DNA from: Eledone cirrhosa
Lineage: Eukaryota
Length of the DNA stretch: 64,000 bases
NCBI GenBank assembly: GCA_964016885.1
Contig: OZ024757.1
Coordinates: 23,746,001 to 23,810,000 of the forward strand
Direction of reading: 5' to 3'
Below the pieces are notes generated by a model. The model was not told where the DNA came from. It worked only from the letters and a program-made list of their open reading frames with translations, and made no database searches. Position 1 is the first letter of the stretch, and each line of letters starts with the position of its first letter. The position numbers and the translations under genes are program-made. This document shows, one piece after another, positions 1-64,000 of this stretch.

Positions 1-621
1 GTCTAATAAGAGTATATATATAGTTAAAAGAGATTGTACAGGTTATATCTACTCAACTTTTTATTAGATTATTTCAAAGTCTATTTGTATACATTCCCCT
101 CTCCACCCTCTCTAGAGAAATATATTATTTGTTTTTAACACATAGAAATGTGGCTGATGGATGTCCCAGCCCAAAGAAGGATTTGTATTTGGCATTAAGA
201 TGACTTAAGATATTCTGTGATAAGGGAAAATATTAGATAAATATGTATATTATATATATAATTATATATCATGTCCATTATATATGTATATATATATATT
301 AAGTAAGTATGTTTGGAATGCGGCAAGCGAAGTTTAGAATTGATATAGAAATAGCTTTGCTGTAATATATTTGAATACATAATATAGTCTAATGGTGGGG
401 CATATAAACCTACTGAACAGAAAAGGGTGGGTATCCCATGTGTGCAGGTACCCATCTTTTATACCATTCAGTGGGTTTATAAGCCCCATCATTAGACTTT
501 ATTACAGTGAAGCTTCTATTTCAATATCTCTCTCTATATATATCATGTCCACTTTTTATTTTTGTGACGTCATCTCATTTTCACTGATACTCATTCAATT
601 AATTATTTCTAAATTTAGCAG

Positions 622-657
<36 letters not shown>

Positions 658-2099
658 GAAATTTAAAAAAATTATATTTTTATCTTAATAAAATTTGATG
701 CTGCAAGATTTTGTGAATTCTTATTGAAATAAAATACATGAAAGTCAAATCATTATTTTTTTTCTCTCTCTTTTTATCTGCTTTCCATTCATTAACCCCT
801 GCATGTGAGGGAGAGGGTATTCGATCAATTATATTGTTTTAACTACTAGCCATGGAGTGTTTGTGAACCTGCTTCAAATCCATACCTTTTCTAAGATTGA
901 AAGAAACAGTAATGAATTAACCCTCTAGTATTTACATTACTATATATACTATTGTATATTCATGGTAAAGGCTTTACTACTTTATTTTTAGAATAATACC
1001 GTAACCCTTTAGCATTTAAACTGGCTATATCCGGCCAGAATTCTCTCACTCTTTCTGTTAAAGCTGGCCGTAACCAGCCCCTCATGCTGATGTAAATAAA
1101 TAGCATCAAAATTTCATAGATTCAATATTATGTGAAATAAAGCCTTTACCACAAAAATACAATGGTAATATAGAGGAATGTGAATGCTAAAGGCTTAATG
1201 TTATATGAGCAGCTGGTTACGGGCGGTTTGAACAGAAAGAGATGAGAATTCTGGCTGGTTTGAATAATAATGGGTTGGGTTAAGTGTAAGAATTGTAATG
1301 TGCCAGCTTCAGCAGAAGGGAGGTAGATGTAAAAACCAAAGTCGCTATTTTCAATTGGTCAATCTGGTCATGAATATAAGCAGCAAAAGGGTCTTTGGAG
1401 TCTTGTTACTTGAAAGAGTGCATAGCTCGGAGATCAGGGAGCCACTACCTCTCCGACTTGAGAGATTAGAATGTCTTGGTGAAAGAATTACTGGACAGAT
1501 TTAACAGGCAAAACAAACTGGCAGTAGAACCCCGAGTAAGATAATTGGGGATCCAACCAGATCAATTGGAGCCTTCTAACAGGAACCACTTGAAGGTGTG
1601 TAATGAATCTGTCTCTACAACTCTCCCAGGAAATACGATCACTTATTCCGAGTGGTGGTGTCATGGTAAAATGTACCCAATTGGTGGGGTGGGAGTGAAA
1701 AGTCTAAGATTCCCCCTCCCCCACTTCTCTTCTTTCCATGGAAGAAGTCCTTAGAATCATATTAGGAGGTAAGTTTAATTGATAGCACACAAAAAAATAA
1801 ATAAAGAAATAATTAAAAAATATTTCCCACATATCTCCCATTTCGGTGGGGAGTGTCTCTATAATTTTACTAAATCTTTCAACGATTTAAATGAAATAAA
1901 ATACAAGGGTTGGCGGAAAAGTTCATAGGTTGACCTAGATACTCTCATGGAATGAGGTTTATTTTCAAACATAATATATATATAAGAACACGAATGGTAA
2001 TTTTGAGCTGATTTTATGGTTATCTAAAAGATGGGTGAAAATGTTTGGGCAGGGACACAATTTCACTGAAAACGTAGAGAAACAACAGAATTTCAAGAT

Positions 2100-2330
2100 T
2101 ATCACGGCACAGGCATTGCTTTATATCTGGAGATCTCTCTGCACTTGGCGTCACATGGTACCATAGGCCCAGCACTATGCGTCAATGATTGTCACAAGTG
2201 TAGTGTTTGTACCAGAGTTTTCAAGTCGCTGGCTGGACTAAAAAGTCACACTCGTTCAGCGCATCGGTAAGGGTTCTCCTACATGGATATAAAATAGTGG
2301 CCGTACTCGAAAACGAGTTGGCAGCCACCA
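2100..2330 (+). mobile_element. 3' end of an RTE/BovB-like LINE with C-terminal zinc finger
   Basis: HKCSVCTRVFKSLAGLKSHTRSAHR* at about 2193-2270. Confidence 0.6.
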
Positions 2331-2553
2331 TTTATATATAATAGGAAAAGCGTCATGACCCCGACGTCCAGACGGCTTGAGCTCTGCCGTCGGGGTCCTG
2401 ACTCTTTTCCTATTACCCACTCTAATACCCAAAGTATTGAGTACTCTGGTGTGTTATGGTCGACATGGTTCCTTACCACACTTCCTTCGTTATATATATA
2501 TATAATATAGATGAGATTCTACAGGACTAGAAGTGTTTCATTCTTGAGAAATC

Positions 2554-2604
2554 AGATTCCTGATGATTTCTCAACAATGAAACAGTTCTAGTCTTGTAGA
2601 ATCT
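2554..2604 (+). ncRNA. Type I hammerhead ribozyme-like motif (family A) in palindrome 2504-2614
   Basis: AGAUUC-CUGAUGA-uuucucaacaau-GAAACAG-uucuaguc-UUGUA/GAAUCU: stem I 6 bp, intact core, stem III ACAG/UUGU, GUA site. Stem II is weakened in this copy. Confidence 0.7.
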
Positions 2605-3257
2605 CATCTATATTAAAACTTTTATACTCTGGGCCATCTAGTATAGTATAAGTTGTGTTGTGTCTTGCAGAAACAATATGTCAGGATGAATAGGATGAGC
2701 GTATAATGTAAACAATATGAACTTACTATATGTATGTGCCTTAGAATATATTAGTGTCTTAGTAGTAGTGGTCAATCTGTCAGGCAGGCATGGCTGGCAG
2801 TCTGTTGGTGGCCGAGAAGATAGAAGCCAGTAAGGGCCAGGATAGAGGAAGGGTAAACAGTCTACTGATGCCTACATCGTTATCACTTGCTGACTGCCAC
2901 TTCGAGACTGTCCTCTTGTTTCCTTAACTCCTTGTATTTATAATAAGTGCTAAAGTTAGAAGGATGGATATATGAGGTTGATTTATGATCAGCCCTGTGG
3001 CTATTGTCTCCCAAGAAGCTGGAGTCACAGGTCAAGTGTAATGTACATTTATCATCGCTGTCTTTGACAAGACAATGGTGAGAACCTCCAACGATAGATT
3101 GTCCTCAGATTCGGTTTCGAATCTTCGCCGGTAAAACATATGAGTATTCCGTTATATATATATATATATATATATATAGTGAAAAATTAAACGGGAACAA
3201 AACAGAGAAGCAGTACGAACAAAGGCTTATTAGTTTCACGCTCTTGAGAGTGGGGTG

Positions 3258-3288
<31 letters not shown>

Positions 3289-3970
3289 AGAATTAGCCGT
3301 CGAAACGGCTTGAGCTCAGCCGTCGGGGTCTTACTTGTTCCTATTACCCACTCTGCTACCCTAAGTATTGAGTACTTTGGTGCGTTGTGGTCCACCTGGT
3401 TCCTTGCCACATTTCCTTCGTTATATATATATATATATATGTAAAAGGTAGACAGAAATAACAACACAATCGGTACAGTATATGAAAGGAAATATGAGGT
3501 TAACGCTTGAATGCGTGTGTGCAACAAATATATTTTCAGAAAGAGAAAGTGAGAAAAATGTATAGACAGATCGTAAGAGATAGGGGAGACATAGAGTTAT
3601 TTCCCTTTGACTGTTTTTTTTTTTTTTTTTTTTCCCCAAATTAATTCTGTTCATGCTTTGCCGTGGTTTAAAAATACCACTAATTGGAAATACTTGTTCT
3701 GAATCAGTTTACACCTGATATTTACGATATCAATTTAAATATAGATGATTGTTATTACCCGTGGGGAGGAATAAGGTATACCTACTTTTTATTATATTGC
3801 TCTGAAAATCGTATTGAACATTTCTTCTAAAATGGAATTAAGGACCTGTTATTGTCCTCGCTGGTTTTAAATTCCGACCCACTAAAACATTGTGACTTCT
3901 TCATTTCATCTTTATTATATGTATGTAACTATTACTATTGTTATGTTAATTAATTATAATAAATATTAAT

Positions 3971-4142
3971 TACCGTATTTCCCGGCGTCGAAGACGCTAC
4001 TTTTTACTTAAAATAAGTCTCAAAAATCTACCATGCGTCCTGGAGGCCGAAGGTTGTTTATTATTTTCTTTTTCAAATTTTTGTTTGTCAAAATTAGGGT
4101 GAATCCTCGAGGACGAAGCGTCTCCGACCGGGAAATACAGTA
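3971..4142. mobile_element. Tc2/pogo-like MITE
   Basis: TA|CCGTATTTCCCGG ... CCGGGAAATACAG|TA terminal inverted repeats. Confidence 0.7.
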
Positions 4143-6329
4143 ATTATTAATTGTGAGTTTCAAAACGATAGCGCGTGTATTAACCTCGCTCCAGGTTTAA
4201 ATCGAGTTTTGTTTTTTTATGACTTAAGAAACCCAGCCCCTTATACGAGGCCGGTCAAACTTTATTTATTTCTCCCTTTTAGGGCAAAAATCACAAAGAA
4301 AATAAAACATTTGTTTTACAAAGTCAAAAAAGTTGGGGTCAAAATATTCTTCCTCTATGTTTCTTTAAAAAATGCACGTCGTCGCCACACATAGTGACAA
4401 GGCGACACACATAGTGACGAGGCGACAACAGCAACAACGTCGCTAATACCAATTCCACCACAACAACAACAAAAATTGATACAAATAATAACACCATAAA
4501 CAACATCAGTCGTAACTCGAACATTAACAGCGATAACAATCACAAAAACAATAAACTCATTTGGAAAGAAATCGTGTCGAGTGGAATGGGCAAGCGAGTC
4601 CCAAGTCCAAAAGGCTATGGGTACCGAATGGGCGCATAAAACATACGTAGACCAAGAAATATATTTTCAATCAATTTCAGAAAATCTTTCTAAATCAAAT
4701 TGTCCTGTCTTCTTCAGTTTTTCATAGTCTTTGTAAATTTATTGATGTCTTGCATGAGAAATTCTCACCTCAGTGCTACCAAATCCACTGAAATAAAGAG
4801 ATAGTTTATCACACCTGTCTCTGAGGCAGATGTTATGAATTTCTCAGGTAGAAGAACATTAAACAAGTAATGTTGGTTTTGAAGGTCTTATTTGTTCAAA
4901 AACATAGGAAAAACATAAATTTCACCTTTAACCCTTTAGCATTTAAACCAGCCACATCCGGCCAGAATTCGCTCATTTTTTTAAACACGTCAGAGTCCAG
5001 TTCCTCTCTAAGTCTGAACACAGGCTATTTTGTCTAGAGTGAAAGAGTGAGAAAAAGATATAGAAGAATCGACCCCAATACTGAACTTGTACTTTATTTG
5101 TGTCATATATGGACTTATAACGTCTGATTGAGTTCGCTCTTGGAACATACGGCATTTCTATGGCATCTTAAACCTGGTGGAGCCCACCTGTTCTCCAGGT
5201 CTGAATACAGTAGGGGTGAGAGAATGAAAATGACATAGAGGAAGAATCAACCCCAGTACTTCATTGGTACTTTTTTTTATCGACCCCGATGAAAGGATGA
5301 AAGGCAAAGTTGACCTCGGCGGGATTTGAACACAGAAAGCCGAAAAGAATACTGCAAAGCATTCTACCCGACGTTCTAACGATGTCTGCCAATTTGTCGC
5401 CTTACAATAGTTTAATTTCTAGAACAGGCTTCATTTCATGTTACTCTATTACAGTCAACTGAACCCCCTCCCCAAAGCTAAGGGCTTGTCCCTGCGATAA
5501 ACAAATGTCCAGTCCAGAGCGGAGGAGTGTTGTGTCCTCAGTCACTGAACACCGACTGAAACTTTAGTGTGTTTTATTCCATACAGAGTTGTTTCCCTTG
5601 TCAAAGACATTTTTAATAAGAAAGTTTTGGTTCTCAAGCAGAATTAAATGATGGGACCACCCTCCTCCTTCTAATGTAGGTGTGCGGGAGTGATGGTGGA
5701 GGTGGGGCGAATAAAGTTTTCTGTCAACTAAAAGACATTCCATCATAAGTTAAGACATCGCTTCAACATACACACACAAACCACAAAATTGTTAACCATG
5801 TTGCCAACAACAACCCTGAGTACCTTTTCGATTTCCATGTGTCTAACACACGTGGACATGCCCACAAAGTAAGAAACAGCACAGTTCCCATGACTTTCGG
5901 AAACATTTTTTCACGCTCAGAGTTGCTGAAGCATGGAACAAACTACCTGCATCAGTTGTTAGCTGTCGAGACACTGCATCCTTTAAGGCCTCCATGCTTC
6001 CTGAGATCCGCCAACAGAACAGCTAACACATACACACATGTACTTCCCTGACATTTGTGTATTATTCTATGTACTATATTGACGAATTGTAGTGCACCTG
6101 AGCACTTTACACAATAATTTCATTATTATTATTTTAAACACACATAACATCTATTTTTCCATGATAGCATGGGTTACATGAGTTGTCCTGTCATGAGACA
6201 AGCCAGATCAGAAGACTGTGTTTTGCTCATACAGAACTGATTGTGGTTGATTTCTACAGCTGGATGCCCTTCCTAACAGCAAGTACATTTACAGTGTGTA
6301 CTGGGTGCTTTTGTCATATCACTTATACT

Positions 6330-6545
6330 TTACAGGAGGCAAACCATATCACTGTGATATTTGTGGTAGTTCATTCTCTCAGACTGGTAACTTAACTAGA
6401 CACAATCGCATTCATAGAAGAGAGAAGCCATATCACTGTGGTATATGTGGTAAATCACCTCACAATGACCTGTCTTAACTTATAAATACATTTATTCAGT
6501 AGAGAAACCACATCACTGATATATCTTGTAAATCTTCTCTCCAAA
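6330..6545 (+). pseudogene. Decayed C2H2 zinc-finger fragment
   Basis: [42 protein letters not shown], then frameshift and stop; third finger degenerate. Confidence 0.8.
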
Positions 6546-8239
6546 AATTAATACCAGTAATAGCTGTGAGTTAAACCTATGATAAGACTGGCGTTCTGTC
6601 CAGGAGGAAGTCTTCTACTGTGTCATTTAATGCTGAGGAAACTGGAATAAGCACCAATCTGATGAGCTTCCAAATGTGGAACAGACTTTAACTTTGTCCA
6701 GCCTGCTTTGATTTAATTGGTAGCACAGCTATCCGGTTTATAGCAGATGTGAGTTCAAGTCCTAAAGGTGACATTTCTCTCCAAACAGTCGCAGAGCTAT
6801 GTTTTTATTCACAAAGAAAAATAACTGTATCAGTATCAAAAGTGATTCATCATCATCACCGTTTTACGTCCATTTTTCCACACTAGCATGGGTTAGACGG
6901 ATTCTCCTGTTGTGGGCAATGCCAGGTCAGTTAACTATGTCCTGCTCATACAGAACTGATTCTGGCTTGATTTATACAGCTGGATGTCTTGCCTAACACC
7001 AACCTCATTTACAGTGAGTACTGGGTGCCTTTTTACCTACACGACTCCTTTACAGTGTGGGAGAACTGGGTGCTTTTTTGTTGTAACACCTACATGACCA
7101 CTTTACAGTGTGGGTGGACTGGGTGCATTTTTGTTGTGACACCTACATGACCACTTTACAGTGGGGGGGAATTGAGGGGTACATACTGTCTATATACTTC
7201 AGCTTCAGCAGATTCTATAGGGAAATGTCTAACCCTAAAGTAATCACACTGGAAAGAAGGTATAGTAACATGATAAAAACTTCTCAACATTATATTTGGA
7301 AAGGGCAGTGGATTGGCAGTATCGGTAGAAGGTCGGACGCCATGCTTTGCAGCAAAGAGTTACGGCCCTTTATGGTCTGATTTCAAATACCGCTGATGTT
7401 AACTTTGCCTTTCATCATTACGGGGTCGATAAAATAAAGTACCAGTAATGCACTGGGATAATTGCTGGCCTTGTGCCAAAAGTAAAAACAATTATATTTG
7501 GAATAATCTCATCTAAAATTCTAAAGTCTGTCTTGAGCCTGGAGACTCATCAGGTCGGTGCTTATTCCAGTTTCTGTGGCATGAAGCAACTAAGAGTACA
7601 AGATCCTGCCTCCTTCCTGTCTGAAGCCCTGAGGCTCATAAGGCCACATGCCTCGACTGAGTATACTGGAGCAACTTGAAATGAAGTGTTTTGTTCAAGA
7701 GCACAACACAACCTAGTTCAGGTATTGAACCCATGACCCATGACATTACGATCGTAAATACAACACCATTACCACTTGGCCATGTGCCTCTACTAATCAC
7801 AACATGGGTGAGATAAAATGATATATTCCACCCTGAGTTCAAATCCTGCCAAGATTAACTTTACTTTTCATCCTTTTGAGGTCAATAAATAAAGTACCAG
7901 TTCGGTATTGGGGTCTATTCTTCATCTGTCTCTCTTTCTTATTTCCCTTTTCTCTGAAAGAAATTAGCTGTGAACAAGCCTGGGAGGAATGGGCTGTTTC
8001 TACATGTAGAGGTCTCATGGCTCTTTAGGAATTGCTTCAACTTGATAAACATGAAGGGTCCTTCATCTTCACCCTCTGCCTGAATCAATAAACAATGGGA
8101 TTCCACATTCTAAAAATAGAATTAAGAAAGTGGATATATGTAGAAAAGGAGTAGTTAGGAACTCTATATGATGTATTCAGTGTAAAATACGGGTACACGA
8201 AAGGTGTAGTGAGATGATTGTAGGCAGACAAACAGAAAA

Positions 8240-9400
8240 GGTAACGCCCTTCCTAACACCAACCTCATTTACAGTGAGTGCTGGGTGCTTTTCTTTTTGC
8301 CGTGGCGCCTACACGTCCACTTTACAGCGAGTGCTGGGTGCTCTTTTGCCGTGGCGCCTACACGTCCACTTTACAGTGAGTGCTGGGTGCTTTTTTTGCC
8401 GTGGCGCCTACACGTCCACTTTACAGTGTGGGCTGGGTGCTTTTTTTGGCGTGGCGCCTACACGTCCACTTTACAGTGAGTGCTGGGTGCTCTTTTGCCG
8501 TGGCGCCTACACGTCCACTTTATAGCGAGTGCTGGGTGCTTTTTTTGCCGTGGCGCCTACACGTCCACTTTACAGCGAGTGCTGGGTGCTCTTTTGCCGT
8601 GGCGCCTACACGTCCACTTTATAGCGAGTGCTGGGTGCTTTTTTTGCCGTGGCGCCTACACGTCCACTTTACAGCGAGTGCTGGGTGCTCTTTTGCCGTG
8701 GCGCCTACACGTCCACTTTATAGTGAGTGCTGGGTGCTTTTTTTGCCGTGGCGCCTACACGTCCACTTTACAGTGAGTGCTGGGTGCTCTTTTGCCGTGG
8801 CGCCTACACGTCCACTTTATAGCGAGTGCTGGGTGCTTTTTTTGCCGTGGCGCCTACACGTCCACTTTACAGCGAGTGCTGGGTGCTCTTTTGCCGTGGC
8901 GCCTACACGTCCACTTTATAGCGAGTGCTGGGTGCTTTATTTGCCGTGGCGCCTACACGTCCACTTTACAGTGAGTGCTGGGTGCTCTTTTGCCGTGGCG
9001 CCTACACGTCCACTTTACAGTGAGTGCTGGGTGCTCTTTTGCCGTGGCGCCTACACGTCCACTTTACAGTGTGGGCTGGGTGCTTTTTTGCCGTGGCGCC
9101 TCCACGTCCACTTTACAGTGAGTGCTGGGTGCTCTTTTGCCGTGGCGCCTCCACGTCCACTTTACAGTGAGTGCTGGGTGCTCTTTTGCCGTGGCGCCTA
9201 CACGTCCACTTTACAGCGAGTGCTGGGTGCTTTTTTTGCCGTGGCGCCTACACGTCCACTTTACAGTGTGGGCTGGGTGCTTTTTTTGCCGTGGCGCCTA
9301 CACGTCCACTTTACAGTGAGTGCTGGGTGCTTTTTTGCAGTGGAATGATAGGGACCCCAGTCCTATCATCTCATTTCTACAACTGAGTAACCTGGAGCAA
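8240..9400 (-). repeat. 49/50-bp minisatellite (about 22 copies) expanded inside a SINE
   Basis: Unit ttacagtgagtgctgggtgc(t)nttgccgtggcgcctacacgtccact; both flanks match the SINE family at 62875-63182. Confidence 0.9.
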
Positions 9401-10559
9401 TAAAAAATGAGCAGTATTTTACGTGTCTGTAATTTCTGACACAACATCTTTATTCATTTTAGTTTTATGAATATGCTCCTGAATAGTATTTAGTCAAGCT
9501 TTTTATTGTTGAATGTTTTTTTTGCTGCTGTTTCTAGCTATCCACATACCTATTCACGTCATGTAGACAAAACTGAGTGAGACACGGTGTTATTTTTGTA
9601 ACTCCATGAGTGTGTCTGTAATTCATCAGGCACAACATTTTATTTTTGTATATGTGGGCAGGATGCTTTTTGTTATGATACAATCATGATAACTTTATAG
9701 AGTAAAGGTGGTGTGAACAGAAGTGGCTGGGTGTTATGGCATGGGAGGTGTATGGAAGAGGGTATAGTTAAGAGGTGCCTACTAGATGTATATTTCAGTC
9801 CGTGTGCATGGGTAGGCAGGTCTTCTGTATTACTGCATAACACCAAAGATCTCAATCCTGTGTCATTGTTTTTGAGAGGTCTAATTCCACAAGGTCAGAT
9901 TTTAACACCTGGTCCCAGATCATCCTACTCCATAGCTTGTCAACTTTGATCGTCCTGCACCTTTTTATACAGCTTCATCTTTCATACACATCACATGTCC
10001 ATACCAATGCAATCTCCTCTCTGGCACATTGCATCTGATCCCTCTTATGCCCAATTTCTATCTCAGTTCATTTATGCTTTGCTGTTCATGTATATTACTA
10101 TTACACATTCATTGGAACATGGCAGGCTTCATTTCTTTCCAGTCTTTGCAGGTATTCTGCACACAGTGCCCAGGTCTCACTACCATACAACATTGCTGAT
10201 GCATGTATATGGCATGCATCATACAATCTATCCTTCATTTTAAGGTAAAAACCTTTTGTAGCAAGCAACTGTAGTAGGTCCCTGAACTTTCTCTATCCTG
10301 TTCTTAATCTCCTCCACTGCTGATTTGGTCACCCAGGTAACAGAAACTGTCGACTTTTTCTATAGAGTGTCTGAGCATTTAAAGGAGCTAGTATTCTGTG
10401 GGCACTTGCTACTTACTGCACCTGTGTATCGGTCACATATGAAATCTACATTCTTTGATAACCTGTCAGTGATCCCACTATGTCTTTTATGCACCCATAG
10501 CTTGCATTTCGGACATATATATATATATCTATATATGAATATACATATATAAATATATA

Positions 10560-11060
10560 TATTAATGTTCAGAGCCATCCTCAGCATTCTCGTGTAGCAC
10601 CCATCCACCATCTGAGTGAGTCTCTTGGTCAGTGTCCAAGTCTCGGACCCATACAGCAGCACAGACTCCACTACAGCAATGAAGAGGCGGATTTTCAGGT
10701 CTCTACGAAGGTCCGACTTCCACACCGATCTCACTGACGTCATGTATACACTGAGGATGAAAAACTCAGAGCTGTATGGGAGCATCCCAAAAGTCAGCTC
10801 AAAAGTGACACAGAGGAGACTGAGGTTGGCTGGACATGCTCACCGACATCCAGAGTTGACATTGCACTCAGTGCTCCTTTGGGAGCCCCTACATGGACAC
10901 ACTAGAAGAGGAAGACCAAGGTTAACATATGTTGATGCCCTAAGGACAGACACTGGTCTGTTGGAGATGCAGGATATGGCAGCGATAATGAGGGACAGAG
11001 ACCGCTGGAGAGAACTCGTCCATGGATCTCGGGAATTTTACCCGCCTTAGATAGATAGAC
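10560..11060. mobile_element. RTE-like LINE 3' fragment with 5' inversion (10560-10738 minus, 10738-11050 plus)
   Basis: Minus part: LKIRLFIAVVESVLLYGSETWTLT..RMLRMALN. Plus part: RMKNSELYG..RRLRLAGH..RGRPRLTYVD. Inserted within an older minus-strand RTE relic (about 9900-10510). Confidence 0.85.
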
Positions 11061-12589
11061 ATATATATATTGGTACAGTTAGGTATATTTGAAAAAAAAA
11101 GGAAAAGAAAGACTTCACTTGTAGTGTTAAAAATTTTTTTGATTTAATGTTAAAATATTATATTATGAGTTGGTAGATCCATAATATTCTGAGACCGGGT
11201 GATGTGTTGTTTCCTTGAGCAAGACACTTTATTTCACATGGCTCCAGTTCACTCAGCTGTAGAAATGAGATGATAGGGACTGGGGTCCCTATCATTTCAC
11301 TGTAAAGTGGTCGTGGAGGTGCCACAGCAAAAAAGCACCCAGCACTCACTGTAAATGAGGTTGGTGTTAGGAAGGGCATCCAGCTGTAGAAATCAAGCCA
11401 GAATCAGTTCCTGTCCCACCCTTGCAAGCAGGGAAAAGCGCACATAAAATGAAATGATGATGAATAAGATAAAATAAAACAAGGACGAGTGGTTACTCCT
11501 TCATTACATTTATTTGTTGGTGACGCATGTTTCGTTATTGATCAGCTCAAGGTTTGATCTGCATCGATCTAGCCTGACTCTGTAATTAATGGCTTGTCGG
11601 ACCTAAACATCGAGTGCTCACCCAGGTGAACCTAGAGTAACTCCGAGTTACACTCCCTGGATATATATATATCATTTTACTTTCGCTTTTCCCTGCTTGC
11701 AAGGGTGGGACGGAAACTGGCTTGATTTCTTCTCCAGCTGGATGCCCTTCCTAACACCTACCTCATTTACAGTGAGTGCTGGGTGCTTTTTTCCCGTGGC
11801 ACCTCCACATCCACTTTACAGTGTGGTCTGGGTGCTGTTTTGCCGTGGCACCTCCACGACCACTTTGCAGTGGAATGATAGGGACCCCAGTCCCTATCAT
11901 CTCATTTCTACAGCAGAGTAAACTGGAGCAATGTGAAATAAAGTGTCTTGCTCAAGGAAACAACACATGACCCGGTTGTGATGTATATATTTAAAAAGTG
12001 GGTAAGGTTATGTTTGAATATATATATTGTAGAGCAAAAATAATCACATGACATAATTTGTAGAGTAATAAATCATTTTATTACATAATTTATAGAGTAA
12101 TAAATTATATCCCGTAGACCGGCAAATCATAAGAATACATATCATAGAGAAATGCTACAGACCCCGTAGAGTATAATATAACACAGATATAATATAACAC
12201 AGATATGGCAGATCCTATATATAGCATATATAATGCATATAACACATATATATTGTAGAGCATATATATATAAAATTACATAGATATTATAGATCCTATA
12301 TATAGCACATATATTGTAGAGCAGATTTATATAATATTACATAGATACCGTAGGTCATATATAATATAACACATATTGTAGAGCATTTATATATATTACA
12401 TAGATATCATAGGCCATATATAATGTAACATATATATTGTAGAGCAGATATATAATATAACATACATATTGCAGATCAACAAATTAAAATATTGCATATT
12501 CAGTATTGCAAAAATTATCAACAAACTTTATTTCATAGAATGACAAATACTGTAATATATATATATGTGTGTGTATGTGTGTGTGTATA

Positions 12590-12652
12590 ACTATATATAG
12601 GTATGTATGTAAGTATAAGGATATGTATGTATGTATGTATATGTAAGTATAA

Positions 12653-12721
<69 letters not shown>

Positions 12722-12726
12722 TATAA

Positions 12727-12778
<52 letters not shown>

Positions 12779-12837
12779 AGTATAAGGATATATATATATA
12801 TATATAAGTATAAGGATATATATATATATATATATAA

Positions 12838-12884
<47 letters not shown>

Positions 12885-12943
12885 TATAAGGATATATATA
12901 TCTATATAAGTATAAGGATATATATATATATATATAAGTATAA

Positions 12944-12980
<37 letters not shown>

Positions 12981-13156
12981 TATAAGTATAAGGATATATA
13001 TATATATATATATATATATAAGTAGAAGTATAAGGATATATATATATATATATATATATATAAGTATAAGTATAAGGATATATATATATAAGGATATATA
13101 TATATATAAGGATATATATATATATATATATAAGTATAAGGATATATATATATATA
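12590..13156. repeat. Compound (TA)n / taagtataagga repeat
   Basis: Direct reading. Confidence 0.95.
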
Positions 13157-13468
13157 GAGAGTAACATTGTATATGTTGTGGTGGAGCAGCAAGAATTAGT
13201 AACAGCAATAAAGGCTGATATATAGTGTAAAAGGAACATTGCACACGATGTATCACGTAGAATAAAAAATAGTATTGATACATTATCTTTTTAGAGTTAG
13301 AAAATATATGCTATGTATTATATGGAAGAAAATATGATAACAGTGGATACATTGTAGAGCAAGCAATTGCAACATGCTGTATCTTGAGGATATCAAATGG
13401 GTAAATATTGTATATCACACTGGATAAGATGAGTAAACTGATGCATCTTTGTTGATCTAAACTGGATG

Positions 13469-13499
<31 letters not shown>

Positions 13500-14401
13500 A
13501 AAAATGGCAGCATCTTGTGGATCTAATAGATGATATATGCGATAAAAATGGTAGTATGTAGTATGTTGTGTAAGTTATGTTGGGATAAGGTTGATAGAGT
13601 GATATATATATCAGGGATCTAGAATGGATGAAACGTGATAAAAATGTAGTATGCTATATCTTGTGGGTATTAAGTGGATGATATTGTGTATGATATGGGA
13701 TAATGTTGTTAGAATGATATACATTGTGGATATTAAACAGAATATATTGGATATTGCATAGATTGATGGCAAGTAATAGCATGTATGTCGTGTGTGATAA
13801 AGATGCAGTAACATGGTGACTTCTCTTAGTTTAAAGACAAAAGTATTTACTGCTGCAGTTGCTAAAATAAGGAATAAAGTTGATGTAGTCCACACTGTAA
13901 ACGTGGTTGGTGTTAGGAAGGGCATCCAGCCGGAGAAAACCCGCCAGACAGTCCTATACGAGCAAGACAACCAATCTTGCCTCAAGTGGGACAATTCCCG
14001 TCTAAACCCATGCTAGCGTGGAAGATAGACTTTAAACAATGATGATGATGATGATGATGGCCGTGTCATCAGGGCCCAGAACCTCTGCATCCATATCCTT
14101 GTCCTTGAGTGATGCACTGGTATCAGGAAGACCAAAGAAAACACTGAAGTGATAACATCAGGGAATGGATAGGAAGAAAGCTGGCTGAGTGCATGGTCAT
14201 GGCGAGAAGCCAGTGGAGAGCATTGGTGCACTTGTCCATGGTCCCCGACCCTTAGTAATGAGGGTGGGAAATGAAGATGATACCCTTGAAGGTGGTTCCC
14301 TAGCATGGTTACAGTCCAATAACTATCATCATCATCATCATCATCATCAGCTAGTACCTGGTAACATTTCAATAACTCTCCCATTGATATTCCATGGTTC
14401 A

Positions 14402-14725
14402 CCTACACCATTGCTTTCTAGAACACACTGTTGTCTACACCATTGCTTTCTAGAACACACTGTTGTCTACACCATTGCTTTCTAGAACACACTGTTGTCT
14501 ACACCATTGCTTTCTATAACACACTGTTGTCTACACCATTGCTTTCTAGAACACACTGTTGTCTACACCATTGTTTTCTAGAACACACTGTTGTCTACAC
14601 CATTGCTTTCTAGAACACACTGTTGTCTACACATTCTACACCATTGCTAGCCTTCTAGAACACACTGTTGTCTACACATTCTACACCATTGCTAGCCTTC
14701 TAGAACACACTGTTGTCTACACATT
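14402..14725. repeat. 32-bp minisatellite
   Basis: ctacaccattgctttctagaacacactgttgt repeated. Confidence 0.9.
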
Positions 14726-15109
14726 CTGCAATGCTTCAAACAAACCACACTACCATTCTACTATTATTATTATCTAAGGTTTTTGTAGCATTAAAGCAGA
14801 TGAAATAAATTTCCTCCAGGATAGGATACAAGTTTATCTAAAGTTAGCTTTTCTGACAGACCAATAATAAAATAGCTGTTGCCAGAATGGTGCCATCAAT
14901 GCTTACAGTAGTAAATTAGCAAAGATGGAGTGTCAAGCATCTATGAAGCTGCTCTACTGGTTGGGAATATCAGCCCAACATTACTTGACTCAAACTATGT
15001 CATCTTAACAAAAAAGAGAAAACAGTAGAAAATGAATTTCCAGATATATCTAGAAACAGATCACAAGGTCCATGGCTGAAATTCCTTTGATCATGATTGT
15101 TTACTTGAT

Positions 15110-15645
15110 TAGTGTTTGAACTAGGATTAAATAACAACAACAGCTCACCAAGTTACCATCGCTATGTTTGAGCTAGGGTTAAATAACAATAACAGCTCAT
15201 TGAGTTAAGTTACCATCTCTGTTGGAGCTAGGATTAAATAGTAACAGTGGCTCATGAAATTGCCATCTCTATATTTGAGCTAGGATTAAATAACAACAGC
15301 TCATCAAATTAAGTTAACATATCTATGTTTGAGCTAGGGTTAAATAACAACAGCTCACCAAGTTAAGTTACAATTTCTATAATTGAATGAGGGTTAAATA
15401 ACAACAATAGCTCACCGAGTTAAATTACCATTTCTATATTTGAGATAGGACTAAATAGCAACAGCAGCCCATCAAGTTATCATTTCTATATTTCAGTTAG
15501 GGCTAAATAACAGCAACAGCTCACCAAGTTCAGTTACCATCTGTATGTTTGAGCTAGGATTATATAACAACAGCTCACCAAGTTAAGTTACCATCTGTAT
15601 ATTTGAGCAAGGATTAAATAACAACAGCTCACCAAGTTACCACAT
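15110..15645. repeat. Degenerate 55-62 bp tandem repeat
   Basis: gagctaggattaaataacaacagctcaccaagttaagttaccat.. about 9 copies. Confidence 0.8.
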
Positions 15646-16074
15646 CTAGTTTATTTTGTTTGTAGAAATTTAACGAAAATGAAAAAACAAAATTCACTAA
15701 ATGATAAGATCTTGCCTTATATCTCTTACTTGTGGATGAATTAATGCAGAATTTTATACTGTCATATAATTTCAACCCTCAACTGCAATCATTTTGCTTC
15801 TTGTTTAAATCATATATAATGACTAGTACTCATTTATAACAAGCCCCAAAGGATGAAAGGCTGACTGTGATTTTGGTGGGATTTGAATTCAGAATGTACA
15901 TAGACATAACTAAATATAGTGAGGCGTTAGTCTCAGAAACATTCTACCAATTCTGAATTAAAAAAAAAATAGTTCAAAATCCACCAATCTGAATAAAATA
16001 AAAGAAACTGCACCAAATAGTTATTAATTAAGTCTAATTAAAATGTTATGCGTGTCTGTCTCTGTGTGTCATTC

Positions 16075-16399
16075 ATCTCTTTACCAGATGTGCATCATTC
16101 ATTCATTCACCAGATCTAAGTTGTTCATTTGTTCAATCATTCACTAGATGTGCACATTCATCTGTTCAGCAGATGTGCATCGTTCATTCATCCACCAGAT
16201 GTGCATCATTCATTCATTCACCAGATCTAAGTTGTTCATTTGTTCATTCATTCACCAGATGTGTGTTGTTCATTCGTTCACCAGATATAGATTGTTCATC
16301 CATCCACCAGATCTGCATTGTGCAGCCTTCCAGCAAATGTGTACCGTTCATCAGATGTGCATTGTTCATCTGTTCACCAGATGTGCATCATTCATTCAT

Positions 16400-16410
<11 letters not shown>
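16075..16410 (-). repeat. Degenerate tandem repeat at the start of the ATAT1 3'UTR
   Basis: caccagatgtgcat(c/t)attcattcatt units that include the reverse complement of the last codons and stop. Confidence 0.75.
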
Positions 16411-37811
<21,401 letters not shown>

Positions 37812-38481
37812 CTTGGATTTCTTTTTGTTTTTGGTTTTGGTTTGTTTTTTATTATTAGTGGGTCCTGCTGACAAGTGGTCAAGACATAAAGGTATTTAAC
37901 TGTTGTGTTGGTGTTATCAACTTATATGTTCAATGTGTGAAAAAAATCTGCACATAGCATACTCAATTTTTAATGAGACACTAATTTTTGTTTTCTCCTC
38001 TATATATAACGTTTCCCTCTCTTTATATATATATATGTATATATATTGTTGGTTTAATCTCTTATCACCTTTTCATTGTTTAAATCAATTTTTCAGTTAG
38101 TTGTACATCCATCATAGCTTCTATTTTCCCCTGCAATAAACAAAAGATAAACAAAAGAAAATGAGAGAATGATGCAAAATAGCTTACACAATCTTTCTGA
38201 AATCATGATCCACATCTTAAAAAGAAGAGAAAGATATAAAGTAGTATAGATAATATGAAGTATTGTGACATATGTAATAAACGACTGATAAGTTTCAGAA
38301 AGCCAGAAGGAGGCTTATATAAAAGGCAAAAGATGACAAATAAAACAAAGTAATATTTTTACCCAACATATTTCAGGGCTATCACTCTCTTTTCAAATGT
38401 AAAAACAAAACAAACGATTGATATGCTTTTTCGAGTCATAGTAGCCATTCGTTTGTTCTGTTTTGCACAGTTTTTATTTTT

Positions 38482-38519
38482 ACATTTGAAAAGAGGGTTA
38501 TAGCCCTGAAATATCATGT
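38482..38519 (+). ncRNA. Variant hammerhead-like motif (family F, UUGAAAA core) in diverged inverted repeat 38285-38628
   Basis: ACAU-UUGAAAA-g-AGGG uuauag CCCU-GAAAUAUC/AUGU; the topology fits but the core is non-canonical. Confidence 0.45.
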
Positions 38520-41075
38520 TGAAATATACTGAGTAAAAACATTCTTGTGCTTTGTTTTATTTGTCATCCTTTGCCCTTTATATATTTCTACCACATTGTA
38601 CCAGCTTTCTGAAATACTTATCAGTCTTTTAAGGAAAGATATGTGTGGACAATGTAGTTCTAGAAATAGCAGCTAATAAGGAAGCCTTGACATGATAGAA
38701 ATAGTAGCCACCCAAAGGCATTATACTCATCATTCAACATCCTTGTCTAGTTTAACATCTTCTTTACTTGTTACAAGCATTGGAAGGTTTTGGTAGACCT
38801 TTTTCAAAGCATCTGTCCAGAGTGTTCATACCTGGGATAGGTTTTAGTCCTGGTTCCAGGCTTTCTGATCATCCCTGAATACTTTTTTTTTAGCTCTTAC
38901 ATGAGCCCCCTCACCTTTTCCTTGTCTACCAGGAGCTACAATCTTGGTACATTGATGTATCCACTCCCAACTACAGTTCACATGTCCAAACCAACACAGC
39001 CTGTGTGATCTTAAAACAGAGTTGAGTGCTGGTATCTTTAAGTTTGGGTAGAGAGATGCCATGTCCAGCAAACCATAGCATTTTCATTAATCAATAAACA
39101 TATTCAAGAGTTAGTGTGATTCTGTAGGAGGGCAATGCTGCTGTCAATAAAAACAACACACTGATGATAAGATAGAGAGATCATCTGACCAAATGGGCGA
39201 CTGTATGGGTACCTTGGTCCAGTATCAGGCATCATCAAAGAGTGTAGAGTCAGATTTGCAGGGCATTGCTGGGGAGCTAAAGATGAAATTGTTAGTGAAG
39301 TTATTTTGTGGGGGCCTACACAAGGCTAGAGTTATTAGAGGATGACAAGCCAAGACTTATATTAAGTAGATTTGAGATGACATAAACAACAATCTCTCTG
39401 ACCTGCTGAATATGATGAACAATAGAATTGGACGATGACAGAATCAAGGGAATCCATGTAAGCAGTACAATCTATTGATTGATTGAATTAAAACGAAATC
39501 AAAATGAAAAGGAGACTCAGAGAAACAAGAATATCTATTGAGGTCACAGAATGTGTGACAAAAGAGTTTTGATAACTAAATATGACAATTAAATAACAAT
39601 CTTGTTACTAAACGTAAATTCACCATGGAGGATGAAAAGAGATGACATGAAAGCAACAAGGGGAAAAGACCATTCTGGCAGTTGTGGATTAGACAGAGTG
39701 AAGAGGAAGCATATATGTGGGCGAGAGGCCAGAAAATGTCTGTAGTGGCTTTAGCCCTTTAGTTTCAGCTCGGCCTAAACCGGCTTTGGTTCTATGAAAT
39801 AAAACCACCCATTTTAACCCTTTAGCATTTACATTACTCTATATTTATTATTGTATTTTCGCAGTAAAGGCTTTATCTCCTATAATTATCACACATAATA
39901 TCTATGAGATTTTGATATTATTTATTTTGAGAACAATACCTTAACGTCAGTATGAGCAGCTGGGTACAGCCGGTTTGAACAAAAAGAGGTGAGAGAATTC
40001 TGGCCAGATATGGCCGGTTTAAATGTTGAAGGGTTAAAGGTTTCCAATTTAAATTAAAATTTTCCAACATAATTTCATATAAGAAGCTTGAATGACTGGT
40101 ACTTTATTTTATCGACCCCGTAAGGATGAAAGGCAAAGTTAACCTCGGCAGGATTTGAACTCAGACCGTAAAGGGACATAACTATGCTAGAAAGCATGGC
40201 GTCAGACCCTCTACCGATTCTGCCATCCACCGCCCCTAAGGCGGAGAATAATAATGGTTTCAAATTTAGACACAAGGCCAACAATTTTGCGAGAGGGGAA
40301 AGTCGATTAAATCAACCTCAGTACGTTACTGGTACTTTATTTTACCAACCCTGTAAGGATAAAAGGCAAAGCTAAGAAGTCTTCAACCATTGATTCTCAG
40401 AAAACTAAAGCCTTCTAGATGAAATTAGGTAAACAGAAACTGTGCTGATGCCTGTCATGTGTCTGTATATGAGTTTCTGTCAGTGTGAGAGAGAATGTGC
40501 TATTTATTCGACAAGGCCAGAACTTTTTGGGCGAGTGGGGGAGTGGTTAGTTGACTATATCGATATTTGTATTTAACTAGTACTTTATTTTATCGACCCC
40601 TCGCAAAAAAATGGAGGGCAGAATTGACATGGGATGAAATTAAAAAGTCTGTAACAGAAATACTGCACGAAATTTTGTCCGACGCTCTAACCATTTCACC
40701 AATTTATAACCGTTGACGTGACGAAAATAATGTTTTTTTTTTGTTGTTTTTGTTTTTCAATGCAAGGCATCTTATATTTGTGACAGTTCTAACGATTCTG
40801 AAGAACATTCACCGGAAGAAGACAGGAGAACACATACATATACTCACATATATGTATGTTCTAACGATTCTGAAGAACTGACACCGGAAATAGACACCCC
40901 CGCCCTTCACACACACACATATATATATATACATACACACTTTAAGCATAGATACATACACACACACACAAATAGACATACATACATACAAACATATTCC
41001 GGGTTGAATCGGAAGTAACCACAGTAAGTAAGGTACTCAATACATGGCAGAGTATAAAAGTTTTAATATAGAAGA

Positions 41076-41124
41076 GATTTTACAGGACTAGAACTGTTTC
41101 ATTCGTGAGAAATCATCAGGAATC
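41076..41124 (-). ncRNA. Hammerhead ribozyme-like motif (family A) in palindrome 41066-41180
   Basis: Minus strand GAUUC-CUGAUGA-uUUCucacGAAu-GAAACAG-uucuaguc-CUGUA/aAAUC; one stem I mismatch. Confidence 0.7.
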
Positions 41125-41171
41125 CCCGATGATTTCTCACGAATGAAACAGTTCTAGCCCTGTAGAATCTC

Positions 41172-41223
<52 letters not shown>

Positions 41224-41897
41224 CCCGGGTTCAATCGGGGGTAACCACAGTTAATAAGGTACTCAATACATAGAGTATATACAAGATTTAATATTAAAAA
41301 ATGGCTTCTACAGGACTAGAACTGTTTCATTCGAAGGAAATCATCCTTCACGATGATTTCCTTCGAATGCAACAGTTCTAACCTTGTAGAAGCCATTTCT
41401 ATATTAAATCTTATATATATATATATGTGTGTGTGTGTAAAACAAATAATAAAACAAAAGACAACAAAAGTAAATACATACACTCATAAATAAATACAAA
41501 CTTACCGAATTCTGGTCCCTTGCAATCTGAATACAGATGCGTATATATCTGTGTTTTTCTCCCTTTATATTGAATTATATATATTTTTGGGGGAGGGTCA
41601 TATTGTTATAATATTGCCAGAAATAATAATAAAACACATTCACTGTTTGGTATTGATTGGTTTTCGCTTCTGTATATTTTATATCCCTATAGTTAATTCA
41701 GTTGGCGATCAATGTTTATCATTGATTGACCAACAGTTGGTTAAGAATATAGATAAATATTTGGGATTATCAAATTTGCTAAGGTAAGATTCTTTTGTTA
41801 TCTTAGCAATCTTGATTTTTTTTCTAATGCATTGTACGGTTTTCAAAATTATTTAAATTTGTTACCTATTTGCTTCAAGCAAACTTCAACACTCTGT

Positions 41898-41936
<39 letters not shown>

Positions 41937-42099
41937 TATAAGGAAAGAAAGAGGCAATGACCTACCTTTGGCGTATACAGCTCTTTCGGAGGGTGGTGGT
42001 GGTGAAGACGTTTGATGTAGGGGTGGCAAGATTAAGAAAGAGAGAGAGACATTTGTTTTAGAAGACTACAATGGCAAGAAGAGGAAGAATGTCGTATGT

Positions 42100-42723
42100 T
42101 TATTGACAGACACGCTGCTGACATCAAAGGAATAACATAAAGTAAACATTGACACCAACACTTAACATTTACCTATGATTTCATTGGTTCATCTACAAGG
42201 CAGTGAAGACTAATCTACAATTTCATTGGCTGATGGGGTTTTTTTCGGTATAGTTTATTACTCTTTCTCTCTGATTAGCAAAAGAGACTGAAGAAGAAAA
42301 AAAAGGGAGAAAGGGTGAAAAGAGAAAGAAAGAAAAAAGTTAGAAAAAGGAGGAGAGAAAGAAAGGAAGAAACTAAGTATTGCGACTAACATTGTGTACT
42401 TTATATGTATATATAGAAGGAGAGATTGGCATACTCTCTCCTCCTCCTTATATATAAATCTCTATCTTTCTTTCGCTTTTATCGCCTCCTCTGTCTCTTC
42501 TATCGACCTATTTCCCCTCCTCTCTCTCTCTCTCTGCGGTTGTCATGCAAAAAACATAAATAAATAAAACAGCTAAAACGAAACACAAAACCTGAACCAA
42601 ACAAAAGCACCCCCACCCACAATTCCACAAACGTATTCACATTAATTTAAAATATAATACAATATAATAATAATTATAATAATTATAATATTAATGATAA
42701 TAATAATAATAATAATAATAATA

Positions 42724-42757
<34 letters not shown>

Positions 42758-43206
42758 AAAATTCTAATTGAAAAAAAAATAGGAAAAAATAATTTTTTTT
42801 AATTAAAGACATTCAACGAACATCTTAACCAACCACTGGAAAAAATAATATTTAATAAACATTTATTTCGGTGATGGGAAAATTCACTTTGAATGTCTTA
42901 AATAAATAAAAAAATTTCAAAAGATATTTTTTTAATGTATATGTATATGTATGTATTTGCTCCTTGTTGATCCGGTTCAATTTCCCGTCTGCTCGTTGTG
43001 TCTTTTCTGGCGGTGAATATATGTTGTGTGTGGGGAACTCTTTATCTTTATAATATGTTATCAACTTGTTGAAGTCTTCGAAATTCCTTAGATCTTTCTG
43101 ATTATTTCTGTCTTCATCTTCTTGTCGCTATCGTTGCTTAAGAAGACGGAGGAGGATAGTAAAACTAATAATAATAAGAATTAGAAGAAGACTCGGAGCT
43201 GTAATT
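42100..43206. promoter_or_regulatory. Candidate divergent promoter region between ATAT1 and GNL1
   Basis: Lies between head-to-head genes and lacks the SINEs that fill the rest of the window. Two ATTGG/CCAAT boxes near 42183 and 42224. Candidate minus-strand 5'UTR donors near 41505, 41965 and 42172. Confidence 0.45.
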
Positions 43207-43288
43207 ATGCCTCGCAAGAAACCATTTAGCGTTAAACAGAAAAAGAAACAACTCCAAGAAAAGAGAGAACGACAGCGAAGCCAGGCAG
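43207..43288 (+). CDS. GNL1: Guanine nucleotide-binding protein-like 1, exon 1 (MPRKKPFSVKQKKKQLQEKRERQRSQA)
   Basis: Nearly identical to the GNL1 N-terminus MPRKKPFSVKQKKKQLQDKRER; donor G|gtaaat. Confidence 0.93.
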
Positions 43289-43379
43289 GTAAATAAATAC
43301 ACTTTTACTACACTGACACCAGATTAGCACTGTGTTAACACTTCGCTGACATCACATTAAACACTCGAACTTAACGCTA

Positions 43380-45045
43380 CATAAACACCACATTTAACAC
43401 TGCAGTAACACCACATTTGACACTGCAGTAACACCTCATTGACACTGCATTAACACCACATAAACACTACATAAACACGAAATTAACACTAGACTGACTC
43501 CACATTTACATCAAATTAACACTACAGACACTGCATTAATACCTTATTAACACTGCATTAATACCTCATTAACACTGCATTAATACCTCATTAACACTGC
43601 ATTAATACTTCTTTCACACTGCATTAATACCACATTAACACCTCATTAACACTGCATTAACACCACATTAACGCTGCATTAATACCTCATTAACACTGCA
43701 TTAATACCTCATTAACACTGCATTAATACCACATTAACACCGCATTAATACCACATTAACACTGCATTAATACCTCATTAACACTGCATTAATACAACAG
43801 TAACACTGCATTAATACCACAGTAACACTGCCTTAACACCTCACTAACACTGCATTAATACCACATTAACACTGCATTAATGCCTCATTAACACTACATT
43901 GACGTTACACTTATACTACATAAACTCCAAATTAACACTAGACTGACACCACATTAACACTGCATTGTCAGTACACTTATGCTACACTGGACATTACATA
44001 AGCATCGTGTTAACACTACCACCACTGCTACTACTATTACTGTTGCTGCTCTAGCAGTAGTATTAGTACTACACTAATACTACCTCCAACGCTACCACTA
44101 ATACTACTACCACCCACATTACAACACTACCACCATTACTACAACACTACCACCAACACTACAACACTACCACCAACACTACAACACTACCACCAACACT
44201 ACAACGCTACCACCAATACTACAACACTACCACCAATACTACAATACTACAACACTACAACCAACACTACCACCAATACTACAACACTACCACCCACACT
44301 ACAAAACTACCACCAACACTACAAAACTACCACCAACACTACAACACTACCACCAAAACTACAACACTACCACCAATACTACAACACTACCACCCACACA
44401 ACACTACCACCAACACTACAACACTACCACCAATACTACAACACTTCCACCAATACTACAACACTACCACCCACACTACAACACTACCACCCACACTACA
44501 ACACTACAACTCACACTATAACACTACAACCCACACTTCAACACTACCATCAACACTACAACACTACCACCAACACTACAACACTACCACCAACACTACA
44601 ACCCACACTACAACACTACCATCAATACTACAACACTACCACCCACACTACAACACTACAACTCACACTACAACCCACACTTCAACACTACCATCAACAC
44701 TACAACACTACCACCAACACTACAACACTACCACCAACACTACAACCCACACTACAACACTACAACACTACCACCAACACTACAACACTACCACCCACAC
44801 TTCAACACTACCATCAACACTACCATCAACACTACCACCAACACTACAACCCACACTACAACACTACCACCCACACTTCAACACTACAACCAACACTACA
44901 ACACTACCATCAACACTACAACACTACCATCAACACTACAACACTACCACCCACACTTCAACACTACAACCAACACTACAACACTACCATCAACACTACA
45001 ACACTACCATCAACACTACAACACTACCACCAACACTGCAACAAC
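43380..45045. repeat. Two adjacent minisatellites: 22-bp cactgcattaatacctcattaa (43380-43965) and about 20-bp actacaacactaccaccaac (44100-45045)
   Basis: Direct reading. Confidence 0.9.
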
Positions 45046-46299
45046 CCTGTCAATGTAATTAATATGAACCTTCTATGGTATTGTTGATTCCATAGACACA
45101 TGTACTCTTAATGCAGTTCTCAGGGAGATTCACTATGATACAATGGCTGGCCCTTTGAATACAGATACAGTACATCATGTATTCCAATGTAAGTGGCTGA
45201 GCATTCTACAGACATGTGTACCTTTAACGTAGCTCTCAGGGACATTGTGTGACCAGAGTGGCCCTTTGAATTACAGGTACAATCCATGTTGTATTATAGT
45301 GTAAGTGGCTGAGCATTCCACAGACACATGTACTCAACATAGTTCTCAGGAAGATTTGGTGTTACAAGGCTGACCTTTTGAATTACAAGTACAATCCCTG
45401 TTGTATTCCAGTATAAGCAGCTGAGTATTCCACAGACACGTGTACCCTTCACACAATTCTCAGCAAGGCTGACAGGTCCAGTCTACCCAATTTAATGTCA
45501 CTTCCAAGATTTAGGTCAACCTGAAACTAGTAAATGTCACCTGTTCTAGATGCTATTCAGTGGGATCAAACCAGGGGCCTAATGATTGCAAACCTTTTAA
45601 CCATTTGGCCATGCTGTCTCTACTAATCCAGGGGTCTCAAACATGTGACCTGCAAACTACTTTTCTAGGGTCCACAGCAGAACAATTTTTGTGACTAATA
45701 CCACAAGGTATTTTGGCACGAGGGGCTGAGCAGTGTTGGGCAGCGTATGTTTGTGTATATGCGTTTACAATTTATGAGGTTACGTATATGCTTAACCCGT
45801 TAGCATTTACACCAGCTGTATCCGGCCAGAATTCTCTCCCCTTTTTCTGTTCAAATTGGCTGCAACCGGCCACTCATACTGATGTTAAGGTATTGTTCTC
45901 AAAATAAACAATATAAAAATCTCGTAGCTTCGATATCATGTGAGATAATTATGTGAGGTAAAGCCTTTCCTGTGAAAATATAATAGTAAATATAAAGTAA
46001 TGTAAATGCTAAAGGGTTAACAAATATTTTTATTGGCAGTGTAGTGCTGGGTAATGACTTAGTCTTTCTGGAAATAACAGGTCCCTGTTGTGGTGTGGTG
46101 ACCCTTCACCTGCTACAAATAGCAGCCAAATTTATCTCAACTCACACCCACTTGTCTTTAAAAAACAAAATGTGTGCCTATCTGTTGAGTTCTGTAAGGG
46201 ATGGCGCATCTGGCCACTCTCAACCTCTCTAGAATTATATTCTACCATGTTTATTAGGGAAGAATATAAAGTGCCAACATGGAGACTCTTTATGTGATG

Positions 46300-46790
46300 C
46301 TGTGGTTGTTCTCAACCTCTCTAGAAATAGCAGTCAAATCCTGTAAGGGATGGTGTATGTGGTTGTTTTCAACCTCTCTAGAAATAGCAGTCAAATCCTG
46401 TAAGGGATGGTGTATGTGGTTCTCAACCTCTCTAGAAATAGCAGTCAAATCCTGTAAGGGATGGTGTATGTGGTTGTTCTCAACCTCTCTAGAAATAGCA
46501 GTCAAATCCTGTAAGGGATGGTGTATGTGGTTGTTCTCAACCTCTCTAGAAATAGCAGTCAAATCCTGTAAGGGATTGTGTATGTGGTTGTTCTCAACCT
46601 CTCTAGAAATAGCAGTCAAATCCTGTAACGGATGGTGTATGTGGTTGTTCTCAACCTCTCTAGAAATAGCAGTCAAATCCTGTAAGGGATGGTGTATGTG
46701 GTTGTTCTCAACCTCTCTAGAAATAGCAGTCAAATCCTGTAAGGGATGGTGTTTGTGGTTGTTCTCAACCTCTCTAGAAATAGCAGTCAG
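46300..46790. repeat. 57-bp minisatellite, about 8-9 copies
   Basis: tctcaacctctctagaaatagcagtcaaatcctgtaagggatggtgtatgtggttgt repeated; explains the spurious 19-aa-repeat ORFs. Confidence 0.9.
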
Positions 46791-46871
46791 ATCACCCCAA
46801 ATTATGTTCTATCTTTAATAGGGAGGAATTTACATGCCAATGAGGGTATTCTTATGTGAGTGTGGTCACAA

Positions 46872-49800
46872 CACATAATAACCCTGATCATCAGTCCAAC
46901 ACCCTTACCACTAGGCCACATGTCTTCACATAACCCAGTCAAGGAAATGAACCCACAGCATTATGATCATCAGTCCAACACCCTTACCACTAGGCCACAT
47001 GTCTTCACATAACCCTGTCAAGGAATCAAACCCATAACATTATGACCATCAGTCCAACACCATTACCACTTGGCCACATGTCTTCACATAACCCAGTCAA
47101 GGAATCAAACCCACAGCATTATGATCATCAGTCCAACACCCTTACCACTAGGCCACATGTCTTCACATAACCCTGTCAAGGAATCAAACCCATAACATTA
47201 TGACCATCAGTCCAACACCCTTACCACTAGGCCACATGTCTTCACATAACCCAATCAAGGAATCAAACCCATAACATTATGACCATCAGTCCAACACCCT
47301 TACCACTAGGCCACATGTCTTCACATAACCCAGTCAAGGAATCAAACCCACAGCATTATGACCATCAGTCCTACACCCTTACCACTAGGCCACATGTCTT
47401 CACATAACCCAGTCAAGGAATCAAACCCACAGCATTATGATCATAAGTCCTACACCCTTACCACTAGGCCACATGTCTTCACATAACCCAATCGAGGAAT
47501 CAAACCCACAGCATTATGACCATCAGTCCAACACCCTTACCACTAGGCCACATGTCTTCACATAACCCAGTCAAGGAATCAAACCCACAGCATTATGATC
47601 ATAAGTCCTACACCCTTACCACTAGGCCACATGTCTTCACATAACCCAGTCAAGGAATCAAACCCACAGCATTATGACCATCAGTCCTACACCCTTACCA
47701 CTAGGCCACATGTCTTCACATAACCCAGTCAAGGAATCAAACACACAGCATTATGATCATAAGTCCTACACCCTTACCACTAGGCCACATGTCTTCACAT
47801 AACCCAGTCAAGGAATCAAACCCACAGCATTATGACCATCAGTCCAACACCCTTACCACTAGGCCACATGTCTTCACATAACCCAGTCAAGGAATCAAAC
47901 CCATAACATTATGACCATCAGTCCTACACCCTTACCACTAGGCCACATGTCTTCACATAACCCAGTCAAGGAATCAAACCCACAGCATTATGACCATCAG
48001 TCCAACACCCTTACCACTAGGCCACATGTCTTCACATAACCCAGTCAAGGAATCAAACCCATAACATTATGACCATCAGTCCTACACCCTTACCACTAGG
48101 CCACATGTCTTCACATAACCCAGTCAAGGAATCAAACCCACAGCATTATGACCATCAGTCCAACACCCTTACCACTAGGCCACATGTCTTCACATAACCC
48201 AGTCAAGGAATCAAACCCATAACATTATGACCATCAGTCCTACACCCTTACCACTAGGCCACATGTCTTCACATAACCCAGTCAAGGAATCAAACCCATA
48301 ACATTATGACCATCAGTCCTACACCCTTACCACTAGGCCACATGTCTTCACATAACCCAGTCAAGGAATCAAACCCACAGCATTATGAACATCAGTCCTA
48401 CACCCTTACCACTAGGCCACATGTCTTCACATAACCCAGTCAAGGAATCAAACCCATAACATTATGACCATCAGTCCAACACCCTTACCACTAGGCCACA
48501 TGTCTTCACATAACCCAGTCAAGGAATCAAACCCATAACATTATGACCATCAGTCCTACACCCTTACCACTAGGCCACATGTCTTCACATAACCCAGTCA
48601 AGGAATCAAACCCACAGCATTATGACCATCAGTCCAACACCCTTACCACTAGGCCACATGTCTTCACATAACCCAGTCAAGGAATCAAACCCATAACATT
48701 ATGACCATCAGTCCTACACCCTTACCATTAGGCCACATGTCTTCACATAACCCAGTCAAGGAATCAAACCCACAGCATTATGAACATCAGTCCTACACCC
48801 TTACCACTAGGCCACATGTCTTCACATAACCCAGTCAAGGAATCAAACCCATAACATTATGACCATCAGTCCAACACCCTTACCACTAGGCCACATGTCT
48901 TCACATAACCCAGTCAAGGAATCAAACCCATAACATTATGACCATCAGTCCTACACCCTTACCACTAGGCCACATGTCTTCACATAACCCAGTCAAGGAA
49001 TCAAACCCACAGCATTATGACCATCAGTCCAACACCCTTACCACTAGGCCACATGTCTTCACATAACCCAGTCAAGGAATCAAACCCATAACATTATGAC
49101 CATCAGTCCTACACCCTTACCACTAGGCCACATGTCTTCACATAACCCAGTCAAGGAATCAAACCCACAGCATTATGAACATCAGTCCTACACCCTTACC
49201 ACTAGGCCACATGTCTTCACATAACCCAGTCAAGGAATCAAACCCATAACATTATGACCATCAGTCCAACATCCTTACCACTAGGCCACATGTCTTCACA
49301 TAACCCAGTCAAGGAATCAAACCCACAACATTATGACCATCAGTCCTACACCCTTACCACTAGGCCACATGTCTTCACATAACCCAGTCAAGGAATCAAA
49401 CCCACAACATTATGACCATCAGTCCTACACCCTTACCACTAGGCCACATGTCTTCACATAACCCAGTCAAGGAATCAAACCCACAGCATTATGACCATCA
49501 GTCCAACACCCTTACCACTAGGCCACATGTCTTCACATAACCCAGTCAAAGAATCAAACCCACAGCATTATGACCATCAGTCCAACACCCTTACCACTAG
49601 GCCACATGTCTTCACATAACCCAGTCAAGGGATCAAACCCATAACATTATGACCATAAGTCCTACACCCTTACCACTAGGCCACATGTCTTCACATAACC
49701 CAGTCAAGGGATCAAACCCACAACATTATGACCATCAGTCCAACACCCTTACCACTAGGCCACATGTCTTCACATAACCCAGTCAAGGGATCAAACCCAT

Positions 49801-51288
49801 AACATTATGACCATCAGTCCAACACCCTTACCACTAGGCCACATGTCTTCACATAACCCAGTCAAGGAATCAAACCCATAACATTATGACCATCAGTCCA
49901 ACACCCTTACCACTAGGCCACATGTCTTCACATAACCCAGTCAAGGGATCAAACCCATAACATTATGACCATAAGTCCAACACCCTTACCACTAGGCCAC
50001 ATGTCTTCACATAACCCATAACATTATGACCATCAGTCCAACACCCTTACCACTAGGCCACATGTCCTCACATAACCCAGTCAAGGGATCAAACCCATAA
50101 CATTATGACCATAAGTCCTACACCCTAACCACTAGGCCACATGTCTTCACATAACCCAGTCAAGGGATCAAACCCATAACATTATGACCATCAGTCCAAC
50201 ACCCTTACCACTAGGCCACATGTCTTCACATAACCCATAACATTATGACCATCAGTCCTACACCCTTACCACTAGGCCACATGTCTTCACATAACCCAGT
50301 CAAGGAATCAAACCCACAACATTATGACCATCAGTCCAACACCCTTACCACTAGGCCACATGTCTTCACATAACCCAGTCAAGGGATCAAACCCACAGCA
50401 TTATGACCATCAGTCCTACACCCTTACCACTAGGCCACATGTCTTCACATAACCCAGTCAAGGAATCAAACCCACAACATTATGACCATCAGTCCAACAC
50501 CCTTACCACTAGGCCACATGTCTTCACATAACCCAGTCAAGGAATCAAACCCATAACATTATGACCATCAGTCCTACACCCTTACCACTAGGCCACATGT
50601 CTTCACATAACCCAGTCAAGGAATCAAACCAATAACATTATGACCATCAGTCCTACACCCTTACCACTAGGCCACATGTCTTCACATAACCCAGTCCAGG
50701 AATCAAACCCACAGCATTATGACCATCAGTCCAACACCCTTACCACTAGGCCACATGTCTTCACATAACCCAGTCAAGGAATCAAACCCATAACATTATG
50801 ACCATCAGTCCTACACCCTTACCACTAGGCCACATGTCTTCACATAACCCATAACATTATGACCATCAGTCCAACACCCTTACCACTAGGCCACATGTCT
50901 TCACATAACCCAGTCAAGGAATCAAACCCATAACATTATGACCATCAGTCCTACACCCTTACCACTAGGCCACATGTCTTCACATAACCCAGTCAAGGGA
51001 TCAAACCCATAACATTATGACCATCAGTCCTACACCCTTACCACTAGGCCACATGTCTTCACATAACCCAGTCAAGGGATCAAACCCATAACATTATGAC
51101 CATCAATCCTACACCCTTACCACTAGGCCACATGTCTTCACATAATCCAGTCAAGGAATCAAACCCATAACATTATGACCATCAGTCCTACACCCTTACC
51201 ACTAGGCCACATGTCTTCACATAACCCAGTCAAGGGATCAGACCCACAACATTATGACCATCAGTCCTACACCCTTACCACTAGGCCA
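46872..51288 (-). repeat. 79-bp satellite (about 56 units) made of tRNA-derived SINE heads, in GNL1 intron 1
   Basis: Period of 79 measured (46912 to 46991). The minus-strand unit carries an A box (TGGCCTAGTGG) and a B-box-like GGTTTGATTCC, and resembles the SINE heads at 29906, 54082 and 56703. Confidence 0.85.
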
Positions 51289-51324
51289 TCAAGACTAATA
51301 TTTATTACATTTTCTTGTTTACAG

Positions 51325-51445
51325 AGCGCAAGGGGAAATATGACAATTCTACATCATCGGACTCCGAGACACAGGCACCCCCCCGGGTGGCCAAACTGAA
51401 CGAACAACCTGTTAAATCATCTGATATGAAATCTAACCTGAACAG
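51325..51445 (+). CDS. GNL1: GNL1 exon 2 (ERKGKYDNSTSSDSETQAPPRVAKLNEQPVKSSDMKSNLNR)
   Basis: Acceptor ttttcttgtttacag, donor AG|gtaagt; phase 1 to 2; matches the SD...LNQQP...NR pattern preceding YRLHF in GNL1. I could not find exon 3 in the window. Confidence 0.85.
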
Positions 51446-51469
51446 GTAAGTAATGGGATTGTTTATTAA

Positions 51470-51970
51470 ATGATGAGGATAATGATGGCAGTGATGATGA
51501 GGATGATGTTGATGATGATGATGGTGATGATGATGATAATCATTGTGATGATAATGATGATGATGATGATAATAATCAGGGTGGTGGTGGTGATAATGAT
51601 ATTGATGACTATGGTGATGATAATGATAATGATGTTGATGATGGTGATGATGTTGATGGCTATGGTGATGGTGATGATAATGATGTTGATGGCAGTGATG
51701 ATGGTGATGATGAAAATGATGTTGATGACTATGATGATGACGATAATGATGTTGATGGCTATGCTGATGATGATGATGGTGATGATAATGATTTTGATGG
51801 CTATGATGATGATGACGATAATGATGTTGATGACGATGATGATGATGATGATGTTGATGGCTATGATGATGTTGATGGCTATGATGATGATGATAATGAT
51901 GTTGATGGCTATGATGATGGTAATAATTGTGACAAAAATAATGATGTTGATGATGACAATGCTGATGATA
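51470..51970. repeat. (GAT)n-type trinucleotide tract in GNL1 intron 2
   Basis: Direct reading; source of poly-His, poly-Met and poly-Ile pseudo-ORFs. Confidence 0.95.
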
Positions 51971-52685
51971 ATTATTCCCAAGAAACAATGTGTGTCTTGA
52001 AGGCATCCCCCCTCCCCCCCAACGACACCATCAAGAGTTAAGGCCCCTTTACCTAATTACTTGAATGTATTTGAAGTACCATTCAACTTACACTTACAGT
52101 ATATTCTTAAATATAAGCTGACCTCCATCCCCTATTTTATGTCTGAGAACTGGGCAAAAATCCAAACCCCGTTTATAAACCAAGGCAACTAATCAACACA
52201 TAGATATTGACCCTGAATATAAGTCAATCCTCCATTCTAACATCGATCCTTTGGTCTTACATTCTTCGTCTTGTATTTGGTAGTTCACCAGGTATGGTTG
52301 AGCGGTTAAGATGATTGCTTTGCATGTATGAGGTCCCAGGTTTCATCCTACTGTTTGACATCTTGAGCAAGTGTCTTCACCAAAGCTTTGGGTCAAACCA
52401 AGCCTAGTGATTTAAATTGAGGAGACGTAGACTATGTGGAAGCCTGCCTGCTTGACTGACTGAATTTGTAATTCAAAGCTACGTCCTTGTCATAAACAGT
52501 CAGCTTGGAAATTAAAGTTAAGGGTTCAGGTACACATATCTGTGGAATACTGAATCACTGACAAGTTAATTCCCAAATCAGACTCTGTTATTTGAACAAG
52601 TGAATGTTCATCGTTGAAATCGGTGGAAGACCTATCATAGAGGGCAGCACTCTATCGGAAGTCTTCGTTTGATATATATATATAT

Positions 52686-53387
52686 CATCATCATCATCAT
52701 CATCATCATTTTACGTCCGCTTTTCCCTGCTTGCAAGGGTGGGACGGGTCTTATTCAGCACAGCATCTCTCCACTCGTCACGGTCCCTCGTCATCTCCAC
52801 CGTGAGCTTCAACGATCTGAGGTCTGTTCTCACCACCTCCGCCCATGTTTTTCGTGGTCTACCTCTACCACGTCTTCCTTCAACTGGCATTTCCTGGCAC
52901 TTCTTCACCCATCGGTCATCCTCCATGTGCATCACATGTCCATACCACCTCAGTCTCCTCTCCCGTACACTACATTCTATCCCTCTCAGACACAGTTTCT
53001 CTCTCAACACATTTATGCTGGGTCGTTCACGCACATTTACACTGCACATCCAACGGAGCATGCTTGCCTCATTTCTCTCCAGCCGTCGCATATCCTCTGC
53101 GGTTGCTGCCCATGTCTCACTACCATGCAGCATCGCGCTCCTCACACAGGCATCATACAACCGGCCTTTCGTACGCAGGGAGAAATCCTTCTTCGTCAAC
53201 AGAGGAAGCAGCTCCCTAAACTTCTTCCAACCCGTCCTTATTCTAGATACTATGGCCTCGGAACACCCTCCTCCCATGCTAATCTGATCTCCTAGGTACC
53301 GGAAGCTATCCACTACTTCTATAGCGCCCTCTCGCATTTGAAAAATGTGTCTATCAGTGCGACTTCTACTGTCTAATTTCCCTGTAC
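52686..53387 (-). mobile_element. 5'-truncated RTE-clade LINE (end of RT/thumb region to 3' tail)
   Basis: ORF 52711..53337: EVVDSFRYLG..KGRLYDACVRSAMLHGSETW..RRLRWYGHVMHM..RGRGRPRKTW; (ATG)n tail. Confidence 0.9.
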
Positions 53388-53414
53388 ATATATATATATA
53401 TATGTATATATATA

Positions 53415-53511
<97 letters not shown>

Positions 53512-53559
53512 GGAAAAGAATGAAATGAAATTTCATTTCTCACTCTTAGTACAGCTGAT

Positions 53560-54070
53560 ACTTAAATATAAGTATGTATACGTACACACATATATGTATA
53601 CAGACGTACAGTAGTATGTATATATACATACATGTATGTATATATACATACATGCACACATATATATATATGTACGTATGGGTTTACCAAACATTTATTA
53701 TAATGTTTGGTTTAATGGTATAATGTTTGTAAACAAAGAGCCCGAATTAAGCCGTTAATATGCATAAGGAAAGTATATACTTTCAAACGTTCAATCATCT
53801 GACAGGAAGGTATACGATGCTGACGATAGCTAATAAGCTTGAAACTTGTTCATCGTTCCTTTGTCAGTGTTGAACAAAAGTTCGACGATGGTTGCCGAAC
53901 ACTGTACGGCTTAATTCGGGCTGTTTGTTTACAAACAAACCGAACATTATAATAAATGTTCGGTAAACCCATACGTACATATATATATGTGTGCATGTAT
54001 GTATTTATATACATACTACTGTACGTCTGTATACATATATGTATGTACGTATACATACTTACGTTTAAAT
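53560..54070. mobile_element. Foldback/MITE-like element with about 170-190 bp inverted arms
   Basis: 53560-53755 is the reverse complement of 53905-54070 (tacgtatgggtttacc...gcccgaattaagccgt); unique spacer of about 150 bp. Confidence 0.65.
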
Positions 54071-55463
54071 ATATATATATGGAGGCACATGGCTTAGTGG
54101 TTAGAGCATTGGGCTTGCAATCGAAAGGTTGGGAGTTCAATTCTCAGACCGGGTGATGTGTTGTTTCCTTAAGCAAGACACTTTATTTCACATTGCTCCA
54201 GTTTACTCAGCTGTAGAAATGTGATCGTGGAGGTGTCACGGCAAAAAAGTGGTCGTGGAGGTGTCACGGCAAAAAAGCACCCAGCACTCACTGTAAATGA
54301 AGTTGTGTTAGGAAGGGCATCCAGCTGTAGAAATCAAGCCAGAATCAGTTCCCGTCCCACCCTTGCAAGCAGGGAAAAGCGGTCGTAAAATGATGATGAT
54401 GATGATGATGATGATGATATAAGGTAGATAACCAAATCTAATAAGATTTAGTTTAGAAAGAGTTTTCTCCCTTAATACATTGTACTTTAATTCTATCTAT
54501 GTATGTTTGTTTTTCCTTTTTAACAGCTGCCAATAATAGAATTAAAAAAGAGGGGAGGGTTGACCTATGACCCTTTCCGGGTAGTTGGGTGGGAGTGAGG
54601 ATTATATCCTTAAACTAGAAACCTGGCTCAGAATTAACTCCGCTAAAAGGCAAGCAGATAGTTGAGTTAAACGGTGGCTGCGTTAAGTTTACCACACATG
54701 AAGGACGCGAATACTCGGAATGAATAACGCAAAGTTTCTCATCCGACGCTCAAACAATTCCGCCAATCTTCTTCTGATTCCGAAAGTCAAAATTAACTTT
54801 GGCGGGATTTGATCTCGCACAAATTTCGTAAAGTTTCAGGTCCGGCTCTTGAACAACTCCCACCAATTTCTGCCCCCTTTTATTGCCAAGATTCTTCTAA
54901 AATGACGAAAAAAAAAGTTAACCATGACGGGATTTGAACTCAGAGTGCAGTGAGTCAGAACAAACACTGCAAAGCATCTTATGCATCGTTCTAGCCAGTA
55001 CACCTTCCACGCTGGTACTTTATTTATCCACCCTGATATTTAGTTAAGAAAAATCACTTTCCTATTTACTATTTTAATTTTCTAATATTCCTTTATTTAC
55101 AATTGAATTAATATATCATGTAAATACAATTTAATAGAAAAAGAAAAACAAATTAGATTGAGAAAAAAGAATGGAATGTAAGATAAGAAAATATTAAAAA
55201 GAAAGACTGACAAGGAAGGGAAAAGCAAGGGCTCACAGAAGAATGGGGAGGGTGATTGGACTCTGGGCCTAGTGCGCGGCGGTAATGGGGCTGCGAGCCG
55301 CGGACAGGTCCACAAAAGCATTCCATTCAGATTCTGACAACTCATTAAAAAATGTTTTATTTTCTATTTGGAGTTCTCTCCCTTGTCTTGTTTTAGAATA
55401 CGGTTTACCTCCCTGTAATACAGGCGTTTGTGTGTGTATGTATAACTCAGTATTATGTAATCT

Positions 55464-55645
55464 GGATTGGCAGTATCGGTAGAGGGTCGGATGCCATGCT
55501 TTCCAGCATAGTTATGTCCCTTTACGATCTGAGTTCAAATCCCGCCGAGGTTGACTTTGCCTTTCATCCTTACGGGGTCGATAAAATAAAGTACCAGTAA
55601 TGCACTGGATAATTGCTGGCCTTGTGCCTAAAGTAGAAACAATTA
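55464..55645 (+). mobile_element. tRNA-derived SINE family 1; other copies at about 5240-5402(-), 7304-7490(+), 18260-18570(-), 23592-24030(+, two), 31556-31772(-), 33684-33868(-), 34080-34240(-), 36192-36377(-), 40092-40235(-), 62378-62556(+), 63666-63850(+)
   Basis: Head gattggcagtatcggtagag, B box gagttcaaatcc, conserved body gcctttcatccttacggggtcgataaaataaagtaccag (recalls the MetaSINE-type central domain; unverified). Confidence 0.88.
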
Positions 55646-55789
55646 TGTAATCCGCCTTTATGCACGAAATTGTATTTTCAATAATGTGTTAGGTGAGAAA
55701 TTAGTTGCTTATTTTTTTAATTCGTCCCACGTATTTCGTTTTTATTTGTCTGCAGTTTTGCTACACACACACACAGGTATATATAATAA

Positions 55790-56405
55790 TCATCATGCGT
55801 CCGCTTTTCCCTGCTTGCAAGGGTTGGACGTGTCCTATTCAGCACAGCATCTCTCCACTTGTCACGTTCCTTCGTCATCTCCTCAGTGAGCTTCAGCGAT
55901 CTGAGGTCTGCTCTCACCACCTCCGCCCATGTTTTACGTGGTCTACGCAGGGAGAAACCCTTCTTTGTCAACAGAGGAAGCAGCTCCCTAAACTTCTTCC
56001 AACCCATCCTTATTCTAGATACTATGGCCTCAGAACACCCCCCTCTCTTGCTAATCTGAGCACCTAGGTACTGGAAGCTATCCACCACTTCTATAGAACC
56101 CACCTGCATTGGAAAAATGTGTCTATCACTGCGATTACTACTGCTAACTTTCCCTGTACATCTACTGCATATGTAGTTTTCCCTACCTGTTAGTTTGCCT
56201 GCTATCCCGCTACATCTCTTGTGTTCTCAGGATCTGCATTGTGTGCATTTTATAGAATTTATGCCAGTTCCTTTTCTGCATATCGAACATGGCCATTTCC
56301 CTGATGGAATCAGGGTTTTGTCCTCTTTTCTACTCATCAACACTTTTGTCTTAGCTAGGTTCACTCTCAGTCCTCTTGCTTCCAACTGCTGTTTTCTGAT
56401 TTCTT
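55790..56405 (-). mobile_element. Same RTE family, internally deleted copy
   Basis: ORF 55717..56109 matches 52711..53337 but joins FSLR directly to RPRKTW. Confidence 0.88.
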
Positions 56406-56924
56406 ATGTATGAAACAGTTCTAGTCCTGTAGAAATCATTTCTATAATAATATGTATGTGTGTGTAGACACACACATACATATTAACACACACAGATATA
56501 TATATATATATATGAAGGCACATGTAAAGTGGTCATGGAGGTGCCATGGCAAAAAAGCACCCAGCACTCACTGTAAATGAGGTTGGTGTTAGGAAGAGCA
56601 TCCAGCTGTAGAAATCAAGCCAGAATCAGTTTCTGTACCACTCTTGCAAGCAGGGAAAAGCGGATGTAAAATGATGATGATGATGATGATATATATATAT
56701 ATGAAGGCGTGTGGCTGAGGGGTTAGAGAATTGGATTCACAATCTTGGGGTTGTGAGTTCGATTCCTGGACCAGGCGATGCGTTATGTCCTTGAGCAAGA
56801 CACTTTATTTCACGTTGCTCCTTCTACCTGGAGTTGCGACCGATAGATAGTACTAGCAACTGGAAAGACCAACGGAAACATTGTTTCCTCGGTCCGATTT
56901 GACGAAAGTCGATCGATAAAAAAA

Positions 56925-56971
<47 letters not shown>

Positions 56972-57264
56972 TGGACTCGTACTGTCAATAATAATTGTTT
57001 CTACTTTTGGCACAAGGCCAGCAAATACCCAGTGCATTACTGGTACTTTATTTTATCGACCCCGTAAGGATGAAAGGCAAAGTTTAACCCCTGAATTATG
57101 AGCTGCCAGAAATGGCAGCCCGAAACCACTCAAAGAGATGTGCTCAACCAAACAGAGATCACACACACTCTATCTCTCTTGTGTGTTATCCTTTCTACAT
57201 ATTATATATATATATATATCGCACACACACTATCTCTCTCTGGTGTGTTATCCTTTCTACCTAT

Positions 57265-57925
57265 TCATCATCATCATCATCATCGTTTAACGTCCGTGTT
57301 CCATGCTTGCATGGGTTTGGACGGGAGTTTTCCCACTTGAGGCAAGAGTGGTTGTCTTGCTCGCATAGGACTGTCTGGCGGGTTTTCTACAGTTGGATGC
57401 CCTTCCTAACACCAACCACATTTACAGTGTGGGGCTGGGATGTTTTTACCGTGTTGCCTACACGGCCACATTACAGCGTGGACTGTCTGGCAGGTTTTCT
57501 ACAGCTGGATGCCCTTCCTAACACCAACCACATTTACAGTGTGGGACTGGGACGTTTTTACCGTGTTGCCTACACGGCCACATTACAGCGTGGACTGTCT
57601 GGCAGGTTTTCTACAGCTGGATGCCCTTCCTAACACCAACCATATTTACAGTGTGGGACTGGGACGTTTTTACCGTGTTGCCTACACGGTCACATTACAG
57701 CGTGGACTGTGTGTTATTTTTTTGTCGTGACACCTACACGATCTCATTTGTTTCGGCCTGGATTTTGTGGCACCAACATAACTTTACATTGAAAGGGGCG
57801 GTGTGGATGGGGTGGGGGTGGTGGGACGGGGGTGTATTTTGTTAGAGATGCCTACTGACTGTAGTAGGTTTTACTTTGTACTTAGGTAACGCAGTCTTCT
57901 CTATTACTGAGTAGCGCCAAAGGTC
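57265..57925 (-). mobile_element. SINE-like family 3 with internal 112-bp triplication; copies at 21537-21970(-) and 13890-14058(+)
   Basis: Shares gatgcccttcctaacacc with family 2 but has a different tail (aacccatgc..gcatgg..gacgttaaacgatgatg); gactgtctggc at 57369, 57481 and 57593. Confidence 0.8.
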
Positions 57926-58362
57926 TCGGTCCAGTGACATTGTCTTGGAGAGGTGTAAGTGTGTGAGGTCGGAATTTATCATATATATATATATATATTG
58001 CACACACACTATCTCTCTCTGGTGTGTTATCCTTTCTACCTATTATATATGATGGGATGACAGAGTTCTTTGAGATACTGGCTGGAGTGCTCCAGGGAGA
58101 TACATTGGCTCCTTGAAAGGATGAAAGGCAAAGTTGACCTTGGTGAGATTTGAACTCAGAGAGCAGAGAGCCAGAATAAATTCCACCAATCATTCTGTCT
58201 GCTGAACCTTGACTATACCAGGTTACTATAGATACCTCAATAGGAGACACTGGAATTGACAAGGATGGCCTAAAAATCTTGATGGGGAAACAGACTGTTG
58301 GAGTGAAGTTGTGCTTGCTGTCGCACATAGGGGCCATGGATTAGACAGATAAGGGCCATTAA

Positions 58363-58765
58363 GACAGATAACTCAGATACCGGGATACTATAGCAGGAGA
58401 CACTGGAATAGACAACAAAGACCTACAAACTTTGATGGGAGACAGAGACTGCGAGAGTCAAGTTGTGCTTGCTGTCACATTTAAGGGCCATGGATTAGAA
58501 GACAGATAACTCAGATACCGGGATACTATAGCAGGAGACACTGGAATAGACAACAAAGACCTACAAACTTTGATGGGAGACAGAGACTGCGAGAGTCAAG
58601 TTGTGCTTGCTGTCACATTTAAGGGCCATGGATTAGAAGACAGATAACTCAGATACCGGGATACTATAGCAGGAGACACTGGAATAGACAACAAAGACCT
58701 ACAAACTTTGATGGGAGACAGAGACTGCGAGAGTCAAGTTGTGCTTGCTGTCACATTTAAGGGTG
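58363..58765. repeat. 138-bp tandem repeat, about 3 copies
   Basis: gacagataactcagataccggg at 58363, 58501 and 58639. Confidence 0.9.
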
Positions 58766-59366
58766 ATGGATAAGACAAGATAATCTGATTTACTAACGGC
58801 TCTGCCAATTTGCCACCTAGTATATATATAATGTGCAAACATAAATAGGCTGGCCATGTCACTTGTCTTATATAATAGGTGGACTATTTCAGCAACAGAG
58901 TGGACACCAAGGTAATGCAGATAAACCAGAGGGTGGCCGATGGCATGATGGCATGATGATCTGACCTGATACCTTGGCCCCAAATGGCCCAGTGTGGCCA
59001 GAGATAGAAAGTGGGGGGTCAATCAGGAAGGGTCAATCCAACAAGAGTGAGAAGGCCCTGGATTTTGGATATACAATGTATATATCAACAATATTTCCAT
59101 CATTATTGATGGCACGGTTCCTCTAGTTTTAAATAATAATCTTTACTAGGCTTTATGGTTTTATAGTAAAGGTCCAGATGTTGCGGTGGTGTGTGTATTT
59201 AATATGTCCTATATATTCTTTACCATATAAGGCAATAAGCTACAGTATTGACTTCATATAAAAAATATCTATATGTATTGATTGTTGTAGCATAACCAGA
59301 TCAATAAAAATAACTTATTGTTGTTGTAGTTTAGCCCTAGGACATTGAACTGTCATCGGTGTCTTG

Positions 59367-60097
59367 CCATGGGGGTGTGTGTCTTGCCATAGGGGTGTGT
59401 GTCTTGCCATAGGGGTGTGTGTCTTGCCATGGGGGTGTGTGTCTTGCCATAGGGGTGTGTGTGTCTTGTCATAGGGGTGTGTGTGTCTTGCCATGGGGGT
59501 GTGTGTGTCTTGTCATAGGGGTGTGTGTGTCTTGTCATAGGGGTGTGTGTGTCTTGCCATAGGGGTGTGTGTGTCTTGTCATAGGGGTGTGTGTGTCTTG
59601 CCATAGGGGGGTGTGTGTCTTGTCATAGGGGTGTGTGTGTCTTGCCATAGGGGTGTGTGTGTCTTGCCATAGGGGTGTGTGTCTTGCCATGGGGGTGTGT
59701 GTCTTGCCATGGGGGTGTGTGTGTGTCTTGTCATAGGGGTGTGTGTGTCTTGCCATAGGGGTGTGTGTGTCTTGTCATAAGGGTGTGTGTGTCTTGCCAT
59801 AGGGGTGTGTGTGTCTTGTCATAGGGGTGTGTGTGTCTTGCCATAGGGGTGTGTGTGTCTTGCCATAGGGGTGTGTGTGTCTTGTCATAGGGGTGTGTGT
59901 GTCTTGCCATAGGGGTGTGTGTCTTGCCATGGGGGTGTGTGTCTTGCCATGGGGGTGTGTGTGTGTCTTGTCATAGGGGTGTGTGTGTCTTGCCATAGGG
60001 GTGTGTATGTCTTGTCATAAGGGTGTGTGTGTCTTGCCATAGGGGTGTGTGTGTCTTGTCATAGGGGTGTGTGTATCTTGCCATAGGGGTGTGTGCC
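59367..60097. repeat. 20-24 bp minisatellite gtgtgtcttg(c/t)cataggggt
   Basis: Direct reading. Confidence 0.92.
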
Positions 60098-60232
60098 TTC
60101 GTTGTCTTGGCAGTAATGAGAATGTTAGATAAAATACCTTGCAGTTGTAGTTTAAAACTTCACTGAGGTTAACATTGCCATTCATCTTTTCAGATCAAGT
60201 ATTAAGGTCGTTTCTCTTCCCCTTCTTCATTT

Positions 60233-60311
<79 letters not shown>

Positions 60312-61177
60312 GTGTCTGTCACTCTCTCTGTTTCTCTCTCTCTCTCTCACGCTCTCTCTCTCTCTGACTCCCTCTCCGACTCTGTGTCTGTCACTCTCTC
60401 TCTGTCTCACTCTTTCTCTTGTTTTGGTGATGGATGTCATGGCAGCATGCCTATAGCTCCTCCAGGAGTTGAATACTCAAGGAAGGAAAGGAAATTACGC
60501 GCACACATATATATATTCTTTTACATACACACACACACACAAACATATATATGCAAAAAGTAAACAGAAATAACAACGCAAATGACAAAACAATGAAGAA
60601 ATATATTAGTTTAACACTTGATATAGTAGGAAAAGAGTCTTGACATTTCAGACACTAGTCCTTCATAAAAAAAATAGAATGAGAAATTAAAGAAGAAATA
60701 GAAAGATAGAGGAGAGTTATCAAGGGCAAAAATGAAAGAGATTTTCTTGGAGAAAAAGGTCTGTTCATTGTGTTATCTCTTGGAAAACTGTTGATAGGAG
60801 CGTTTAGTTCAGTTGGCTGTCTTTTGAAAGGCTTTGACCATAAGGTGCTGAAAAGGAAAAAATACTTTTGTATAGAGTGTATATGTGTGTTGTTTTGTAT
60901 AAAGCTGTGCAAATATCTATATATGTATATGTGGTTGGTATTAGGAAGGGCACCCTACTATAGAAACCAAGCCAGTTCTGTATGAGCAAGACATGGTCAC
61001 CTGATATGACTTGTCTTACAATGGGACAGCTTGTCTAACTCATGCTAGTGTGAAAAATATACATTAAACAATGATGATGGAGTATATATATGTGTATACA
61101 CAAATACACACATATACATACATTCATTCATACATGTGTGTATATATACACACATATATCATCATCATCATCATCAT

Positions 61178-61390
61178 CGAAGGAATTGTGGTAAGGAACC
61201 AGATGGACCATAACGCACCAAAGTACTCAATACTTAGGGTAAGAGTGGGTAATAGGAACGAGTAGGACCCCGACGGCTGAGCTCAAGCCGTTTCGACGGC
61301 TAATTCTGGACTAAAATGGACTAACAATTTAGTCCAGAATTAGCCGTCGAAACGGCTTGAGCTCAGCCGTCGGGGTCCTACTCGTTCCTA
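61178..61390 (-). mobile_element. Foldback element family G (3' half of a hammerhead plus about 75-bp tail); other copies at 2343-2490 and 3285-3420 (+)
   Basis: Palindrome 61253-61390 contains GAAACGGCU-ugagcuc-AGCCGUC/GGGG; same body and tail (taagtattgagtac...ccttcg) in three copies flanked by simple repeats. Confidence 0.7.
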
Positions 61391-61454
61391 CATATATATA
61401 TGTATATATTGGTAAAAGGAAAAGAAAATGCTGACAAATTGTTCCCAGTGAAAA

Positions 61455-61570
61455 ATAGTTTAATTAGGAATAAGTAAAAATTAGTAATAAGTATTGGTTA
61501 GTATTCAGTTTTAGTTTAAAACTAAAACTGAATACTTATTACTAATTTTTACTTATTCCTAATTAAACTC
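61455..61570. repeat. AT-rich palindrome
   Basis: agtttaattaggaataagtaaaaattagtaataagtatt ... aatacttattactaatttttacttattcctaattaaact. Confidence 0.75.
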
Positions 61571-61924
61571 GTGTTTTACACCTCTATTCTTTTAAATATA
61601 TATATATATATATATATATGTGTGAGTTTTATTGTAGTACAATAAAGCAATGCAGATATCGGATAAGAAGCACTCTACAGTTTGTAGGACTGGAGTATAC
61701 ATAATATATAAGAACAAAAGATGGTTAAAAGAGTTCCATGTATTTTATTATGCGCATTTCAAAAACAAATATCATCATATAATAATATTTGTGTTTTCAT
61801 CAGATAAAACAGGAAGACATGATATGAAGGTTAAAAAACACTTGTGGATAGTGCAGTTTTCATATGTTGATTTAAAACTGCACTATCCACAAGTGTTTTT
61901 TAACCTTCATATCATGTCTTCCTG

Positions 61925-61991
61925 TTTTATCTGATGAAAACACAAATATTATTGCATGATGATATTTGTTTTTGAAATGCGCATAATAAAA
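61925..61991 (+). ncRNA. Type I hammerhead ribozyme (family D); mirror copy on minus strand at 61743-61809
   Basis: UUUUAU-CUGAUGA-long AU-rich stem II-GAAAUGCGCAUA/AUAAAA; 6-bp stem I, self-complementary AUGCGCAU stem III, AUA site. Confidence 0.8.
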
Positions 61992-62272
61992 TACATGGAA
62001 CTCTTTTAACCATCTTTTGTTCTTATATATTATATATATATATATATATAATTAGAAAGTGAACAACACAAAATATAACTACTCCATTACCAAAGGTTTC
62101 TGGATCCCAGACAATAATAATATACATCTGGATCGGTCGTCAGACAGAGATGTGTTGTTTACTTTCTAATTAAATAGCTCTGTTCTATACATAGAGCACT
62201 CTTTTTTCCTTTGCTTTTCCTTCGGAATTACCTAACATATATATATTCATTTTATTAAGGCTAAATAGTGAG

Positions 62273-62374
62273 TCTTGTTACTCTGGAGTTTCACCTGCTA
62301 CTCACAGGATCATCAGAGAAAACATCTTGTCTGGTGACTCTATGAGAAGCAGGTGAAACCTCAGAGTTACAAGA
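62273..62374. ncRNA. Pair of mirrored degenerate hammerheads (family E)
   Basis: Minus arm: CUGAUGA-uCCUG..CAGGu-GAAACUCcaGAGUA/ACAAGA. Plus arm: UCUUGU-CUGGUGA...GAAAC..GUU/ACAAGA. The consensus of the two arms is a full hammerhead. Confidence 0.6.
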
Positions 62375-62634
62375 CTAGATTGGCAGTATAGGTAGAGGGT
62401 CGGACGCCACGCTTTCCAGCATAGTTACGTCCCTTTACGGTCTGAGTTCAAATCCCGTCGAAGTTAACTTTGCCTTTCATCCTTACGGGTTCATAAAATA
62501 AAGTACCAGTAATGTACTGGGTAATTGTTGGCCTTGTGCCAAAAGTAGAAACAATTATTTAGCCTTAATAAAATGAATATTTAAATTCTACTTCAGTGTT
62601 GAGTACTCTTATCTCACAGCTGTCAATGACATAT

Positions 62635-62673
<39 letters not shown>

Positions 62674-62782
62674 CGTGAATCTAATATAACTGTGTACAAT
62701 TGCCTCCTGTGTTTTATTCTTTCATTTCAACTATATATATATATATATATATATACACTCCTGTGTTTTATTCTTTCATTTC

Positions 62783-62824
<42 letters not shown>

Positions 62825-64000
62825 TCCTGTGTTTTATTCTTTCATTTCAACTATATCATTTTCATCATCATTTCATTTTACGTCCGCTTTTTCCCTGCTT
62901 GCAAGGGTGGGACGGGAACTGATTCTGGCTTGATTTCTACAGCTTGATGCCCTTCCTAACACCAACCTCATTTACAGTGAGTGCTTGGTGCTTTTTTGCC
63001 GTGGCACCTCCACGACCACTTTGCAGTGGAATGATATGGACCCCAGTCCCTATCATCTCATTTCTACAGCTGAGTAAACTGGAGCAATGTGTAATAAAGT
63101 GTCTTGCTCAAGGAAACAACACATCACCAGGTCTGAGAATTGAACTGACAAACTTTCGATTGCAAGGCCAATGCTCTAACCATATATATATATACATCAC
63201 ACACACACTCAGCTTTTTTTTAACCATTGTTGGTGTGAAACAGATGTTCCAATAATTTCATGCATGAATTTTATAGATTGATAAAAATTAAGATAGTAAA
63301 TAAATAAATGAATAAATAGATAAATATTATCAAACCAGACTTTTACAAGTGACAATTCTAATGTAAATTTCTTGCCTGCCAGTTCAGGTTGGAATATTAT
63401 GTCAATATTTTAGTTAGTTTAAACAGCACTCCACCTGTAACATATGGTAGCCTCCACAACTGGTTCTCACCTATGAAATATCTCTGAGGGTCGGCTGAAA
63501 AGTTCATAGGCTGACCAACCAAGATACTCTCATGTGATGACCAAATGAGGTTTATTTTTAGGGAGAGGTGAGAGGAAGAAAAACAGAGGGTGAGGAGGAG
63601 AGAGATGCAAAAGCAACAACAACAATACAATAAAATAAATTTATACAATGATTATATAGAGGACAAGGTGGTGAATTGGCAGAGTTGTCAGAACATCAGA
63701 TAGAATGTTTTGTGGTATTTGTTCCATCTCTCTGCATTCTGAGTTCAAATCCTGCCGAATTCAATTTTGTTTTTCATCCTTTTGGTGTTGATAATAAAAG
63801 GTACCAGTCTAGTATTGGGGTTGATCCTTCCTCTATATCTCTTTTTCACTTCCTTTCTATAACTCTATCGCCTTCTCTCTCTCCTTCTCTGGAAGAAGTC
63901 AGCTGTGTTCAGACCTAGTGAGGAATGGGCTCTACCAGGTTTAAAATGGGATTTTAAGAACAGGAATGGGGCGATCAAAAGCTGCTATGGCCAAATGGGG

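Follow-up and report, generated by a model that had tools for sequence, protein, structure and literature searches.

Two copies of a short repeat, here called family A, lie in tandem at 40997-41179 and 41224-41412 of the window, by which we mean the whole 64,000-nucleotide stretch of Eledone cirrhosa DNA that was analysed. Each copy consists of two arms placed head to head, both built on a hammerhead ribozyme motif, and of a tail on one side. Comparison of the arms supports the derivation of both arms from one source sequence per insertion. Family A very probably represents ends of Penelope-like element (PLE) origin, and there is a good chance that its inverted arms arise by twin priming, in which both target ends prime on one RNA or on two RNAs of one locus. 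The hammerhead and the PLE, both absent from the initial annotation of this stretch, explain the layout of the copies.

Anatomy of family A in the window

BLAST searches with copies 1 and 2 as queries found five family A loci in the window, three palindromes and two solo arms. The unit is ~125 nt long, comprises the hammerhead motif and the tail, and stands head to head with a shorter inverted copy. In copy 1, the tail (40997..41065, minus strand) is a 3' extension of the long arm only; the long-arm type I hammerhead motif follows at 41076..41124 (minus) and the short inverted arm at 41125..41179 (plus), with one core change and a (TA)n run at its end. In copy 2, the tail occupies 41224..41282 (minus) and the long arm 41283..41345 (minus), with a hammerhead that lacks the 5' strand of stem I and the two bases with which the core begins; the apex (41346-41351) and the short inverted arm, which has a decayed core, together span 41346..41412 (plus). 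The palindromes match themselves at 93% over 114 nt (copy 1, E 2e-42) and 86% over 146 nt (copy 2, E 5e-42), far beyond chance. Both copies have the same orientation, are spaced 226 nt apart with a (TA)n(TG)n run between them, and carry a one-sided tail of 55-70 nt. The initial annotation had placed these copies correctly, together with their loop II letters (in both arms alike, TCAC for copy 1 and CTTC for copy 2) and the words that flank them (gagatt/aatctc and ggctt/aagcc, respectively).

The third palindrome, copy 3 (2503..2631, plus; long-arm core at 2560), is missing most of its tail, of which ~15 nt are left. Two further fragments that had been reported do exist, with different extents: the one starting at 28857 runs to ~28967 and is a solo arm with a tail (copy 4, 28857..28967, plus), its 5' end joined to (TA)n, and the one placed at 56410 is a solo arm without a tail (copy 5, 56397..56450, plus) that terminates at the inner end site described below. 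(TA)n adjoins at least one side of four of the five copies, and copy 5 ends in a TA/TG-rich run. Both ATGs within the family A motif reach stops within five codons.

Copy 2 is bordered by a candidate 26-nt target-site duplication (41198..41223 and 41413..41438, both plus). The two stretches are identical at 25 of 26 positions and are the sole two such places in the window, and they consist of microsatellite sequence. Around copies 1 and 3, no duplication could be delimited. No record in four public sequencing runs (see below) bridges the locus; run X1 matches 40600-40900 without differences and run X4 matches part of the left flank. Judging from its arms, which are more drifted than those of copy 1, copy 2 probably inserted earlier. 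Just right of copy 2 lies another high-copy repeat (41590-41740; a similar stretch occurs near 30740-30790), and to the left of copy 1, at 40787-40890, are two direct copies of a 54-nt unit, 72 nt apart, with a CUGAAGA core-like word.

A hammerhead motif in each arm

Read towards the tail, each arm presents the parts of a type I hammerhead motif in order: stem I, CUGAUGA, a short stem II with a 4-nt loop, GAAA and stem III. The stem III loop is 8 nt long and contains the palindrome CTAG, and the cut is predicted after GUA. In the long arm of copy 1 (all minus strand), these parts are stem I (41120-41124 with 41076-41080, first pair broken), CUGAUGA (41113-41119), stem II (41101-41112, loop II at 41105-41108), GAAA (41097-41100) and stem III (41083-41096), with the predicted cut after GUA between 41081 and 41080. 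The full core (CUGAUGA, GAAA and UH) occurs in two of the eight arms (2560 plus and 41119 minus), the other six being truncated or mutated. The long arm of copy 3 is the sole family A arm in the window that passes a strict hammerhead descriptor; its helices are a stem I of 6 pairs, a stem III of 3-4 pairs and a stem II of 2-3 pairs after U...U. Rfam hammerhead models gave no match at gathering score in the window, and none among 27 hits with E<=1 or 3 hits with E<=10; the 27 hits were to models of generic (miRNA) hairpins, scored far under the gathering threshold of each model, and were discarded.

The motif is likely self-cutting. The lowest-energy monomer fold given by RNAfold is another, inactive structure, and the 16-nt stem III segment has a predicted energy of -1.4 kcal/mol alone versus -12.8 kcal/mol as a dimer. 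In these predictions, the palindromic loop III favours a dimer, and PLE hammerheads have been proposed to act as dimers (PMC4209133). Among the 40 listed of 155 variant rows from the public runs, loop II accounts for eight, and positions 41081-41104 and 41109-41122 (core and stems II-III) for none, a distribution somewhat biased by alignment seeds. Since the whole motif is kept in most copies, the template was presumably uncut at the family A hammerhead in most insertions.

The arms of a copy share one source

We compared the six palindrome arms over 51 shared alignment columns. In all three palindromes, the nearest relative of each arm is its own partner, as the initial annotation had noticed for copies 1 and 2. 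The arms of copy 1 are 2 substitutions apart and at least 4 from any other arm; those of copy 2 are 5 substitutions and one gap apart and at least 7 and a gap from the others; those of copy 3 are 3 substitutions apart and at least 4 from the others. Columns private to both arms of a copy number 7 in copy 2, 2 in copy 3 and 0 in copy 1. Copies 1 and 2, which differ from each other by 8-11 substitutions in the 51 columns, belong to different subfamilies and inserted separately into the same microsatellite. In the three window palindromes, there is no column by which long and short arms can be told apart, and no A-to-G editing pattern was seen between arms in this alignment. Identity within copies, combined with the lack of a column that marks long or short arms, indicates that the palindrome is not copied as a unit.

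Two preferred 3' ends and clustered 5' ends

To one family A arm we matched four public runs at 80% likeness (X1, X4, X5 and X6; X4 carries a second species label). This gave 8632 contigs in X1, 5265 in X4, 314 in X5 and 6893 raw reads in X6, figures that are not copy numbers; family A exists as thousands of variants in two species. An exact 22-nt family A pattern had no match in metagenome or viral contigs.

Among the 24 of 420 loose-end rows listed, the tail ends at 40999-41002 with TA-rich flanks in all four runs. Also among the listed rows is an inner end at 41059, supported by 409 reads of X6, perhaps from few loci, and in keeping with the short arms found in the window. On the 5' side, the listed rows place the boundary at 41122-41124, beyond which agreement falls to 0.40-0.63; the next nine letters beyond 41345 are still shared and complete the core and stem I, after which agreement drops to 0.45-0.46 (200 and 324 contigs). 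Thus, most copies begin within ~10 nt of the ribozyme 5' edge. A minority (35 contigs in X1) extend further 5' with a shared stretch, which is T-rich and ends in CAG at stem I; speculatively, it could be a splice acceptor, by analogy with Drosophila virilis Penelope.

Of 29 joints, 15 were listed, and 12 of the 15 are strand switches. A single row, at 41122, is symmetric (14 contigs in X1, 5 in X4, 0 in X5 and 43 reads in X6); this row hides unaligned apex letters and is no proof of a fixed apex. The remaining 11 of the 12 listed rows are asymmetric, each supported by 1-3 contigs. In eight of the 12, the ribozyme is present in the inverted arm only: this arm begins at 41104-41123, and the tail arm ends at 41042-41058 (7 contigs in X1, 7 in X4, 1 in X5 and, in X6, 65 reads with 11 different starts). 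At 41045 and 41058, two of these stop points, the commonest subfamily also diverges from the reference, and the true stops may lie somewhat further in. One arm starts at 41117-41123, the ribozyme 5' edge, in 10 of the 12. A deletion across the apex after insertion could mimic some non-overlapping joints; the clustering of these 10 starts is unlike random deletion. Strand-switch joints from a reference with both arms were left uncounted because a tandem join looks alike there; that reference gave one between-letters row, from 41122 to 41387, at a depth of 430. The initial annotation had proposed a variable inversion breakpoint. The apexes do vary among the window copies (2551-2563, 41117-41127 and 41345-41351), but the concentration of one arm's start at the ribozyme 5' edge limits how freely the breakpoint varies.

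X6, matched to positions 41056-41124, also contains head-to-tail family A units of ~77 nt (77 reads, 15 starts), in which the inner end site is joined to a start 8-15 nt before stem I.

A twin-priming model for the inverted arm

The two preferred 3' ends, the clustered 5' ends and the non-overlapping joints are, like the anatomy and the shared source of the arms, direct observations. For the insertion itself we propose the following course. A GIY-YIG endonuclease would nick both strands of a (TA)n microsatellite. One DNA end would then prime at an outer start site, the end of the tail, and the other at an inner site ~60 nt further in, 5-13 nt before a small conserved hairpin. Each cDNA would run towards the RNA 5' end and stop independently, usually at the ribozyme 5' edge. 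An outer cDNA that extended past the inner site would displace the inner one, leaving fully overlapping arms. Finally, the two cDNA 3' ends would be joined, with 0-6 shared or added bases.

The main alternative keeps the PLE origin but makes the second arm by fold-back (self-priming), with the first cDNA or an antisense template serving as its own primer. The initial annotation had suggested that the second arm was templated from the same molecule at insertion, by fold-back or template switch; the shared source stands, and fold-back as the general route does not agree with eight of the 12 listed strand-switch joints. In these, the inverted arm holds sequence that is absent from the tail arm. 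An inverted arm with the ribozyme and a tail arm without it cannot be fold-back copies of each other, which favours priming from both target ends. Copy 5, a solo arm without a tail, ends at the same inner site, so this site works as a start without inversion; in addition, the short arm of copy 2 may reach further 5' than its long arm (41346-41349). Fold-back would readily give the fully overlapping arms seen in all three window palindromes, no other single row has as much support as the symmetric joint, and self-priming is the hypothesis put forward for PLEs in PMC3846280. On balance, we consider fold-back unlikely.

The remaining alternatives fare much worse. Arms could come from different templates and be equalised later by conversion in a cruciform or hairpin. 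Palindromes can convert, and arm identity alone cannot date the event. However, the arms have already drifted by 2-6 changes without repair, a separate route to the inversion would still be needed, and conversion would have to be complete in three of three copies; this makes conversion very improbable, and the later homogenisation that the initial annotation had offered as a second option is unneeded. A palindromic MITE, or another unit that moves as a whole hairpin, would be short, high in copy number and associated with TA, as family A is, and one apex class does recur in many contigs. Against it, the two outer ends are different sequences and there are thus no terminal inverted repeats, no column splits long from short arms across copies, and solo arms and at least 12 joint types are found in place of a fixed apex with fixed ends. 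The initial annotation had likewise argued against a fixed MITE; the unlike outer ends, variable apex and solo arms largely refute a MITE identity, to which we attach hardly any probability. Finally, copies 1 and 2 could be a two-unit retrozyme array, since they are tandem, in the same orientation, hammerhead-bearing and spaced by 226 nt, and short head-to-tail units of ~77 nt occur in X6, but with two subfamilies separated by 8-11 substitutions in 51 columns, microsatellite between them and a candidate target duplication belonging to copy 2 itself, such an array is scarcely credible.

A search of five of the 50 ORFs in the window found no reverse transcriptase (RT) or endonuclease domain, which counts against the PLE reading, nor was a protein-coding parent of family A found among those five. 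Broken ORFs at 10360-11050, 52711-53532 and 55717-56226, which we take to resemble C-terminal pieces of LINEs, gave no RT match in Pfam. The minus strand at 32695-33162 contains an alpha-tubulin acetyltransferase exon (Mec-17, PF05301, E 1e-25).

A hairpin motif in the tail and its kin in other elements

The tails of family A contain a hairpin motif, ACTC-N11-GAGTAC in copy 1 (41033..41053, minus), with counterparts in copy 2 (41259-41276, minus) and copy 4 (28923-28944, plus). The short arm ends 5-13 nt before this motif, and the tail extends to 52-57 nt past the motif start; a second copy would lie a few bases beyond that point. At the tail end, RNAfold predicts a small terminal hairpin with an AC-rich 8-nt loop (40997..41014, minus, in copy 1, and also in copy 2; these two copies only).

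Besides the tails of copies 1, 2 and 4, ACTC-N-GAGTRC occurs in those of four further repeat families of the window, three of them with a full hammerhead core and family B with the 3' half only. A first count gave 11 occurrences versus 2.0 expected, with a pattern drawn from these elements and hence not a clean test. A widened motif that allows a G-C pair occurs 14 times versus 3.95 expected (maximum 12 in 200 resamples), again with a pattern drawn from these elements; element tails account for 11 of the 14, among them that of a sixth family at 62177, and 3 lie elsewhere.

Four more, unrelated head-to-head hammerhead palindromes lie in the window. In those at 61696-62038, 28597-28756 and 28346-28526, a tail lies on one side and contains this hairpin motif; no motif was seen in that at 62271-62376. 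Family B (61253-61390, 2339-2492 and 3285-3422) consists of the 3' half of a hammerhead with a palindromic loop III; its tail motif is close to that of family A, and no CUGANGA was seen in its three copies. At 62085-62237, a minus-strand hammerhead (core 62143) abuts a plus-strand arm that seemingly begins at the cleavage site, and the stem I letters at the apex are common to both arms; one cDNA made from cut RNA and joined via stem I complementarity would fit this arrangement. Its tail motif (62177-62199) is closely like that of Hydra-2_Ajap in the published consensus sequences. A 3.2-kb (TA)-type array at 24965-28215 contains repeated tail pieces of family D (one at 26698) and may be an assembly or expansion feature.

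In the PMC8557442 supplement, which served as the held-out test of the pattern, RCTC-N-GAGYRC is exact, by eye, in three of six new Hydra consensus sequences; the A-T pair of family A is G-C in these three. Hydra-2_Amil and Hydra-2_Ajap have the exact motif after the hammerhead, Hydra-1_Ajap has it twice at the element start, 61 nt apart, and Hydra-1_Crog has variants of it (all by eye). It was not seen by eye at the ends of Hydra-1_Amil and Hydra-1_Obim given there, and the lack of an exact tail motif at the given ends of the octopus Hydra consensus counts against a link to this clade. None of the words 'hairpin', 'stem-loop' and 'stem loop' occurs in the main text of PMC8557442, nor did the listings of a literature search that covered few subscription journals name the tail hairpin. 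Family A probably belongs to the Hydra clade, whose defining protein marks are RWK, DKT and a CxCX5C linker, without CCHH.

A more specific version of the model is tentative, and we rate it at slightly below even. Hydra PLE inversions would result from twin priming on a single RNA, accompanied by strand displacement; two RCTC/GAGY hairpins ~60 nt apart, bound by protein, would set the two start sites, and the tail would be their spacing. Family A would then be a very short non-autonomous passenger, made of the hammerhead and the first hairpin, with a fixed 5' end. Support comes from the presence of the motif in six window families, from Hydra elements of coral and sea cucumber that carry it in a compensated G-C form, from the two copies in Hydra-1_Ajap and from the non-overlapping joints. 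No published account of such a twin-hairpin start-site mechanism was found in a search that covered few subscription journals. The tail hairpin would be a specific RNA signal and a route for assigning protein-less stubs to the Hydra clade.

Comparison with known systems

In LINE-1 twin priming, the second target strand primes inside the RNA, which gives a 5' inversion. There the two parts hardly overlap, whereas family A often has full overlap and a fixed inner site. Our literature search, which covered few subscription journals, listed no account of the mechanism proposed here for Penelope, for the tails of the Hydra clade or for non-autonomous inverted hammerhead elements. The locus itself is ordinary; how PLE inverted ends and one-sided tails are built is the wider question. 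Short, high-copy stubs with variable loop II letters are barcodes for the source of each arm, so that twin priming and fold-back can be tested against each other from genomes alone.

Cervera and de la Pena 2014 (PMC4209133) described paired hammerheads on opposite strands ~100-700 bp apart, whereas those of family A abut. Opposite-strand pairs, the type I fold and a palindromic loop III suited to dimers are common to both; the motifs in that study are mostly solo motifs from truncated PLEs, and their usual G10.1-C11.1 pair is U...U in family A. Metazoan non-LTR retrozymes (PMC7229834, 10.64898/2026.07.22.740005) are also non-coding, carry a type I hammerhead and are proposed to use PLE enzymes, but they form head-to-tail arrays of ~170-400-nt units, unlike the dispersed head-to-head stubs of family A. 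A non-LTR retrozyme array was rejected for copies 1 and 2, which are two unlike subfamilies with microsatellite between them.

The layout of head-to-head arms, a one-sided tail and (TA)n targets is already known for PLEs. Arkhipova 2013 (PMC3846280) described EN+ PLEs with an inverted pLTR, a tail and a target-site duplication (TSD), and proposed self-priming. Like family A, these are head to head with a shorter inverted copy, a tail at one end and a target duplication (a candidate in family A); their tail is 31 bp and their TSD 8-10 bp, versus 55-70 nt and up to 26 nt (candidate) in family A. The self-priming proposed there fits the non-overlapping joints poorly. For PAc, a Poseidon element of Anolis, Frangieh 2024 (PMC11167929) found in vitro that both strands are cut and extended, that synthesis starts at two internal sites bounding the tail, that uncut RNA is the main template and that targets are AT-rich; inversions were not reconstituted in the available portions of that paper. 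The PAc ORF starts inside the hammerhead, unlike family A with its early stops, and the ~95-nt start-site segment in its supplement has, by eye, no RCTC-N-GAGYRC, which family A has.

Craig 2021 (PMC8557442) described an inverted 5'-truncated copy at the 5' end and a one-sided tail in PLEs, and named the origin of the inverted ends and tails as a task for in vitro work. The tail length published there, 30-40 nt, is shorter than the 55-70 nt of family A. According to its supplement, nearly all Hydra families insert in (TA)n; family A shares this target, which is common to Naiads and not specific. The family A hammerhead, in sense orientation at the 3' end, matches the Hydra rows of File S2 in design, a comparison made within the Hydra clade. 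Counted within that clade only, stem II closes with U...U in 14 of 25 families, and a stem III of ACAG/(C or T)TGT-A, cut after A, occurs in 4 of 25. In family A, loop III is an 8-nt palindrome, versus 1-3 nt in the Hydra table, and there is no ORF, unlike in Hydra-clade PLEs. Shared with Hydra PLEs are the 3' hammerhead, the short stem II with U...U, the ACAG/CTGT stem III and the RCTC-N-GAGYRC tail, and for one Hydra family an inverted copy with a 5' truncation is listed at the 5' end, as in family A.

Follow-up and report, generated by a model that had tools for sequence, protein, structure and literature searches.

The Hydra clade consists of Penelope-like elements that encode a C-terminal endonuclease, insert into (TA)n tracts, and carry hammerhead ribozyme motifs, and its members are generally shorter than 3 kb, which is a tendency and not a strict criterion (Craig et al. 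2021, PMC8557442). The hammerheads of Penelope-like elements are motifs of type I that have a long stem II and a short palindromic stem III that is expected to need a dimer, and dual motifs located 100-700 bp apart on opposite strands were reported in 2014 (Cervera and de la Pena 2014, PMC4209133). Penelope-type motifs are able to cut as dimers or with the help of protein (PMC4209133, PMC11167929). Insertions with an inverted pseudo-LTR and a one-sided tail have also been published (Arkhipova et al. 2013, PMC3846280; Craig 2021, PMC8557442), and the same inverted layout occurs in Naiad elements, which have no canonical hammerheads (PMC8557442). In vitro, both strands of an AT-rich target are cut and extended by PAc Poseidon, and reverse transcription begins at two internal start sites that bound the tail, uses uncut RNA, and can dispense with hammerhead cutting (Frangieh et al. 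2024, PMC11167929). This work accounts for the tail and not for the inversion (PMC11167929), and mechanistic work on Penelope elements has been called for (Craig 2021, PMC8557442).

The hairpin described here lies in a window, the whole 64-kb stretch of DNA that was analysed. Thousands of stubby insertions with mirror-image arms derive from the tail end of one element, and the hairpin is among them. It almost certainly represents the hammerhead-bearing end of a Hydra-clade Penelope-like retrotransposon that was inserted head-to-head in truncated form. The near-perfect structure of about 330 bp with few mismatches that an earlier note had reported is confirmed. Inverted-repeat arms of 165 nt each (61696-61860 and 61874-62038) are 98% complementary across a spacing of 13 nt, and within 61701-62033 the only mismatches are two bases in the stem II loop (61779-61780 against 61954-61955). 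The whole insert is larger than first reported, spanning 412 bp (61622-62033), and its sequence abuts (TA)n at both ends (61594-61619 on the left and 62034-62050 on the right).

The two arms end differently. The left arm is the element's 3' end on the minus strand (61701-61860), reaches 100 nt upstream of the GAAA anchor, and is extended down to 61622 by an extra tail of about 80 bp. This tail (61622-61700, minus strand) occurs only on this long-end arm, matches a natural tandem copy at 100% over 79 nt, and stops 9 nt before the usual long end of the family. The right arm (61874-62033, plus strand) is a short 3' end without the tail; it reaches 117 nt upstream of the anchor and exceeds the usual family stop by 1-5 nt. 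Between the arms, the junction and loop (61857-61873, plus strand) consist of a 4-nt TTTT/AAAA overlap followed by natural element sequence. The loop includes the ATATGTTG point (A at 61862) that is the most common stopping place of family arms, and this exact junction has four occurrences in the genome.

At least seven more inserts of this design, from other families, are present in the same window. Head-to-head palindromes of other families with hammerhead-like cores occur at 2503-2615, 28354-28518, 28597-28756, 41066-41179, 41299-41398, and 62271-62376. Most of these have a tail at one end and (TA)n at the opposite end, and the family at 28354-28518 has the same stem II design as the hairpin (3 bp, a mismatch, and a long helix). 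Immediately to the left of the hairpin, with only (TA)n between, are palindromic inserts at 61169-61390, whose tail is one-sided and of which a relative lies at about 2350-2490, and at 61410-61593, a nested palindrome in which no hammerhead core was seen. Elsewhere in the window, about 2 kb (roughly 26000-28200) is nearly pure (TA)n with a GC content of 2%.

The placement of the hairpin downstream of exon 2, in intron 2 of a GNL1-like GTPase gene, is supported by the exon map. Exon 1 (43207-43288) and exon 2 (51325-51445) are on the plus strand, the latter being the sole open AG..GT candidate with fitting phases that lies between exon 1 and exon 3, and exon 3 lies on the same strand about 10.9 kb beyond the end of the window. 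Later exons with GTPase motifs match Lsg1-type GTPases (E = 2.7e-7 and 7e-12), and an atlas look-up of one exon returned nothing usable. The name GNL1 in preference to LSG1 follows the human sequences and is provisional. Intron 1 contains a long tandem array with a 79-bp unit (about 46900-51300) that ends just 5' of exon 2, and a 57-bp array upstream of it.

Both strands of the hairpin carry a type I hammerhead motif. The plus-strand motif (61923-61993) is in the sense orientation of the host gene, with a predicted cut at 61985/61986, and the minus-strand motif (61741-61811) has a core that starts at 61803 and a predicted cut at 61749/61748. In the former, stem I pairs 61923-61930 with 61986-61993 (8 bp), the core comprises CUGAUGA (61931-61937) and GAAA (61974-61977), the long stem II has 36 nt and a C-U mismatch, and stem III is the palindromic AUGCGCAU (61977-61984). 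The elements by which hammerheads are recognized (CUGANGA, GAAA, NUH, and three stems) are all present. The proposal of an intact hammerhead on each strand stands for the motif itself, but the 10.1-11.1 pair is A-U in place of the usual G-C, and stem I has 8 bp and not the 6 bp first given. Among 93 family rows this pair is A-U in 76, G-U in 15, and G-C in one. A solo hammerhead-like motif (62088-62143, minus strand), whose stem II has 36 nt, lies 55 bp to the right of the hairpin in antisense orientation to the host gene.

A descriptor search finds seven hammerhead motifs in the window, compared with none or one in each of 30 block-wise dinucleotide resamplings, and no resampled motif had a palindromic stem III. 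Rfam returns no match at gathering scores. Over 49 distinct family rows the stems are paired in 97.1% of cells, compared with 34-66% when they are slid, and stem changes across these rows are mostly one-sided and keep the pair. The covariation score is equalled in 108 of 500 shuffles, for rows that were selected on stem III and include one that is not a hammerhead.

In the 3.0-Gb genome, 25,186 sites match an 18-mer from the hammerhead exactly, and the reversed control matches none. To describe the family we used 100 listed places of this 18-mer, all from one 24-Mb stretch of contig C1 and selected by exact match. At several of these places, intact open reading frames of about 800 codons adjoin the arm matches. 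Folded together with 72 homologues, the ORF gives a model with a pLDDT of 88 (33 from the single sequence), whose best Foldseek match is the telomerase reverse transcriptase TERT 3du5 (E = 2.4e-7), with other reverse transcriptases close behind. Pfam recognizes RVT_1 in 4 of 73 homologues and GIY-YIG in 4 of 73. The ORF alone has no RVT_1 match in Pfam, no GIY-YIG chain is among the fold matches listed for its model, and a PDB sequence search with its alignment gave nothing usable. By inspection, the C-terminal part contains LIY...YFG and conserved R, E, and N residues. Marks of the Hydra clade include HSDKT, CNCRIKNKC (CxCx5C), CNLC before the E, and CLH after the N; CCHH is absent, a single Cys lies between IY and YFG, and at the RWK position the ORF has RLRW followed by I or T. 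An Asn/Pro/Thr-rich segment that is predicted to be disordered separates the reverse transcriptase from the nuclease (ORF residues 588-655; L031:3950-4160), and it recalls the Asn-rich inserts carried by rotifer Penelope ORFs (PMC3846280).

Tandem copies are spaced 3.7 kb apart at locus L043, and pseudo-LTR partial tandems, an inverted 5' copy, and a one-sided tail are seen at loci L043, L045, and L031. At another locus (L044, G000:C1:18485000-18494999), two head-to-head pairs 6.5 kb apart in inverted arrangement flank a different GIY-YIG-bearing ORF fragment, and their arms are more diverged than usual. Two RNA runs (X1 and X2) yield one ORF contig each, which is uninformative on expression, start, or cleavage. 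The kind of element and its head-to-head anatomy are already known. The copy in intron 2 is incapable of transposing by itself.

The population of copies has a regular end structure. Among the 100 listed places, 32 of 39 neighbors less than 5.2 kb apart are head-to-head, 13 of them at 190-250 bp, and outer ends fall into two classes, at about 55-65 nt and about 148 nt past the anchor. One long and one short end are combined in 38 of 41 head-to-head pairs, or in 34 of 37 if four loci picked by their junctions are left out. Of the other three pairs, one has a truncated end, another has an end that runs on into the ORF, and the third has two long ends. Arms of the same pair differ at a median of 1 of 136 nt, compared with 10 between loci (33 pairs, one row of which was mis-measured). 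In the sole long-long pair, which probably represents two insertions, the difference is 7. When the reach of the arms is compared in 34 pairs (one row moved and one set aside by hand), the short arm extends further in 20, the long arm in 6, seven are equal, and one is unresolved; the excess of the short arm is often 1-2 kb. In addition, 32 anchors are unpaired, and facing 6 of these is an antisense long end that lacks the short-end region, which is to say a partner that is only or nearly only tail.

The inner ends of the arms are also patterned. Among 106 arms, the stop lies no more than 3 nt from the A of ATATGTTG in 25 and no more than 8 nt away in 33; the stops of a further 41 are scattered across about 550 nt, and the remaining 32 arms extend beyond the 560 nt measured. 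Genome-wide, 4,402 matches begin at this stop after a base other than the template C, and 2,329 begin there after G, a pattern that is not strictly nested in the first set. In the 100 matches listed, the preceding base is G in 47, T in 37, and A in 16. Inspection by eye gives about 22 of the 47 G cases in which neither the partner arm nor a local duplication can supply the base, and 25 in which one of them may. A G precedes 18-33% of AT, ATA, and ATAT sites in the partner arm, so part of the G excess may be microhomology. Perfect junctions centered on CATATG account for 7 of the 25 arms at the stop and number 795 in the genome. Junction centers differ between copies, many have short fillers, and some read CATAT-C-AT-G-ATATG with the extra base on both arms. 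Palindromes form a size gradient between about 100 bp and 5 kb, including the ORF, and the abundance of short palindromes rests on the 100-place sample together with the exact-junction counts. Run X3 has joints at the same stop, with C next in 7 of the 10 rows shown, and is not counted as independent because it may be a source of the assembly itself.

Arms rarely begin at the predicted hammerhead cut. There are 210 matches that start at the cut site and 143 that start two bases upstream, of which about 38 and 17, respectively, per 100 listed are true junctions by eye and the rest point changes or small deletions. This gives an estimated 80 or so arms beginning at the cut site compared with about 25 at the control position, a slight excess that is confounded by AT microhomology. 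With so few arms at the cut site relative to the 4,402 matches at the inferred RNA start, templates would almost always be uncut.

These copy counts, together with the in vitro behavior of PAc Poseidon, suggest that each insertion consists of two target-primed cDNAs, one from each start site, that are joined at their 3' ends (probability about 0.7). The element nuclease would nick both strands within (TA)n. Of the two nicks, one would prime at the short start site, whereas priming from the other would occur at the long site, some 85 nt closer to the RNA's 3' end, and for this reason only one arm receives the tail. Both copies would read through the uncut hammerhead, with the long-site copy probably behind on the same RNA and displacing the short-site strand as it proceeds. 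If priming takes place on the first repeat of the transcript, both copies may stop at the RNA start (the A of ATATGTTG), probably a capped 5' end, where a base would often be added that reads as G in the sense orientation. The free ends could then anneal through 2-6 nt or a short filler and be filled in. First-repeat priming is predicted to give a hairpin of about 400 bp, and priming on a downstream repeat an insertion of several kilobases.

The combination of long and short ends, the near identity of the arms, and the bias toward a longer short arm fit two primers on one RNA, and the tail-only partners may represent classic twin priming. A cap can be copied as G, as is known from L1 and retroviral reverse transcriptases. 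That the stop is fixed and carries an extra G is consistent with run-off where a capped RNA begins. Points against are that no TATA box lies where one would normally be expected upstream of the inferred start and that the right arm of the present copy passes the usual stop by 1-5 nt. We give slightly less than an even chance to the more specific proposal that one RNA templates both arms and that its cap is copied as G. The same end pattern is also expected if an asymmetric dimer used two RNAs that come from one source locus.

In self-priming, one cDNA, or an antisense template as proposed earlier (Arkhipova et al. 2013, PMC3846280 Discussion), turns back, copies an inverted arm, and is resolved at the TA-like short end. 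Self-priming would also produce near-identical arms and small central palindromes, perfect CATATG centers such as the 795 junctions are also expected from it, and the 13-nt loop of the hairpin closed by TTTT/AAAA resembles a snap-back. A copy made by fold-back must, however, be a subset of the first strand, yet in 20 of the 26 pairs with unequal arms it is the short arm that extends further. Self-priming fails for these pairs because the short arm lacks the tail, so that neither arm is a subset of the other; later deletions at palindrome centers could, in turn, have shortened either arm. Tail-only partners and the CATAT-C-AT-G-ATATG junctions with an extra base on both arms are further difficulties. 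The data favor two primed cDNAs over the published self-priming (PMC3846280), and we regard fold-back as unlikely.

The many similar-sized copies and the 795 with one common center might instead suggest a MITE- or retrozyme-like element, palindromic and non-autonomous, that is propagated as one fixed unit. This is extremely improbable given that centers vary from copy to copy, the hairpin's own junction is found only four times in the genome, copies of every size between about 100 bp and 5 kb occur with the ORF included in some, and the ends are asymmetric without any tandem array. Non-LTR retrozymes are head-to-tail tandem arrays of hammerhead units (bioRxiv 10.64898/2026.07.22.740005), and the hairpin is a single inverted pair. 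The variable centers and asymmetric ends also differ from the fixed internal sequence and symmetric terminal repeats of a MITE.

The earlier note had proposed a functional reason for the layout, namely that the antisense arm silences the ribozyme and that such silencing may explain how introns tolerate inserts of this kind. Several of its premises agree with predicted folding. The monomer adopts the hammerhead fold with a probability of only about 4e-8 and the stem III palindrome self-pairs at -10.5 kcal/mol, as expected if a dimer is required. An antisense arm does lie upstream of the motif whichever strand is transcribed, and when the full insert is folded every core base is paired with this arm (p at least 0.997), which is the predicted lock. 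In host pre-mRNA the insert would form a duplex of about 160 bp that buries the hammerhead completely. An intronic ribozyme can reduce host mRNA, as in mouse Cpeb3 (PMC10919898), so unlocked copies may to some extent be selected against, and the known cutting of Penelope-type motifs as dimers or with protein assistance also speaks for the idea.

The step from lock to tolerance is not supported. The two motifs are on opposite strands, so a single transcript holds only a monomer, and the lock is redundant because there is one motif per transcript and no dimer partner. The monomer fold is negligible even without the lock. Moreover, intron 4 of the same gene carries an unlocked sense-strand hammerhead motif of a related family (L048:8463-8528; G000:C18, about 23,828,471) with no antisense copy within 6 kb. 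In the family sample, counted without regard to gene context, 32 of 114 anchors face no hammerhead anchor. Naiads share the layout without canonical hammerheads (PMC8557442), and truncations at the predicted cut site are scarce (about 80 compared with 4,402 at the RNA-start site). The lock is not needed to explain tolerance of the insert, and its retention to silence an otherwise harmful ribozyme is very unlikely. Because the buried hammerhead is already unable to fold as a monomer, any silencing is incidental, and the hairpin is likely a by-product of cDNA synthesis and not a switch kept to silence a ribozyme motif.

The locus itself is an ordinary dead insertion, and its family bears on the unsettled mechanism behind the inverted ends and tails of Penelope elements. 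The family is young and has more than 25,000 ends, so its footprints can be counted (a long end paired with a short end in each insertion, and a fixed stop with an extra G), which makes competing models directly testable. We tentatively put forward, at odds a little below even, a general model in which Penelope-like elements integrate by obligate twin priming, with a dimeric enzyme that primes both target strands at two fixed sites of one RNA, displacement of the leading cDNA by the trailing polymerase, and a cap-copied run-off of both. If this is true, obligate twin priming alone would explain the inverted arm, the one-sided tail, and the mini-hairpins; hairpins by the thousands would map the transcription start of the element to the base; and host introns would be seeded with long double-stranded RNA. 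Thousands of near-perfect 160-bp hairpins, some of them intronic, may also be substrates for RNA editing or small-RNA pathways. In a search that covered few subscription papers or bioRxiv supplements, we found no paper that proposes twin priming, cap run-off, or cap copying for Penelope elements.

The element most closely resembles the Hydra clade, with which it shares a single ORF with a reverse transcriptase followed by a putative GIY-YIG-type domain, the DKT motif, a CxCx5C linker, CxxC and CxH around the conserved E and N, and the absence of CCHH (PMC8557442). It also shares the 3' hammerhead and the (TA)n target, with nearly all intact ends running into TA repeats. By eye, its ORF matches the Hydra-1_Obim protein motif by motif (PMC8557442 supplement), and the differing hammerhead sequence places the hairpin in a separate family. 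The unit is about 3.7 kb here and usually under 3 kb in the clade, RW-I/T replaces RWK, the linker is Asn-rich and disordered, and the tail is about 85 nt long compared with the 30-40 bp usually quoted, with more than 25,000 ends here (PMC8557442). Like the Penelope hammerheads described in 2014, the hairpin has type I motifs with a long stem II and a palindromic stem III, paired on opposite strands; unlike them, its family has A-U or G-U and rarely G-C at 10.1-11.1 and a stem I of 8 bp (PMC4209133).

In its insertions the family resembles the Penelope copies of Arkhipova et al. 2013, which have an inverted, head-to-head, 5'-truncated copy, a tail at one end, junction microhomology, and partial tandems (PMC3846280). 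Unlike those, both arms here often end at the same base to give a pure hairpin without an ORF (PMC3846280). Two start sites that bound the tail, extension of both strands, and dispensable hammerhead cutting are features in common with PAc Poseidon, although the start sites precede the ORF here, unlike in that element (PMC11167929). The available text on PAc Poseidon does not treat inverted insertions (the word 'inverted' appears once, for a blocking base) or capped run-off (PMC11167929).

The proposed joining of two cDNAs also has a likeness to L1 twin priming, in which two target strands prime on the element RNA and yield an inverted joint. Twin priming of L1 is reportedly the work of Ostertag and Kazazian in 2001. 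It is mentioned as well in a recent preprint (bioRxiv 10.1101/2024.12.14.628481). In L1 there is no overlap between the arms, and the position of the second site varies, whereas in the hairpin family both sites are fixed and the arms overlap, so that either strand displacement or a second RNA would be needed.
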